A stretch of DNA of 63,722 bases, filler included, from an uncultured Methanosarcinales archaeon (lineage in GTDB: Archaea > Nanobdellota > Nanobdellia > Woesearchaeales > CAYXTQ01), in assembly GCA_964608065.1 (NCBI GenBank). It is 7 parts of 7 records of this genome, joined end to end, with 100 filler letters (N's around TTAATTAATTAA, not from the genome) between each part and the next. Parts side by side here need not be neighbours in the genome. Positions count along the whole stretch, not along the records: positions 20,142 to 29,951 come from CAZSMA010000056.1; 6 more parts are not named here. The stretch is one strand, 5' to 3'. Shown here piece after piece: positions 1-63,722 of the stretch. The notes under the pieces are model-generated. The model saw nothing but the letters and a program-made list of their open reading frames with translations. It searched no databases and was not told where the DNA came from. Positions within the stretch are counted from its first letter, which is position 1, and every line of letters starts with the position of its first letter. The position numbers and the translations under genes are program-made.

Positions 1-200
1 TTCAGGTGTAAAATCGCCTTTCTCGTCGGCTAAATTTTAAGAATTTCCGCCCAAGTCACTCGACTTAATATGTATGTGTGGGGGCAGTAAAGGGGGAGAT
101 AAAAGTTTTTGAAAAAAGCGATTGAAGAAATGAATAAAAATGATGCTGTGCCTATTTTTTTGTTTTTGTGCAAGAAGTGAAAGATAATTGAATAAAATAA

Positions 201-827
201 TTAAACTCCTTCAAAGAACTTAACGGCAAAATTACAGAAGTCAATTATTACTTGTTTATCCAGATCAAATTCTTTCCTGCTACCTAAATAATTTTTACTT
301 GTAGGAGTTATTTCTTTCCCATCTATTAGCTCTTTGTAAGTTATACATTTAATATGCTTCTTTGAAACTACAATAAAAAAGGCATTCTCGAAGGGATAGT
401 TCTTTGGCAAGTCCTTCATTGTGAACTCCTCACTTGTTCTAAACTTAACTTCAACAAAAAATACCTCCTTCCCTTTTTGAACAACAAAATCTGGCATTCT
501 TCTTATATTTGTTGCAACATCCCCCCTAACTCCTTTAAGCAGTTTCATTATCCCAGGAACTGTATTCTCCATCCCATATCTAAATACATTATAGTCTAAT
601 GTAAGAAACAGTTCTTCAACTAAAGTTTCTGCAATACGGCCTTTAATCATACCTTCTGTGAAATGGCTCTTTCTTTCTGAAAGGCCTTCTTCAACTTGCA
701 CTTTCTTCTGTGGCTCTTCTTTACCTTCCTGGCAAGACCTACATAGGGCAACCCCATAATTCTTTTTTGAGTAAGTATCAACTTTCTTCTCTATTTCCAA
801 TTTACATTTAGAACAATAATAATCCAT
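201..827 (-). CDS. PD-(D/E)XK-family nuclease-like protein with N-terminal Cys4 zinc ribbon
   Basis: CSKC...CRSC at N-terminus; AE..VEELF, PDFVV and FVEVKFR motifs match the E / PD / ExK nuclease core. Confidence 0.65.
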   Translation of the reverse strand: MDYYCSKCKLEIEKKVDTYSKKNYGVALCRSCQEGKEEPQKKVQVEEGLSERKSHFTEGMIKGRIAETLVEELFLTLDYNVFRYGMENTVPGIMKLLKGVRGDVATNIRRMPDFVVQKGKEVFFVEVKFRTSEEFTMKDLPKNYPFENAFFIVVSKKHIKCITYKELIDGKEITPTSKNYLGSRKEFDLDKQVIIDFCNFAVKFFEGV

Positions 828-908
828 TATTAAATAAGTAAGATATTGTTTAAATAATTTTTCATAAAAAAATAACTTTTATAAACAAACAATTCTTAAT
901 AAAAAGCA

Positions 909-1265
909 ATGGTAAAACGAAGTAGAAAATCTTATTCAAGAAGAAATTCTTCAAAAAAGCATCATTCTAAACCAAGAAGAAATTTCCATAAAAGACCTAA
1001 AAGAAAACCTTCTGTGCTTAAAAAAGCAAATTGGTTTACAAGAAAACATCCAGTTGCAACAGGAATAATTTTAATTTTTGCATCAATAGTTTTGTTTAGA
1101 TTATCTTTTACAAATACTTTTTTAAGCAGTTCAGAAGTTTTTATGTGGTCTATGATATTGAGCATTGGGATATTTTTAATTGGTCTATTTGTCTTAATAG
1201 GTTGGTGGAGAAATAATATTTCTATGCTTACTACAAAGCATAATGTGAATTGGAGAAATAGGTAA
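909..1265 (+). CDS. Small membrane protein with very basic N-terminus and 2 TM helices
   Basis: ORF; TTTATAAA box about 30 nt upstream; R/K-rich N-terminus then two hydrophobic segments. Confidence 0.6.
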   Translation: MVKRSRKSYSRRNSSKKHHSKPRRNFHKRPKRKPSVLKKANWFTRKHPVATGIILIFASIVLFRLSFTNTFLSSSEVFMWSMILSIGIFLIGLFVLIGWWRNNISMLTTKHNVNWRNR

Positions 1266-1351
1266 AATAAAGTAAAGAAAAACATTACAAGAAAAAAAGT
1301 AATTTTTTATATTTTAAACTCTTTTTTTAAAAAGGGATTTGGGAGATTGGA

Positions 1352-2068
1352 ATGGGAAAAAAAAGAAATAAATGTGCTAAATGTAAAAAAATAATAAAAG
1401 AAGTTCCATTTACATGTAGATATTGTGGAAAAGATTTTTGCTTAAAACACAGGCTTCCTGAAAACCATGATTGCAAACCATTTAGAGAACATGAAAGCCA
1501 CAACCAAGAAAGATGGCAAAATATAATTAAATCTGTTTTTCATAGAGAAAATAGATACATTAAAAAAAGTAAAATTCCTGATAAAAAAAAGAATACAAAT
1601 AAAATAAAAACTGAAACAATTCCAGATAAAAAAATGAGTCATCCAGATAAAGAAGAAGAATTTAATCTTAAAAAATGGGCAAATCATAGAGAAAAAAGAA
1701 AATATTCCTTTCAGGAGAAATTTAATTATTTAATCTCTTTATCCTTAAAATTTGTGTTTTCTTTAGTTGTGTTTGCAATAGCTTGCACTAAATTAGAAAA
1801 TTTAAATCAAATAAAAATACTTTTTATTCAATTTGGAGGAATTATTTTTCTTGTATCATTATATTTTTTATTAAGATTTTCATATGATATAGTTAAAGAA
1901 TTATATGATTTATTTGAAAGGCAAAAAAATGGGATTAAATTTTTAGTAGTTTTTATCTTAGTTATTATTTTATTGTTTCTTTATTTTTTTAAAGAATCAA
2001 TTGTTGATGCATTAGTAAATTTGTATAATCAAACTCATTTTAGCGATATTAGCCCGTTTGCCTTTTGA
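1352..2068 (+). CDS. AN1-type zinc finger membrane protein
   Basis: CAKC...PFTCRYCGKDFCLKHRLPENHDC is the AN1 consensus; 3 C-terminal TM segments. Confidence 0.8.
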   Translation: MGKKRNKCAKCKKIIKEVPFTCRYCGKDFCLKHRLPENHDCKPFREHESHNQERWQNIIKSVFHRENRYIKKSKIPDKKKNTNKIKTETIPDKKMSHPDKEEEFNLKKWANHREKRKYSFQEKFNYLISLSLKFVFSLVVFAIACTKLENLNQIKILFIQFGGIIFLVSLYFLLRFSYDIVKELYDLFERQKNGIKFLVVFILVIILLFLYFFKESIVDALVNLYNQTHFSDISPFAF

Positions 2069-2112
2069 TAATAAAGTTTAAAGGTATTAAATAATACTAT
2101 ATTCTAATAAAG

Positions 2113-3219
2113 ATGAGTTATCATAGTAGAAGAAAAAAGAATAAAGTAAAATGGATATTGGTAATTCTGGCAGTGTTATTTGTTGCTACATTGTGGAATC
2201 AAGGAATTATCCAAGATTATCTCGCAGGAAATTTACACTTTGGAGGAATTGTTGATAATCCTCTGGAATCCAAAAACATGTCCAGTTTAGTTTTTGAAGA
2301 GATAAATGATGCTAGAAAAGAGAAGAAAGTAGAAGTGTTAAAATATAGTAAAAATTCATATAATCTTGCAGTAGCAATCGCAAAAAAATTTCATGAATCA
2401 AATAATTATATCTTAAGTGAACTAGAGCTTAATGAAATGGCTGAAATTTATAATATAGGTGGTGTTGATTTTTTGACAAAAGAATTAGATAATTTAGATA
2501 AAAGTCAGTTTGAAATGATGATCTCTGATTGGACAATAAGAAATATATTTAATGAAAAAACATTAAACGAAATGTTTACAGATGGTGCAGTGGGGTGTTA
2601 TGAAAAAATTTGTATATTAATTCTTAATATAAAAGTGATTCCAACATTAACATATGATTATGATCTAGATTATAAATCTGTAGATGATTATGAAAGTTCA
2701 CCTTCTAACGATAATGGGCTTATTTCCGGAATTGTTGATAGTGTTTCAAAGGTAGCTACACACGATGTGGATATTTCTTTAATTGAAAGTAAAGTTCATC
2801 AACTTATAAATGAACAAAGAGAGAATAATGGATTATCCTCCATTTCATGGGATTCAAAACTTTCTGACATTGCAAGAGGCCATAGTCAAGACATGATTGA
2901 TAACAATTTTTTTGACCATACAAACTTAAGAGGTGAGGATCCTACTACAAGAGCAGATAAAGCGGGATATTCTTGCTATAAAGATTATGGTTCATATTAT
3001 ACGATAGGTATAGCAGAAAATATCGGAGGAGCCCCTTTTGGAGATGTTATTGGGTGTGGATATGTTCGTTCAGAACAATCGATTGCAGAATGCTTAGTTG
3101 ATGGATGGATGGGAAGTCCAGGACATAGAGAGAATATTTTAACCGCTTCTTATGACTCTGAAGGTATAGGAGTAGCATGTGATTCATCAGAATGTTTTGG
3201 AACACAAAATTTTTGTTAA
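2113..3219 (+). CDS. Membrane-anchored CAP (SCP) domain protein, one degenerate and one canonical CAP domain
   Basis: LINEQR..NGL, ARGHSQDM, FDH, AENI, WMGSPGHRENIL; earlier EINDARK block is a degenerate copy; N-terminal TM. Confidence 0.85.
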   Translation: MSYHSRRKKNKVKWILVILAVLFVATLWNQGIIQDYLAGNLHFGGIVDNPLESKNMSSLVFEEINDARKEKKVEVLKYSKNSYNLAVAIAKKFHESNNYILSELELNEMAEIYNIGGVDFLTKELDNLDKSQFEMMISDWTIRNIFNEKTLNEMFTDGAVGCYEKICILILNIKVIPTLTYDYDLDYKSVDDYESSPSNDNGLISGIVDSVSKVATHDVDISLIESKVHQLINEQRENNGLSSISWDSKLSDIARGHSQDMIDNNFFDHTNLRGEDPTTRADKAGYSCYKDYGSYYTIGIAENIGGAPFGDVIGCGYVRSEQSIAECLVDGWMGSPGHRENILTASYDSEGIGVACDSSECFGTQNFC

Positions 3220-3220
3220 A

Positions 3221-3655
3221 ATGAAAACTGAAGAAAAAATAGAAAAATATATTCTAAGGCATATGAATGCTTCAAGAAAGAGAAGGGGAAAGTGTAAATT
3301 AAAAAGCAATTTTGGTCTGAAAAGGGTTTCAAGGAATCATAGTAAACGGATGGCTAAAAAAGGTAAGATTTGGCACGGAAATGGCGTCCATATTGCAAGA
3401 AGTTCTGTAACTTGTAAAAAAGGATTTTGGGGTTTTATTGAATCAATTTTTTCTTCTCATTCTCGTAGCGGAGAGAATGTTGGGATGATTGGAGGCTTTA
3501 GAGACTCAAAGAAATTAGGAAGAAAATTTCATAATATGTGGATGAAAAGTCCTGGACACAAAGCAAATATGATGAACTCAAGTTTTTCAATTGTAGGTGT
3601 TGGTGTAAAAAAGGGCAGGAAAGGTTGGTTTGCTACACAATTATTCTGTGGATAA
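3221..3655 (+). CDS. CAP (SCP) domain protein, basic, no signal peptide
   Basis: RNHSKRMA, GENVG, WMKSPGHKANM, GVGV, ATQLF; ATG 3221 lies 1 nt after the upstream stop. Confidence 0.8.
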   Translation: MKTEEKIEKYILRHMNASRKRRGKCKLKSNFGLKRVSRNHSKRMAKKGKIWHGNGVHIARSSVTCKKGFWGFIESIFSSHSRSGENVGMIGGFRDSKKLGRKFHNMWMKSPGHKANMMNSSFSIVGVGVKKGRKGWFATQLFCG

Positions 3656-3673
3656 GGTCGCGGATATAACCTT

Positions 3674-3695
3674 GGTTCAACTCCGGCTGGGGGTA
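3674..3695 (+). other. tRNA 3'-end remnant (possible att-site scar)
   Basis: GGTTCAACTCCGGCTGGGGGTA resembles T-loop plus 3' acceptor strand; no 5' half upstream. Confidence 0.45.
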
Positions 3696-3766
3696 TATTT
3701 TTTTGTTGTGAAAGAATATGTAAAAAATCAGTCAGTCCATCACGAAACTACTTTTTTATATTAATT

Positions 3767-3800
3767 GGAAACTCCACACTTTAGTATGGAGAGGATTTCA
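3767..3800 (+). mobile_element. IS200/IS605-type right-end hairpin remnant
   Basis: GGAAACTCCACAC-TTTA-GTATGGAGAGGATTTCA has the hairpin with TTTA loop followed by GAGGAT.TCA typical of IS605/TnpB right ends; one stem mismatch. Confidence 0.5.
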
Positions 3801-3810
3801 TCCTTGTTAA

Positions 3811-4599
3811 TTATATAACACTCATTGTTGTCTGACCTTTTGTAGTTTTTGCTCCACTAAACCCTTCAAACATATAAATCCCATTAAAATCATAATCTCC
3901 TATTGATAAAGGCGCTTGCACTACATAAGTGTAGGTAGTATTGATTGCATCATTGGTAACAACCCATTTTAAAATATGTGGATTAGAAGTAACCCCTCCC
4001 CCATCATCTATTATAGTCCATTCATTTGGAATATATTCTTCAATTGCATAAAATGTTTCGTCATCAATCATAGAGACATTAAGTAGGATATTCATTATGT
4101 CGCCTGCATTGATTGCTGTTGTTGAAAAGCTTCTTGTAACATATGCCGCACTATCTGAATCCTCCACATTAAATTTATAAGTATCAACCTCATTTCCAAT
4201 AATCTCTTTTCCAGATTCTGATAAAAAAATAGGCGCAATAGAGACACTTTCAGCATTATTAGCATTCATCATTATATCCAAATTAAAATTAACTGTTTCC
4301 AATTCGCCCATTGTTGTCTCTTTTTTAATAACTTCAGTATTCACACCATCACTAATAATAAAATTTATTCCTGCTAAATCTCCTTTTCCTGCATTTCTTT
4401 TGACTCTTACATCAATACTACCTGAATTAACTTGAACATTTTCAATTTCAAGATTTAAAGTTAACATCCCTAAAGAAACCTGTTCACCGCCTTCTGAAAT
4501 TACATTTCTTATAACAATCCAAACAACCCCCACTGCAACTAACATCAACAAAATAAGGATTATTGTTATAACAACCTCTGATAATCCTTTTTTTCTCAT
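3811..4599 (-). CDS. Type IV pilin-like protein (class III signal peptide) with C-terminal cohesin-like domain
   Basis: MRKKG^LSEVVITIILILL class III signal; C-terminal VTRSFSTTAINAGDIMNILLNV...IEEYIPNEW...YTYVVQAP...YDFNG beta-sandwich. Confidence 0.7.
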   Translation of the reverse strand: MRKKGLSEVVITIILILLMLVAVGVVWIVIRNVISEGGEQVSLGMLTLNLEIENVQVNSGSIDVRVKRNAGKGDLAGINFIISDGVNTEVIKKETTMGELETVNFNLDIMMNANNAESVSIAPIFLSESGKEIIGNEVDTYKFNVEDSDSAAYVTRSFSTTAINAGDIMNILLNVSMIDDETFYAIEEYIPNEWTIIDDGGGVTSNPHILKWVVTNDAINTTYTYVVQAPLSIGDYDFNGIYMFEGFSGAKTTKGQTTMSVI

Positions 4600-4778
4600 G
4601 ATAAATGTAAGGATCTTCATTTTATAAGTTTAATTAAATATGCTGTCATAATTTTATACAATTTTAAAAAATCAAAGTATTTAAGAATGTAAACTTCTTT
4701 TTTTTTTAATTATGGAAAAAAGGTAGTTATTTTCAGAAAGAGGGATTTAAAATGATGCGTAATAATATTCATTGAAGA

Positions 4779-6992
4779 ATGGTTGTTAAAAATAGGATGA
4801 TAAAAAGGTATTTGGTAATTTTGCTTGTAGGAATTTTTATAATTAGTTTTAGTGGAAGTGTTTTTGCTATTGATTATTATGTTGATGCAATTAATGGCAA
4901 TGATTATGCTTCGGGAATCTCTGTCGCCCCTTGGAAGACTATTTCAAAGGTTAATTCAATGAATTTTGAGCCAGGCGATAATATTTATTTTAAAAGAGGA
5001 CAAACGTGGAATGAACAATTGACTATTTCTAGTTCTGGAAATGGAACTAATTGGATTACATTTGGATCTTATGGAAGCGGGGAGAAGCCGGAAATAAACG
5101 GAGCTGATTTAATTACGGGATGGGAAGTCTATGATGAAAATATTTATGTTGCGGATGTTAGTTCAGAGGTAAGACAACTTTTTATTAACGGAGAAAGACA
5201 GACATTGGCACGTTGGCCAAACAGTGGCTGGCAAAATATAAGCGCTAATTCTGAAATTAAAACAAGGTTGTATAGCGAGAGTTTGATTCAGCCAGATGAT
5301 TATTGGAAAAATGCAATTGCTGTTATCAGAACAGCAAATTGGAGGATAGAAACTAAAACAATTACGGCGAATAATCAAAATGAGAATGCAATAGTCTGGG
5401 ATGGAGATGTATATCTTATACAGAAAGACTGGGGTTTTTACATAGAAAATAAATTAGAGGAAATAGATATGCAAGGTGAATGGTATTATGATATTAGTAC
5501 AAAGAGGATTTTTTTATATTTGAATGAAGATCCTGCTAATTACAATATAGAAGGATCTGTGAGAGATTATGGCATTAAGACTCTTTATGAAATGCATCAT
5601 ATTAATATAAATAATTTTAGTATAATCTATTCAAAAGTAGACGGTATCCATACTTATAATTCAGATTATATCAATATAGAAGATAATATTATTTCATTCA
5701 CAAAGAGAAATGGGATTCGGGCAAATATTTATCCAGATAGTGAACATGGCCATATTCATGCTAACAATAATTTAATTTCCTATACTCAGGGAGAAGGAAT
5801 AGTATTTTCAAGGCAAAATTATGGAGAAATTATAAATAACAATTTATTTTACATTGGGGTTAATGAAGTTTCGCCGAAAAAAGTATATGGTGTTATGATT
5901 GGGGGTATGAATCATATTGTTTCTCATAATAAAATAGATGATGTCTCATATGATGGAATATATTTGTCAGGAGGTAGTACCAATGTTAGCATTTCTAATA
6001 ACCTTATCTCTCGCTGTCTGTTATCTCTTTCTGATGGAGGGGGCATTTATACAGCCAGTTGGCATAATAACCTTGTTATTGAAAATAACATTGTGCATGA
6101 TATTGTAGGAAACGCAGGTGGAACTCCTAGCTCGACACCTGCCACTGTAATCGGCATTTATTTAGACGAGCTGGCTGAGGGAATAACTGTTCGGAAAAAT
6201 ATAATCTACAATTGTAACAGTGTAGGGATGATGCTACATAGAACTCACAACAATACAATCATTAATAATGTTATCTATAATACTCCAATATCAGTATATA
6301 TGTCAGAAAAAAGCCAAGATGAAATGTATGATAATAATTTTTATAATAATATTTTTCTTAGTTCAAACGAGGAGCAATTAACTTTTGCAGTAGGTCGTTA
6401 CAGCGGGTCTACCACATCTTCCGGGGATTTTGATTACAATATTCATTATAATCCCTATAATGAAAACGTGATAAGGTATTATCAAGATTGGAAAACAACA
6501 TATTATACTTTTTCACAATGGCAAACATTTTCAGGTCAAGAGCCAAACGGGATGCAAGCAGATCCGCTTTTTACTGATATTTTAAATAACGATTTCAATC
6601 TTCAATCAACTTCTCCAGCTATTGATGCTGGAGTTGATGTCGGCTTAATCCGAGATTTTATAGGAACATTAATCCCTCAAGGTTCTGCTCCAGACATAGG
6701 CGCATATGAATATATTCAAGCTACTCTCTTTTGCACCGATGGGGGGGGAATATGCAAAATAAATACTTGTGATAATTACACTGATTGTAATTCTTTAATT
6801 GGAATTTGTGCAACTGGTTCTTGTTGTTTTGGAACATGCACAGCTTCTTCAACTTGTGGATTTGCAGACACAGACACTGACGGAATAATTAACATAATAG
6901 AATTAATGGATTATATCTCCCAATGGAAAACAGAAAGTGTTACAACCACAGAATTGATGATTGGGATTGGGGAGTGGAAGAATGGATGTTAA
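4779..6992 (+). CDS. Secreted right-handed parallel beta-helix (pectin-lyase-like fold) protein with C-terminal dockerin-like module
   Basis: Signal peptide; YYVDA..GND..G...PWKTI, LARWPN, DGGGIY, GIYLDE motifs; DPLF...SPAIDAG...PDIGAYE tail; DTDTDGIINIIE EF-hand followed by two W-containing helices. Confidence 0.8.
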   Translation: MVVKNRMIKRYLVILLVGIFIISFSGSVFAIDYYVDAINGNDYASGISVAPWKTISKVNSMNFEPGDNIYFKRGQTWNEQLTISSSGNGTNWITFGSYGSGEKPEINGADLITGWEVYDENIYVADVSSEVRQLFINGERQTLARWPNSGWQNISANSEIKTRLYSESLIQPDDYWKNAIAVIRTANWRIETKTITANNQNENAIVWDGDVYLIQKDWGFYIENKLEEIDMQGEWYYDISTKRIFLYLNEDPANYNIEGSVRDYGIKTLYEMHHININNFSIIYSKVDGIHTYNSDYINIEDNIISFTKRNGIRANIYPDSEHGHIHANNNLISYTQGEGIVFSRQNYGEIINNNLFYIGVNEVSPKKVYGVMIGGMNHIVSHNKIDDVSYDGIYLSGGSTNVSISNNLISRCLLSLSDGGGIYTASWHNNLVIENNIVHDIVGNAGGTPSSTPATVIGIYLDELAEGITVRKNIIYNCNSVGMMLHRTHNNTIINNVIYNTPISVYMSEKSQDEMYDNNFYNNIFLSSNEEQLTFAVGRYSGSTTSSGDFDYNIHYNPYNENVIRYYQDWKTTYYTFSQWQTFSGQEPNGMQADPLFTDILNNDFNLQSTSPAIDAGVDVGLIRDFIGTLIPQGSAPDIGAYEYIQATLFCTDGGGICKINTCDNYTDCNSLIGICATGSCCFGTCTASSTCGFADTDTDGIINIIELMDYISQWKTESVTTTELMIGIGEWKNGC

Positions 6993-7099
6993 AAAGAATA
7001 TTTTGATATGGGGGTTCAATTTATGATGGTTGGCAAGGAGTTTGTAAGGAATTTAATTTTCTTTCTTTTGTAGAAAAAAATTCTAAAATTAATTTAGAT

Positions 7100-7258
7100 A
7101 TGATTGAAATAGTAGAATATCAATGGCTTAACTTAGAAACATTTGTCAAATTAATCAAATGGAATGATGATAAAGAGTTACTAAAACAAGTTCTGCAAAA
7201 AGCTCTCAAAAGAGAAAAATATTTTACTAGAACAAAAATTATTGATTACTGGAATTAA
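7100..7258 (+). pseudogene. 52-aa ORF, possibly a C-terminal gene remnant
   Basis: MIEIVEYQWLNLETFVKLIKWNDDKELLKQV loosely resembles Nudix hydrolase C-termini. Confidence 0.25.
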
Positions 7259-7534
7259 TTAAAGTTGAGGAAAATCCTCCATAATTCTAAAAAATTAGAC
7301 ACCCCGTCACACTTCGGTGGGGGCGCTTTTTTCATTTTATCGACGGTAAAATAGTATTTCTAATATCTTAAATGTCCACCGAGATAAAAATATACTCGGT
7401 GGGAGAAAAAATGCCGGAGGCACAGTTAAATTTAATTTTCTAGTCAATCCTATCAAAGGGAGACTATATTTTAAAAGAAATTCTCACTCAAACTCAAAGG
7501 GCTTTCTATTTAATACATTAAGGGCAAGAAAAAC

Positions 7535-8197
7535 TTATTTTGATTTTATTTTTCTAATTAACCATCCAATTGAAAATCCTAAGATTGAACCTAAAATAAT
7601 GTTTATAAATGGTCCCAAGATTAAACAACTCATACAAGCTTCTCCCTGACATTGAGTTATAAAAAAACAAGGTCCAAATCCGAGTGACCTGAGATCGAAT
7701 ATGGCAAAACCAGATTCCCTCATAAAACCGATAACGAAGATCATCATACCCGTGATTCCCCCTATCCAAACTCCCTTTTTTACATAACTCCAGCTTTTAA
7801 CCCTAAATATTAAAAACAAATACACAAAAAGAAGAACGGTTAAGCCTAGAATATATATTAAAATATTTTTAATCCAATAAGAATTTAATTTAAAACCAGT
7901 ATACTTATAACACGATTCTTTGAAATTATCATCATTCATGAGATCGCATATATCTGGATTTTTCGTTTCTAACGCAAAAGCTTGCAAGCACATATCTTTT
8001 AAATGTAAACTTGTTTCTTTTTCACATACTTGATGATTACTAGGATTTTCTTTTGCAATGCTGTTATAATATTCATGGGGGAAATTATAGTTATCAAATC
8101 TTTCATCTAATATAGGTTCGGTAGAATAATAAGCGCCAGTACAGTTTATTAAGAGTATAAAGAACAAAATTGGAAAAAAATAATGTTTAGCTTTCAT
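7535..8197 (-). CDS. Membrane protein with Cys-repeat extracellular domain
   Basis: Signal peptide; C-x8-C..A...KNPDIC-x9-C repeats; 3 TM segments. Confidence 0.65.
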   Translation of the reverse strand: MKAKHYFFPILFFILLINCTGAYYSTEPILDERFDNYNFPHEYYNSIAKENPSNHQVCEKETSLHLKDMCLQAFALETKNPDICDLMNDDNFKESCYKYTGFKLNSYWIKNILIYILGLTVLLFVYLFLIFRVKSWSYVKKGVWIGGITGMMIFVIGFMRESGFAIFDLRSLGFGPCFFITQCQGEACMSCLILGPFINIILGSILGFSIGWLIRKIKSK

Positions 8198-8374
8198 ATT
8201 TTATAATTAAGATAAGAAGTATATAAAGTTTTTCTTGCCTTTTTTAGTAATAGAGATAATTTCAAGTCCTGCCGAGCAATTGCATATAACATATATTAAA
8301 TCTACTTTTTGGGATTTTTCCTTTGAATAATTTAGCACATATTTATTTTTAAATCAACAATTTTTATAGTATAA

Positions 8375-9568
8375 ATGGTCAATTTAGTTGGAGTTCATCA
8401 CGCAGGATTTAATGTATTTCTAGGAGAATTTAAAATGAATGATTTTGCTGTTTATCCTAGTGAGAATTTACTTAGAATCTTATTAAGATCTCCTAAAGAA
8501 ACAAAAATTGGACTTGAATCATTATCTGAAAAGGATTGGAAAGAAGTAAAAGAAGATTTAAAGAATCAAGTTGGAGAAAATTATGATTCACTAAAATTAG
8601 ATGATGGAATAAATTATATTCCTTCTTTTTCAGATGTTTTTGATGAATATTGGAATTCTCTAAAGGTTTATCTTAATAAAATGGATTTAGATGTTGTTTT
8701 TTTAGATAATAAAGAATTATTCCTAAGATATAATGAATTAACAATAAAAAAAGCAAAATTAGAAGTAGAGATTAAGAAAAAACTATTTCAAAGAAAAGGG
8801 GAAAGTGATTTTGAGTATAGTAAAAAATTATATGGGTTCAACGAAGAAAGATATAATTTAGAAATTAAAGAAAGGAAAGTACATGAATTAGAAAGAGATA
8901 CTAAATTATTGGAAAAAATAAAATCGTCAAGAGTTAACATTGCGGTAGTTGGCCAAGGACACTCAGACTTTTGGTTTGGTAATAGGGAATTTATACAAGA
9001 AAAATATGGAATTGATATTGAAAAATATTCTACAGATTTAATGATTCCTCTTTTTGATGGAGGAGAGCATAGAATGACTTTAACAGAAAATGCAGATTCT
9101 GATCCCAAACTACTATTTGAAAGAGAAGGATTAGAAAGATCAATTAGGTTAGTTGAACAAGGAAGAGTAACAGAACATGGAAAACCAGATTATGTTGGGG
9201 TGTGGGATATTCCTGAACCTTCTAAAGGATATTTTGAGGTGTTTATAGATAAAATTGAAGAGAAAAATATCTCTGGATTTATACATGATTTACTTGGAGT
9301 GGCTACATTTAAAGGGACATTAAATGATGGTAGTATGAACTTTGTTAAAAGATATGGTTCACTATCTAGTTCTAATGCTATGAAACAAGATGTCAACTAC
9401 AAAGCTGTAAGGAAAGATAACAATTTTTATGGTCTTTTTTATGCTAATGGTTTTGCTCGTCCTTTTTGTATGATTAAGTCTGTAAAAGAGAAACCAATTG
9501 ATTTATCATTAAAATTTGCGAAGTTTCATGGGGAAAATCCAGAATTTTATGAGGAATTAAAAATCTAG
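8375..9568 (+). CDS. Hypothetical protein (397 aa)
   Basis: Long ORF with TTTTAAAT box upstream; no family recognised. Confidence 0.6.
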   Translation: MVNLVGVHHAGFNVFLGEFKMNDFAVYPSENLLRILLRSPKETKIGLESLSEKDWKEVKEDLKNQVGENYDSLKLDDGINYIPSFSDVFDEYWNSLKVYLNKMDLDVVFLDNKELFLRYNELTIKKAKLEVEIKKKLFQRKGESDFEYSKKLYGFNEERYNLEIKERKVHELERDTKLLEKIKSSRVNIAVVGQGHSDFWFGNREFIQEKYGIDIEKYSTDLMIPLFDGGEHRMTLTENADSDPKLLFEREGLERSIRLVEQGRVTEHGKPDYVGVWDIPEPSKGYFEVFIDKIEEKNISGFIHDLLGVATFKGTLNDGSMNFVKRYGSLSSSNAMKQDVNYKAVRKDNNFYGLFYANGFARPFCMIKSVKEKPIDLSLKFAKFHGENPEFYEELKI

Positions 9569-10003
9569 AAAATTATTTAAACTCCACTCAATTTATTATT
9601 CTATCAAATTAAAAAACACATCTCATTGATGTGACATAAAGTAGTTCTGTTCGGCGTGGACATAAACCTCTCAACACATCACTCCCACCTCGACAATATT
9701 TATAAAGTCCAACAGCATCGCTATATTATTAAAATAAAAAATAAAAAGAGTGCCATTATTCTGGTCCAAAGTATCTCCGATTCGGTGGGGGCGTTTAAAA
9801 TATTTCTTAACCACCTATTCAAATATAAAATACGAGATTTGGACGAGCAGAGTGAGGATGTTGGGGGGGGGGGTATTTATACTTTTTAGTCGGGCGTCGC
9901 ACTATAAACGCTCAAACTAAAAGTTAAAAGTTCTTTAATTAGTTAGATAAATACATAAAATAAAAAGATTTATATAGTATCATTTGATTAGGTATGTATG
10001 ACA

Positions 10004-10103
10004 NNNNNNNNNNNNNNNNNNNNNNNNNNNNNNNNNNNNNNNNNNNNTTAATTAATTAANNNNNNNNNNNNNNNNNNNNNNNNNNNNNNNNNNNNNNNNN
10101 NNN
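10004..10103. other. Artificial contig linker
   Basis: N44-TTAATTAATTAA-N44, stops in all six frames. Confidence 0.98.
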
Positions 10104-10833
10104 GTTTAAGGAAGAAAGGAAGGCTCATGTTTTTCAGCATTACCAAGATTCTGTTCCTGTATGTAAAAAACATTGACTTGTCAGAAGCATGTGGATATGA
10201 GCCTCCATGCAAATGCTGGACAGTTGTGTCTGGGTCAACAGCTAAATCCCAATTCAGCATCCTAAGCATAAATGCTATATCTGCTTCATTTGAAAAAGCA
10301 TTAAGATACGTGTCATAATATTCATTATTGACTTTAATATCTTCTAATGCTTTTTTTCTGTATATGCTTGCACAGTCATGCACTGCAAATATCCTGTTTT
10401 TCATTGATTTATTGACTTCTGATAGTCCTGATACTGAATAACGAATGCCTAAAGATTCTAATTTATTTTCAAAAGACACTACTCTTGGACCTATTACTCC
10501 TAACTTTTTATTTTCTTCAAGTTTTGCTATCATTTTTTTAAATACATCTTTACTGAATTTTGTATCATTACTTAGAGTCATCACGTATTTTCCTTTAGAG
10601 TTTCTTATTCCAGTGTTTATTGCATTAGAGAATCCTTTATTTTCTTTTAACTGTATTATCTTTGTTTTTGGAAATTTCTTTTTTACAAAATCAACAGAAT
10701 CATCAGTAGATGCGTCATCAACTAGGATAACTTCAAAGTTCTTGTGTGTTTGTTTATACACTGAGCTTAAAGATGTCTTTAAGTGGTGAATCCCATTATA
10801 GTGAGGGATAACAACTGATAGTTTTGGTTCCAT
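10104..10833 (-). CDS. Glycosyltransferase family 2 (3' truncated by contig end)
   Basis: LSVVIPHYNG, VDDASTDDS, NKGFSNAINTG. Confidence 0.9.
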
Positions 10834-10923
10834 ATTATCTCCTTTGTTTTTTTTTTATTATTTATAAAGATTCCCTTTATAGCAAAATATTTAAAGATAT
10901 ATTGAAATAAGAATAAATTAGTC

Positions 10924-12459
10924 ATGGTTTTAAAAGAAATTAAGATTAAATGGGGGAAGTTAGACAAATATACTAGATTAACGATTATAGTCATATTTAT
11001 AGGAATAGTTTTAAGGTTTTTTCTTGCTTCAATCTCACATGTTACTGGAGATGCTTGCTGGCATGTAAATGCAGCAAAGTTTATTGCAAATAACTATAAA
11101 ATCCCTGTATTTGAACCTATAGGCAGGACTCATTTTTGGGCACCCCCTTTGTTCCATATTATTACTGCAGTGTTTTACAAATTCTTTTATATTTTTGGAA
11201 AGGGTTCTGCAGAATTTTCTGTAAAGCTTGTAAGCCCTGTTTTTGGGAGTTTAATGCTTGTTTATACGTTTTTGATTGCAAAAAAAATTTTTAATGCTAA
11301 AATAGCATTTTATGCTGTTTTTTTTTTAACTTTCCTTCCTAACCATATTTACCATAGTTCTATCCCCTACATAGGGCCTATGGTTTCTTTACTAATTTTA
11401 GCCAGCATATATTATTTAATAAATGATAAGGTTATTATCTCAGCAATTTTGGCTGGGCTTGCTATGTTAACCAAGTTTCAAGGTATTTTTTTGTATCCTA
11501 TCCTTATATTTATCATATACATCAAATTTTGGAAGTACAGACGAGTATTTATTAAGAAATTTTTGTTGATAACTGTAGTGTCTGGTTTAATAGGATCTTT
11601 ACATTATCTGAGGGGTTTATTTCTTTTCGGCAGTCCTTTTGGAGGTACTGTTGGATTTACGTCCTTTAATATCCTCGATCTTGTCAATTTAAAGCTTTAT
11701 CTGAAATTGTATCTGAGCTTTTTTGGTGTGCCTTCAGGACATTTAAGTAATCTTTTTTTAATAACACATCCTGTTCTTAAATTATTGTTATTAGGATGGC
11801 TCTTTGCTACAATATTTTTTTTTCTTCCATTAATTATTGGTTTTTTTTCATTTATAAGAAAAAAAAGAAAAGAAAATGTTTTTATTTTGGTGTGGTTGGT
11901 TTCCTATCTGCTATTTTTATTTTTTATGATGACTTCGTCAAAAAGCTATATTTTCTCCAGGTATTTAATGCCAATTTTTCCTGTTTTTTCAATTTTTTGG
12001 GCCCTTGGAATTAGTTATGTATTATTAAAATTAAAAAAAAAAAAAAAAATTTTTTTTATTGTGTTATTGGTTAGTGTGGTTGGCTTTGTTTCAGCAGAAT
12101 TCATTAAATCGAATATGGTTAAGGGTATGTGGGGTTTTTATGAAGATGATTTTGAGTGGGTTAGGAGCAACATACCAAAAGATGGTGTTATACTGGTATC
12201 ACATGACAATTGTTTTACCTATAATTTTAACAGATATACCATAACTTATTATCAAGGTTATAATATTAGCTCAATTGATGATTTAGAAAAATATGATGTT
12301 TCATATGTTTGGGTGAACCAAGAGTTTGATGTTACAAGCGCTTTTGAGAAAGGAAGATCCCCTTATCCTGATGAATTTTACAATGATATTCAAAAATTTG
12401 ATGTATTATATTATAACAATAATACAGGAACATATATTTATCATGTAAAAATGGATTGA
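10924..12459 (+). CDS. GT-C fold (ArnT/PMT-like) membrane glycosyltransferase
   Basis: LRF...GDACWH, PPLFH, GLAMLTK, RYLMP motifs; many TM segments. Confidence 0.8.
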   Translation: MVLKEIKIKWGKLDKYTRLTIIVIFIGIVLRFFLASISHVTGDACWHVNAAKFIANNYKIPVFEPIGRTHFWAPPLFHIITAVFYKFFYIFGKGSAEFSVKLVSPVFGSLMLVYTFLIAKKIFNAKIAFYAVFFLTFLPNHIYHSSIPYIGPMVSLLILASIYYLINDKVIISAILAGLAMLTKFQGIFLYPILIFIIYIKFWKYRRVFIKKFLLITVVSGLIGSLHYLRGLFLFGSPFGGTVGFTSFNILDLVNLKLYLKLYLSFFGVPSGHLSNLFLITHPVLKLLLLGWLFATIFFFLPLIIGFFSFIRKKRKENVFILVWLVSYLLFLFFMMTSSKSYIFSRYLMPIFPVFSIFWALGISYVLLKLKKKKKIFFIVLLVSVVGFVSAEFIKSNMVKGMWGFYEDDFEWVRSNIPKDGVILVSHDNCFTYNFNRYTITYYQGYNISSIDDLEKYDVSYVWVNQEFDVTSAFEKGRSPYPDEFYNDIQKFDVLYYNNNTGTYIYHVKMD

Positions 12460-12465
12460 TACAAA

Positions 12466-13575
12466 ATGGAGAAAAGAATTGTTATTATTGGAGGAGGAAT
12501 TCATGGTCTTACTACAGCAATAGCTTTAGCTGATACTAACAATAAGGTCATAATTATAGAAAAAAAAAAAATGCTTTTTCAAGGTACATCTGGCGCTACA
12601 CATAACAGGGCTCACATGGGATACCACTATCCTAAATCTGTTGAAACTGCTTTAGAATGTCAAAAAGGACTTGATTATTTTAAGAGGATGTATCCGAAGA
12701 CGCTTTTTTTTCCAAAAAAAGGTTATTATATAATTGCAAAAGAAAAATCACAAACCACAAAAGAAGAATATATAGAGTTTTGTCATAAAATAAAAGTACC
12801 ATGCAAAATTGAGTGGCCTCCCCAGGATATTCTCAAAAGAGAGTTAATTAGTGCTCCATTTTTATCTCTAGAACCAATCTTTAACACAGACTTACTAGTG
12901 CAAACATTAGAAAAAGAAGCAACACAAAAAGGTGTTGTTTTTCAAAAGGGCATTGAAGTTGTATCAGCAAAAAGAGAGAAAAAAAATGGTGAATACACAA
13001 TAGATACAAAAGAAGGAGGAGATATAGGGGGGAAAGATAGTATTAAAGCAGATATATTAGTTAACGCAACGTATGCGTATTCAAACAATATTCTGAAAAT
13101 TTGTGGATTAGAAGAATTTATGACGGAATACAGACTACAAACAACAGAGGTTGTAGTAGTAAAATCAGATATCGATATCCCTCCCTTAACAATAATGGAT
13201 GGTCGTTTTATATCAATAATGCCTTATGTAGGTCATGAAAATCATTATTTAGTGTACGATGTAGAAAATTCGGTTGTTGATGAAAAAAAAGGATATTTAT
13301 ATGATGATTCTAATGTATTTCCTTCAAATTATGAAAAAATGGTTGAAAAAGGACATAAATATTTTCAATTTATGGATAAATTGAAATATGTATGTTCTTT
13401 ATGGGGGTCGAGACCAATACCAGTTGATAGCGCAGTACAATCAAGAACAACAAGATTAAAAAGGTATGAATCCAGCCCTGGCTTCTATTCAATACTAGAA
13501 GGAAAGTTTATATCTGCTCCACTTATGGCTCAAAAAATAAAAAAGATGCTCGAAGAGGATGGCTTAATAAAGTGA
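12466..13575 (+). CDS. FAD-dependent oxidoreductase (DAO-like)
   Basis: IIGGGIHG Rossmann motif; NRAHMGYHYP. Confidence 0.8.
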   Translation: MEKRIVIIGGGIHGLTTAIALADTNNKVIIIEKKKMLFQGTSGATHNRAHMGYHYPKSVETALECQKGLDYFKRMYPKTLFFPKKGYYIIAKEKSQTTKEEYIEFCHKIKVPCKIEWPPQDILKRELISAPFLSLEPIFNTDLLVQTLEKEATQKGVVFQKGIEVVSAKREKKNGEYTIDTKEGGDIGGKDSIKADILVNATYAYSNNILKICGLEEFMTEYRLQTTEVVVVKSDIDIPPLTIMDGRFISIMPYVGHENHYLVYDVENSVVDEKKGYLYDDSNVFPSNYEKMVEKGHKYFQFMDKLKYVCSLWGSRPIPVDSAVQSRTTRLKRYESSPGFYSILEGKFISAPLMAQKIKKMLEEDGLIK

Positions 13576-14555
13576 AAGTTAAAGTCGGTTTAATAGGTCC
13601 AAGAAAAAAAAAATATGGTATTGGACAGTATGTAGCTAGAGAGATCTTAAATTATCCTCTCTCTGAATTAGCTGCAATAATGAGTACAAGTGCAGAATCT
13701 TTAAAGAAAGCTTTAAAAGATTTGAATAGTAGAGAAGATGTATTGAATAAGTTTAATGGTGAAGGCTATGTTCTGGATAAAAAATTTTTTGAAAAAATTG
13801 ATTTAGCTGTAATTTGTTCACCTGCAGAAACACATGAAGATTATATACGACAAGCTTTGAATGCTAATCAACACGTTTTGGTAGAAAAACCGTTATTGTA
13901 CAACCCTGGTGCCAAATCTAAAGATAGGATTAAAAAAGCTTATGATTTAGTTAAATTAGCAAATAGCAAGGGTTTGTTTTTAGCAACAAATTGTCAAAGG
14001 GCTGCAGTTGTTCAGGTTTTGTATGAAAAACTAGGTCTGCCATTACAACCTTACTTTATCGACATAGAACTAAAAATTAAGTCAAAAGGGAAGTTAGAAA
14101 GTCCTAAAGATCTTTTTGATTTAATAATAGCACATCCTATAAGTATACTTGTAAAATACGGATTAACTGATTTTAAATCGGTAAAGATTGAGGATTATTC
14201 AGAAAAATATGATTCATCTTCAAGTTCTTTGATTATTGAGGGGTCGTCCAAAGCAACAAGGTTCAATATTAAGCTACAACAATCAAAAGAAATACTTTTT
14301 GCTAGTATGGTTATTAAGGTTGATAAATGTAAGTCTATACAAATTACAATGCAAGAAGACCCTAAAGGTAAAATTAGAGTTGAGTATCTTGATGGAAAAA
14401 AGAAAGTATACTCAGAGGACCATTTAAAAACTTCTGTAAGCAGAATGATTGATGCTGTTTATTATAAAGATAAGAAACACAAACCTTTGATAACCAACAC
14501 AGAAAGCTATCTTATCTATGCTCTGCAGGAAAAACTTAGGGAATTATTATTCTAA
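13572..14555 (+). CDS. Gfo/Idh/MocA family oxidoreductase
   Basis: ICSPAETH, HVLVEKPL; GTGA overlap with upstream gene. Confidence 0.8.
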   Translation: MKVKVGLIGPRKKKYGIGQYVAREILNYPLSELAAIMSTSAESLKKALKDLNSREDVLNKFNGEGYVLDKKFFEKIDLAVICSPAETHEDYIRQALNANQHVLVEKPLLYNPGAKSKDRIKKAYDLVKLANSKGLFLATNCQRAAVVQVLYEKLGLPLQPYFIDIELKIKSKGKLESPKDLFDLIIAHPISILVKYGLTDFKSVKIEDYSEKYDSSSSSLIIEGSSKATRFNIKLQQSKEILFASMVIKVDKCKSIQITMQEDPKGKIRVEYLDGKKKVYSEDHLKTSVSRMIDAVYYKDKKHKPLITNTESYLIYALQEKLRELLF

Positions 14556-14654
14556 TAGAAGATAATTTCTGCTGGATTATCTGCAGATAATGGAAAAATA
14601 TTTAAATAATATAACTTGTGTTCTAAAAAGATTGAAACAAAAATGGAGGTTAAT

Positions 14655-15338
14655 ATGAATGAAGAGCTAACAGTTGTTATACCTGTATACAATGAAGAGG
14701 AATCAATAGGGAAAATGATAGATGGTGTTAGAAAGGCGCTACCAGACAGCCCTATAATCGCTGTAAATGATTGCTCAAGCGACAACACGTTAAATATACT
14801 AAACAAAATTGCTTCAAAAGACACAAAAATAAATGTTATTTCTCACGAAAAAAATAAAGGCCATGGTGGAGCATTAAAAACTGGCTTCAAAAGCGTAAAA
14901 ACAAAATACATTTCTTTTCTGGATGCTGACTTAAGCTATCCTCCTGAATATCTTCCCATTATGTTTAAGGAAGTAAAGAGGCATAACTTAGACATTATAT
15001 GGGGAAATAGATTTGGTGGAAAAATAAACAAAATGCCCTTGCTTAGAAGGATAGGAAATAAAATACTCACCATATTGTTCCTCATTTCAACAGGAAAATA
15101 TATTCCTGACTGTACCAGTGGAGAAAGGATAATAAACAAAGAATCTCTAAAAAAAATGGATATATATAATTCAACAAATGCTCTGGATTTTGTTTGCGTT
15201 CTTTCAAAAAGGACAATAGTCAGAAAGCTAAATTACAAGATATTCCCTATCAATTATTTCTCAAGGAGAGGTATTTCAAAACTCAATGTTGTGAAAGATT
15301 TCTTAAGGATGGTAAAAACGACTATTCTAGAAAAATGA
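14655..15338 (+). CDS. GT2, dolichol-phosphate sugar synthase-like
   Basis: VIPVYNEEE, NDCSSDNT, NKGHGGAL, DADLSY; GGAGGT Shine-Dalgarno before ATG 14655. Confidence 0.9.
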   Translation: MNEELTVVIPVYNEEESIGKMIDGVRKALPDSPIIAVNDCSSDNTLNILNKIASKDTKINVISHEKNKGHGGALKTGFKSVKTKYISFLDADLSYPPEYLPIMFKEVKRHNLDIIWGNRFGGKINKMPLLRRIGNKILTILFLISTGKYIPDCTSGERIINKESLKKMDIYNSTNALDFVCVLSKRTIVRKLNYKIFPINYFSRRGISKLNVVKDFLRMVKTTILEK

Positions 15339-15371
15339 AATTATTTTTCTTTATTAATTATTTATTATTAT

Positions 15372-17201
15372 TCAGACAACTTTAAGCAATAACATTCCAT
15401 TTGTCTGATGTTCTATTGCAAATAGGCCCGAGTTGCCTAGTTCATTTATTTTATCATTGGTTTTGTTAATTCCCATGCTGTTTTCTCTAGCGCAGTTTCC
15501 GTCAATTATCATATATTTATAACCTCGGCTTTTTAGCCAGCTGTGTAAATCATCAGCACTTAATTCTATTCTTTCATCATAGGGTTTTTGTTCAGCGCCT
15601 TCTCCTTTCCAAAAATAAACCAGTTTGTCAAAACCTAAAACTTTTCTTGCACCAAGACTGCATACTGGAAATACTTTTTCATTAATAGCTAGGTTGTTTA
15701 GATAAAGATAGCCCTGGAATTCATCCATACTGCTCCACAAGCCTCCTGGAGGCCATATTGCAGTATTAACTGTGTATTTCTGAATTCCTGAAGTGAATAT
15801 TATTCCTAAAACTATTAGTAAGATTGTTATTATTCTAGGGATTCCAATTTTTTTTATTTTATCTGCTAAGAACCATGCACCAATAGTTGAGAATATTGCT
15901 ACGGGAATTGCAAACAACATCCAGAATCTGAAACCGTAAAGGCCAATAGGTAAATTAAAGGTCATAGAGTTTATACCAAGGAATGTGAAGACAAGCCATA
16001 TTAATGTGATTATAATCCAAGAGCCTGATTTTTCTTTTAATGTTTTATAATTAAAGATTAAGTAGATTATAGATATTAGTATTAGTAAAGATATTATGAT
16101 TCCAACACCTATAGGGTTGTTGATCATGTTAATTTTTCTTGCTATAAAAAAATCATCAAAATTATAAGGACGGGTTGCTGTTCCACTGTCAGGACCAAAG
16201 ACTGTTTTTCCTTTGCCAGAAGCTCCTGATTCTGCAACTCCAAAGAAATCTTTTGCATTTGGAGCCCACCATATCATTGAAATCAATAATCCAAGTATTA
16301 AGGCTGTAAGAATAGGTTTTATGATTTTTTTTTTGTAGATTGATTTTATTAAAAAGTAGATTCCAAACAGGATTCCAAATTTTATTGATTGTGTTGGCTG
16401 GATTAACAGGATTCCAGCTATGACTAACGCAGATGTATATGACCATCTTTTATCATATTTTATTCTTTCAAAGCAGTACATTGCCGGGAAGAATAGAGTT
16501 ACAATATAGCTATGAGACCATATGAAATGGCTTAAGTAGCATGGAATTGCAGCAAGAACGAATGTTGCAAATAATGCTTTGTTTTTATCTCCTATGAATT
16601 CTTTTGTGAAGAAATAGAAGAAGATTATTCCTAATGATATTATTAAAGCATTAAAAAATTTCAGAGTCCAGCTTAAGGATGGAGAAGTTTGGTGTAATAG
16701 GCCAAATAAAATAGCATATCCTGGAGGGTATGGGTCGATGTATTGTAATACATTTACTTCAGGCATAGGATCATTAACATTTTTCTCAAATGCAACGTAT
16801 TTAACAGATAAAGAGTGCTGCCATGAATCATCATCTTCAAGATAAGGGTATGCAAAAGCTCCTTTTTCATACATGAAAAGTGTGAAGAAGAATAAGATAA
16901 GGACAAACAAGATGATTAGATTGGATTTTGTAAGTTTTATTATAGGTATTTTAAGGTTTTTTATATTTTTGATTAAGAAGTATATTGGAATTATAAGGCT
17001 TAATACTAGAAATATTTTCCAGTCTATAGGAATGTGTAAGAGGTTTAAGATTACACCTATTAAAGGTATTATTCCAAGGCCTATTCCAACTCTAATTAAG
17101 TTTCTTTCCAATAGGTTGTTAGAATTCTTAATAAAGCTAGTTAAACTGTATCCTAATCCCCAGCTGTAAACAAAAAATAAAACTATTGTTAAATAACTCA
17201 T
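15372..17201 (-). CDS. GT-C fold multi-TM glycosyltransferase-like protein
   Basis: EDDDSWQH loop, YPPGY, RFW motifs; about 13 TM segments. Confidence 0.7.
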   Translation of the reverse strand: MSYLTIVLFFVYSWGLGYSLTSFIKNSNNLLERNLIRVGIGLGIIPLIGVILNLLHIPIDWKIFLVLSLIIPIYFLIKNIKNLKIPIIKLTKSNLIILFVLILFFFTLFMYEKGAFAYPYLEDDDSWQHSLSVKYVAFEKNVNDPMPEVNVLQYIDPYPPGYAILFGLLHQTSPSLSWTLKFFNALIISLGIIFFYFFTKEFIGDKNKALFATFVLAAIPCYLSHFIWSHSYIVTLFFPAMYCFERIKYDKRWSYTSALVIAGILLIQPTQSIKFGILFGIYFLIKSIYKKKIIKPILTALILGLLISMIWWAPNAKDFFGVAESGASGKGKTVFGPDSGTATRPYNFDDFFIARKINMINNPIGVGIIISLLILISIIYLIFNYKTLKEKSGSWIIITLIWLVFTFLGINSMTFNLPIGLYGFRFWMLFAIPVAIFSTIGAWFLADKIKKIGIPRIITILLIVLGIIFTSGIQKYTVNTAIWPPGGLWSSMDEFQGYLYLNNLAINEKVFPVCSLGARKVLGFDKLVYFWKGEGAEQKPYDERIELSADDLHSWLKSRGYKYMIIDGNCARENSMGINKTNDKINELGNSGLFAIEHQTNGMLLLKVV

Positions 17202-17212
17202 TTAAACCCCAA

Positions 17213-17374
17213 CTAAAATAATGCGTAAATAAACGGTGATAGTGAACTGCTCTGCCCAAATATGATTAATATTCCCACTAAGATAAGCATAATGATTATT
17301 GGAGTAAGCCACCATGCTTTCCGAACTTTAAGGAAGTCCCAGAGTTCTCCTAACAATGATTTGTTTTTTGACAT
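17213..17374 (-). CDS. SxtK-like (DUF5989) small membrane protein, not in the ORF track
   Basis: MSKNKSLLGELWDFLKVRKAWWLTPIIIMLILVGILIIFGQSSSLSPFIYALF; ELW.FL..RK.WWL.P...PFIY.LF consensus. Confidence 0.8.
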   Translation of the reverse strand: MSKNKSLLGELWDFLKVRKAWWLTPIIIMLILVGILIIFGQSSSLSPFIYALF

Positions 17375-17403
17375 TCTAGGTTGTTCTTATGGATATTTAT
17401 TTA

Positions 17404-19164
17404 TTAATCTTTCGCAATTTTCTCACTGTCCCACATATCCTGCGGATTGTCTGCTCTTTTTATTAAAAATTTGTCTATTACTAAATAATCAATTCCTGTG
17501 CCCATCATGCATTTGTATGCATCATATGGTGTGCAGACAATTGGTTCTCCACGAATGTTAAAGGATGTGTTGATTAAGATAGGGATTCCAGATAGTTTTC
17601 CAAATTCTTTAATTACATTATAGTATAATGGATTTTGCTTTTTTCTTATTGTCTGCAGTCTTCCTGAACCGTCAACATGTGTTACAGAAGGTATTTTCTT
17701 ATGCCATTGTTTCTTTATAGGGTAAACCATAAGCATATAGTCTGTTGGTTCTGGGATTGGTTTGTCACAGTCAAAGTATTTTAATGCATCATCTTCGCAA
17801 ATGACAGGAGCAAATGGCCTGAATTTTTCCCTGTGTTTCACTTTTTCGTTTAATATTCTTTGCATATCTTTGCTGCAGGCATTGGATAATATAGATCTCG
17901 AGCCTAATGCCCTAGGGCCCCATTCCATTCTTCCCTGGAACCAGCCAATGACATTGTTGTTATGGATTAATTTTGCAGATGTTTTTATTATTTCTTGTTT
18001 ATCTTTAAATTCTGAATGTTTTATTTTGTTTTTTTTACAGAAGTTTTTGATGTTTTCTGTTGAGAACTCTGGGCCAAAGTAAGCATCTTTCATTACATAA
18101 TTGCGTTTTTTGTTTAGAATGCAGTTGTATACATAGAAAGCTGCTCCTATGCTTGTTCCACCATCTCCTGATGAAGGCTGTATCCATATTTTTTTGAATT
18201 TTGTGTTCTTTAATATTTTTCCATTAGCTACACTGTTTAGTCCGCAGCCTCCTGCTAAGACAATGTTTGTATATTTTGTTTCTTTATAGACATGATTCAG
18301 GATTTTGAATAATACATCTTCATAGATTAATTGCAGAGCAGCTGCAATGTCTTTATGATGTTGAGTCATTTCAGCATCACGTTTTGTTATAGGGCCTTCC
18401 AGTAGTTTGCATAATTTCTTAGATGGCATTCTGTCTTTGTAATGATATACAAAGTAGGACATATCCATAGCAAAGCTTCCATCTTTCTTGATGTCAATGA
18501 CTTTCTTTAATTTTTCATAGTAAGGATTAGTTTGTTTATCCATATTACCACAGGAACTTAATCCCATCACTTTATATTCAGAATTGTTTACACTAAATCC
18601 TAAGTAAGCTGTAATAGTGCTGTAAAGAAGTCCTAAAGAGTCTGGAAATTTTATTTCTTTTAGTAAGTTAATTTTGTTGCCTTCTCCAACACCATAAGTT
18701 GTTGTTGTCCATTCTCCAACACCATCTATAGTTACAATTGCTGCTTTTTCAAAAGGACTGACTAAGAAAGTAGAGGCAGCGTGTGCCATGTGATGAGGTA
18801 TAAAAAAAGTATCTCCTTTGTACTTAAGAGTTTTTTTTATTTTTCTTATAACTCTTAGTTTTGTGTTTATCCATGATGGCAGAGATGTTATGAAGGTTTT
18901 AAAGCTTCTTGGAAACGTTTCAATGTGTTGCGATAAAACACGTTCAAATTTAAGAAATGGTTTTTCATAAAAACCAATATGATCTATGTCATCTATTGAG
19001 ATATTTGCATGTTTTAAACAGAAGTTGATAGCATTAATTGGGAATGATGTGTCATGTTTTTTTCTTGTAAATCTTTCTTCTTCAGCTGCGGCTATTATTT
19101 TTCCATCTTTGATTAAGCAAGCTGATGAGTCATGGTAATAACAGCCTATTCCAATTATATACAT
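17404..19164 (-). CDS. O-carbamoyltransferase, NodU/CmcH/SxtI family
   Basis: HDSSA, EEERFTRKKH, HHMAHAAS, EYKVMGL, GPRALGSRS, HVDGSGRLQT, NTSFN.RGEPIV. Confidence 0.93.
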   Translation of the reverse strand: MYIIGIGCYYHDSSACLIKDGKIIAAAEEERFTRKKHDTSFPINAINFCLKHANISIDDIDHIGFYEKPFLKFERVLSQHIETFPRSFKTFITSLPSWINTKLRVIRKIKKTLKYKGDTFFIPHHMAHAASTFLVSPFEKAAIVTIDGVGEWTTTTYGVGEGNKINLLKEIKFPDSLGLLYSTITAYLGFSVNNSEYKVMGLSSCGNMDKQTNPYYEKLKKVIDIKKDGSFAMDMSYFVYHYKDRMPSKKLCKLLEGPITKRDAEMTQHHKDIAAALQLIYEDVLFKILNHVYKETKYTNIVLAGGCGLNSVANGKILKNTKFKKIWIQPSSGDGGTSIGAAFYVYNCILNKKRNYVMKDAYFGPEFSTENIKNFCKKNKIKHSEFKDKQEIIKTSAKLIHNNNVIGWFQGRMEWGPRALGSRSILSNACSKDMQRILNEKVKHREKFRPFAPVICEDDALKYFDCDKPIPEPTDYMLMVYPIKKQWHKKIPSVTHVDGSGRLQTIRKKQNPLYYNVIKEFGKLSGIPILINTSFNIRGEPIVCTPYDAYKCMMGTGIDYLVIDKFLIKRADNPQDMWDSEKIAKD

Positions 19165-19173
19165 TTTATCCTC

Positions 19174-19425
19174 TTAAAATTGCCTGTAATATTTGTCTAT
19201 TGGTTCTGTTTTTAAGTTTAAATCTGACCAGTAAGTGTTTTTCTTTTTTTCTTTTTTTAGTTCTAAAAAATGCTTTTTGAATATTTTTGAAAGGAGGGAT
19301 GTTAATCCAACTCCAATTATATAGACAAATGATAGCAGAATGTAGTTTATTGTGTTGGTTATTATACTGCCAAAGCTTTTGAAACCTTTTCTGAATCCTT
19401 TGAAGAATAGTTTTATGTTGTTCAT
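19174..19425 (-). CDS. SxtJ-like protein, C-terminal part
   Basis: FG..I...IN.ILL..VY...V, TYW and terminal YRQF are typical of SxtJ. Confidence 0.65.
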   Translation of the reverse strand: MNNIKLFFKGFRKGFKSFGSIITNTINYILLSFVYIIGVGLTSLLSKIFKKHFLELKKEKKKNTYWSDLNLKTEPIDKYYRQF

Positions 19426-19622
19426 TCTTTTATAGATTTTATTATCAATCTTATCAGATATATTATGATGACACAGATAGGGATGTATAAATAACCTATA
19501 TCTGGGATTTTATTTAACAGTCTTAAAATCAGGTAAAGTGCTGATGCAAAGAATAAAAACCCTGTAAAAAAGCCTATTTCTTCACCTATTTTACTTATAT
19601 TATTATTTCCCCAAAAATGCAT
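19422..19622 (-). CDS. Small 2-TM protein, possibly the N-terminal part of a split SxtJ
   Basis: ATGA overlap with the SxtJ-like ORF; two hydrophobic helices. Confidence 0.5.
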   Translation of the reverse strand: MHFWGNNNISKIGEEIGFFTGFLFFASALYLILRLLNKIPDIGYLYIPICVIIIYLIRLIIKSIKE

Positions 19623-19676
19623 TTTATATTCAACTTAGCGAAACATATTTAAATAGTTTCCTATTATTGAGGAAAG

Positions 19677-20041
19677 ATGAAAGTAGTAATAACAATACCT
19701 AGCTACAACGAAGAAAAGACGATTGGGGGTTTAATAAAAGAAATAAAACAAGTAATGAGTAGGTATAACTATAAGATTCTGGTTGTTGATGATGGAAGCA
19801 AAGACAGAACTTCATTGGTTGCTAAGCAAAATGGTGCTGTAGTTTATTCTCATCCTGTTAATTATGGATTAGCTGATACATTCAATACAGAGATTGAGAA
19901 AAGTCTGGAGCTGAATGCAGATGTTATTGTGCATATTGATGCTGATGGTCAGTATCTACCTAAAGAGATTCCAAGATTGATAAAAGAGATTGAAAATGGT
20001 TATGATTTGGTTTTAGGATCAAGGTTTAGAGGGAAGATAGA
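19677..20041 (+). CDS. GT2 glycosyltransferase (3' truncated)
   Basis: IPSYNEE, VDDGSKD, DADGQY, VLGSRF. Confidence 0.9.
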
Positions 20042-20141
20042 NNNNNNNNNNNNNNNNNNNNNNNNNNNNNNNNNNNNNNNNNNNNTTAATTAATTAANNN
20101 NNNNNNNNNNNNNNNNNNNNNNNNNNNNNNNNNNNNNNNNN
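20042..20141. other. Artificial contig linker
   Basis: N44-TTAATTAATTAA-N44. Confidence 0.98.
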
Positions 20142-20148
20142 AGTTTAA

Positions 20149-21045
20149 ATGAATTATTTGTTCTATGCTTTAATAGCTTATGGATTTTGGGCTATAGGAA
20201 TTGTACTAGATAAAATTCTCAGAACTAAATATATTAAAGATTCAAGTGTTTTGACAGTTTTTTTTGGTATATTTAACTTTTTACCTTTTCTTATAATCTT
20301 ACCATTTCTAAACATAGCAATACCAAAACTTACAACACTTCTAATATCTATTCTTGCAGGATCATTAATGGCAATATCAATTATACCTTATTTTAGTTCA
20401 TTGTCTTTAGAAGAGGCTTCAAGAGTACAGCCATTATGGCATTTTTCTCCGTTATTTGTTTTAATATTAGCTTTAATTTTTTTAGGAGAAAAACTCACTA
20501 CAACTAATTATATTGGTTTCTTTTTCATCTTATTTGGCGGATTGCTAATATCTACAAGAAAAATAAAAGATATTTTTAAAGTTAGCAAAGTGTTTTGGTT
20601 AATGGTGACTGCAAGCTTTCTATGGGCAATTAGTGAAGTGTTGACTAAATATATCTATGGAAGTTTAGATTATTGGAATGGTATATTTTGGATACTTTTA
20701 GGTTTTATGTTAGGTTCTTTGTCTTTACTTTTAATAAAAAAAACAAGAATAAAGTTTAAAAAAACGATATCTACTTTAAACAGAACATCTCTTTCAGTTC
20801 TAATTGTTTCTTCTTTATTAGGATCTGTTGCACGCATATTCTACTTTCTTGCAATAATGCTTGGCTCTGTATCAATAGTTGCTGTTATAAGTGGTTTTGA
20901 AAGCCCTTTTGTCCTGATATTTGCGATTATCCTGTCACATCAACTACCAAAACTATTTAAAGAAGAAATTGATAAAAAAATTATACTTCATAAAATAACA
21001 GCAATATTTTTAATGTTTGTTGGTTTAGTCTTTATATACATATAA
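20149..21045 (+). CDS. EamA/DMT family transporter
   Basis: 10 TM segments in two repeats; EEASRV.PL, FLGEKL. Confidence 0.85.
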   Translation: MNYLFYALIAYGFWAIGIVLDKILRTKYIKDSSVLTVFFGIFNFLPFLIILPFLNIAIPKLTTLLISILAGSLMAISIIPYFSSLSLEEASRVQPLWHFSPLFVLILALIFLGEKLTTTNYIGFFFILFGGLLISTRKIKDIFKVSKVFWLMVTASFLWAISEVLTKYIYGSLDYWNGIFWILLGFMLGSLSLLLIKKTRIKFKKTISTLNRTSLSVLIVSSLLGSVARIFYFLAIMLGSVSIVAVISGFESPFVLIFAIILSHQLPKLFKEEIDKKIILHKITAIFLMFVGLVFIYI

Positions 21046-21046
21046 A

Positions 21047-21508
21047 ATGGAAATAATAAATTACACCTTAACCTTAATAGTATCATTCTTAGGATTAGTA
21101 ATTGGGATAATCTTAGCTTATATAGCAAAAGAAGAACTTAGAGCTGGAAAAAAATATTTTATACTTTTACAGAAAGTAATTTTAACCTTAATCCCATCTT
21201 TTTTTCTTTTTTATTTTTTAAAAAAAAATATTTCTTTATTGATTATTTCAATATTACTTTTTTCCATGTTGATTAATTCGTATAACAAGAGAATTAAAAC
21301 ACATTACATTTACCCATTCTTAGCTTTAATCTTCTTTTTCAGTCATAAAAACATTGATTTATTCAGATTAGAGGCATTTTTAATTTTTCTATATGGTTTT
21401 CCAACAGGATCTTTATTGACAAAAGTGACAAAGAAGAACTACGTAAAAATTGTCTTACAGCATATTTCTTTTGTTGTTATAGGTTTGCTATTGTTTATTC
21501 TTTTTTAA
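21047..21508 (+). CDS. Membrane protein of unknown function
   Basis: Several TM segments; KEEL..GKKYF and FLYGFP.GS motifs. Confidence 0.6.
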   Translation: MEIINYTLTLIVSFLGLVIGIILAYIAKEELRAGKKYFILLQKVILTLIPSFFLFYFLKKNISLLIISILLFSMLINSYNKRIKTHYIYPFLALIFFFSHKNIDLFRLEAFLIFLYGFPTGSLLTKVTKKNYVKIVLQHISFVVIGLLLFILF

Positions 21509-21602
21509 CAGAAATAACTTTGTTTTCTTTATCAACATCAAATATTTTGCCTAAAAACTGTTCACAGATATAGATATTAGTTAATGTGTGATTGCTTATT
21601 TT
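21495..21602 (-). pseudogene. rtcA: Displaced duplicate 3' end of rtcA (35 codons)
   Basis: KISNHTLTNIYICEQFLGKIFDVDKENKVISVKKE* aligns without gaps to RtcA LVTNHCKTNMYVIEKFLPVKF (9/21 identical); no start codon. Confidence 0.8.
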
Positions 21603-23029
21603 TCAAATTTTAATTTAATAATCTTATTAATCTCTTTATGAACTTTCTCAATAGGAATTTTTCTTTTATAAATTCCTTTCTTTTCTCTATCAATATATTC
21701 TAAAATCCCTAATAAAAGTTTTTGTTTTTCTATTCCTTTATGGAATTTTGAACCCCAAACATAGACTTTAGGTAAAAAACCACCTATTTTTAAAAAATTA
21801 AGGATTGATTCCATTCTCGTTGCATATAACCCGTCAATACCTGACCAATGATCATCGCTTTTTCTTACAATCATTTTAATATCAAATTCATCTAATAATC
21901 TCTTTAATTGTTTAACAAGAATTGGATTTGCACAAGATAAATTTAGATGTGGTCTAATCATATTTCTACTCCTCGCTCTATTAAAAGATATTGAACCTTC
22001 TGCACAGAACCATAACCTCAACGCAATTATTTTTGTTTCTTTGTTACATTTAAATAAAAAATCAATAGATGGTTGAACCTCTTTTAGATAATCTTCAGAT
22101 TTTTGATTTTTTGCTGGAGCTGTTTTAGTAGTTTTGCAAATTTTTATGATATTTTTTGCAGTATTTTTATCTACAATAAAGGATGTTTTTCTTAAATTAT
22201 TTCTTCCTTTTAATTGAAAGTAAGCTGTAGGATATTTTTTTAATACATTATACAAAGAATCTAAGAATACATTATGTAATTCTTTATTTTTAGGAACTGA
22301 AAAAAAATCAAAATAATAGATATATTTATTGTGATACGTGTTTCCATCAGTTAAAAGCAAAGGCAACGCCACTCCTTTTAATATATCAACCTTTTTGTAA
22401 GAATATATATTCGATAAAGGTATTTTTATTAAATATTTCTTTTCATAATTAAAAAAATAAGTAAGAAATTTATTTAAAGTAACACAATTTATTTCTTGAA
22501 GTCCATCCTTTCTCTTACTAACTTTTTTTATAGAAAAAAAGGTAAGAATATTTTTAATTTCTTCTTTATTTTTTGTGAGCAAATAAACTCTAGGATTGTG
22601 ATTATCCGGTTTTAAATATTTTATAATACTTAAAATATTTTTATTATAAATCGGGAGTATAATTGTTTTTGAACCACCACTTCCTCTACAATAATAAAAT
22701 CTTGAATTATTTTTTAAGAAAATTTTTAACAATTTTTTTTCATTATATTCATATTTTAATATATTTAATATTTTTTTAATAATATATATAGGAATTCCTT
22801 TTTTATTCCTAATTTTCTTTCCGACATAATCTTTATTCATCCCTAATTTTTTATCTATTTCATAAACTTTGAAACCTTTTTTCTTTATAAGGTCTTTAAT
22901 AAATTCATGTAAATCTGTAACATAAAGCTTTTCTAATAAAGTCAAATTAAACATATTATCTATTAGTTTATCTTTTTTTAAAGATAATTCTATTTGCCAT
23001 ACAGTTGTTTGTTTAGTTTTAATTTTCAT
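21596..23029 (-). CDS. Free-standing two-motif LAGLIDADG homing endonuclease with N-terminal HTH-like region
   Basis: ALPLLLTDGN and ALRLWFCAEGSI motifs; LSCANPILVKQLKRLLDEFDI; extremely Lys-rich and AT-rich. Confidence 0.8.
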   Translation of the reverse strand: MKIKTKQTTVWQIELSLKKDKLIDNMFNLTLLEKLYVTDLHEFIKDLIKKKGFKVYEIDKKLGMNKDYVGKKIRNKKGIPIYIIKKILNILKYEYNEKKLLKIFLKNNSRFYYCRGSGGSKTIILPIYNKNILSIIKYLKPDNHNPRVYLLTKNKEEIKNILTFFSIKKVSKRKDGLQEINCVTLNKFLTYFFNYEKKYLIKIPLSNIYSYKKVDILKGVALPLLLTDGNTYHNKYIYYFDFFSVPKNKELHNVFLDSLYNVLKKYPTAYFQLKGRNNLRKTSFIVDKNTAKNIIKICKTTKTAPAKNQKSEDYLKEVQPSIDFLFKCNKETKIIALRLWFCAEGSISFNRARSRNMIRPHLNLSCANPILVKQLKRLLDEFDIKMIVRKSDDHWSGIDGLYATRMESILNFLKIGGFLPKVYVWGSKFHKGIEKQKLLLGILEYIDREKKGIYKRKIPIEKVHKEINKIIKLKFEK

Positions 23030-23225
23030 TTAAATCTCGCTTTTTATCTGACTGAAATAATGTAAATGATTTTCTATGAAATAGAAAATTATAATTTGAT
23101 TATTGAAATGTTTTATTTAGTGATTTTAAATTAAAACGGTTATTAAACAACTTGGCAAGAATTTTAATCTTTAAATACTTTTCTATTTTACCTTTATTAG
23201 CTTTATTTGGCGGAAAATTAAAATA

Positions 23226-24269
23226 CTATAAATTAGAACATTCTATTAACTGACCTGTTATCTTAAATTTTACTGGCAAAAATTTTTCTATTACATACAT
23301 GTTTGTTTTACAATGGTTAGTAACAAGTGATACTTTTATTTTACTAGGTGAGAATACAGCCATAAAAGGCAATATTTGATCTCCTAAGTACCTATCAACA
23401 GGAGCTTTAAAATTAATCTCCTCAACTAATTTCTGAGCAGCTTCATTCCCAACATCTTCTGCTCTTTTCACTCTTTCACCTAAACAATCAGAGCCTATCC
23501 TGATAGGGTTGTTAAAGTCTATCTCATCTTTGTCTTTAGAGAATATTGCCCATAATGTAATACCAGAACCAATAGAGTCTGTGTTAACATATTCTGTTCT
23601 TATCTGAACAGGAATATTTAATTTATTCAAAACAAGTTTAGCAGCTCTTGCCTGTCTTTCTGCTACTTCTGCTTTCTGCAGCTCAATATGAGCATGACTT
23701 ACCCCTTTAATATGCAACAAATATCCTTGTCCTGTTAATTCAATTTTCTGACTTTTTCTGCTTGGATTAATCTTAATATCAACCTTACCATTCCCTTTAG
23801 GATAATACCCTCTTCTCTCTAATTTAAAGTCAATATCAGCGTATTTTCTTAACTGAGGCAGTAAAATTTCAATAAAATAATTTACAGACATACTCCATTT
23901 TACGTCTGTTCCGCCTTTAATCTTAAATCTTACTTTTTTTTCTGAGAATATACTTGGTAATAATAAAGCTTGCAGCAGTAAAGTAATACTTCCAGCTGTT
24001 CCTATATCAATAGAGATTGTCTTACCTTCTATTTTTCCTGGCTTATACTTTAAATACTCTGAACCAAGCTCAGCTCCTTTAACTTTTGCATTACAAAGCT
24101 CTTGCAAAGCCTTAACACAGAACAGATGCTGATTTTTTAATCCAGGGTTTTTTCTTCCTTTTCTAATATTATTAACTTCAAATTCTTTTCCTGTTATAAC
24201 AGATAAAGCTAAAGCTGTCCTTACTATCTGTCCTCCGCCTTCTAAGTAGTTTCCATCTAAACTTATCAT
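23226..24269 (-). CDS. rtcA: RNA 3'-terminal phosphate cyclase
   Basis: LDGNYLEGGGQIVRTALALS, R.NPGLKNQHL, GTAGSITL, RGYYPKG.G, DQIL, catalytic NH..TN. Confidence 0.95.
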   Translation of the reverse strand: MISLDGNYLEGGGQIVRTALALSVITGKEFEVNNIRKGRKNPGLKNQHLFCVKALQELCNAKVKGAELGSEYLKYKPGKIEGKTISIDIGTAGSITLLLQALLLPSIFSEKKVRFKIKGGTDVKWSMSVNYFIEILLPQLRKYADIDFKLERRGYYPKGNGKVDIKINPSRKSQKIELTGQGYLLHIKGVSHAHIELQKAEVAERQARAAKLVLNKLNIPVQIRTEYVNTDSIGSGITLWAIFSKDKDEIDFNNPIRIGSDCLGERVKRAEDVGNEAAQKLVEEINFKAPVDRYLGDQILPFMAVFSPSKIKVSLVTNHCKTNMYVIEKFLPVKFKITGQLIECSNL

Positions 24270-24386
24270 ATTAAGGAGAATTCAATGTAGGTTTATTAAT
24301 GTTATTATTAAAGTAAATAAATGGCGGTTTGTTTATAATTTGGTATAATACTTTAAATGATCTTGAAGTATAAGAAAGATATTTAA

Positions 24387-25061
24387 ATGTCAATACTATT
24401 TAATAATCCTATGAAAAGAATATTGATAGCAATTATTATGTTGATTTCAGTTCAATTAGTTTTAGGAGCTCAAGACCCAGGATTAGTATTCTGTCAATTG
24501 CAAGGTTATGATGCAGTATTTTCTGTAACAATTCAATATGAAGATAAGCAAGTTCAGTTCGTACCAGGTAATAAATGGAATGATGAAATAATTTTTCCCG
24601 TATCTTTTAGAAAAGAAGACGGAAGTGGCATAGGTTATTTCCATGTCAAAGAGATTTATGGATTGTCAGAAGATGAAAAAACTGAATTAATACAAAAAAT
24701 TGAGAATGAAATCAATTTTGATGAATATACTGTGAAAAAAGATACTGAAACTGATATATATGGTTATGAGTGGTGGTATCTCATATCAGGCGATTTTGAA
24801 ATCTTTACTTTTTGTGATTTCCCAGAAGGGCATGATTGTAAATGGACTGATTTTAGAGATAAAAAATGCGGGACAGAATATATCGAAGACATTCCTTGTG
24901 TCGGAGATGGAGAAGCGATAAGACCAATGTTTCAAGATTGTTGTGAAGGATTAGAAGTTTATAATCCAAGACATAATTGTATGGGGTGTTTGCCCATATG
25001 TAGAATTCCTCCCAATAACTTTTTTATTAAATTCTGGGAATGGATAAAAGGAATTTTCTAA
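24387..25061 (+). CDS. Secreted DUF333-like Cys-rich protein with internal insertion
   Basis: DPGLVFCQLQGY and FCDFPEGHDCKWTDFRDKKCG are the two halves of the DUF333 motif; FWEWIKGIF tail. Confidence 0.55.
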   Translation: MSILFNNPMKRILIAIIMLISVQLVLGAQDPGLVFCQLQGYDAVFSVTIQYEDKQVQFVPGNKWNDEIIFPVSFRKEDGSGIGYFHVKEIYGLSEDEKTELIQKIENEINFDEYTVKKDTETDIYGYEWWYLISGDFEIFTFCDFPEGHDCKWTDFRDKKCGTEYIEDIPCVGDGEAIRPMFQDCCEGLEVYNPRHNCMGCLPICRIPPNNFFIKFWEWIKGIF

Positions 25062-25157
25062 TTTGCCCAACCTATCAATAAATTAACCAGGGTTTATTTA
25101 TCTTAGGCTTTCCATATATAGAATTGAGTTGATTTTACATGAGAGAATTTTTGACTT

Positions 25158-26819
25158 CTAAAACTCACTTCTTTTATGATAATGAGTATGTAATAATTCA
25201 TGCGCCTTCTTAGAATTAGGTTTTCCTAGCATTTCTTTGTAAATTCTTTGGACAGTTGGATTTTCGTGACTCTTTCTTATTGGTAACTTCTTATCCTGTT
25301 TATATATTGCACTCATTCTTTTTTCTATAATTTCTTTTGTAGTTGGCAATGGCTGGCCTCCACCACCAATACAACCTCCAGGACATGCCATCATCTCAAT
25401 AAAATGATACTTATCTTTCTCTTTCAATAACTTCTTAATATTAGCTCCGCCATGTGCTACTGCAAATCTGATTTCCTTTCCTTTTATCTTTACTTTCCCT
25501 GTTTTTATTCCTTCTATACCTCTAATCTCATTAAAATCTATCTTCTTCAATGTCTTTCCAGTACCTAATTCATAAGCAGTCCTTAAAGCAGCTTCCATTA
25601 CACCGCCAGTAGCTCCAAAAATAACTCCTGCACCTGTTGATTCTCCAAGAGGATTATCAAACTCCTCATCTTTTAACTTTTTAAAGTTAATATTAAAATA
25701 TCTTATTAATTTTGCTGCTTCCCTTGTTGTAATAACATAATCAACTCCACTTTTTAGTTCAGGTCTTGTTGATTCAAACTTTTTAGCAGTACAGGGCATT
25801 ACACTTACAACAACAATATCTTTCTTATTGATACCTGCTTTCTTTGCATAATATGTTTTAGTTAACATTCCAAGCATTTCATGGGGGCTTTTACAGGAAG
25901 ACATGTTAGGAAACAAATCATGATTAAAATGTTCCATAAATTTGATCCAAGCTGGACAGCATGTTGTAATCATTGGAAATGGACCATTTTTTCTTATTCT
26001 TTCTAGAAACTCAGTAGATTCTTCCATTATAGTTATGTCTGCTCCTAAATCAGTATCAAAAATTTTATCAAAACCACATTTTCTTAGTGCAGAAACCATT
26101 TTTCCAGTTACTAATGAACCTGCAGGCATTCCAAACTCTTCCCCTAGAGCTGCCCTTACAGAAGGTGCTGTCTGCACAACAACATGTTTTGACTTATCTT
26201 TTAAAGCTTTAATAACTTCAAATAAATGCTCTCTTTCATAAATTGCACCAACAGGACAAGCAGCAATACATTGTCCGCATTTTATACAAGCAACATCATG
26301 CAAAGGATGATTACAATAAGGGCTTACATGTTCTTTAAAACCCCTTTTGGCAAAATCAATAGCATACACATTCATAATTTCTCCACAGACCCTGACACAT
26401 TTTCCACAATTAATGCATTGATTGTTGTTTCTGATAACTGATTCGCTTAAATCTTCTTCATACTTGTGTATAGGATCAAATCTTATTCTAGTCATTCCTA
26501 AATCTTCAATTAGTTTGCATAAATCGTTGTTAATATCACACTTTAAATGTCCTCCCATAAGCAATTCAGCATTTATTTTTCTTGCTTTTGTTATTCTTTT
26601 AGAGCTTGTTTTAATTTCACAACCTTCGTTAGGGTAAGTGCTGCAAGAAGTAACTAATTTTCCATCTAATTCAACCAAACAAAGCCTACATCTTGCTTCA
26701 GGATATAGTCCTTCAATATAGCATAGCTTAGGAATCTCAATTCCTTTTTTCTCACAAATCTGCAGGAGAGTTTCCCCTTCTTTACAGTTTATTTTTTTAC
26801 CATCTAACTTTATCTTCAT
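25158..26819 (-). CDS. hydA: [FeFe]-hydrogenase catalytic subunit (group A)
   Basis: H-cluster motifs TTCCPAW, MPCTAKKFE, EMMACPGGCIGGGGQP; N-terminal 2Fe-2S and two CxxCxxCxxxC motifs. Confidence 0.96.
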   Translation of the reverse strand: MKIKLDGKKINCKEGETLLQICEKKGIEIPKLCYIEGLYPEARCRLCLVELDGKLVTSCSTYPNEGCEIKTSSKRITKARKINAELLMGGHLKCDINNDLCKLIEDLGMTRIRFDPIHKYEEDLSESVIRNNNQCINCGKCVRVCGEIMNVYAIDFAKRGFKEHVSPYCNHPLHDVACIKCGQCIAACPVGAIYEREHLFEVIKALKDKSKHVVVQTAPSVRAALGEEFGMPAGSLVTGKMVSALRKCGFDKIFDTDLGADITIMEESTEFLERIRKNGPFPMITTCCPAWIKFMEHFNHDLFPNMSSCKSPHEMLGMLTKTYYAKKAGINKKDIVVVSVMPCTAKKFESTRPELKSGVDYVITTREAAKLIRYFNINFKKLKDEEFDNPLGESTGAGVIFGATGGVMEAALRTAYELGTGKTLKKIDFNEIRGIEGIKTGKVKIKGKEIRFAVAHGGANIKKLLKEKDKYHFIEMMACPGGCIGGGGQPLPTTKEIIEKRMSAIYKQDKKLPIRKSHENPTVQRIYKEMLGKPNSKKAHELLHTHYHKRSEF

Positions 26820-27916
26820 TTAAATTCCTCTGGGAAATACTTTAAAGCAGTAAGTAAATGATTTGTGCATGTTTGCCCTAATCCGCAAAGAGAGGTTTCA
26901 TGTATGTTTTCTGCTAAGTCTTTCAAAGTCTTTAAATCTGTTTTATTTGCTTTATTTTCTTTTATTTTCTCTAACAAAACTAAAATCCTCTTTGTACCTT
27001 CTCTGCATGGAGTGCATTTTCCACATGATTCATGTTCATAGAATTTTGCTATAGATATTGCAATATCCAAGATAGATTGTTCTTCATCCACAACAATTAC
27101 TGTATAAGCTCCTATTGCACAATTTTTTCCGCAAACATTCTCTGGAGTTAATTCAATCTTGCAATAAGGCATACAGCCTCCAAAACATCCAAAATAAACA
27201 GCTTTTATTTTTTTTTTTGGTTTGCCTAGGTTTATAAGGTCGCAAAGATTATAACCAACAGGAAGTTCATAAATTCCTGGCTTTGTAACATTGCCTGATA
27301 AAGAAAATAATCTTAAATTATGATTCCAATCATCAAACAATATTGCCTGAGGAACATTAGCAAATGTTTCTACATTGTTTATTATAGTGGGTTTGCACCA
27401 CAATCCCTCTACTGGAGGGTAAGGTGGCTTGTAATAAGGATGGCCTCTAGAGCCTTCTATTGATTTGATAATAGCTGTTTCATCTCCGCAAACATAGCTT
27501 CCTGCACCAAGAATTATATCAATTTTTAATCTTGATTTTGATTTTTCTAGAATTTTATCAACAACGTTTTGCAACCCCCTCTTTAAATGCTCATACTCTC
27601 CTCTTAAATAGATAAAAGCTCTTTTTGCATTTATCGTGTATGCTGCTATTAAAATTCCTTCTATTAATGTCTCAGGATTGTTTTTTATAATGAATTTGTC
27701 TTTAAATGTCCCTGGCTCTCCTTCATCTGCATTACATATAATGAATTTTTCATCTGCTTTAGTATCAAATGCAATTTCCCATTTCTTTGCAGTTGGAAAA
27801 CCAGCTCCCCCTCTGCCAGAAAGCCCTTTTCCTCCTAGAACTTTGATTATACCTTTAGAGCCAAGCTTCTTTGCTTTTTTCAAAGCTTTAAGATTTGTTT
27901 TTCTTAAGATTTGCAT
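26816..27916 (-). CDS. hydB: NuoF-like FMN/NADH-binding diaphorase subunit (short form)
   Basis: GRGGAGFPT, NADEGEPGTFKD, GAGSYVCGDETA, NNVET, ESCGKCTPCREG, SLCGLG. Confidence 0.93.
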   Translation of the reverse strand: MQILRKTNLKALKKAKKLGSKGIIKVLGGKGLSGRGGAGFPTAKKWEIAFDTKADEKFIICNADEGEPGTFKDKFIIKNNPETLIEGILIAAYTINAKRAFIYLRGEYEHLKRGLQNVVDKILEKSKSRLKIDIILGAGSYVCGDETAIIKSIEGSRGHPYYKPPYPPVEGLWCKPTIINNVETFANVPQAILFDDWNHNLRLFSLSGNVTKPGIYELPVGYNLCDLINLGKPKKKIKAVYFGCFGGCMPYCKIELTPENVCGKNCAIGAYTVIVVDEEQSILDIAISIAKFYEHESCGKCTPCREGTKRILVLLEKIKENKANKTDLKTLKDLAENIHETSLCGLGQTCTNHLLTALKYFPEEFK

Positions 27917-28338
27917 TTTGTTCTTAATATTTCTCTTAGCTTCTCTTCAGTAAGTTTAGTATATGGTTTTCCGTTCAACAACATGGCAGGAGCTTCATCA
28001 CAACAACCAATGCAACTATATTCATACAAGCCGAATTTCTTATCTTTTGTTGTTTGATTTAATACAACCTTTAACTCTTCTTCAAGAAACCCTATGATAT
28101 TCCAAGAACCATTAACATGACATGATGGGCTATTACAAACATAAATTATATTTTTGCCGTGTTGTTCTGTATTTAAGAATGAGTAGAATGTAGCAACACC
28201 ATAAACTCTTGATATAGGTATTCCTGTCTCCTTACTTATTCTTTTTAATGTTTTTTCTGATAAATATCTTTCTTTTTTCCTTGCTTTAACTAGCTTAGGA
28301 AGAAGCAGCTTATCTGCTGATATATCACACTTTTTCAT
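27904..28338 (-). CDS. hydC: NuoE-like 2Fe-2S subunit
   Basis: VYGVATFYS, VCNSPSCHVNG, SCIGCCDEAP; ATG 28338 has a TATA box about 25 nt upstream. Confidence 0.9.
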   Translation of the reverse strand: MKKCDISADKLLLPKLVKARKKERYLSEKTLKRISKETGIPISRVYGVATFYSFLNTEQHGKNIIYVCNSPSCHVNGSWNIIGFLEEELKVVLNQTTKDKKFGLYEYSCIGCCDEAPAMLLNGKPYTKLTEEKLREILRTKCKS

Positions 28339-28373
28339 ATTATTATTTATAAATACCTTATATTTAAATTTTG

Positions 28374-28527
28374 TCAAAAACCACCTATCATATATGGGTG
28401 GAATGTCGTGAAATGTATAATCACATTGAGTGGTTTTTGAGCATGATCGGAAATATATCTCCTTATAATGGTGTATTGTGGATTTCATCCACTGGTTAGA
28501 AACCAGAGGTATATTTCCGACATGTTA
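28374..28527. repeat. Two adjacent compound palindromes (REP/MITE-like element or structured RNA)
   Basis: TCAAAAACCAC 28374-28384 pairs with GTGGTTTTTGA 28430-28440; CATG-A-TCGGAAATATA pairs with TATATTTCCGA-CATG; internal hairpins GTGGAT..ATCCAC and TGGTT..AACCA. Confidence 0.7.
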
Positions 28528-28569
28528 AAATAAAAAAATATTTAAACAACCTAGTTTTATTTATCTAGA

Positions 28570-29118
28570 ATGGATAATAAATATGCTTACTTAAACAAGA
28601 ATGATTACAATATTGGATTTATTCAGGAAAATATAGAAATGGTTATTTATTCTATTGTTTGTTTTTTTGTTCCATTATTTATAGGACATCCCCAATTATT
28701 TGTTGGAGTCATAGTTAATTCATCACTGATACTGGCTGCATTAAATCTAAGAAATTACAAATTATTACCTATAATACTGCTTCCAAGCATCGGTGTTTTA
28801 TCTAGGGGCATTATATTCGGGCCTTTTACTGTTTTTTTGCTTTATATGCTCCCTTTTATATGGATCGGTAACTCTTTGTTAGTTTATGTGTTTAAGCTAT
28901 TAAATCTTGAGAGGAAAATAAACAAATGGATCACATTATTAGCAGGGTCTTTTATTAAAGCATTGTTCCTTTTTGGAGTAGCATATTTACTTGTAAATTT
29001 AGGAATTATTCCAAACATTTTCTTAAAAACAATGGGATTATTTCAATTCTACACAGCAATAGCTGGAGGCTTTGTTGCATTTGGATTACAGGGGATTAAG
29101 AAAAGAATAAGAATATAA
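28570..29118 (+). CDS. ECF S-component-like membrane protein, divergent from hydCBA
   Basis: QLFVGVIVNSSL, LLPSI, LPFIWIGN, QFYTAIAGG; about 6 TM segments. Confidence 0.65.
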   Translation: MDNKYAYLNKNDYNIGFIQENIEMVIYSIVCFFVPLFIGHPQLFVGVIVNSSLILAALNLRNYKLLPIILLPSIGVLSRGIIFGPFTVFLLYMLPFIWIGNSLLVYVFKLLNLERKINKWITLLAGSFIKALFLFGVAYLLVNLGIIPNIFLKTMGLFQFYTAIAGGFVAFGLQGIKKRIRI

Positions 29119-29134
29119 AAAAAATAAAAAACAA

Positions 29135-29347
29135 TTACTCCTCCCAGCCAATCTCAGATAAGTCTTTCTCTATATCCTCTAGTTCTGAGATATCCATGTC
29201 TTTCTGTAAAGTGTCTATTTCAGAGATGTCTTCACTGATATCATTTTCAGATTCTTCTTTTGATTCTTCTGTTGGTACTGTAGCACAACTAGCTATAAAA
29301 AGCATTAAAATCAGTAGGGCCAATATTATCTTTATTTGTTGTTTCAT
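29135..29347 (-). CDS. Small acidic lipoprotein
   Basis: FIASC lipobox; acidic tail. Confidence 0.6.
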   Translation of the reverse strand: MKQQIKIILALLILMLFIASCATVPTEESKEESENDISEDISEIDTLQKDMDISELEDIEKDLSEIGWEE

Positions 29348-29349
29348 TT

Positions 29350-29951
29350 TTACTCAGCCTCCTCTGATTCTTCTTCATCACTTTCATCTTTAGGTTCTTC
29401 CTCTTCGTCATCTGTTTCTTCATCCTCTATTTCTTCTTCGTCTTCAATCTCAATTGTTTCACCGGCAGCTATTATCCCATCAACTTCTTCTTCTGCTTCA
29501 TTTTCATCGCTTTCTAACTCTTCTTCAACACCCTGCTCTTTTAACTCACTAAATATCCCTTTTAATATTTCATGAGCTTCTTTTAAATCAAGATGTGCTT
29601 GTTTCATATAACTATGCGCTTCTTTTACTATCTCTTCCTCACTTCCTGCTGCAACTTTCATTTCTCCATATTTTTGAACAGCCATTTCATAATTTTTTCT
29701 TGCTAATTCTAACTTATCGCTGAAGTTTTCAATTAAGTTTTCTACATTGCTTGTATCCTTGCCCTGTTCTGTCATTCTTTCAAGAATTCTGTTAAGCTTT
29801 ATCTCTAATTGCTTTGATTTTACTATTATGCCACCTATCTTTGAATTAATCAGTTTACCAGCAGCTCTTTTTGCTAAATACTTTGTATTAGCCCATGTTT
29901 CCCTTACTAGTTCAGCAGCTTCTTTTATATCTTCTTGTGTGCTTTCATTGT
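29350..29951 (-). CDS. Coiled-coil protein with acidic tail (5' truncated)
   Basis: Helical E/K/A-rich ORF; frame appears to continue toward the contig end. Confidence 0.55.
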
Positions 29952-30051
29952 NNNNNNNNNNNNNNNNNNNNNNNNNNNNNNNNNNNNNNNNNNNNTTAAT
30001 TAATTAANNNNNNNNNNNNNNNNNNNNNNNNNNNNNNNNNNNNNNNNNNNN
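29952..30051. other. Artificial contig linker
   Basis: N44-TTAATTAATTAA-N44. Confidence 0.98.
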
Positions 30052-30882
30052 TAAAACACTAGAATTAGAAAGGGGTTCTGGCTCTTTATGTTTTTCTTTC
30101 ACAAATTTATTTAATTTTACTTGGTCTTTCACTTCACTTAATCTTTTTTTTGCTGTTTTATTGTATTCTTCTGAAATGTCTAAATGAATAAAATTTCTGT
30201 TATTTTTTGCTGAAACAACTGCAACCGTTCCTGTTCCACCAAACATATCTAAGATAGTATGTCCTTTGAATGAATAAAATTTTATCAAACGATAAATTAA
30301 TTCTTCGGGAAAAGGTGCAGGATGCCCATTTCTTTTAGTTTGGGGCGATATTTTCCAATGGCCATCAGAATATTCCTTAAATTCTTCTGGTGTAATATCT
30401 GCATCTTTCTTATCTCCTTCCAATTTATCTCCATTTTTAGAAAATACTAAAACATATTCCCAAGATGGAACGATATGTGGGTTAGATGGACTTTTCCAAC
30501 TGCCCCAAGCAGTTCTTCTTAACATGGTTTGCTTATACCAAATAATTTCTGTTCTAAATTTCATTCCCAACTTTCTTAATTGGCTACTAAAATCATGATG
30601 AATTGGAGTAAAATCTTTTATTCCTGTTGGTGCAATATTTAAACAAAATCTTCCACCCGGTACTAAAACTCTTTGGGTTTCTTTCCATACATTATTTAAC
30701 CATTTAAGATATTCATCATAGTCCATTTCGTCGTGATGATTATCATAATCCTTTCCTACATTATATGGTGGGGAAGTAATCGCAAGATGAACACTATTAT
30801 CAGGAATTTGTTTAAGAGAATCTAAAACATCACCTGTTACAATTTTATTCAAAAATTTATTTTTATTAATCATCTTGCTCAA
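30052..30882 (-). CDS. Beta-class N4-C/N6-A DNA methyltransferase (stop lies beyond contig end)
   Basis: TSPPYN precedes HPAPFP and LDMFGGTGT. Confidence 0.92.
30070..30084. repeat. 15-bp inverted repeat, left of R-M module
   Basis: AAGGGGTTCTGGCTC is the exact reverse complement of 31666-31680. Confidence 0.8.
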
Positions 30883-31588
30883 CTAATTTATTTATATCCT
30901 TAAATAAATCATCAATATCTTTAACTTTATCCGTTTTTTCAAAATCTTCTCTCGCCATGTACATACTATCTAATTCGTATTCCAAGATAACTCTTGTTTT
31001 CTTTGGGCCTCTTGCACCAAGAATAACATTTACTTCATTATCTTTATCTGGAGTAACCATAAAAACCTTTATGTGTTTAGTGGTTGGATTTTCTAAAAGT
31101 TTAAGTTTCCAGTAAGTTGTTTCAAATCCTCTTTCTCTAAATGAGTTTTTAACAGAAAGCACACAATAAATTCTTACTTTTTCTTCTGTCTTATTATACT
31201 TATAAACAATTATATCGGCATCTGGTAAAAAAGAATATTCATTAAAATGAATTTCAAGCATTCTTCTTACTAAATCTTTTTCTTTTGAAAGATTATTACT
31301 CCCTAATTCTGCATCTTTTACTAATTTAATATCTGTTCCTTCAAATAATTCTTCAAGAATAACCATCAATAATCTTTGTAGTGAATGTCCTACAAAAGTT
31401 CTCCAAGATTGTCTTGCTTTATTGTGTGCAGAATCTCTTTGTAATCCTGTTCCAATTAATTCTTTAGTTTTTTCAATTAAGTATTCTTTCTTAATTTCTT
31501 CAAAAAACTCATCTATTTTAGAGAAAGATTTATCTTTATACTTTTCCTTAAAATCATGAAATTTAGTTTTTATATCTTCAAAGTCCAT
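30866..31588 (-). CDS. Type II restriction endonuclease, BsaWI/CCGG-family-like
   Basis: QSWRTFVG, LPDADIIVY, SVKNSFRER (K..xR-E-R CCGG-family motif); overlaps the MTase start. Confidence 0.75.
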   Translation of the reverse strand: MDFEDIKTKFHDFKEKYKDKSFSKIDEFFEEIKKEYLIEKTKELIGTGLQRDSAHNKARQSWRTFVGHSLQRLLMVILEELFEGTDIKLVKDAELGSNNLSKEKDLVRRMLEIHFNEYSFLPDADIIVYKYNKTEEKVRIYCVLSVKNSFRERGFETTYWKLKLLENPTTKHIKVFMVTPDKDNEVNVILGARGPKKTRVILEYELDSMYMAREDFEKTDKVKDIDDLFKDINKLVEQDD

Positions 31589-31665
31589 TTTTAACCCCTT
31601 TATTATATGTAAAGTGAAAGACCTATTTATATATTTTCCTAATTAAATTTGTAATTATTCCGGAC

Positions 31666-31680
31666 GAGCCAGAACCCCTT
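31666..31680. repeat. 15-bp inverted repeat, right of R-M module
   Basis: GAGCCAGAACCCCTT; TCCGGA just inside it at 31659-31664. Confidence 0.8.
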
Positions 31681-31748
31681 AAAGATACGAGCAAAACCCT
31701 GCGTCATACTGTCAACTCTTCGAGTTGATTTTTTCTTGCAGAAAAAAC

Positions 31749-31849
31749 ACATAACAGCGATTAAGAGACTCCACCTTGCAGGCTCCGTCTAAATTGAATT
31801 TTTGCGGGTTGCCTCAAAAATTCAACTTCTCTTAATCGCGATGTTATAT
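31749..31849. repeat. attC-like palindromic site
   Basis: ACATAAC...GTTATAT ends; 12-bp stem GCGATTAAGAGA/TCTCTTAATCGC; inner 11-bp stem TTGAATTTTTG/CAAAAATTCAA. Confidence 0.6.
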
Positions 31850-31853
31850 TCAA

Positions 31854-32033
31854 TTTTTTCGTCGCCTTACAGATGCATCTCGTAGAGATTTCCGAAAATT
31901 CTTATCATTGATACCTTCGTTTAATCTCATAAAAAGAAAAGAGTAGGAAATGCTTCGCATTATCCTATAACAAAGATTAAACAGCTCACTACATTCGACC
32001 CAAATTTTTACTTACTTTAACGGGGGGAGTTCC
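31854..32033. repeat. Left mosaic inverted repeat of the DinB-arsM cargo
   Basis: Five blocks (13, 10, 10, 15, 11 bp) are exact reverse complements of blocks in 36183-36284, in colinear order. Confidence 0.8.
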
Positions 32034-32125
32034 TAGTCTTACAGACATTTACACTTTACTGCGTAAAGAAATTTATATTTTTTAAGGAGCTAATCTCTTT
32101 AATTCTATTTTCAATAGGCTGGCAC

Positions 32126-32869
32126 TTACTCACTTTCAAATAATTTCAATTGGGGCTCATTAAGTTCTATGTCCAAAATTGAACAATAAATTTTCATTCC
32201 TATTCTCTTACCCAATGTAGCCATAATTAAATCTAATGAACTATTAGCAATATCACCTATTGTAAAAATATTTGCTTCGTTCAATTTCTCTTTCCTTTTA
32301 GGACCAATTTGAGGAAATTCTATAGCTGGCAAATGATAAAATGCTCTTCTTGCAAAACCACTTCCAAAATAAATAAGTCCATATCTTTTGCTCAGTTTTG
32401 TTGCTATGTGGGCATAGTCTTCATTAAAAGAAATTCCTATAGCTAAGTCAAAACCAAACTCCTTACACAGTTCTTCTACTCTTCTAGTTAGTGTTATTGC
32501 AACACCTAGGTCATTAGGTAACTTTATAACTATGTCATCTATATGAGGTTTTGATATTGAGTATCCTTCTTTTTCTACATAATCTTGGCATCTTTGGTAT
32601 AATTGGTCAGCTATTTTTTCACACTCATTTCTCCTACTTTTAATCAATATTACATCAGATATTCTTTTTGCTCTATCTATAGGAGTATCTCTGCTAATGC
32701 CGTACTTTTTTTTAGCTTCATTACTAGCAGCTATAATCATTTGCCTACCGCTAGCACTCTCATTATAAACGACGACAGGTCTTCCTCGGTACTCTGGACT
32801 TAAGTATTGTTCACATGCTGCAAAGAAATTCCTAATATCAAGATGAGCATATATAGATTTATTTGTCAT
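32126..32869 (-). CDS. dinB: Short Y-family (DinB/Pol IV-like) DNA polymerase lacking the little-finger domain
   Basis: AHLDIRNFFAACE, RGRPVVV, AASNEAKKKYGI, HIDD, HhH motif FPQIGPK...IFTIGDIA; only 247 aa. Confidence 0.75.
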   Translation of the reverse strand: MTNKSIYAHLDIRNFFAACEQYLSPEYRGRPVVVYNESASGRQMIIAASNEAKKKYGISRDTPIDRAKRISDVILIKSRRNECEKIADQLYQRCQDYVEKEGYSISKPHIDDIVIKLPNDLGVAITLTRRVEELCKEFGFDLAIGISFNEDYAHIATKLSKRYGLIYFGSGFARRAFYHLPAIEFPQIGPKRKEKLNEANIFTIGDIANSSLDLIMATLGKRIGMKIYCSILDIELNEPQLKLFESE

Positions 32870-32975
32870 TGGTGTGCCCCCATAAGAAACAAACCTATTT
32901 AACGTGAATTAAAGTTAACATTTTGTCCAAAAGCTATTGGCGTAATTAAATTTTAGGTTTTAGTATTGTTTCTAA

Positions 32976-33881
32976 TCAAATTGCTTTTACAGCTACAAAT
33001 TTAGTGCTGACTATTTTCCCTTGCATTTGAGCTAGTTTTTCCTCTGAGAAAGTGGGAGAAAATTCTTTACCAGGGCAACTTGCCATTTCCTCTAATTCTT
33101 TTGGGCCAAGAGTGTGGCGAGCTATGACTTTAACTTGGTTAAAGCCTGCATCCCGAACTATTTTAAAATATTCATCTTCTGGTATTGCTCCTCCTGTACA
33201 CCCTGCCCAAATTGACTGAAAGTACTGGCGAACTTTAGGGTTAATATTTCCTATGGTAACAATATCAGAGATGGCTAGCCGACCACCAGGCTTTAGAATG
33301 CCAAAAACCTGCTTGTAGACACAGGGCTTACAAGGGCAGAGATTAATCACGCAGTTAGATATTACTGCATCAGCGATATTATCTGGAACCTGAGGGTTTT
33401 CTATATCCAGCAGAATAAACTCTGTTCTATCAGATAAACCAGCTTCTTCCATTACCTGTTTTGCCCTTTCAATCATATGGGGGGCAAAGTCTATTCCAAT
33501 TACCTTCCCTGTTGGCCCCACTTTGTGAGCTGCCAAAACGAGATCAATACCTCCACCTGAACCAAAATCAGCAACCACTTCACCTAGCTGGATATTAGCA
33601 AAACTGGTAGGATTCCCACAACCCCGAGAAAGATTAATAGACAGCTTGGGAATCAAGGCCATATCTTCTTTACTATAAAGCCCGTGTTCCAAAGCAAAAC
33701 CTTCTGTGCCTTCCTTTCCTAAAGGACAACAGCCCTCAGTTGAACCGCCTCCTTCAGCAAATTTGTCGTATCGCGTTTTAACTTGTTGTTTTATTTCTTC
33801 GACACCGAGTTTTTTAATAGGAACCGTAGCTTTTTTGGGAGACATTTCTTCCGGTTCTCCCCCGCAACATGGTTTTGTCAT
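32976..33881 (-). CDS. arsM: Arsenite S-adenosylmethionine methyltransferase
   Basis: GCC, GCGNP, DFGSGGGID, ISNCVINL, LKPGGRLAISD, WAGCTGGA. Confidence 0.85.
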   Translation of the reverse strand: MTKPCCGGEPEEMSPKKATVPIKKLGVEEIKQQVKTRYDKFAEGGGSTEGCCPLGKEGTEGFALEHGLYSKEDMALIPKLSINLSRGCGNPTSFANIQLGEVVADFGSGGGIDLVLAAHKVGPTGKVIGIDFAPHMIERAKQVMEEAGLSDRTEFILLDIENPQVPDNIADAVISNCVINLCPCKPCVYKQVFGILKPGGRLAISDIVTIGNINPKVRQYFQSIWAGCTGGAIPEDEYFKIVRDAGFNQVKVIARHTLGPKELEEMASCPGKEFSPTFSEEKLAQMQGKIVSTKFVAVKAI

Positions 33882-33964
33882 TTTTTCACCTCATTTTCAA
33901 GAGATAATGATTCTCTATAATAAAAATTGTATAATTCTAATGTTTATAAATTTAACCTTTGAAC

Positions 33965-34405
33965 TTAACTTCTCTTTCGTCTTCGCAACCAAATGTATCC
34001 AAAAGATATAAACAACACAGTTATTAAAGCTATTATAGGGGGAGGCAGAAGGACAGAACCAACTCCTATACCCAGAATTCCAGCTATTATGGCGAGCATT
34101 GGAGCTCCACAACAGCTAGTAAACCAAATTAATACTGCTACGATTGCACTTCCTCCCACAGCGCTTTTAGACCTTCCTCTCATTGTTATAAAAGAAAACA
34201 CTCCGTAAGAAAATGCCAAGGCTAGAGAAAAACCAATGAGATACTGTTGCATCTTAAGATAAAGAGCCCACCAATTAGAACTGAAATTGGCCACAAATAT
34301 TACAAAATAAAGAATATGCGCAAAGAATACTAGGATAAACGTTATAAATGGAACGAGTTTTTTATAGTTCATTTTTTCACAAATCATCTTATTACCCCCA
34401 TCCAA
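33965..34405 (-). CDS. Membrane protein with CC pair (MerT/MerF-like metal-handling protein)
   Basis: 4 TM segments with TSCCGAP; directly upstream of arsM. Confidence 0.5.
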   Translation of the reverse strand: MDGGNKMICEKMNYKKLVPFITFILVFFAHILYFVIFVANFSSNWWALYLKMQQYLIGFSLALAFSYGVFSFITMRGRSKSAVGGSAIVAVLIWFTSCCGAPMLAIIAGILGIGVGSVLLPPPIIALITVLFISFGYIWLRRRKRS

Positions 34406-34914
34406 AAAGTACGTGCTTCAGATTCAAATTCAATTATAGCAACATTCCAAATATCATCTATTTTAGGTATTTCATCAGCTGGCACAGAAGCATGAATTTC
34501 TCTTTTATTAAAGTTAGAGCTCTTAACTTCTCCTTTTTTAGATATTAACTCCATAACATCTTCAAACTCTGACTTTGTACAACATTCTAACATTTTGATT
34601 TTTATATCCAGTTTTTCTTTTCCAGTTATGATGTGTTTCCCATTCAGTTCAATTTCTTTTCCTTTATTATTTAATAAGAAATTAACTACACTTACAATGC
34701 CCACTTCTGATACCTTACCTTTCCATTCTAACACAGTTTGTTCGGTTAGTTGTGGATGTTTTTTCTGCTGATTAACACAACCACTTATGAAAATGATTAT
34801 CAGAATCATGCCAACAATTAGCAATTTGGTTAGTAATTGATTCCTGTTCCAGATGTTAGTTCTGTATCCTGTATCTGTTTTATTTTTCATTGATAATTTT
34901 TTTGCATCTGTCAT
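34384..34914 (-). CDS. Putative lipoprotein with CC motif
   Basis: FISGC lipobox; ECCT. Confidence 0.55.
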   Translation of the reverse strand: MTDAKKLSMKNKTDTGYRTNIWNRNQLLTKLLIVGMILIIIFISGCVNQQKKHPQLTEQTVLEWKGKVSEVGIVSVVNFLLNNKGKEIELNGKHIITGKEKLDIKIKMLECCTKSEFEDVMELISKKGEVKSSNFNKREIHASVPADEIPKIDDIWNVAIIEFESEARTFWMGVIR

Positions 34915-34948
34915 ATTTCTATTCTTTCAGCAGTTAAAATAAAAACAA

Positions 34949-36070
34949 TTAAACAATAGGCACTACACTATGAACTCGCAATAGCCTGCTTGCTACATAG
35001 TCCTTTTCAAGTGCTTTCATCCTGTCATATAATGCTTGTATAGAGACAAACATCTTATCTCCATCCCTTTTTAGCTGAAACTCTGGCAGGAATGGGAACT
35101 GCTCTTGAACTTTTGGATCACTCTCAATGCCGTAATGGAAAACAACAAGCTCTCCAATATTTCCTTCTAAATTTTTCCATCTCTTCAGGGATGTTGGAAG
35201 CATAGGTCTATACTCCTCAAGAAGTTGCTGATAATTTTCAGGACCAGGAACTACTGGCAATGCAGTGCTTCCTTTTGGTTTTGTTTTTTGCGGTATTTCA
35301 TATAATCTGCTTAATACATTACCAGGTTGCCTTCTTGGAGAAGGAATGCTCTGAACAGCAAACAAGTATTCCCCTAACTGTTCCCAGTATTTTTGGGTTT
35401 CATCAGGCATCTTTTTTACTGTTACACCAGTTCTCTTAACCATCTCGTCTTTTAATGGAGCTACTGCTGTTGCAATTACATCATCATAAAACTTTCTTGC
35501 TTGGTACCATAGCTTTGCAGCACCAGGCTTCTCAATGTCAAAATCAAGCATTAATTCTGTTGGAATAACCAACCTTTCAAGATCAACTTTATCAATCTCA
35601 GCAGGAGCTGCGATTCTTTCAAACTTGTTTTCCACTCCCAGTTCTGTCACTCTGGATAAATACCATAACACATTCCACATAAGATAGTCCATTTCTACAA
35701 ATGGTTGCTTATCATATGTCCTCACATTATCTTTTCTAATACCTTGCTGCCGGTCATTAACCAATACTTCAAGAAATCCAGTTATCTTGTCAAATGCAGT
35801 CTGGTATGGCGGATTGATTACTTTCACATTTGTTACTAATCCAAAATCAATACCATCCATTGAGAATTCTGTTCTTGTCGGAGATTCATCTGGAAGGTTT
35901 TCACTTGTGAACTCTGTTTTCGCTCTTAGTTGATCTTCTCCCTTATCTATTAATCCTCCTTTAATTGCAGAAAGCACCCTTTGCTCTGCTTTAAAATATC
36001 CTTCTGCTGCTGACTTGTCCATCCTTTCATAAGCTTCAGGTTTTACCAACACAATAGCATCTAAATTCAT
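34949..36070 (-). CDS. Hypothetical protein (about 373 aa)
   Basis: Long ORF; GGAGG before ATG 36070; no family recognised. Confidence 0.65.
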   Translation of the reverse strand: MNLDAIVLVKPEAYERMDKSAAEGYFKAEQRVLSAIKGGLIDKGEDQLRAKTEFTSENLPDESPTRTEFSMDGIDFGLVTNVKVINPPYQTAFDKITGFLEVLVNDRQQGIRKDNVRTYDKQPFVEMDYLMWNVLWYLSRVTELGVENKFERIAAPAEIDKVDLERLVIPTELMLDFDIEKPGAAKLWYQARKFYDDVIATAVAPLKDEMVKRTGVTVKKMPDETQKYWEQLGEYLFAVQSIPSPRRQPGNVLSRLYEIPQKTKPKGSTALPVVPGPENYQQLLEEYRPMLPTSLKRWKNLEGNIGELVVFHYGIESDPKVQEQFPFLPEFQLKRDGDKMFVSIQALYDRMKALEKDYVASRLLRVHSVVPIV

Positions 36071-36182
36071 TTTAACTCCTCCAAACCTCAAGAATTTTCA
36101 AGAGGTTTATTTATTACTATTTATCACCTCTTCTTAATCTATAAATATCTACTTATTTATAAATTATGCTTTTTTATAGAAC

Positions 36183-36405
36183 GGAACTCCCCCTTGCCCT
36201 ACGGACATTTAGTCTGCTTCGCAGTAATTTATAGTAAAGTAAGTAAAAACTACGGTATCAATGGAATTTTCGGCGACGAAAAAACTCTGCGGACGCAGTT
36301 TTCCCACACTTCGTAGGGTCTCCGAGTTTAACAAGGATTTAACGGCTCTCTCAACTAGGCTCCTACTCTAAAGGTCTCCGTCCTAGTTTCGCTCGACCCA
36401 AATTT
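36183..36405. repeat. Right mosaic inverted repeat plus truncated attC-like half-site
   Basis: Inverted blocks to 31854-32033; TAACAAGGATTTAACGGCTC (17/20 to 31968-31987) and TCGACCCAAATTT (exact to 31995-32007) are direct repeats. Confidence 0.75.
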
Positions 36406-36421
36406 GCCTTAGAACTCATTA

Positions 36422-37048
36422 TCATCTCACATAACCCTGGACAGCCATCAAAACAAATGCAACTCCTGCCATAACCCCATAAACAACCTTATTCCATGCT
36501 AAAATCTTCTTCCCATCAAAATTGCCAAATGGAAGTAAATTAAACAATCCTAACCACGTATTTATTAAAAAACCATAACCAGCTAATGTTTTCAATAATC
36601 CTATTACAGGTATTAACAACAAAGCTAAGAAACATAAAGCAAATACTAAATTCACTAAAGGTCCTGCCATTGAAATCTTTCCATTCCTTCTAACACCAAC
36701 AGGCCCTGATATCATAACAGCTCCTGGAGCTGCAAAAACAAATCCAAAAAAAGACATAATTACAGCCAGCCATAACATCATGTTAAAAGCTCTGAACTCA
36801 GCAAAACATCCATAATGCTGAGCAACTAGTTTATGTCCTAATTCATGGACTATAAAACCAGTCCCAACAGTCAACGCTGCTATCATAAAAATTATAACAA
36901 AGTTTATTGAAAAACTAAATCCTCCCAGAACAATAGCGAAAGCTAAGCTTATAGCTAACCATGCTTTAAACAAATCATTCATTTCTTTTTTAGATGTTAC
37001 AATACTTCCAATCTTTATCTGCTTATGACCTTGCGGATTAAGATACAT
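36422..37048 (-). CDS. M50 (site-2) membrane metalloprotease
   Basis: HELGH, AGPLVN, NLLPFGNFDG. Confidence 0.9.
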   Translation of the reverse strand: MYLNPQGHKQIKIGSIVTSKKEMNDLFKAWLAISLAFAIVLGGFSFSINFVIIFMIAALTVGTGFIVHELGHKLVAQHYGCFAEFRAFNMMLWLAVIMSFFGFVFAAPGAVMISGPVGVRRNGKISMAGPLVNLVFALCFLALLLIPVIGLLKTLAGYGFLINTWLGLFNLLPFGNFDGKKILAWNKVVYGVMAGVAFVLMAVQGYVR

Positions 37049-37121
37049 AGAATTTCTGTTTAATTCTAAATTATATTTAAAGCTATTGGAAATCTTTTTA
37101 AACTAGATTGTAATTAGAACC

Positions 37122-38075
37122 TTGAAAATGGGGGCGTCAACTGGAGAAGACCTGGATACAAAAATGTGCGATTTAGCACAAAACTTTGACATAGGAACAG
37201 TTATAGATTGCAAACTTATGGAAGGAGGACAGGTTAATGAAAATTATCTTGTGCAAAGTGATACAAATAAATATGTAATGACTGTTTTTAACACAAAAAA
37301 ATATTCAGAAATAGTCGATATGCTAGCTTCACTGATTGATTTATCAGAAAAAGGGTTCTCTAAGTGTTCTAAAATAATTCAAACTATTAAAAATATTGAT
37401 TTCCATATTAACGATTATATTGTCATTATGAAAGAGTATATTGAAGGAGATGTCATTGAAGACATGGATGAAAGAAAATTGTTTAAAGTTGGAAAAATAC
37501 TTGCCCAATTACATAAAATAGAACCAAGAAATCGTGCTCCAAAAGAACATATGTATGGTCTTGAACAGTATAATAACGTCAAAGAATCTGATGGATATAC
37601 AAGTTGGTTAAAAGAAAAAGAAAGTAAATTATACTCTTCCATTGAGAAGGGCATTCCAAAAGGTCTAATTCATGGAGACTTTTTTTGGGATAACATCATA
37701 TGGTTTAATGATAAGATAGAAGGAATAATTGATTTTGAAGAAGCATGTAATTACTACTTAATTTTTGACATTGGAATGGCTATTGTTGGTAACTGTATTG
37801 AAAATGATCGAATAAACTTTGAAAAAGCAAGTGAACTTATTAGAGGATATGAATATATAAAGAAATTAGAGTTTACTGAAAAAAATCAATTAAAATTATT
37901 TACAGAGTATGCTGCAATTGCTACTTCATTCCAGAGATATTTGTTAAAGAAAGAGGGTAATGGTGGAGACAGATTAAGAGACTATACAGAAATGGTAAGA
38001 ATTGCTGATAATATAGCAGAAATGAACAATGATAATTTCATGAAAAGAATAGGTATTTCACACCAAATATTCTAA
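37122..38075 (+). CDS. Homoserine kinase type II / aminoglycoside phosphotransferase family
   Basis: GQVNENY, LAQLH, IHGDFFWDNI, IIDFEE. Confidence 0.8.
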   Translation: MKMGASTGEDLDTKMCDLAQNFDIGTVIDCKLMEGGQVNENYLVQSDTNKYVMTVFNTKKYSEIVDMLASLIDLSEKGFSKCSKIIQTIKNIDFHINDYIVIMKEYIEGDVIEDMDERKLFKVGKILAQLHKIEPRNRAPKEHMYGLEQYNNVKESDGYTSWLKEKESKLYSSIEKGIPKGLIHGDFFWDNIIWFNDKIEGIIDFEEACNYYLIFDIGMAIVGNCIENDRINFEKASELIRGYEYIKKLEFTEKNQLKLFTEYAAIATSFQRYLLKKEGNGGDRLRDYTEMVRIADNIAEMNNDNFMKRIGISHQIF

Positions 38076-39136
38076 ACCTTCAAAACTTTTCCATCTAATT
38101 CTATTCTAGGATTTCTAAAGACCTGATCTAAGTGAACTATAGTCTTATTGCTGCCGCCAAACCAATAATTAGAACCAATAGCAATATGCGCTGTTCCTAA
38201 TGCTTTCTCATCTACAATTGTAGTTCCTATCACTTTAGCAAAAGGATTGACACCAATGCCAAATTCAGCTACTTTTCTTATTCTTTCAGGATATTTAGCT
38301 TTTGATTCAGCCCATTCAAGAGTTTTCTTCAATAAAGCTGCTTTATGACCATCTTCTATAGAAGTAACAAAACCATTTTCTACAACCATTTTAATAGGTT
38401 TTCTTATCAGTCTTGTATTAAACCTGTTCCTGCTGCTTGCATCTATAAAAACAACACCATTAACATTTTTTGGAGCCAGATAAACTTCTCCTGCTGGTAA
38501 ATTGCCTCCAGTTCCAGGTTTATTATAACAACCATCTGCAGAGATTGCGTTAACATCTTTTATATCAATAGTTAAATCTGTTCCTGTTAATGTTGTTATT
38601 CTCATTTTTTTTGCTTTATCAATTTTTTTTTTTATTTCCTGTTGTTTTTTTCTTAAATCAGTATAATCAATATTCAAAGCATCAATAACTTCTGATATTT
38701 TTTCTGTAGGCAAATAACCTAAACCTGTTGCAGAAACAAACCTATGTCTATTATTTACGCAAAACTTTCTAAAACTTTTTCCAATCTGTCTTAAGCTTCC
38801 AAGCTTATCAGAAACATTCAGTATTATAACACTTTTTTTTTTTAAATTTTCTAAACCTGTGATTACACCATTGCCAGCTTCCTGTCCTCTTGTCCTTTGT
38901 TTTTGTAAAACCATCTCTGCATTAAGCTTTAATTTCTTAGCTGCAAGATAATATGCATAGCTTAATACACAGGAAATATTCTGTCCTTCAAGTCCTGTAT
39001 CTCCAATTATTAAAATGTTTTCGTCTTTAACATCCAGGCATTGCTTGAATATTTTTTCTAAATAGAAATGGTTCTGTTTACCAAATTTTGTTAGGTCATA
39101 TTTTTCCAACCATTCTATTGATTTTTTTGTATCCAT
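38072..39136 (-). CDS. M29-like aminopeptidase
   Basis: GTDL, GNLPAGEVY, AEFGIGVN, DEKALGTAHIAIG.N, HLD. Confidence 0.85.
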   Translation of the reverse strand: MDTKKSIEWLEKYDLTKFGKQNHFYLEKIFKQCLDVKDENILIIGDTGLEGQNISCVLSYAYYLAAKKLKLNAEMVLQKQRTRGQEAGNGVITGLENLKKKSVIILNVSDKLGSLRQIGKSFRKFCVNNRHRFVSATGLGYLPTEKISEVIDALNIDYTDLRKKQQEIKKKIDKAKKMRITTLTGTDLTIDIKDVNAISADGCYNKPGTGGNLPAGEVYLAPKNVNGVVFIDASSRNRFNTRLIRKPIKMVVENGFVTSIEDGHKAALLKKTLEWAESKAKYPERIRKVAEFGIGVNPFAKVIGTTIVDEKALGTAHIAIGSNYWFGGSNKTIVHLDQVFRNPRIELDGKVLKV

Positions 39137-39274
39137 TTTAGATAGTAGTATACATTAATGTATACTTATATAGTATAACTTATATTTAAATGTTTTGTTT
39201 TGAATATATAATTAGGTGTTTTTTATAATCAAGTAATAAAAAGAACTCATCTATTTTTTTTTTTTTATTTTATT

Positions 39275-39569
39275 TTACTCAGACTTATCTTCCTTAACTT
39301 CTTTAGAAACTTCTTCTTTTTTAGGTTTTTCTTCTTTAACTTCTTCTTTTTTCACTTCTTTCTTTTCTACTGGTTTTTCTTCTTTGACTTCTGGTTTCTT
39401 TTCTTCCTTTGGTTTTTCTTTAACTTCTTTTTTTATTTCTGTTTTTTCTTCTTTAACTTCTTTTGGTGCTTCCTTTACATCTTCTTTCACTGTTTGTTTT
39501 TTATCTTTCTCAATATACATCTCCCTTATCTCACTTGTCCTTAAAGGATATACTTTCTTCATATAAGCA
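39275..39569 (-). CDS. rps3ae: 30S ribosomal protein eS1 (S3ae), C-terminal fragment with long K/E-rich tail
   Basis: KKVYPLRTSEIR matches the eS1 C-terminal KKIYPLR..EIR motif; 5' part cut by contig end. Confidence 0.75.
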
Positions 39570-39669
39570 NNNNNNNNNNNNNNNNNNNNNNNNNNNNNNN
39601 NNNNNNNNNNNNNTTAATTAATTAANNNNNNNNNNNNNNNNNNNNNNNNNNNNNNNNNNNNNNNNNNNN
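39570..39669. other. Artificial contig linker
   Basis: N44-TTAATTAATTAA-N44. Confidence 0.98.
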
Positions 39670-39712
39670 TTAAGGATAAAATTTGATTTTTACAGAAGAC
39701 TCTTAAAACCTG

Positions 39713-42700
39713 TTACCAGGTACCGCCATTACAAATACCATCTCCACAATAAGTTCCTTGTTCTTTTATTCCAGAATGCCTTAAACCAGAAATCTTATAT
39801 TGAGTATCATTATTTACTAATTCACAAATATAATCTCTATCTGTATTAGGACATACAATCCAAGTTTCATTTTCCCCTGTACAACTCTCAGAAATCTCGC
39901 TGATTGATAATAATTCTTCATCTTTTATACAAAGCCCACTTCCTCCCAATACCTTATCTAAATAAACTGTTTTTGTTTGATTTTGAGAAGTTAAATCTAA
40001 TCCTTTAATTATCATATAAGCAAATGTACTCTCATTTGATTGTTTTTCTATAAATAAATTAGCTAAATTAATATTTTCATCTGTTAAATTAAATTCAAAT
40101 TCTATAAGAGATTCATTATTTTCATTAAGTTTTATTAAAGTTTCATTAATCTCTTTTGTAATTTTTATGTTTTCTAAAGTTGTGTTTATATCTGAAATAT
40201 TTCCTATAAATCCATCATCATCATAATCACATGAAAGATAAGAAATTGTATCATTTGGTTTATTTTCTAAATCTGAAGTTAAATTTGTTAAGGCATAACA
40301 ATTACTCGTATCATTAAATAACATAGATAAAGAGTCGTCATCATCACAGATTTGAACTTCTACCCATTCTGGTAAACAGAAATCGCAAGATATGTTTTGA
40401 AAATCCCAAAAAGTATTATTCTCTCCGTTATTCCATAAGTCTGAAGATAAACCAGTCACAACATAACAAGATTCATAATTAGAATCATACTCTACTTTGC
40501 TTCTATTTTGTATGTAAGAATTTCCAGATAAACAAGTTGTTTGATTAATCCATTCTGACCACCCACTGTTATTATCAATAGAACCAATAGTTAACTCTCC
40601 AAGAGACTCTCCACCATGATAAACTAAAGTAAGTTCATATTGGTCTCCACTTTTGTCCAATATCAATTTTGTTGCAAGTGATGAATATACATAACTTACC
40701 CAATTTTTAGTATTTTCCCCCTCCTCTGTAAATGTTACAGATTCTCCTTCTACATCAACCACATAAGCTTCTGGAGTTGAAGCTGAATTCCAACCAAGAA
40801 CAGCAGTGATATTTTTTCCTTTACCAGTATTGCCATCTTTATCTTCTTCTGAAAAAACAATATTAAATATAGTCTGATTAGTACTATCCCAAAATGCTCC
40901 CGCTACACCACTCGCATTTGTATTATCAGTCCAAGGCAAATATACTCGCAATCCTTCTTTTGAATAAAGTGTATTGAACGAACAACTTGTTCCTGCAGTT
41001 AAAACAACTGTGTTTTCAGCTGATCTTTTAATTGCACCAATAGCTAATTGCACATTCCCTATTGTAACAACGTCAGCTATTTTTGCATCATCTTTGATTG
41101 TTGTCCAAACACCATCTTTCTTGTATTGAATATCTGTTCTATTAGCAGTAGTTATGCCTACCTGCCCAAAATCAGTAGCTCTCATCAAATAAGATTCTGC
41201 AGTAGTTCCATCATTAAAAGATGCCACAAAATAATCATCTATATCTTTGTCAAATATTATTGAAGTTTCATTTGAAGTTCTTAATAAATGAATTGCATCT
41301 TTACCAATTCCAGTAAAAGTTGTGCTATCTCCGTAAACAAGACTTATATTTTCTGTGCTATCTTTTAAAGGAAAATTTTCAAGTATCACATGGGTAGCAC
41401 TTGCCCCTTTCATAGTTATCACTTCTTCAGATGGGTATAACATTCCTGCAAAAGATAATTTAATAGTTTCAAATCCTGGCATTGTAACTTCACTATCTGG
41501 GGTTACAAATAATTCATCACCTGCTTTCCATTCAATTACAATTTTGCTAATTGTGGGAGTTGATAAACTTGTAGTTGTAAAGTATGTTTTCATGTTTGAT
41601 ACAAATTCACCATTGATTTCCACATCTATAGCATGTTTAAAGATTAACTCATCTTCCGTAAGAGAATCTAATAGAATTAATTCCTTTGTAGCAAAATTTG
41701 AACTCAATATAGAATATTCTTTACCCATTATTTCAATATTTGTTGAACTTAAATCAGCCCATCCAGGTTCATCAGTAAAATCTAGTGTATAGTTTAATAC
41801 ATGAGCTCCACTTGTAATCCTCAACCCAATAGTTGGGCTATCTTTTTTATAATCGTCGTCATCAAACATTTTTAGAGTATTGTCTTCTAAGTCTATTTTT
41901 TGATTATAATTAAATTCATTGCTCTTATTATCAATAAAAACCCCATCATCTAATAGATTATATAATTCATTATTAGTAATTGTTTCTGGAAATCCATCAA
42001 GAAAACTTTCTCCTAATTCTAACCTTGTAGTTATGCTATTTTCGTTTACAATTAGAGGTTGTGGGATGCAATAATCACAATATTCTATTTGTTGATACTC
42101 ATAAAAAGTTTGGTTTTCAAAAGTTCCACAATTATTAGAGTCATACTGAATTATCATTTTGCTTTGATTCAGCTTATCATTTATTAAACAAGAAATCTCT
42201 TGCCAACCATCATAAGAAATATTAACTAAATTTGGAACACATTTGCAAATTGGAGCTCCAGATGTTGGGCAAAAAGATTCATATCCTTCAGAACAGGAAG
42301 GTTCGGAACAGCCATGACAAAAAGTTCCATAAATCAATATGCAAGAATCACTATTATCATTAACTCCATCATTATCATCGTCTGAATCACAAACATCTCC
42401 TTCAGAATCTCCATCATTATTTGCTTGATTTGAATTAGATAATTCCCAACAGTTATCATAAAGATTATTAACATTGTCTCCATCTGCATCTACTGATGCC
42501 CAAAATAACCTATAAAGTCCTGCTACTGCTTTCATTGCATGAGGCATTAACGCTTCTGATTCTTTTTTTAAATTTGGGAGATTTCCTAAGCCCCAACCAT
42601 TTTCCAAATCAGCTGGATCAGAAAAAATAGTAACAAATTCTCCTTGCCATAAAGAAGGTGAAAACGGATAGGATGAAGAACCAATTTCTTTTTTATAGAT

Positions 42701-44905
42701 AGAATTTCCAGTAACATCATCGCTAGCATAATATTGTGTTTTTTGAGCAGTATAATAAAATAATTTGAACAAATTAGAAGGGTTAGTTTTGACACCAGTA
42801 GGCAAATCTATATTTTCATAGTTGTATTGTTGTCCCACATAATCTAAACCTGCAAAGTGTTTCCAATTTGATAATCCATCATTCCAAGCATTAGTATAAT
42901 CTGGTTCTTCAAAGAAATCTTCATATTCATCATCATCAACAGCGTGAGTGTCATCATGCACATGTGCTGGAACAGATGCATCTGTTAAAAGATGAGCCAC
43001 TCTCCCCAACCAATAATAAGCTTCGTCTTCATTACCAGAATTATAGAGAGATACTATTTTATTATCCCACAAATATTGTGCTTTTGTATAACTACTTCCA
43101 TATTGATTACCATAAAGGTTATCTGTCCAACCATAATTATAATCTCCATCTTGAGGCATATCTGGATTCCAGAAATGCCAGCAAAAAGGTTTAGTATAAG
43201 GATAAAATGATCCTCCGCAGTCAATAGGGTCTGTTTCATCTTCATCCTCTTCGCCAGCACCGATAAGTATTCCTTCATAAGCATTTAATTCTGGTTGATA
43301 ACCAGATCCATTTGCATCTAAATAAGGATCTTCCCCATTATCCCAAACAGAAGAAGGATAATTATCTATGTAATCTGTAATTTCTTCTGGAATATCACTC
43401 CAAATAAACGAGGCTTGATATGCTATCCATTGATGAACTGGGGGATTAACTTTATGCAGAGACACAACAACAATATCTCCTTCATTAACAATATACTCAT
43501 TACTATATATCTCATCATCAAAATATTGAGTAACCCGATATTCTCCTGTTTCAACAGAAATATTTTGAGTTCCTCCATTACCATCATAAAATAAAGTTTG
43601 TACAATAATCTCTTTATCTGCATCAATTTTAATAATTTCTATTTTTACAGGATTTATTTCATATTCTTCTTTTTTTGTTTCATTTATTTCTTCAGGAAAA
43701 ACAATTTGAATGATAGCATCAAGATTTTCTTCTTCTAAACTAACACTAACAAGACCATATCCAAAATAATTATCCTTACCCTTTTCTCCCAAATCAATTG
43801 CATCTCTCTGTAATTTTGCTCTTAATTCATTAACACTTAAAGAAGGATTATTCTCTTTTAATAATGCGAGAACTCCTGCAACATGAGGAGCAGACATGGA
43901 TGCCCCCTCAAAAATTCTATACTCCTCAATATCTGTAGAGATTATGTTTTGTCCTGGAGCAACAAATTCTAATTCTTCCCCAACACCATTCTCATTAGTT
44001 AATTCATTGTCTTCATTGATTGAACCAACAGCAATCACACTTGAGTATTTTGCAGGATAGTAAATTTGATTATCTTTTCCAGATGCTGCAACTAAAATAA
44101 TTCCTTCTAAATAAGCTTCATCAACAATTTTTCTTAAAGAAGGGCTGTCTACTGAAATTCCCAAGCTCATAACAATAATATCTATATCATTATCAATAGC
44201 CCATTGAATCCCTTGAAGAAAATCACTTAATTTTCCTCCTAAAGACCCTATAACTTTAATAGAATATATTTCAGATTCTGGTGCCACTCCAACAACTCCA
44301 ATACCATTATCTAACGCTGAAATAACTCCTGCAACAGAAGTCCCATGACCTAAATCATCATCCCAATAATTAGTATCTTCAATAAAAGAAACTCCTTCCC
44401 TAACATTTTCAAATAAATCTAAATGATTTTTATTAACTCCGCTATCAATAACTGCAATTTTAATATTTTTCCCAGTTGTTTTGTCCCAAACGATAGGTGC
44501 TTTTATTTTTTCAATACCCCAAGGAATAATCTGTTCATTTAAACTAATTACATCCCCTTCTCCAAATAATTCTAAATCCACATCTAATTCTACTAATTCT
44601 ACATCAGTATTTTTCTGAATTTCTTCAATTGCTTTTGCAGAAGCTTTAACTACCGAGACCCCAATAGATTCCAAATTATCCATAATTTCAACATTATTAT
44701 CCTCCAAAAGATTTTTATTAATTTCTTCTTTAAAATTAACTATAATATCAATTTTTTCATCAAGAATATTGTCAAGGGGGAATGTACTTAATATTGTAGT
44801 ATTTCCTAATATTAAATTTGTTTGATTAATTCCATTTGTCATAGCAAGGACTATTGAAATTAAAAAGATAGTCACTATTCCTATTGTTATTAATTTATTT
44901 TTCAT
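39713..44905 (-). CDS. Secreted multidomain protein: S8 subtilase + Zn-dependent phospholipase C/P1-like domain + TSP3 Ca-binding repeats + S-layer-like domain
   Basis: IAVIDSG / HGTSVAG / GASMSAPH triad; VHQWIA, HFWNP, LGRVAHLLTDASVPAH, YED; DADGDNV...DNC repeats. Confidence 0.85.
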   Translation of the reverse strand: MKNKLITIGIVTIFLISIVLAMTNGINQTNLILGNTTILSTFPLDNILDEKIDIIVNFKEEINKNLLEDNNVEIMDNLESIGVSVVKASAKAIEEIQKNTDVELVELDVDLELFGEGDVISLNEQIIPWGIEKIKAPIVWDKTTGKNIKIAVIDSGVNKNHLDLFENVREGVSFIEDTNYWDDDLGHGTSVAGVISALDNGIGVVGVAPESEIYSIKVIGSLGGKLSDFLQGIQWAIDNDIDIIVMSLGISVDSPSLRKIVDEAYLEGIILVAASGKDNQIYYPAKYSSVIAVGSINEDNELTNENGVGEELEFVAPGQNIISTDIEEYRIFEGASMSAPHVAGVLALLKENNPSLSVNELRAKLQRDAIDLGEKGKDNYFGYGLVSVSLEEENLDAIIQIVFPEEINETKKEEYEINPVKIEIIKIDADKEIIVQTLFYDGNGGTQNISVETGEYRVTQYFDDEIYSNEYIVNEGDIVVVSLHKVNPPVHQWIAYQASFIWSDIPEEITDYIDNYPSSVWDNGEDPYLDANGSGYQPELNAYEGILIGAGEEDEDETDPIDCGGSFYPYTKPFCWHFWNPDMPQDGDYNYGWTDNLYGNQYGSSYTKAQYLWDNKIVSLYNSGNEDEAYYWLGRVAHLLTDASVPAHVHDDTHAVDDDEYEDFFEEPDYTNAWNDGLSNWKHFAGLDYVGQQYNYENIDLPTGVKTNPSNLFKLFYYTAQKTQYYASDDVTGNSIYKKEIGSSSYPFSPSLWQGEFVTIFSDPADLENGWGLGNLPNLKKESEALMPHAMKAVAGLYRLFWASVDADGDNVNNLYDNCWELSNSNQANNDGDSEGDVCDSDDDNDGVNDNSDSCILIYGTFCHGCSEPSCSEGYESFCPTSGAPICKCVPNLVNISYDGWQEISCLINDKLNQSKMIIQYDSNNCGTFENQTFYEYQQIEYCDYCIPQPLIVNENSITTRLELGESFLDGFPETITNNELYNLLDDGVFIDNKSNEFNYNQKIDLEDNTLKMFDDDDYKKDSPTIGLRITSGAHVLNYTLDFTDEPGWADLSSTNIEIMGKEYSILSSNFATKELILLDSLTEDELIFKHAIDVEINGEFVSNMKTYFTTTSLSTPTISKIVIEWKAGDELFVTPDSEVTMPGFETIKLSFAGMLYPSEEVITMKGASATHVILENFPLKDSTENISLVYGDSTTFTGIGKDAIHLLRTSNETSIIFDKDIDDYFVASFNDGTTAESYLMRATDFGQVGITTANRTDIQYKKDGVWTTIKDDAKIADVVTIGNVQLAIGAIKRSAENTVVLTAGTSCSFNTLYSKEGLRVYLPWTDNTNASGVAGAFWDSTNQTIFNIVFSEEDKDGNTGKGKNITAVLGWNSASTPEAYVVDVEGESVTFTEEGENTKNWVSYVYSSLATKLILDKSGDQYELTLVYHGGESLGELTIGSIDNNSGWSEWINQTTCLSGNSYIQNRSKVEYDSNYESCYVVTGLSSDLWNNGENNTFWDFQNISCDFCLPEWVEVQICDDDDSLSMLFNDTSNCYALTNLTSDLENKPNDTISYLSCDYDDDGFIGNISDINTTLENIKITKEINETLIKLNENNESLIEFEFNLTDENINLANLFIEKQSNESTFAYMIIKGLDLTSQNQTKTVYLDKVLGGSGLCIKDEELLSISEISESCTGENETWIVCPNTDRDYICELVNNDTQYKISGLRHSGIKEQGTYCGDGICNGGTW

Positions 44906-45201
44906 TTTTTCTTTAACTTATATCCAATTAATGCTCCTATAATCAAACCATAGAGGGGTCTGGTTACAAAATAAATAATCCCCTCAAATGCATTTATACA
45001 ATTACCACATGTAATCCTTGCTATAATATCAAACTTGCATAATAAATATTCAAGTAGATTTAAGTGTTCTAATCCACAAAAAAAGTTTCCTGACGGAAAA
45101 AGACTTGGGAGATATATTAAAAAGATACCTACTAAAACCCCAACAATCCCTCCAATCAAAGCCCCCTTCCATTTAGATTTCATCCAAAAAGCCACCCCCA
45201 A
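44902..45201 (-). CDS. Small 2-TM membrane protein
   Basis: KGALIGGIVG and YGLIIGALIG glycine-zipper helices. Confidence 0.55.
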   Translation of the reverse strand: MGVAFWMKSKWKGALIGGIVGVLVGIFLIYLPSLFPSGNFFCGLEHLNLLEYLLCKFDIIARITCGNCINAFEGIIYFVTRPLYGLIIGALIGYKLKKK

Positions 45202-46739
45202 ATTTTCTTAATAAAACTGACTACAGAATTCCCCTCGCTAATTTCTCCTTTTTGTGAATTTAAAGATTCATCAATAACTTTCCCAGTTATTTTATTTCCA
45301 TCACTTTCTTTATTGGTTGAACTATCTAATCCATTTACTACTTCATCAGATAATTCTTCAAAACTCTGTTCTATAATCTCTTGATATTCTTCTAAAAAAT
45401 AATTCTTTTTATCTCCAACAATGCTATGAGTTTCCAAAACTCTATAACTATTTCCTTGTTTTTGAACTATAACAACATAACCTAAAGAATCAATTTTATC
45501 AAAGTCTGATTCTTGCAAACTACTAATACCTGTTAAAATCCATCCCTGAGCAATTGTAGCAAATCCTATACTTGACTTTGGATTTGCATCAACATTTTTC
45601 TTTAATTCAAAAAGTATTTCACTCATTTCTATTCCTGATTCACTATCTATTCCCCCAGCTAATCTGACAGCACTGGAAATAGAATCCTTTGCTAATTCTA
45701 ACTGGTCATTATACCATAAAACCGCAGTTTCTAATCCTTCATCCCCAACCCCCGCAATTTGAGTTTTATACAACCTTATTCTATCAGCATCCCATCTATT
45801 CTGCAAAGTATTTTCATCCCAATATTTTTCTTCAGGTATTGCCGCAATAATTCCAACATCTGATGAAGAATAAGTTCTTTTTCCAATTATCTTGTTATCT
45901 TCAAAATAAGGCAAACCAGAATTTTTTAACTGATTATTAAACTGAGCACTTATTTTATTTTCATTTGGATTTCCAATATAAAGTGTAGTTATTCCTTTAT
46001 CAGCAAAACTGCTTTCACTTCCACTATCTTGAGTGTATTCTATATTATAAAGAAATGTTGTAATATCATGTCTTATTTGACTTGGAATCTGATTAATAAA
46101 AACTTGATAGCCAATTCCAGAACTAGGTAAAACAAAAGCATTAAGCACAGAATAAATAACACTATCAGCAATTTCTTCTGCTAATTCAGACTCCTTATTT
46201 TTTATTTTTTGGCTCATTTCTATAAGTTTGGAATTAGAAACATCAATAATATGAAGAGAAGAGTGATAATTTCTATTAATTACTTTTTCAATCCGCAAAT
46301 TAATATCATCTATTATCGGTTCTGTTTTAATTTCAATATCCTCTACTATTGCCTCAATATTTGCTGGCAAGGTTTCATCTAAATTATCCAATTCAGTTAT
46401 TATATCAGATTGATCTATTGTAAGTTCAACATAAGAAGAAGTAATCTCACCAATTTTAACCCTTAATAATTCTCCTTCAATTCCAAAAGGCAAAGCTGTT
46501 GTTGTTCCTTTTACTAAAGCAATTGGAAAACTATATGCAATTGGAAATCCATACCTTTGCCATTCTAAATAAGCATAATCTATTCCAAGAATATTTTTTT
46601 GATAAGATTTAACATATCCTATAGATTCTTCATTATCTATAATCGGTATTTTTTGATTATAAGGATATTGTAGTGCGAGAACAAGATTGCTCAATAAAAG
46701 CAATGAAACAATAAACAATATAGTTTTCTTTTTTGCCAT
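45180..46739 (-). CDS. Secreted protein with S-layer C-terminal-like alpha/beta module
   Basis: Signal peptide; LYIGNPNENKIS...IAGVGDEGLETA; ITGKVI and FIKKIWGWLFG tail. Confidence 0.6.
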   Translation of the reverse strand: MAKKKTILFIVSLLLLSNLVLALQYPYNQKIPIIDNEESIGYVKSYQKNILGIDYAYLEWQRYGFPIAYSFPIALVKGTTTALPFGIEGELLRVKIGEITSSYVELTIDQSDIITELDNLDETLPANIEAIVEDIEIKTEPIIDDINLRIEKVINRNYHSSLHIIDVSNSKLIEMSQKIKNKESELAEEIADSVIYSVLNAFVLPSSGIGYQVFINQIPSQIRHDITTFLYNIEYTQDSGSESSFADKGITTLYIGNPNENKISAQFNNQLKNSGLPYFEDNKIIGKRTYSSSDVGIIAAIPEEKYWDENTLQNRWDADRIRLYKTQIAGVGDEGLETAVLWYNDQLELAKDSISSAVRLAGGIDSESGIEMSEILFELKKNVDANPKSSIGFATIAQGWILTGISSLQESDFDKIDSLGYVVIVQKQGNSYRVLETHSIVGDKKNYFLEEYQEIIEQSFEELSDEVVNGLDSSTNKESDGNKITGKVIDESLNSQKGEISEGNSVVSFIKKIWGWLFG

Positions 46740-46973
46740 CTTATTATTAGGGATTTTTATTAATATAAATATATTTGTTTTTTACTTATTATTTTCTTTT
46801 GTTAGTTTAACTCTAATCTTATTCATTGTAGAAAATTCTCTTAAAAAAGTTGAAATTAATCAGTCCTTTGCAATTCAACCACCAACCAAACTCTCGCCAT
46901 TTATTCTTTATCATTTTAGGTTTATCTTATGTAAGCCAAACCTCTATTTAAACATTTCGTCCTATCTAAGACT

Positions 46974-47201
46974 ATGCAAAAAAGAAGGGAAATCGTTGAA
47001 ATAACAAAGTTAATTTTTACTTTTTTGAAGAACAATAAGACTAAAGAATTTTCAATAAATCAAATTTCAAAAAAGATAGACACAAGATGGAATACGACCA
47101 AAAGAGCATTAGAATTATTGAAGTTTCTTAATTTAGTAAAAGAGAGAATTGAAGGAAATAAAAAGAATGCTACAATCTTTTATACTCTAAGAAAAAATTG
47201 A
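46974..47201 (+). CDS. Small winged-HTH DNA-binding protein
   Basis: FSINQISKKIDTRWNTTKRALELL...LV. Confidence 0.65.
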   Translation: MQKRREIVEITKLIFTFLKNNKTKEFSINQISKKIDTRWNTTKRALELLKFLNLVKERIEGNKKNATIFYTLRKN

Positions 47202-47498
47202 ATTGGGTTTATTATTTTGTTTTTTCATTTTACCTTTTTTAGGTGATTTAATTTTTTTTATTTCCTCAAAAGAGGGTCTTAGTTTTTCTATTTCTTTTCT
47301 TCTTAAGGAAGGATTCTTTTGTTTTTCTTTAAAATACTTACAATTCCTTTTTGTAGTCCCCTCTAATTCTGCATAATTGTAATCTTGATATTTTCTTTGA
47401 TAACAAAGATTTCCTAATTTATATTTGCATTTATTACACTGATTTCTCTTTTTTCTTCTTGGATACATATAAATTGGATTAGAGTAATTCCATCCCAT
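47187..47498 (-). CDS. Small basic Cys-containing hypothetical protein
   Basis: CNKCKY...C...CKYF. Confidence 0.5.
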   Translation of the reverse strand: MGWNYSNPIYMYPRRKKRNQCNKCKYKLGNLCYQRKYQDYNYAELEGTTKRNCKYFKEKQKNPSLRRKEIEKLRPSFEEIKKIKSPKKGKMKKQNNKPNSIFS

Positions 47499-47499
47499 T

Positions 47500-47862
47500 T
47501 TATTTTAAAGCAAATAAGAGTACATTAGTTAGGGTTGATATTGCTATAATAATTGTTGCAGTAACAAGCCACCAATTTAGATTTTCTCTTGTGTTTATTA
47601 ATCTTAGTTCATTTAAGAAATCTATTCCTTCAGGGATTATTGAAACCTCATCATTTTGTTGTAATATTTCACGATTACTATTATCTGGAATATCATATCC
47701 TACAATTATTTTTCCTTGCCCTTTCAAATATTTAATAATCTGAAAAAACTCGCCATCATAAGAGGATAATCCAAGTTTTTTTATTAATCTTCCTGCGTGG
47801 TAACATTGAGGGTAGGTTTCTTCTAATAATTCTAAAGTTTTGATAAGTAATTTTCTATTCAT
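47500..47862 (-). CDS. wHTH plus C-terminal TM protein
   Basis: IKYLKGQGKI...IIPEGIDFL; terminal TM. Confidence 0.55.
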   Translation of the reverse strand: MNRKLLIKTLELLEETYPQCYHAGRLIKKLGLSSYDGEFFQIIKYLKGQGKIIVGYDIPDNSNREILQQNDEVSIIPEGIDFLNELRLINTRENLNWWLVTATIIIAISTLTNVLLFALK

Positions 47863-47942
47863 AAATCCCCCAAGAATTATGTAATTTTATAGTTTTCTCT
47901 TTCATAAACGATATTTATAAATGAGATAATCATGAGTTTTTT

Positions 47943-48332
47943 ATGGGATTCGAAGAACCAAAAGAAAAATGGTTTAATGATTTGAAAGAGAGTAGAAAAG
48001 ATTTTGAAAATGTGGGGAATATAGTTGAACTTGCTAAATTTAAATATGATAGAGATTTACAAACACCGAAATGGGTGATGGGAATATCTTTAACTATCTT
48101 ACTGGCTGTGGGTTTCTCTAACATTTTGATTTCAGATAATGCCCCAGAATATCTTATTTTTATCGCTAAATCTCTTGTAGTAGTAACTATTTTAGTAATG
48201 GGTTGGGGAATTAAAAAAATTATAGAATTAGTAAGAATTCAACAGATAGCTATGAGTTGGTTGTATAGAGAAAAGGACAAACATGAAAATGAACGAAGAA
48301 AAAGTAAAAGAAATAGTTCTAAAAACAATTGA
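47943..48332 (+). CDS. 2-TM hypothetical protein
   Basis: ORF with TTTATAAA box upstream. Confidence 0.5.
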   Translation: MGFEEPKEKWFNDLKESRKDFENVGNIVELAKFKYDRDLQTPKWVMGISLTILLAVGFSNILISDNAPEYLIFIAKSLVVVTILVMGWGIKKIIELVRIQQIAMSWLYREKDKHENERRKSKRNSSKNN

Positions 48333-48819
48333 AGGATTACCAAAGAAATATAAATTTGAATTAATTAATGTAGAAAGTTCTGGAAAAAGTTTTTTCGTTG
48401 ATTTATTATCTCCCGAGAAAACATCGTGTCAAATACAGATACTCTCTGGTCAATTTGAACTCCTAACTGGAAAGGAATTTATTGGAGCTATCGCCCACGA
48501 ATTTGCGCATTATTGGACAAAAGGGGTTTCTAAAGAATATTTTGAGATGATGCATGTTTTTAAATTAAAGGCAATAGAGATGGCAGTTAGGAAAACAGGA
48601 CAATTTAGAAAGGCAGAGAGAATAAAAAAAGAATATTCACTTCATCTCAAGGATAAGAAAGATATAGGAAGATTAAATGAGGCTTGGGAAAAATATGTTG
48701 AAAGTGAAGAAAAAACGGATTCTTTTGCAAAAGAAAAATTTGGTTTTAAAAAAGAAGTTGAAGCTATGAGGAAAGTTTATGATAAATACGAGTTGGCTTT
48801 ATATTTTAAAGATAATTAA
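48283..48819 (+). CDS. Zincin-like metallopeptidase (HExxH)
   Basis: GAIAHEFAH and downstream E..TDSFA, M48-like. Confidence 0.6.
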   Translation: MKMNEEKVKEIVLKTIEGLPKKYKFELINVESSGKSFFVDLLSPEKTSCQIQILSGQFELLTGKEFIGAIAHEFAHYWTKGVSKEYFEMMHVFKLKAIEMAVRKTGQFRKAERIKKEYSLHLKDKKDIGRLNEAWEKYVESEEKTDSFAKEKFGFKKEVEAMRKVYDKYELALYFKDN

Positions 48820-48871
48820 CCCCACAACACCTTAAACTTATCTTTCAAATCACTCGAACTAAAAAGGAACT

Positions 48872-48971
48872 NNNNNNNNNNNNNNNNNNNNNNNNNNNNN
48901 NNNNNNNNNNNNNNNTTAATTAATTAANNNNNNNNNNNNNNNNNNNNNNNNNNNNNNNNNNNNNNNNNNNN
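48872..48971. other. Artificial contig linker
   Basis: N44-TTAATTAATTAA-N44. Confidence 0.98.
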
Positions 48972-48977
48972 TTCATT

Positions 48978-50051
48978 TTAACAAACGCGTTTAGTGTTCT
49001 CTTTGATGTATATGTCAATAAAAGTCAGTAGTAGTGCTATTAGTAAAGGCCCTACAAATATTCCAACAAAACCAAAAAAAAATAATCCGCCCACTACACC
49101 CAATAAAGCAATTACTGGGTGGATTTTAGCTGTCACACTAATGAATTTTGGTCTTATTATGTTATCTACAGAACTAATAATTAGAAATCCATATAATATT
49201 ATTAAAACACCTTTCCATATCAAGCCACCAGTTCCCTGCATATATCCGCTTAAAATAAAATATGTACCTATTGGTAACCATACAAGTGTTGTTCCTATAA
49301 ATGGGAGCAATGCTGCTATCATTGTTGCTATTCCCCATAGTATTGGGTTAGGTACTTTGAAAATAAAGAAGCCTAGCATTGCAACTAATCCTTGGATAAC
49401 AGCCATAAGTATATAGCCATAGATAACTGCATAAATTATGTGCTTGAACTGATCAATTATTCTTTTTCTATGAGCTGGTTTTAATGGAAGTAGACATTTT
49501 ATTTTATCAATAAATTTTTCTCCATCTTTAAACAAATAAAAAATTAAAAAGAACATTATAAATATATCAAGGATTCTTCTTGGAGCAGAAAATATGAAGT
49601 TAGAAACATTTCTTGAAATAAATGTAGTAGCGCTTTGTATTGTGTCTTGAATATAAAATTGTAGTTTTGGATTGTTTGTTAGGTCTCTCACTGTGTTTAA
49701 GACATTGCATAATGTTCCTGTTTCACAGTCAACATCTAATTTATTTCCTTTTTCCATGACTGTTGTTATTGTTCCGTATGCAGAATATGCTTCTTTTACT
49801 ATAGCATTTAAGATGAAGAACATTGGTATTGTTACAAGTAATATTATCAATAGAGTGATTATAAATGAGCTGAGAGCTTTCCTTTTTGTTTTTTTGTATA
49901 ATCCTTTGTATAATGGATAAAAGATATAGGCTACTAGGACAGATGTTAAAATAGCTGGAATAAATGGTTTAAGTATAAGGAAACATACATATAACAATAT
50001 CAGAAAAATTACTAAGAAAACATACTTTGTATATGTTTTTAACATCTTCAT
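48978..50051 (-). CDS. AI-2E/PerM family transporter
   Basis: FYLFKDG, LPFIGT, DNIIRPK, HPVIALLGVVGG..FFGFVGIFVGP. Confidence 0.9.
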   Translation of the reverse strand: MKMLKTYTKYVFLVIFLILLYVCFLILKPFIPAILTSVLVAYIFYPLYKGLYKKTKRKALSSFIITLLIILLVTIPMFFILNAIVKEAYSAYGTITTVMEKGNKLDVDCETGTLCNVLNTVRDLTNNPKLQFYIQDTIQSATTFISRNVSNFIFSAPRRILDIFIMFFLIFYLFKDGEKFIDKIKCLLPLKPAHRKRIIDQFKHIIYAVIYGYILMAVIQGLVAMLGFFIFKVPNPILWGIATMIAALLPFIGTTLVWLPIGTYFILSGYMQGTGGLIWKGVLIILYGFLIISSVDNIIRPKFISVTAKIHPVIALLGVVGGLFFFGFVGIFVGPLLIALLLTFIDIYIKENTKRVC

Positions 50052-50092
50052 CTCTTTTTTATATTTTGAACTATATAAACTTTATTGTAAAA

Positions 50093-50228
50093 TGGGCCCG
50101 AAGGGACTTTCAAATCTTCGAAGGAGATTTGTGGTCTCCCTCTGGGATATTTGAACCCCTGATCTTCGCCAGTTCAATTAGCAAAGCTAAATGTCGAGGC
50201 GATGTCATAGCCACTAGACCACAGGCCC
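50093..50228 (-). tRNA. tRNA-Val(GAC) with two introns (37/38, 20 nt; 59/60, 43 nt)
   Basis: Acceptor GGGCCTG/CGGGCCC; anticodon stem TCGCC/GGCGA; introns at 50172-50191 (perfect BHB) and 50107-50149. Confidence 0.85.
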
Positions 50229-50250
50229 ATTAATCTGAAGAAATAATGTT

Positions 50251-50274
50251 TTGTTTAAATAGTTTATTGTTTTA
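50251..50274 (-). promoter_or_regulatory. BRE/TATA promoter of tRNA-Val; identical 24-bp copy at 50430-50453 for tRNA-Thr
   Basis: TAAAACAATAAACTATTTAAACAA starts 23-26 nt upstream of both tRNA 5' ends. Confidence 0.7.
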
Positions 50275-50286
50275 AAAAAAGTAATA

Positions 50287-50404
50287 AGCCTCTGGGGAGA
50301 TTTGCACTCCCGACCTTTGCCTTATTGGTCATACATAATACCAAGGCTTCGCGGATTATGACAAATGTCATAACCTAACGCAATGGCTACTATGCTACAG
50401 AGGC
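50287..50404 (-). tRNA. tRNA-Thr(GGT) with two introns (28/29, 29 nt; 37/38, 16 nt)
   Basis: Acceptor GCCTCTG/CAGAGGC; T stem GGGAG/CTCCC; removing 50348-50376 and 50323-50338 restores TTGCC-TTGGTAA-GGCAA. Confidence 0.85.
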
Positions 50405-50442
50405 ATTAGAACTGTTTGTTTTTTCTTTATTGTTTAAATAGT

Positions 50443-51861
50443 TTATTGTTTTATTTGGTCTAATGCTTTATCCAGGGCTTTGATTGCATCATCTGCTCCT
50501 TCAAGGCCAACTGAGTATCTTATCATGTTGTCAGCAATGCCTCTTTTTTTTCTATCTTCAGAACTCATTTGAGCGTGTGTTGTAGTGGCATTATGAACCC
50601 ACACAGTATAGCTTCCTCCTAAGTGTGTTACATGTGCACCAAAATCAAAAGCTTGTGCAAATTTTTTAGCTGCTTCTAATCCACCCTTTATGTTAAAAGA
50701 CATTAAATATCCATAGCCATTAGTTCCATCAGGCAATTTCATTAATTTTTTTGCGATTTCATGCTGAGGATGGGATTCTAAACCAGGATAGTTTACTGAC
50801 TCAATCATTGGGTGGTTTTCTAAAAATTTAGCAATCTTTAAAGCATTCTTACAATGCTGTTCAATTCTTATTCTTAAAGTGCCTATCTCATCCCAAATCA
50901 GCATTGAATTAAAAGGTGAAAGACAAGGCCCTAAGTTCCTAAAATGGCCTCCTTTTAATTTATTTACAAAATCTTCCTGAAGATCAGCATCTTTTGTTAC
51001 AATTTTTGTTTTTGCAACAATAACTCCACCTATAGCTCTGCAACTGCCATTAGAAACTTTTGATGTAGAATGTATAACTATATCAGCGCCATGTTCTAAT
51101 GGTCTTGTTAAAGCTGTTGAAGCTACAGTTGAATCAATAATAAGCGGAATATTATTTTGATGAGTTATTTCTGCTAAAGCAGGAATATCAGCTACAAACA
51201 GTGTTGGGTTGCTAGGAAACTCTACAAACAAAAATTTGGTTTTTTCATCTATTGTGTTCTTCCATTCTTCTAAATCCCATGGTTGATTTACCCATTTTAC
51301 ATTCCATCCAGATTTTGGATAAGTTACATCAAATAATTGTTGCGTGCCTCCGTAAACATGGCTAGAGGAAACAAAATTATCTCCTGGTTTTAGAAAAGCC
51401 ATTGTTGCTGCCATAATTGCAGACATACCAGAAGATGTGCAAAGTCCTTGTGTTAGTTCTGGAATACCGATTCCTTCTAAAGCAGCAAATTTCCAGGCTA
51501 AATGATCTGGATTGATATTATCTATCCTGGTGTATATCTTATTAGGATCATTAGTTGTTTGATAGGATAAAAGCAAAGCTCCATCTACTAAGCTGTCATA
51601 AGAGCCGCCTGCAGTTGTCATAAACAAAGGCAATGTTAATGATTTATATCGCATCATATCTTCTTTTCCATATAAACCCCATAATGCTACTGTGTCAAAT
51701 GCTTGGTTTTTAGCATTTTTCATCTGCTCTTCTCTTTTTCTTATTGTTGTTTCACTTCTTTTCTTAAAATAAGCTTCTTCATCTGTAGATGATTCGAGAA
51801 CTCTTATCTTTTCCTTTAGTTTTACAACTTCTTCACTTATAAAATTATTAGACATATTCAT
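50443..51861 (-). CDS. PLP-dependent Cys/Met metabolism enzyme (MetB/MetY/MetZ/methionine gamma-lyase family)
   Basis: YTR..N, SSGMSAI, YGGT, EFPSNP, HSTSK, VNYPGL.SHPQH, IRYSVGLE. Confidence 0.9.
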   Translation of the reverse strand: MNMSNNFISEEVVKLKEKIRVLESSTDEEAYFKKRSETTIRKREEQMKNAKNQAFDTVALWGLYGKEDMMRYKSLTLPLFMTTAGGSYDSLVDGALLLSYQTTNDPNKIYTRIDNINPDHLAWKFAALEGIGIPELTQGLCTSSGMSAIMAATMAFLKPGDNFVSSSHVYGGTQQLFDVTYPKSGWNVKWVNQPWDLEEWKNTIDEKTKFLFVEFPSNPTLFVADIPALAEITHQNNIPLIIDSTVASTALTRPLEHGADIVIHSTSKVSNGSCRAIGGVIVAKTKIVTKDADLQEDFVNKLKGGHFRNLGPCLSPFNSMLIWDEIGTLRIRIEQHCKNALKIAKFLENHPMIESVNYPGLESHPQHEIAKKLMKLPDGTNGYGYLMSFNIKGGLEAAKKFAQAFDFGAHVTHLGGSYTVWVHNATTTHAQMSSEDRKKRGIADNMIRYSVGLEGADDAIKALDKALDQIKQ

Positions 51862-51919
51862 CCCCCCAACTAAGCTAATATTATTTAGAAATATCTTGTT
51901 ATTTAAATTTCTTTTTGTT

Positions 51920-52669
51920 TTAAAGCTTTATCTTGCCTTTGTGCCAGTCATTAAGCAGTTGTATAGCTGCTCTTTTTTCATCAATAATTCCGCCTTTTAT
52001 CAGCATATTATTTTTTCTTCCGAATTCAATCAAGAAATCTTCTGAACTTGCTTTGATACCATATGCTATCTCAAGTGCAAAAGGATTGGTTCTCATAAAT
52101 ATTTTTATTAATTTATAAGCAACAATATCAGGGTCCTTTAATTTAAAAGGGCTTATTCCAGAAACCAAGCCAAGCCTTACTTCATCTCTTTCCCTGAAAG
52201 GAACAACTCCAGGAGTGTCAAACAATCTAAGGTTGGCTTTTCCTGCAATTAACTGAGATCCTTTGGTGAATCCTGATTCAGAACTTGTACGTGCTCTTCC
52301 ACCTTTGGAAAGCCTGTTTATCACTGAACTTTTTCCTGTGTTAGGGTACCCTATAACTGCTACCCTGATATTTTCAATTTTTGTTTTTATTTTTATTTTT
52401 TTTATCAGATCAGTTATGCCTTTTGACAATTTAGTTGAGACTATAACATAATCAGAATTTTGATATTGTTTCTTTATATTTTTAATTGTAGTTCCAGAAA
52501 CAATATCTGCTTTATTTATTACAAGTATAACTGGCTTTTTGTAGAAAGAAGCGTATTCTTCCATTTTCCTTATTCTTGTCAATTCTGGAAGGCGTGCATC
52601 TAATATTTCCAAGACTATATCGCTCTTTCTTATTATATCTTTAACTGTAATCCAATATCCTTTCTTCAT
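51920..52669 (-). CDS. Circularly permuted ribosome biogenesis GTPase (YlqF/RbgA family)
   Basis: DAR, NKAD preceding GYPNTGKSS and DTPG. Confidence 0.9.
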   Translation of the reverse strand: MKKGYWITVKDIIRKSDIVLEILDARLPELTRIRKMEEYASFYKKPVILVINKADIVSGTTIKNIKKQYQNSDYVIVSTKLSKGITDLIKKIKIKTKIENIRVAVIGYPNTGKSSVINRLSKGGRARTSSESGFTKGSQLIAGKANLRLFDTPGVVPFRERDEVRLGLVSGISPFKLKDPDIVAYKLIKIFMRTNPFALEIAYGIKASSEDFLIEFGRKNNMLIKGGIIDEKRAAIQLLNDWHKGKIKL

Positions 52670-52704
52670 ATAGGGCGGTTAGAAGAGCTTATTTAAAAAG
52701 GTGT

Positions 52705-53130
52705 TTATTCAAAATAGTCTTCATAGGAAAAAGAGCGTTTTATTCCTTCAAAAGAACAGCTGCCTTTTTCTTCAATAACATTTCCATCCAGATGTTCCCT
52801 GTATCTATTGATTAAGGAAGTACAATCCTTACATCGTGAAAAACAAGTTCCTATTGCCACATCAAACTCCTTATCATTTAACTTGATGAGCTTTGAAGGC
52901 ACTTCTGAATTATTACTGAAATAGTGATGTATATTTTTTATGAAACTATTATCTGTAAATTTCTCTGAGAGTTTTATATGGAGATTACATTTTTTAGGGG
53001 TTCTGTCACTGACTATTTCTTTTTTGATAAGAATGCATCTTTCTCTTTGTAGTTTTATTTTTTTTCTATCTTTATTTCTTATAATACTCTCTGGGAGTTT
53101 AAGGCTTCCATCAGGATTGAACTCAGCCAT
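52705..53130 (-). CDS. Hypothetical protein
   Basis: ORF tightly coupled to its neighbours; CFSRCKDC. Confidence 0.6.
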   Translation of the reverse strand: MAEFNPDGSLKLPESIIRNKDRKKIKLQRERCILIKKEIVSDRTPKKCNLHIKLSEKFTDNSFIKNIHHYFSNNSEVPSKLIKLNDKEFDVAIGTCFSRCKDCTSLINRYREHLDGNVIEEKGSCSFEGIKRSFSYEDYFE

Positions 53131-53131
53131 C

Positions 53132-53860
53132 TTAGAAAGACCATGTTCCTGTTAAGCTGTCTCTAGAACAAATTTCATATTCTATCTTTCTTTTGACTAA
53201 AGTCTCGAAAGTGTTTTTTGCAACTTCTGGTGTGTTATTGTTTCCAGATAAATGACCTAAAAGAACTAAAGAAAGATTTTTTCCTTTAGTCTGAATAAGG
53301 GAACTTGCATCAATATTACTTAGATGTCCTTGTTCAGATAGTATCCATTTTTTTAAGAAAGCTGGATAGGATCCATTTATAACCATATCAATATCATGAT
53401 TGCTTTCAATAAGCAGGCTATTGAGTTTTGGGATAACTGATTCCATCTGTTTTGTAACAACGCCAGTATCTGTGAAAATACCAAATTTGTTTATAACAAA
53501 ACCACAGCTATTGACATTATGAGAGGTAGGAATAGGTTTTATCTTTAATGAACCTATTTTGAATTCTTTATTTGGATTAAATATTTTGCTTTGTATTTGG
53601 CCAAGCTTTTCTTTTGGAAAACCTTTTGCCATATAGATTGGAATATCATATCTTCTTGACAATACTCCTGCTCCTGTAATATGATCATGATGAGCATGTG
53701 TTAGAATAATTGCTTGTACATCCTCTAAATTTTTTCCTAATTGTTCCATACGATAAGTAATTTCTCTGCCACTTTTCCCCACATCTATCAAGACATTAGA
53801 TTTGTCTTCTATTAAGCAGCAGTTTCCATTACTTCCTGAAGCTATCACTGAAATCTCCAT
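53132..53860 (-). CDS. MBL-fold hydrolase, YycJ/WalJ-like
   Basis: ASGSNGN, THAHHDH, TDTG, ESNHD, GHLSN, HLS..NNTP. Confidence 0.88.
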   Translation of the reverse strand: MEISVIASGSNGNCCLIEDKSNVLIDVGKSGREITYRMEQLGKNLEDVQAIILTHAHHDHITGAGVLSRRYDIPIYMAKGFPKEKLGQIQSKIFNPNKEFKIGSLKIKPIPTSHNVNSCGFVINKFGIFTDTGVVTKQMESVIPKLNSLLIESNHDIDMVINGSYPAFLKKWILSEQGHLSNIDASSLIQTKGKNLSLVLLGHLSGNNNTPEVAKNTFETLVKRKIEYEICSRDSLTGTWSF

Positions 53861-53899
53861 TAGTTCACCTCTTTGGAATAATTTTAGAATTGGTTTTAT

Positions 53900-54589
53900 T
53901 TAAATGTTGTGTTCAAATATACTGTCTTTCTCCTTATTATCTAAAATCCTGTATTTTCCTGGCTTCAATCCGTTTAATCCAAGATTTCCTATTTTTATTC
54001 TTTCCAGATACCTAACATTATACCTTAACTTCTTCATCATTCTTCTTATGATTCTATTTTTTCCTTCATGAATTGTAATTTCTATTACTCTTTGTAATTT
54101 TTTTTTGACTTTTGCAGGAGAAGTTTTTCCATCTTCTAAAAAAATTCCTTTTTCTATGTTCCTTATTGAATCTTCTGTTATAGGTATATTTACCTCAACC
54201 CGATATGTTTTCTTTATCTCATACCTTGGATGCATTATCTTATTTGCAAAGTCCCCATCATTAGTAAGGATTAATAATCCTGAAGTGTTGAAATCAAGCC
54301 TTCCTATTGGAAAGACTCTTTCCTTGATATTGATATAGTGCATTATTGTTTTGTAGTGAGGGTCTTTTAAAGCAGTTACGCATCCCACTGGTTTGTTGAA
54401 AATCATATATACTTTATTTTCTTTATTGACTAATTTATTATCTACATAAATTTTATCATCTTCAGAAGCTTTATCTCCAATAGTTATTAATTTAGAATTT
54501 ACTTTAACTCTTCCTTGTATGATTAATTCTTCTGCTTTTCTTCTGGAACAATAACCATAGTTGCTTAATAATTTCTGAACACGATGCAT
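53900..54589 (-). CDS. RsuA/RluB-family rRNA pseudouridine synthase with S4 domain
   Basis: RVQKLL...CSRRKAEE, NKP.G, GRLD..TSGL..LTNDG, EGKNR..RRM. Confidence 0.92.
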   Translation of the reverse strand: MHRVQKLLSNYGYCSRRKAEELIIQGRVKVNSKLITIGDKASEDDKIYVDNKLVNKENKVYMIFNKPVGCVTALKDPHYKTIMHYINIKERVFPIGRLDFNTSGLLILTNDGDFANKIMHPRYEIKKTYRVEVNIPITEDSIRNIEKGIFLEDGKTSPAKVKKKLQRVIEITIHEGKNRIIRRMMKKLRYNVRYLERIKIGNLGLNGLKPGKYRILDNKEKDSIFEHNI

Positions 54590-54614
54590 AACTATGGATA
54601 ATAAATAAGAAAGT

Positions 54615-55958
54615 TTAAAATACTTTCCTTATTGTGCAAAACATGTGTTCTCTGAAGAAATTCATTGTCTTAGGATATTTGTTAATATTCTCTATTGTTT
54701 TTTTGTAATTTTCTCTTAGTTTAGCTGCTTGCTTTTGTGTTAATCCTTTTTTTACTTCATAGCTAATTTTTGGTGCTAAAACTGTTCTTTCTTCCTCAAT
54801 TATTTTTTTTATACCAAACTTTTCAGGATTATTGTAAATAACTGTGTCTTTTTGCAGGCCAAAGATTGAAGATGAGACTAAATCGATATTTTTATTATTA
54901 TTTTTTAAAAATATAATTGTTTCCAGGAATTCCTCTTTGGTTTCAGTTGGAAATCCAAAAAGCATGTAAGCAATATTTTTTATTCCTGCTTTATTGCTGT
55001 TTTCAAGAACTTTTTCTATGTCTTTCTTATTGGTTCCTTTGTTAATTAATCTTAATATTCTGTCATTTCCAGACTCAACACCCCACATTAGCAGAGTTAA
55101 TCCAGATTCTCTGAGTTTTTTCAATGTTTCATAATCTAAATCTTTTGTAGGTCTTAGCTGACAGGTCCAATTTATATTTAATGGCTTAACTACTTCTGCT
55201 ATCTTCAATAATCTTTTAACTGGAACCATATCATCAATTAAGAAAAAGTATTTTTGCTTTGAGTTGATTATTGTTTTTTTGATTAAGTCTAAAGGATATT
55301 CATAATAATTGGTTTTAGTATAATGAGTGCAGAAAGTGCATCTTCTGTAATAACATGTTGTTGAAGTTTTAATTGGTATAACTGGGTAAGGGGTGAAATA
55401 TTCGTTTAGATCATAAATTGAAAAATCTGGGACAGTATTAAAATTTAAATTATCATGTTCTGTTTTTTTTATGTAATTAAGTAAATCTATCTCATTATTC
55501 AATGCTTTGTCTGCAATTTTGACTAATTTTTCATTTACAGATGGACCTCCTATGATACATTTAACATCTAATTCTTTTATAAGAGAATAAGCATAAAATG
55601 CCTGGCTTGAATATACAATGCTGAATGCAACTATGTCTGGCTGCTTGTCTTTAATTTTTTTTAATAGTTCTTTGAATAGTTCGGGTTTTTTATTATTTAC
55701 AACTTTTTTATTGTTTTCAGAATAGGTTTTTTTTGTTAATTTATTATAATCATTTGTTATTTTGTCATAGTCTTTCCATTTCATATCTTGATAATACTTC
55801 TGATATTCAGGAAATTTAAGTTTATGAAATTCAAGATTAAGATCTAAAACTTCAATATTATGTTTGCAGTTTGCTTTTAAGAATGAATAAAGATAAGTTA
55901 CAGAATAAGGTGGTGAAGCTGGAGTACAAAACGGTAGATATACTAGTAAGATATTCAT
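54615..55958 (-). CDS. B12-binding radical SAM protein
   Basis: CYYRRCTFC, PDIVAFS, GVESGNDRIL, GFPTET. Confidence 0.85.
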   Translation of the reverse strand: MNILLVYLPFCTPASPPYSVTYLYSFLKANCKHNIEVLDLNLEFHKLKFPEYQKYYQDMKWKDYDKITNDYNKLTKKTYSENNKKVVNNKKPELFKELLKKIKDKQPDIVAFSIVYSSQAFYAYSLIKELDVKCIIGGPSVNEKLVKIADKALNNEIDLLNYIKKTEHDNLNFNTVPDFSIYDLNEYFTPYPVIPIKTSTTCYYRRCTFCTHYTKTNYYEYPLDLIKKTIINSKQKYFFLIDDMVPVKRLLKIAEVVKPLNINWTCQLRPTKDLDYETLKKLRESGLTLLMWGVESGNDRILRLINKGTNKKDIEKVLENSNKAGIKNIAYMLFGFPTETKEEFLETIIFLKNNNKNIDLVSSSIFGLQKDTVIYNNPEKFGIKKIIEEERTVLAPKISYEVKKGLTQKQAAKLRENYKKTIENINKYPKTMNFFREHMFCTIRKVF

Positions 55959-56091
55959 TTTAAGGAATAGTTCTTGATTGATTATTAAAGGTTTAGTAAA
56001 AGAGAGAGAAATGCAATGTGGTCGAGTACAACAGTTCACGAAGTTAAAGAGGAATGGAGAAGTTTATAAAAGGTAGAGTATTAAGTAGATT

Positions 56092-56754
56092 ATGATAAGC
56101 AACATAATCAAAAATAGGAGGAGCATTTCTTCTTTTACTAATAAAAAAGTGCCTTTAAGTTTAATAGATGAACTCATTTCTGTTTCTAGTTATGCTCCAT
56201 CTAGTTGTAATACTCAACCTTGGTTCTTTTTAGTTTTCCATACTGATAAACAAAAGAAAAAACTAAATTGGTATATTAAAAAAGGATATGAATTTACAAA
56301 CCAATCCTTAAAACATAAACACAAAATAATGGGTAATATTTATACTAAACTGCTAAATTTTTTCTCCAATTATGGCAAATTTGATGAAGCTCCGGTATAC
56401 ATATTGTTATTTACAAGACCTTATGACGCCCCTTTACTTTCAAACGCAATCAAATTTGCAAAAAATAAAAACATTGAAAAAATTGCAGATGATTCAGTTA
56501 AAACAAGTTGTGCTATGGCAATGCAGAACTTCCTATTAATTGCCCATGAAAAAGGATTAGGAACCAAAGTTAAGGATGGCATTAAATTTCTTATGAATTT
56601 TGACAAATTAAGAAATGAGTTCTACAAAGAATTTCAAATACCTTCTACGCACAAATTAATATCTGGAATTCAATTAGGTTATCCAACTAAAAAAGCACTT
56701 GAAAGAAAGGCTTCAAAAAGATTACCAAAAAACAAAACACGAAAATATATCTAG
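56092..56754 (+). CDS. Nitroreductase family protein
   Basis: NRRSI, APSSCNTQPW, AMQNFLL.A...GLGT, LGYP. Confidence 0.88.
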   Translation: MISNIIKNRRSISSFTNKKVPLSLIDELISVSSYAPSSCNTQPWFFLVFHTDKQKKKLNWYIKKGYEFTNQSLKHKHKIMGNIYTKLLNFFSNYGKFDEAPVYILLFTRPYDAPLLSNAIKFAKNKNIEKIADDSVKTSCAMAMQNFLLIAHEKGLGTKVKDGIKFLMNFDKLRNEFYKEFQIPSTHKLISGIQLGYPTKKALERKASKRLPKNKTRKYI

Positions 56755-56842
56755 CTGTATTCTAAATATGAAATTAAGGAAGTAAATAAAGGCTGGGTTG
56801 TTTACAGTAATCTTTTTAAATAGATAAGAGATTCCATGATGT

Positions 56843-57181
56843 ATGAAAGATGAGATTGAGTTAAATAAAGCAAGAATTACTATGTATGCAAATAATCCAG
56901 AAATGCTTCAGACAGTTGCAAAACCAGTAGTACAATATTTTAAGCAATTAGAAAAACACATAGGATTTGATGATGATGATAGATTATTTAAGATGGTAGC
57001 CATCCCCAATATTGCTGATGATATTAAGTCTTTAGAAACACTATTACCTAAATTAATGCATGGAAGTAGAATCGAAAGAACACATGCTTCTATACTCTAT
57101 TTGCGTTTACAAGGATTAATAGAAGAATATTATAAGAAAGAATTTCCTGACTTTGAACAAGATTTTAATACTGAGGTTTAA
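56843..57181 (+). CDS. Hypothetical protein
   Basis: ORF with TTTTAAAT box upstream. Confidence 0.5.
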   Translation: MKDEIELNKARITMYANNPEMLQTVAKPVVQYFKQLEKHIGFDDDDRLFKMVAIPNIADDIKSLETLLPKLMHGSRIERTHASILYLRLQGLIEEYYKKEFPDFEQDFNTEV

Positions 57182-57257
57182 ACAAACCACCGATTGTTTA
57201 CTTGTGATTTTTCATATATAGAAGAAGATTAATAAAAAAAAAAAAAAACGCTTATAT

Positions 57258-58094
57258 TCACACCAAATTCTGTGCTAAGAATGAATGCTTGCCCATCCAC
57301 TTTGTTGTATTCTTTCTATACCTAAAAGGCTCATTAAACTTCTCTGTTAAATCCAGATACTCACGTAAAATTGTGTCTTTCGAAGTAGAGGATATGTCTT
57401 TTAGTGTATTGAACACTGAAGGGTCGAGAACAGCAGATCTTCCAAGCATCACTCCTTTAACACCTTTATTTTTAAGAAAATCAATTTGCTCTTTAGTTTT
57501 AATATCCCCGTTTGCAATAATGTTCTTGCCTGTCTTTACACATGTATCATAAACCCCAAAATCTGCAGGGGTGTTATAACCTTGGGTGCAGTGCCTTGCA
57601 TGGACAACAAAGAAATCAACATCAACTGCATCTATGATATGAAGATAAACTTTATTTTCTTTATCGCACTGATTAAGACCTAAACGCATCTTTATTGATA
57701 TGTTGTATCCATGATCTTTGAAGATGCCAACTATTTTTTTAGTCTTACTTATCCTTCTAATCATTGCACAACCTTGGCCAGCGCGGATAACTGCAGGACT
57801 CGGACAACCAAGATTAAGATTGAAACCTTTGAAACCAGCTGAAGGCTTGAACATACTAAGAAATTTTTTAAAATATGCTTCTTTTGTTCCCAATAATTGT
57901 ATGACTGTAGGAGTGTCATCATGAAAATCAAGCCTTGACCATGTACTCTTATTTTTTCTTGCAAGACCTTGTACCTTAACAAGCTCTGTAAAAGTGAGAT
58001 CAGCACCATATTTATAGCAGATAGTCCTAAAAGAATTACTAGTTATGTCTTCAATGGGTGCAAGCATGTAACTAAATTTTTCCATTTTAATCAA
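57258..58094 (-). CDS. dus: tRNA-dihydrouridine synthase
   Basis: LAPIE, FTE, QLLG, NLNLGCP, K.R.G, VHAR, IANGDI, GVMLGR. Confidence 0.88.
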   Translation of the reverse strand: MIKMEKFSYMLAPIEDITSNSFRTICYKYGADLTFTELVKVQGLARKNKSTWSRLDFHDDTPTVIQLLGTKEAYFKKFLSMFKPSAGFKGFNLNLGCPSPAVIRAGQGCAMIRRISKTKKIVGIFKDHGYNISIKMRLGLNQCDKENKVYLHIIDAVDVDFFVVHARHCTQGYNTPADFGVYDTCVKTGKNIIANGDIKTKEQIDFLKNKGVKGVMLGRSAVLDPSVFNTLKDISSTSKDTILREYLDLTEKFNEPFRYRKNTTKWMGKHSFLAQNLV

Positions 58095-58165
58095 TTTGTT
58101 TTTTTTTCTCTCTTTTCATTTATCTTATCAATCATTGTTTTAAAGGTTTTATCTTTTGATTTACA

Positions 58166-58265
58166 NNNNNNNNNNNNNNNNNNNNNNNNNNNNNNNNNNN
58201 NNNNNNNNNTTAATTAATTAANNNNNNNNNNNNNNNNNNNNNNNNNNNNNNNNNNNNNNNNNNNN
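58166..58265. other. Artificial contig linker
   Basis: N44-TTAATTAATTAA-N44. Confidence 0.98.
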
Positions 58266-58267
58266 TA

Positions 58268-59833
58268 TCAGTTCCAGGTTAAGCCAAATTCTTTTAGTTT
58301 TCTCATGCTTATTTCAATATTCTTTTCATCTAGTACTTGTGTTTCTCCTTTCAGATAGCTTTCTTTTTCTGCTTCTAAAATTCCATGAGCACAATTACTT
58401 GGTAATTGAGTTCTTAATCTGTAAACTCCCTGGTCTGCTTTTGTTGTTCCAAGCTTGCAGCTTGTTCTATAGCAATTATAAGTGATATCAACATTATTTA
58501 GTTCAATGCCTTGTATTCCTTCCTCTATACCTAAAGCTCTGATATCATAGATTTCTCCGTCTAATTGAGTGCATTCTTCTTTGTACTCTGGAATTATTGA
58601 AGTAAACAAGCTTCTTCCAAAGTCTACTCTTCTGCCTTGGTTATGGTCTATTAAAACAGGGAAACCAAACCTGAAAACAAAGCCTTTATTGCTAAAAGCT
58701 TCATCATCCCTAATCATAACTTCTATAGGATACCATAGATCATAAGTAAAATGATAAAAATTCATGCACATGAATTTCAGATAGTTAGTAGGACCTCTTC
58801 CGACACCTGATTTTAAAATTCCATTTTCACTTGGTCTTGCTTCTATGTTTATTCCAAAATCTGGAAGATAAGAGAAAGCTGCTGTAAGATCTACATCTTT
58901 AGTTTTAACATTCCATAAATAATGATTGTATTCATAAGCATCATCAGGTGCTTTTATCTTTGGCTTTTCTCCTTTGGTTATATCTTCTAAACTTGTTTTC
59001 TTTAATTGTTCATATATTTCATCATCAGCTAAAAATGGTATGTGGTTTGTGTTAGCAACTCTTATCTGAGGGATATTATAGTATAACATGTTTTGAATCT
59101 GTTCTTTTATTTCACTTAAGAACCATTTTTTTTGTTTACATGTAAATTCCATTCCTGTGAAAGGTATTTCATTATTCATTGTCATCAACTCTAAAGTTAT
59201 GTCTTCGAAATACAAGTCTTTGTTCTCCTGCTGCATTATCTTTACACCTAAATCATAAGCTTGCTTTAATCCTACAGGAACATTTTTAGAGAATTGTCTT
59301 ACATAGCTTGCTTTACCTTTTCCTTTATCTTTAATCATTATTGGATAATCTACTTCAACCAAAACACTGCTTTCTTTAATGCTTGTTTTTGTATTTAATT
59401 TTTTGATCTCTTTTATATCAAAATTGTTTTCAAAAGCTGTAAATTCCTGAATACAGTTTTTGATATTTTCTGTTACATATTCAGAGATCTGGTTTTCCAT
59501 GAATTCAATACTTGGTATTCTGCTTATTCCATTATAGTACCAGAACGGAATCTTGAATAATCCATTTTCATCTACTTTGATGTATGCGTATTTTTCATTA
59601 CTGATTTCTTCTGGAATTTCAATATATCCTCCTTGTGCTCCTAATAATCCTATTGCATCCTCTGATGTTATACTGATACAATCTTCTACATAATTCTTTA
59701 TAGGCATTAGATTAGGTTCTATTAATGCAGGTTCGATATAAGTCCTGTTTTCCTGTATATAGATGAAGATAGCTGCAACTATCAACAACACAATTCCAAT
59801 AATGATGAATACTGTTACTTGTGCTTTCTTCAT
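58268..59833 (-). CDS. Large class III signal-peptide (pilin-like) protein; 3' end possibly truncated
   Basis: MKKA^QVTVFIIIG; YVEDC...QGGYI motif; stop lies 2 nt from contig end. Confidence 0.7.
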   Translation of the reverse strand: MKKAQVTVFIIIGIVLLIVAAIFIYIQENRTYIEPALIEPNLMPIKNYVEDCISITSEDAIGLLGAQGGYIEIPEEISNEKYAYIKVDENGLFKIPFWYYNGISRIPSIEFMENQISEYVTENIKNCIQEFTAFENNFDIKEIKKLNTKTSIKESSVLVEVDYPIMIKDKGKGKASYVRQFSKNVPVGLKQAYDLGVKIMQQENKDLYFEDITLELMTMNNEIPFTGMEFTCKQKKWFLSEIKEQIQNMLYYNIPQIRVANTNHIPFLADDEIYEQLKKTSLEDITKGEKPKIKAPDDAYEYNHYLWNVKTKDVDLTAAFSYLPDFGINIEARPSENGILKSGVGRGPTNYLKFMCMNFYHFTYDLWYPIEVMIRDDEAFSNKGFVFRFGFPVLIDHNQGRRVDFGRSLFTSIIPEYKEECTQLDGEIYDIRALGIEEGIQGIELNNVDITYNCYRTSCKLGTTKADQGVYRLRTQLPSNCAHGILEAEKESYLKGETQVLDEKNIEISMRKLKEFGLTWN

Positions 59834-59970
59834 TTTTTCTTTAGGTCTATTTTTTGTAAGTCTATCTCAACATAATCTTTTTCAGTTAGATTTAGAACTT
59901 TGACAATATCAGCCGGCACTCTAACTACCAGGCCTCCTGCGCTTTTCATCACTTTTTTTGTGTATTTCAT
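59830..59970 (-). CDS. AbrB/MazE/SpoVT-family DNA-binding protein (46 aa), not in the ORF track
   Basis: MKYTKKVMKSAGGLVVRVPADIVKVLNLTEKDYVEIDL; ATGA overlap with the downstream gene. Confidence 0.75.
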   Translation of the reverse strand: MKYTKKVMKSAGGLVVRVPADIVKVLNLTEKDYVEIDLQKIDLKKK

Positions 59971-60050
59971 ATATGTTTTATATATAAAATAACTTTTTTT
60001 ATATATAATTCATCATTGAAAAACCTATATTCATATATGTTTTATATATA
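59966..60050. repeat. 21-bp direct repeat
   Basis: TTCATATATGTTTTATATATA at 59966-59986 and 60030-60050. Confidence 0.7.
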
Positions 60051-60136
60051 CTATTATATAAACTTTTCTATTTTAATTACCCACTGGCCATGTGTGCGTA
60101 AGGTATTTAAATAAAGGCATATCAATATTATCCAAA

Positions 60137-60979
60137 ATGGATGAAGATAAGTCCCTTGTTGTATTTCAGGATAAAAATATAAGAAGGATTTGGTATAATG
60201 GTGGGTGGTATTTCTCTGTTATTGATATAGTTGCTGTGCTAACTGACAGCGTTGATGCAAAGGATTATTGGTATAGGCTTAAGAAAAGGGAGCAGGAATC
60301 TAACGGAACTGAGCTATCGACATTTTGTCGAAAACTGAAATTACCCTCAAAGGATAATAAGTATTACAAAACAGACTGTGCTAATACTAAATCTATGTTT
60401 AGAATAATCCAATCAATTCCTTCAAAAAAAGCAGAACCATTCAAAAGATGGCTTGCTAAAGTAGGCTATGAACGTGTTCAAGAAATAGAAAACCCTGAAT
60501 TAGCTCAAGAAAGAATGAAACAATTATATGAGCAGAAAGGATATTCTAAGGATTGGATTGAAAAAAGATTAAGAGGGATTGCTATACGGCAGCAATTAAC
60601 AGATGAATGGAAAACAAGAGGGGTTAATGAACATCTAGAATATGCAATTCTTACTAATGAGATAAGTAAAGCAACATTTGGCAAGACTGTTGAAGAGTAC
60701 AAGAAACATAAAGGATTGGAGAGAGAAAACCTGCGAGATCATATGAATGATTTAGAGATTATATTCACAATGCTTGGAGAAAGAGTAACTACTGAAATAA
60801 CGCGTACAAAAAATTCCAAAGGATTTAGTAGATGTAAAAGAGCTTCTAAAGAGGGAGGACAAGTAGCAGGAAATGCAAGAGCAGATGCTGAGAAAAAAAT
60901 TGGAAAACCCATTATTTCTAAACAGAACTATTTAGATGAGCCAGAAAAGAAAAAGAAGAAAAGAATTCCAAAACATTAG
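60137..60979 (+). CDS. BRO-N domain protein (phage antirepressor-like)
   Basis: IRR.W...WYFSVIDIV.VLT, RIIQSIPS.KAEPFKRWLA, LRDHM. Confidence 0.88.
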   Translation: MDEDKSLVVFQDKNIRRIWYNGGWYFSVIDIVAVLTDSVDAKDYWYRLKKREQESNGTELSTFCRKLKLPSKDNKYYKTDCANTKSMFRIIQSIPSKKAEPFKRWLAKVGYERVQEIENPELAQERMKQLYEQKGYSKDWIEKRLRGIAIRQQLTDEWKTRGVNEHLEYAILTNEISKATFGKTVEEYKKHKGLERENLRDHMNDLEIIFTMLGERVTTEITRTKNSKGFSRCKRASKEGGQVAGNARADAEKKIGKPIISKQNYLDEPEKKKKKRIPKH

Positions 60980-60990
60980 TCTTTTTTTTT

Positions 60991-61755
60991 TTATTTTTCA
61001 ATTGTTCTTACAACATTAACCATATAGAACCTGGTCCATGCAATAAACACTATAATGATTATCAGGAAAATTATAGCTTGCACAATCTGTGATAATCCTT
61101 TGAATAACCAGTAAGTTTGCATTAAAACAAGGAAAACTAAAGCTAGTGCTATGATTGGAATAATAAAATGATGTATTTTTTTTATTCCAATTCTGAAAGT
61201 TTCATTAATTATTTCTTTTATTTTCTTTATATTTACTGACTTAATATACAGAATATTAGTCAAATAAATGATTAAAACAAACATTATTATCAACAAATAA
61301 ACCAATACATTCTGTTTGACAAATAAGAATGATATTATTAAAGGTATTAGCCATATCACTAACCATAACAGATTCAATAATAAAAACTTCTTGTAAAACT
61401 TAAATGTAAATTTTTTGTTAAATATCTGGTTCCAGATTAATCCTTTGAACAGACACCATACAAAGAAGATTATTATCAAAAATAAAATTGTATAGACCCC
61501 TAGCATAAAAAAAACACTTTTTAGTGAAGCTAAAGTCTGCGTAATCTGGGGATTAGTTGGATCTATATTTTGTAGTAAGGCAATATTAGGCATTTTTACA
61601 AATAATTTTGCTAAAATATTTTGATAAATCCTTAAAAAAATAATTATAATTCCATAACCAATAACATCATACAAAACCGTATACAATAATCTTAAATCTA
61701 ATTTTTTAAAAGAATCTGTAAAAGATGTAATATTTGTTTTTAAAAATTTGTTCAT
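60991..61755 (-). CDS. Multi-TM membrane protein
   Basis: 6 hydrophobic segments. Confidence 0.65.
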   Translation of the reverse strand: MNKFLKTNITSFTDSFKKLDLRLLYTVLYDVIGYGIIIIFLRIYQNILAKLFVKMPNIALLQNIDPTNPQITQTLASLKSVFFMLGVYTILFLIIIFFVWCLFKGLIWNQIFNKKFTFKFYKKFLLLNLLWLVIWLIPLIISFLFVKQNVLVYLLIIMFVLIIYLTNILYIKSVNIKKIKEIINETFRIGIKKIHHFIIPIIALALVFLVLMQTYWLFKGLSQIVQAIIFLIIIIVFIAWTRFYMVNVVRTIEK

Positions 61756-63720
61756 TTACCATTCACCACCCAATGCTTCTCCTGATTCACTTGTTGAAGT
61801 TGCAGTAGAAGTTTCTTCATCTCTTTCTCCTTGCCAGCAATTCATCATTAATGGGAACTCTTCGCAAGGGTCATCTCCTAAATCAATAGATTTTTCTCCA
61901 CCATCAATTATGTTATTGCATAATTCCTCTCCTTCACTTATACCTGCTAAACAATGACCTTCTAGTTTAGAGAAATGTATGCATACTTTTTCATAATCTG
62001 TTTTGCTCTTTTTGAATATCATGTTTGGTCCTTTGTATGATGCAGATTCATTTCCTTTAGTTAATTTGAAAGTGTATGCTAATCCTGTTTTTGAATTTTT
62101 GAAAACAGATCTTCTTGGTTCTTCTATATATACTTTGAAATTCATATCACAGCCACCAATCTTAGGCCCTGGATTGACCTCTAAGCTTAATTTGTATAGG
62201 TACTCTGTTTTTTCTCCTTCATTAGTGTAGTTTATTACTTTTATTTTTTCTGCTTCAATATGTGCAGAAGCTCCTGAACTGGTTGAAGACATTGCAATAC
62301 CCTGATCTAAAGAGTTTGTTATCTTTGACTGGCATATTAAAGAAGTCCAACCATCTATTCCTCCAAGCCAGTTCTGCATGTTTTCATCTAAAAGACCATA
62401 AACATCTGGTTCATCATAAAATAAACTAAATCCCCTATAGCCTGAGGTTATGTATGTTGCTTTATCTAAGAATAAACCCCACGATGTAAGGGTTTTTGCA
62501 AATTGGTCTGATGTAGCAGCTTTTTCTAGGTCAGTAACAGGTTTTCCTTTTTCATCAACATAGCTTTTTAATACATCATTCCATATGTATACTTTTCCGT
62601 CTTTTTCAAGGTATTCAAATCCATTGTAAGCTACTCCTGATGAGCTTTCGAATGTTTGTTTTTTTCCATCTAAAATTATTACTATTTGTTTATTTTTATT
62701 ATCAATTTTTTGAGTATATCTCATACCTCCTTGAAGAGGTTCTATTGGTGTTAAAGATTTAATAGCATTACCTTCATCATCTTTTAAAAGTGTATGAGAA
62801 TAAATCTCATCTCCATCTGGATCTTTATAGTATAATTGATTGTTTCTCATTAAATAAACTTTTCCGTCTACATCACCTTTCTTTATACCTACACTTGTAG
62901 GGTTAGTTAAAGTGTAATACTTGTTTTTTCCTTCTCCTTCAACATTCACCTTAAATAATAAATTACCTTCGCTAACGTAAAATCCTACACCTTTTTCTGT
63001 TTGTGGAACATTCTCTAGAGTTAGAACACTGTACTCTTTATCAAAAGAACCAACCTTTCCATTATTTTCATCATAATTAGGATCATACACTTCAGAGCCA
63101 TAAACTAATAATGGATTATTTCCATCACCTATAACTTGATCAGCTTCATTAGTCTTGTAATACCATTTTCCTCCAACATTTTGAGGTCTTATGAAATTCT
63201 TTTTATCATAAGCTTCTTTTATAGCAGCAATATATTTGCTAGGGTCTTTATATTCTTTTGAATCAATTCCTAGTAGGTTGCCTAAAGCCGCAATGTTATC
63301 AGCATTATCTTTAATATTTCCTTCTTTAAACCAATTTTCAACGTCTTTTGAATTTTTTTCTAATGTATCTAAAACATTTTTTTGGGTTGTTGGTGCTGGG
63401 GCTATTACTGTTACTTCTTGTGAGCTTACTTCAACTTTTTCTTCATACTTTAACCCCCTTTCTTTTGCTTTTTCAACAGCATCTATAGTATCTGTTCCGA
63501 CTTTTCCATCAGCTCCTGTTGTTCCGACATCATACCCTCTATCTTTTAACCATTCTTGTGCTTTTTGTATTGCTTCAATACTAACTCCTTTTTTTCCTTC
63601 CCCCATCTTAAGAATTTCTTCATCAGGATATCCAAGCCCTTTTAGAATTTCTTTGAAATCTTTTAATTTACCTTGATTAGCTTGATTTTCATAGAAAGTG
63701 ATTGCGCTTTGTGTTTGTTC
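61756..63720 (-). CDS. Large protein with peptidoglycan-binding-like domain (5' end beyond window)
   Basis: Frame stays open upstream of 63606 to the window end; IQKAQEWLKDRGYDVGTTGADGKVGTDTIDAV matches the PG_binding_1 pattern. Confidence 0.65.
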   Translation of the reverse strand, partial: EQTQSAITFYENQANQGKLKDFKEILKGLGYPDEEILKMGEGKKGVSIEAIQKAQEWLKDRGYDVGTTGADGKVGTDTIDAVEKAKERGLKYEEKVEVSSQEVTVIAPAPTTQKNVLDTLEKNSKDVENWFKEGNIKDNADNIAALGNLLGIDSKEYKDPSKYIAAIKEAYDKKNFIRPQNVGGKWYYKTNEADQVIGDGNNPLLVYGSEVYDPNYDENNGKVGSFDKEYSVLTLENVPQTEKGVGFYVSEGNLLFKVNVEGEGKNKYYTLTNPTSVGIKKGDVDGKVYLMRNNQLYYKDPDGDEIYSHTLLKDDEGNAIKSLTPIEPLQGGMRYTQKIDNKNKQIVIILDGKKQTFESSSGVAYNGFEYLEKDGKVYIWNDVLKSYVDEKGKPVTDLEKAATSDQFAKTLTSWGLFLDKATYITSGYRGFSLFYDEPDVYGLLDENMQNWLGGIDGWTSLICQSKITNSLDQGIAMSSTSSGASAHIEAEKIKVINYTNEGEKTEYLYKLSLEVNPGPKIGGCDMNFKVYIEEPRRSVFKNSKTGLAYTFKLTKGNESASYKGPNMIFKKSKTDYEKVCIHFSKLEGHCLAGISEGEELCNNIIDGGEKSIDLGDDPCEEFPLMMNCWQGERDEETSTATSTSESGEALGGEW

Positions 63721-63722
63721 AA

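Follow-up and report, generated by a model that had tools for sequence, protein, structure and literature searches.

Organization of the rtcA locus

The window, which is the whole 63,722-nucleotide stretch of DNA analyzed here, contains an rtcA locus on a 9.8-kb contig of a metagenome assembly, where the neighboring genes encode an EamA transporter and an [FeFe]-hydrogenase. The RtcA relatives were named Woesearchaeota or Nanoarchaeota by their sources. The locus was found to consist of the following features:

23226-24269, minus strand: intact, chimeric rtcA, 347 aa (Pfam RTC, 5.6e-78; RTC_insert, 1e-15)
23472-24269, minus strand: native rtcA body, residues 1-266 (84% identity to the relatives P0008 and P0009; informative sites)
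23436-23471, minus strand: interval of residues 267-278 that contains the left recombination breakpoint (informative sites split best between residues 266 and 279)
23226-23435, minus strand: foreign rtcA 3' tract, residues 279-347 and stop, including the H..TN motif
23030-23225, minus strand: spacer of 196 nt from the rtcA stop to the endonuclease start, GC 0.20
23069-23089: perfect 9-3-9 palindrome within the spacer
21596-23029, minus strand: free-standing endonuclease gene, 477 aa (fold model, Foldseek, family alignment)
21495-21602, minus strand: orphan native rtcA tail, 35 codons and stop, lacking a start codon (clade HMM, identity to P0009)
21047-21508, plus strand: convergent hydrophobic ORF, 153 aa (no Pfam family)

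The preliminary description had listed four elements, namely rtcA, a LAGLIDADG ORF, an orphan tail and a convergent ORF, and all of them were recovered at the same positions. The last 14 nt of the convergent ORF overlap the end and stop codon of the orphan tail, and this ORF may mark the ancestral gene boundary. The spacer palindrome could be a promoter or an operator; a sigma-70 promoter and terminator scan, the model of which is not suited to archaea, performed no better on the locus than on shuffled sequences. The GC content was 0.22 in the endonuclease gene and 0.33 in the rtcA body, and base composition was rejected as a marker of the insert because a neighboring membrane gene also has a GC content of 0.23. 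A repeat search revealed neither a target-site duplication nor terminal repeats, and the window contained no second copy of the endonuclease.

Predicted structure of the endonuclease

The 477-residue protein comprises an XRE-type helix-turn-helix (HTH) region at about residues 40-106, a linker domain and two LAGLIDADG domains. The AF2 model (pLDDT 93.1, pTM 0.83) displayed two α-β-β-α-β-β-α domains with their LAGLIDADG helices (residues 216-227 and 330-344) packed together, and the acidic residues D228 and E344 were located at the helix ends; the motifs LLLTDG and FCAEG are present. An Asp or Glu followed by an invariant Gly was present at both motifs in all 28 aligned family members (28/28), and we take these to be the catalytic, metal-binding positions of LAGLIDADG enzymes. 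The fold model and the retention of both acidic residues thus bear out the earlier assignment of a two-motif LAGLIDADG gene, and the window protein is predicted to be a monomeric homing endonuclease of this class.

Foldseek returned 55 PDB matches at E<=0.001, including I-AniI (2.8e-5), I-Tsp061I (3.1e-5), I-DmoI (TMt of about 0.7), I-SceI and the I-OnuI family. The best match was WhiA (8dy9_I, E=1.8e-5), a non-nuclease regulator that joins a LAGLIDADG scaffold to an HTH. The family profile also matched C-proteins and the HipB HTH in the PDB. The Pfam LAGLIDADG_3 model (PF14528) scored 21.1 bits (E=3.8e-4) on the window protein, under the cut-off of 22.5, and 22.5-24.3 bits on the relatives encoded at the distant loci L001, L003 and L004; precomputed PF14528 matches were available for the homologues P0001-P0004 and P0006.

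The active rtcA is a mosaic gene

The window RtcA contains both the RTC and insert domains and matched the RtcA structure 4o89 with an E-value of 8.5e-87. His319 (23313-23315) aligned with the His of the H..TN motif in E. coli RtcA (1qmh_A, index 309), which is the adenylylated residue of RtcA. In the body tree of 119 rows, the window RtcA was placed as sister to P0008 and P0009 (SH-aLRT 98), its closest relatives, to which it is 84% identical over residues 1-280. This relationship did not extend to the C-terminus. Sliding identity dropped at 23436-23471, and the identity to P0008 fell from 84% in the body to 38% in the tail, a value as low as in none (0/121) of the non-carrier pairs of similar body identity that served as an empirical control. 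The active tail was 38-40% identical to P0008 and P0009 (18/47 and 19/47 residues, respectively), in contrast to 76-79% identical to P0017, a proxy for the donor. Informative sites in the body joined the window protein with P0008 and P0009 at 54 positions and with P0017 at 4, whereas in the foreign tract the corresponding counts were 2 and 22 (Fisher p=7e-14, with no correction for having chosen the split).

As judged from these alignments, the active rtcA follows another lineage from about residue 267-279 onwards, with the left breakpoint placed at the protein level. The replaced tract is about 70-80 codons long; some 30-40 of these codons, located ahead of the duplicated part, were converted without duplication. 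The preliminary description had correctly recognized a foreign gene end but confined it to 34 codons (23226-23327); the foreign segment starts further upstream, between residues 266 and 279 (23471-23436). The tail-only tree (154 rows, 35 columns) lacked resolution, and constrained trees outscored the quick free tree; AU tests on this short tail tree rejected neither the grouping of the active tail with P0008 and P0009 (p=0.56) nor that of the orphan tail with the same proteins (p=0.70).

The orphan tail is related to the native end of rtcA

The orphan tail, KISNHTLTNIYICEQFLGKIFDVDKENKVISVKKE*, runs in a frame other than that of the endonuclease, whose stop codon it overlaps; it contains no ATG, GTG or TTG codon and is preceded by a TGA. 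Fusion of the endonuclease to the orphan by a -1 slip at GAA-AAA-TAA was found unsupported, and the homologues end just 0-11 residues later. Against an RtcA clade HMM built from 116 relatives, with the window protein, P0008 and P0009 left out, the orphan scored 44.4 bits (E=1.5e-12) at positions 320-352 of 353, while the next-best of 2328 six-frame window segments reached E=2.2. The fragment thus scored well above chance, as its earlier identification as an rtcA end had implied. Against all of Pfam, it matched the last 23 positions of the RTC model with E=0.13. The orphan agreed with the C-terminal 34 residues of P0009 at 29/34 positions (E=5e-19), up to the final residue of P0009, and with the window's own RtcA at 8/16 positions. 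P0008 and P0009 end with KISNHSLTNIYVVEQFLGNIFEVDKENGVISVKKE... and NISNHTLTNIYVVEQFLGKIFSVDKENKIISVKKQ, which is the tail type of the orphan and not the LVTNHCKTN type, in agreement with the earlier view that the endonuclease-linked tail is not the native one. By sequence comparison, the orphan is the native rtcA tail.

No stop or frameshift was found in the 35 codons. This undecayed state, together with the 85% identity to the functional tail of a relative, argues that the event was recent. The tblastn alignment of the orphan begins at 21614, and the orphan probably extends 4 codons further to this position (IKI* compared with IKVS/IKVA in the relatives). With these extra codons, the insertion would lie about 8 codons ahead of the one for His, which corrects the earlier proposal of an insertion just ahead of the catalytic motif.

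Distribution of the tail type and its link to the endonuclease

The tail type of the active rtcA, FLP[VI][KR]F, was carried by 7 of the 119 RtcAs and required 7 changes when mapped onto the body tree, compared with a mean of 6.9 after shuffling, a sporadic distribution with respect to the host phylogeny. Each carrier was surrounded in the tree by non-carriers whose bodies are 74-85% identical to its own, which implies repeated recent spread; the tail type moves independently of the RtcA body. The same tail was observed in shorter RtcAs, including one source-named Aenigmarchaeota and one Pacearchaeota, as well as in the E. coli protein, and it looks native there.

The closest endonuclease homologues, P0001, P0002 and P0003, are 58-61% identical to the window protein and are the only three close ones on long contigs. 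Their longest contigs (25635, 56668 and 53600 nt) have the same sizes as those of the tail carriers P0012, P0074 and P0087, and these sizes matched no non-carrier RtcA; by our own arithmetic, the chance that three such RtcAs would all be carriers is about 4e-5. The identity of contig sizes suggests that the endonuclease and rtcA may be adjacent, and orphan tails present, in these three carriers. Furthermore, pairwise identities of the endonucleases tracked those of the tails and not those of the bodies. For the carriers P0017 and P0069, no endonuclease contig of matching size was found. Among GTDB representatives, a search with a 12-sequence alignment revealed only distant family members (29-39% identity), none of them linked to rtcA, and tblastn found no relatives of the endonuclease in phage or plasmid collections.

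Distant loci of the endonuclease family

At three of the eight distant loci, all in Asgard MAGs, the orphaned end of a neighboring gene was found across the endonuclease. In L004, the tail of a 3-hydroxyacyl-CoA dehydrogenase gene was orphaned (79% over 28 aa, E=2e-9), and the endonuclease gene runs on the strand opposite to its host gene. In L003, the orphan is the tail of a wHTH gene (E=4e-5), with the elements in the same order as at rtcA. L001 displayed a mirror-image layout, in which it is the 5' end of a Zn-ribbon gene that was orphaned (79% over 19 aa, E=1e-6). The other five loci (5/8) lacked a flanking duplicate.

These observations raise the possibility of a widespread, unrecognized archaeal family (162 cluster representatives from DPANN, Asgard and other archaea) of free-standing HTH-LAGLIDADG endonucleases. 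Its members would colonize ordinary chromosomal genes by means of a carried replacement end, which is a 3' end at rtcA, the 3-hydroxyacyl-CoA dehydrogenase gene and the wHTH gene and a 5' end at the Zn-ribbon gene, and would in this way promote the horizontal transfer of gene segments and give rise to chimeric host enzymes. We regard it as evenly balanced whether this family-wide reading, in which the system would be the first of its kind outside organelles and phages, is correct.

Proposed mechanism and alternative explanations

We propose, with a probability of roughly 0.75, that a free-standing endonuclease gene with an HTH and two LAGLIDADG domains entered rtcA with neither an intron nor an intein, bringing along a replacement for the end of the gene. 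Homing of this kind had been put forward in the preliminary description, and it is supported by the native type of the orphan, the foreign active tail and the recurrence of this tail on unrelated bodies. The mobile cassette would comprise a foreign rtcA 3' segment with its own stop, the spacer and the endonuclease gene. The enzyme would cut endonuclease-free rtcA in conserved DNA at codons ~305-320, the IKVS-(K/N)ISNH..TN region around the catalytic His, and the break would be repaired from a cassette-bearing allele. The left crossover would lie in the rtcA body, here at codons 267-279, with ~30-40 codons co-converted, and the right crossover would lie in the old tail. The recipient would thereby keep a working chimeric RtcA, the target region of which is now divergent and presumably uncleavable, while the native tail would be displaced downstream as an untranslatable orphan that could act as the right-hand homology arm when the cycle is repeated. 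The XRE-type HTH may widen target recognition or mediate autoregulation via the spacer palindrome.

The alternative that survives best is that the cassette arrived as proposed, but that the endonuclease has since lost its activity, become fixed or been domesticated, for example into an XRE/WhiA-like DNA-binding regulator, so that homing has ceased. WhiA as the top Foldseek match and the clear XRE-type HTH of the family would fit such a relic, as would the JGI name of the family member P0005, a transcriptional regulator. In L007 and L008, the gene lies in conserved synteny without duplicates and looks vertically inherited, and the frameshifted endonuclease of L005 reveals that decay occurs in the family. 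Nevertheless, the window ORF has stayed intact despite a GC content of 22%, at which stop codons readily arise, and a relic is also difficult to reconcile with the acidic residues kept in every aligned member, the recent event indicated by the undecayed orphan and the nesting of carriers among close non-carriers. We therefore consider loss of activity unlikely, though it deserves more weight than the explanations that follow.

A second alternative is that the 1.7-kb insert, consisting of the foreign tail, spacer and endonuclease, is spliced from the rtcA transcript by the archaeal bulge-helix-bulge (BHB) endonuclease or as a group I/II ribozyme, so that the body would again be joined to the native tail. 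Introns are the classical home of archaeal LAGLIDADG genes, the fold matches included I-DmoI and I-Tsp061I, and splicing would account for the undecayed orphan. Against this, no Rfam family was found at E<=1 in 20900-24500, and a crude scan yielded 11 BHB candidates compared with 19.1 +/- 6.9 in controls. The upstream rtcA already ends in a complete in-frame tail and stop, the orphan lies in a different frame from the endonuclease behind a TGA, and the L004 endonuclease is antisense to its host gene. An intron is thus highly improbable. An intein was rejected on anatomical grounds, since the endonuclease has an ORF of its own, set apart from rtcA by a stop and the 196-nt spacer. Very little credence can likewise be given to a decayed tandem duplication of rtcA or an assembly chimera with an endonuclease-like gene in between by chance: strain mixing in a 9.8-kb metagenome contig could yield short duplicated ends, but a duplication predicts tails of the same lineage instead of a native orphan and a foreign active tail, the same layout recurs with other host genes in independent assemblies, and three other contigs, as judged by their size, carry the tail type together with an endonuclease homologue.

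Chromosomal homing endonucleases have been thought to depend on introns or inteins to spare the invaded gene. The rtcA locus and the three Asgard MAG loci indicate a third route in archaea, in which the element brings a spare copy of the gene end. If the enzyme is active, homing with a replacement end would explain mosaic, phylogeny-breaking segments in conserved archaeal genes, and the last ~70 residues of RtcA, including the catalytic His, would move sideways between lineages, which calls for caution in single-gene phylogenies and MAG annotation. For genome engineering, such enzymes would offer new nucleases that have long sites and an additional HTH module, and they would serve as a natural marker for the exchange of DNA and for homologous recombination in uncultivated DPANN and Asgard archaea.

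Comparison with known systems

Hybrid genes formed via mobile endonuclease ORFs (mORFs) are described for fungal mitochondria in Allomyces macrogynus (atp6), Glomus sp. (atp6, atp9, cox2 and nad3), Rhizopus (atp9) and Mortierella (cox2), according to one report (PMC3630166), and another describes C-terminal duplications of cob and atp6 beside LAGLIDADG/GIY-YIG ORFs in Endoconidiophora (PMC6279837). The fungal order is the same as at the rtcA locus, with the core, an in-phase foreign C-terminus and stop, the endonuclease ORF and the native C*-terminus; in both systems, the native copy is much closer to a close relative than the inserted copy is, and the core and tail phylogenies conflict (PMC3630166). 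The architecture itself is already documented in fungal mitochondria (PMC3630166). No archaeal or rtcA precedent was found in the literature searched, a body with most subscription journals outside its scope. The rtcA case differs from the fungal mORFs in that the element resides in an archaeal chromosome (a DPANN-like contig; others lie in Asgard MAGs) and targets a non-organellar enzyme gene. Its endonuclease, an HTH-LAGLIDADG fusion of ~480 aa, has its own start after a 196-nt spacer and is out of phase with the host gene, while L001 brings a replacement 5' end and L004 is antisense to its host gene. By analogy, the rtcA element would work like the mORF family without being a member by host. 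Even if the enzyme is inactive, the rtcA locus provides a clean archaeal parallel of the fungal mitochondrial mORF hybrids.

The T-even phage enzymes resemble the rtcA element in lacking an intron or intein, lying beside or between genes, spreading by break repair and producing mosaic genes. SegF, SegG and MobE reportedly perform 'intronless homing' with co-conversion of flanking markers. The phage free-standing enzymes are of the GIY-YIG or HNH type, usually cut a neighboring gene from an intergenic position, leave no duplicated gene end and spread during mixed infections by phages rather than from one cellular chromosome to another.

The archaeal enzymes I-DmoI, I-Tsp061I and PI-PfuI share with the window protein the two-domain LAGLIDADG fold and the Asp/Glu at the helix ends. 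The elements that house these enzymes, rRNA introns or inteins, are excised from the RNA or the protein, whereas the rtcA element is free-standing, has an additional N-terminal HTH region of ~200 residues and carries a replacement gene end instead of splicing. The bacterial WhiA, a LAGLIDADG-derived transcription factor that has lost the catalytic acidic residues, is similar to the window protein in joining a LAGLIDADG scaffold to an HTH. In contrast to WhiA, in which the HTH is C-terminal, the HTH of the window protein is N-terminal, and its gene bears signs of insertion.

Organization of the rtcA locus

The rtcA gene, the endonuclease gene and the start-less rtcA tail, here called the orphan, were all found within one 9,810-nt contig (window positions 20142-29951), in the following arrangement:

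24269-23226, minus strand: rtcA, 347 aa
196 nt, minus-strand reading: spacer from rtcA to the endonuclease ORF
23029-21596, minus strand: endonuclease ORF, 477 aa
21602-21495, minus strand: orphan rtcA tail, 35 codons and its own stop
21047-21508, plus strand: convergent hydrophobic ORF, 153 aa, overlapping the orphan end by 14 nt

The orphan overlaps the TAA of the endonuclease ORF in the -1 frame, has no ATG, GTG or TTG, and is immediately preceded by a TGA. The 3' end of the endonuclease gene was variable at this junction (21596-21630); the window endonuclease and its homologue P0004, which comes from a 2919-nt contig, are about 11 residues shorter at the C-terminus than the homologues P0001-P0003, P0005 and P0006, which close with ...YI..(H/F)S. 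The same contig also carries a 553-aa [FeFe]-hydrogenase (25158-26819, minus strand) with Fe_hyd_lg_C (2.2e-95), small-subunit, 2Fe-2S and 4Fe-4S domains. Because the six gaps at 10004-10103, 20042-20141, 29952-30051, 39570-39669, 48872-48971 and 58166-58265 each consist of N44 + TTAATTAATTAA + N44, the window must be read as separate contigs of about 9-10 kb, artificially chained, rather than as contiguous genome, and genes outside 20142-29951 are not necessarily neighbors of rtcA in the genome.

The orphan is a native rtcA C-terminus

Pfam gave the orphan a weak match to RTC positions 199-221 of 221 (E=0.13). An RtcA HMM was built from 116 relatives, with the window RtcA and the two proteins nearest to it omitted. 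When 2328 six-frame window segments were scored with this HMM, the orphan matched its positions 320-352 of 353 with 44.4 bits (E=1.5e-12), and the runner-up segment had an E-value of 2.2. BLASTP aligned the orphan with the RtcA relative P0009 at 29/34 identities, reaching the last residue of P0009 (E=5e-19), as against only 8/16 identities with the window's own RtcA. The preliminary description had read this stretch as a start-less copy of the rtcA C-terminus, and the match, far above chance, bears this out; the two closest RtcAs, P0008 and P0009, both end in the orphan's tail type, as had been anticipated for relatives. The four codons ahead of the orphan read IKI*, corresponding to IKVS or IKVA in relatives, and the tblastn alignment takes them in; tentatively, the orphan probably starts at 21614.

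The active rtcA is chimeric

Among the 120 RtcA relatives listed, P0008 and P0009 were the closest to the window protein (84% identical over the body, residues 1-280) and formed its sister group (SH-aLRT 98). Upon sliding comparison, identity to P0008/P0009 dropped from about 27/30 to about 14/30 near the C-terminal end, where identity to P0017, another relative, rose to as much as 25/30. Informative sites up to residue 266 favored P0008 and P0009 over P0017 by 54 to 4, while those from residue 279 onwards favored P0017 by 22 to 2 (Fisher p=7e-14, with the split chosen from the data and p uncorrected for that choice). As a control, none of 121 non-carrier pairs of similar body identity had a tail identity down to 38%, the minimum being 47%. 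The site pattern indicates that the active rtcA is a mosaic. Since the informative sites switch between residues 266 and 279, the foreign tract covers about 70-80 codons (23435/23471 to 23226), instead of the replaced stretch of 34 codons proposed earlier. It thus exceeds the 35-39 duplicated codons, which would be the pattern expected of co-conversion upstream of a break.

Distribution of the tail and its link to the endonuclease

The foreign tail type, defined by FLP[VI][KR]F, was present in 7 of 119 RtcAs (carriers); six of the seven also share an ...IEC ending, P0083 being ambiguous. P0010 was excluded for its aberrant, truncated C-terminus. This protein showed the highest local identity to the window RtcA (85% over 79% of the query) and is likely chimeric, because its C-terminus, encoded on a 1357-nt contig, is an unrelated sequence rich in Pro and Arg. 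On the tree of residues 1-280, every carrier was placed among non-carriers and the seven carriers corresponded to seven changes; shuffled labels gave a mean of 6.9, with 500/500 shuffles as low. In a tail-restricted search, FLPVKFKI-type tails looked native in shorter RtcAs, including one source-named Aenigmarchaeota and one Pacearchaeota, and the E. coli RtcA tail reads FLPVRF; thus, what was inserted is an unremarkable RtcA tail that belongs to a different lineage.

The three closest endonuclease homologues on long contigs, P0001, P0002 and P0003, have longest contigs of 25635, 56668 and 53600 nt. The same sizes recur as the longest contigs of the carriers P0012, P0074 and P0087 and of none of the non-carriers listed, which suggests co-location. 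Over six non-independent pairs, the pairwise identities of the endonucleases (58-69%) followed the rank order of the tail identities (57-71%) but not that of the body identities. For the carriers P0017 and P0069, no endonuclease contig of matching size was found among the homologues listed. Mis-binning of P0087/P0003 is probable, because the source name is 'Acidobacteria bacterium' and the proteins are of Woesearchaeota kind.

The endonuclease and its family

Pfam scored the ORF at 21.1 bits for LAGLIDADG_3, slightly below the 22.5 cut-off, with a faint HTH_3 that is clear at the N-terminus of its relatives. The AF2 model, made from a 28-sequence alignment, was confident (pLDDT 93.1, pTM 0.83), and Foldseek returned 55 PDB matches at E<=0.001, with the two-domain LAGLIDADG proteins WhiA, I-AniI, I-Tsp061I, I-DmoI, I-SceI and the I-OnuI family among them. 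The two LAGLIDADG helices end in D228 and E344, and an acidic residue followed by Gly was found at both helix ends in 28/28 aligned relatives. The N-terminal part resembles XRE-type HTH proteins, such as restriction-modification controller proteins and HipB. It is possible that the present-day protein is a domesticated WhiA-like regulator.

A perfect 9-3-9 palindrome, ATTTTCTAT-TTC-ATAGAAAAT, lies at 23069-23089, roughly 40 nt ahead of the endonuclease start. It may act as an operator bound by the HTH domain or as a terminator for rtcA. The whole window holds only eight perfect 8-3-8 palindromes; TTCTAT...ATAGAA also stands upstream of the endonuclease at L004, a Promethearchaeota locus.

A length-restricted search of 5.8 billion clustered proteins gave six homologues, and at E<=1e-3 the family comprised 162 cluster representatives, of which 20 also passed E<=1e-30. 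The counts point to a family that is rare yet real. No relatives were found in the phage and plasmid collections searched, and the GTDB scan gave only distant members, 29-39% identical to the window protein, at eight loci.

Probable homing with a carried gene end

We consider it probable, at roughly three chances in four, that the locus owes its origin, and probably its present working, to intron-less homing in which a replacement end travels along, following a presumed cleavage. An Rfam scan returned 0 families at E<=1, BHB-like pairings were not more frequent than in controls (a crude test), and no terminal repeats were found when sought. In reports on fungal mitochondrial mobile endonuclease ORFs (mORFs), hybrid genes have the order core, inserted C-terminus, endonuclease ORF and native C-terminus (C*), and the native copy matches the sister species (PMC3630166; PMC6279837). 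The window rtcA locus has an equal layout, and its native copy likewise matches a close relative. No archaeal or rtcA case of such a layout was found in literature whose coverage leaves out most subscription journals.

Orphaned gene ends at other loci

The eight GTDB loci were distributed as follows:

L001, L005, L006: Borrarchaeum MAGs
L002, L003: a Sifarchaeum MAG
L004: a Promethearchaeota MAG
L007, L008: two MAGs labelled Methanosarcinales, GC 0.32

A neighboring gene had its orphaned end across the endonuclease at 3/8 loci. In L004, a 3-hydroxyacyl-CoA dehydrogenase had its final 28 residues duplicated (79% identical, E=2e-9); a stop ends both copies, and the endonuclease lies antisense between them. 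In L003, the orphan was a winged-helix gene's tail (E=4e-5), beginning 20 nt past the endonuclease stop and containing an internal stop. In L001, an orphan 5' end (MSKVKFCINCGNKINPGEKFSH*, 5581-5637) of a Zn-ribbon/CdvA-like gene lies upstream of the endonuclease and the full gene downstream, the two matching at 79% over 19 aa (E=1e-6). The remaining five loci yielded no flanking-gene duplicate. Neither duplication followed by decay nor an assembly chimera accounts for the pairing of a native orphan with a foreign active tail, or for the recurrence at other loci.

Two paralogous Zn-ribbon/CdvA-like coiled-coil genes (4762-5544 and 7715-8491; 34% identical over 230 aa) flank the L001 endonuclease. 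The MAG with this intact copy also holds L005 (5953-7418), a frameshifted, decaying family member, since two overlapping ORFs (5953-6606 and 6603-7418) make up its gene. The two Sifarchaeum copies are 51% identical. L007 (5416-8096) and L008 (5431-8027) are syntenic with each other and encode family members of about 516 aa, 72% identical, the stop in each case overlapping the trm1 start (TRM, 5e-90); an rtcA lies on the opposite strand at a distance of about 2.5 kb. Their Methanosarcinales label stands against the low GC and RtcA tails like the Woesearchaeota type.
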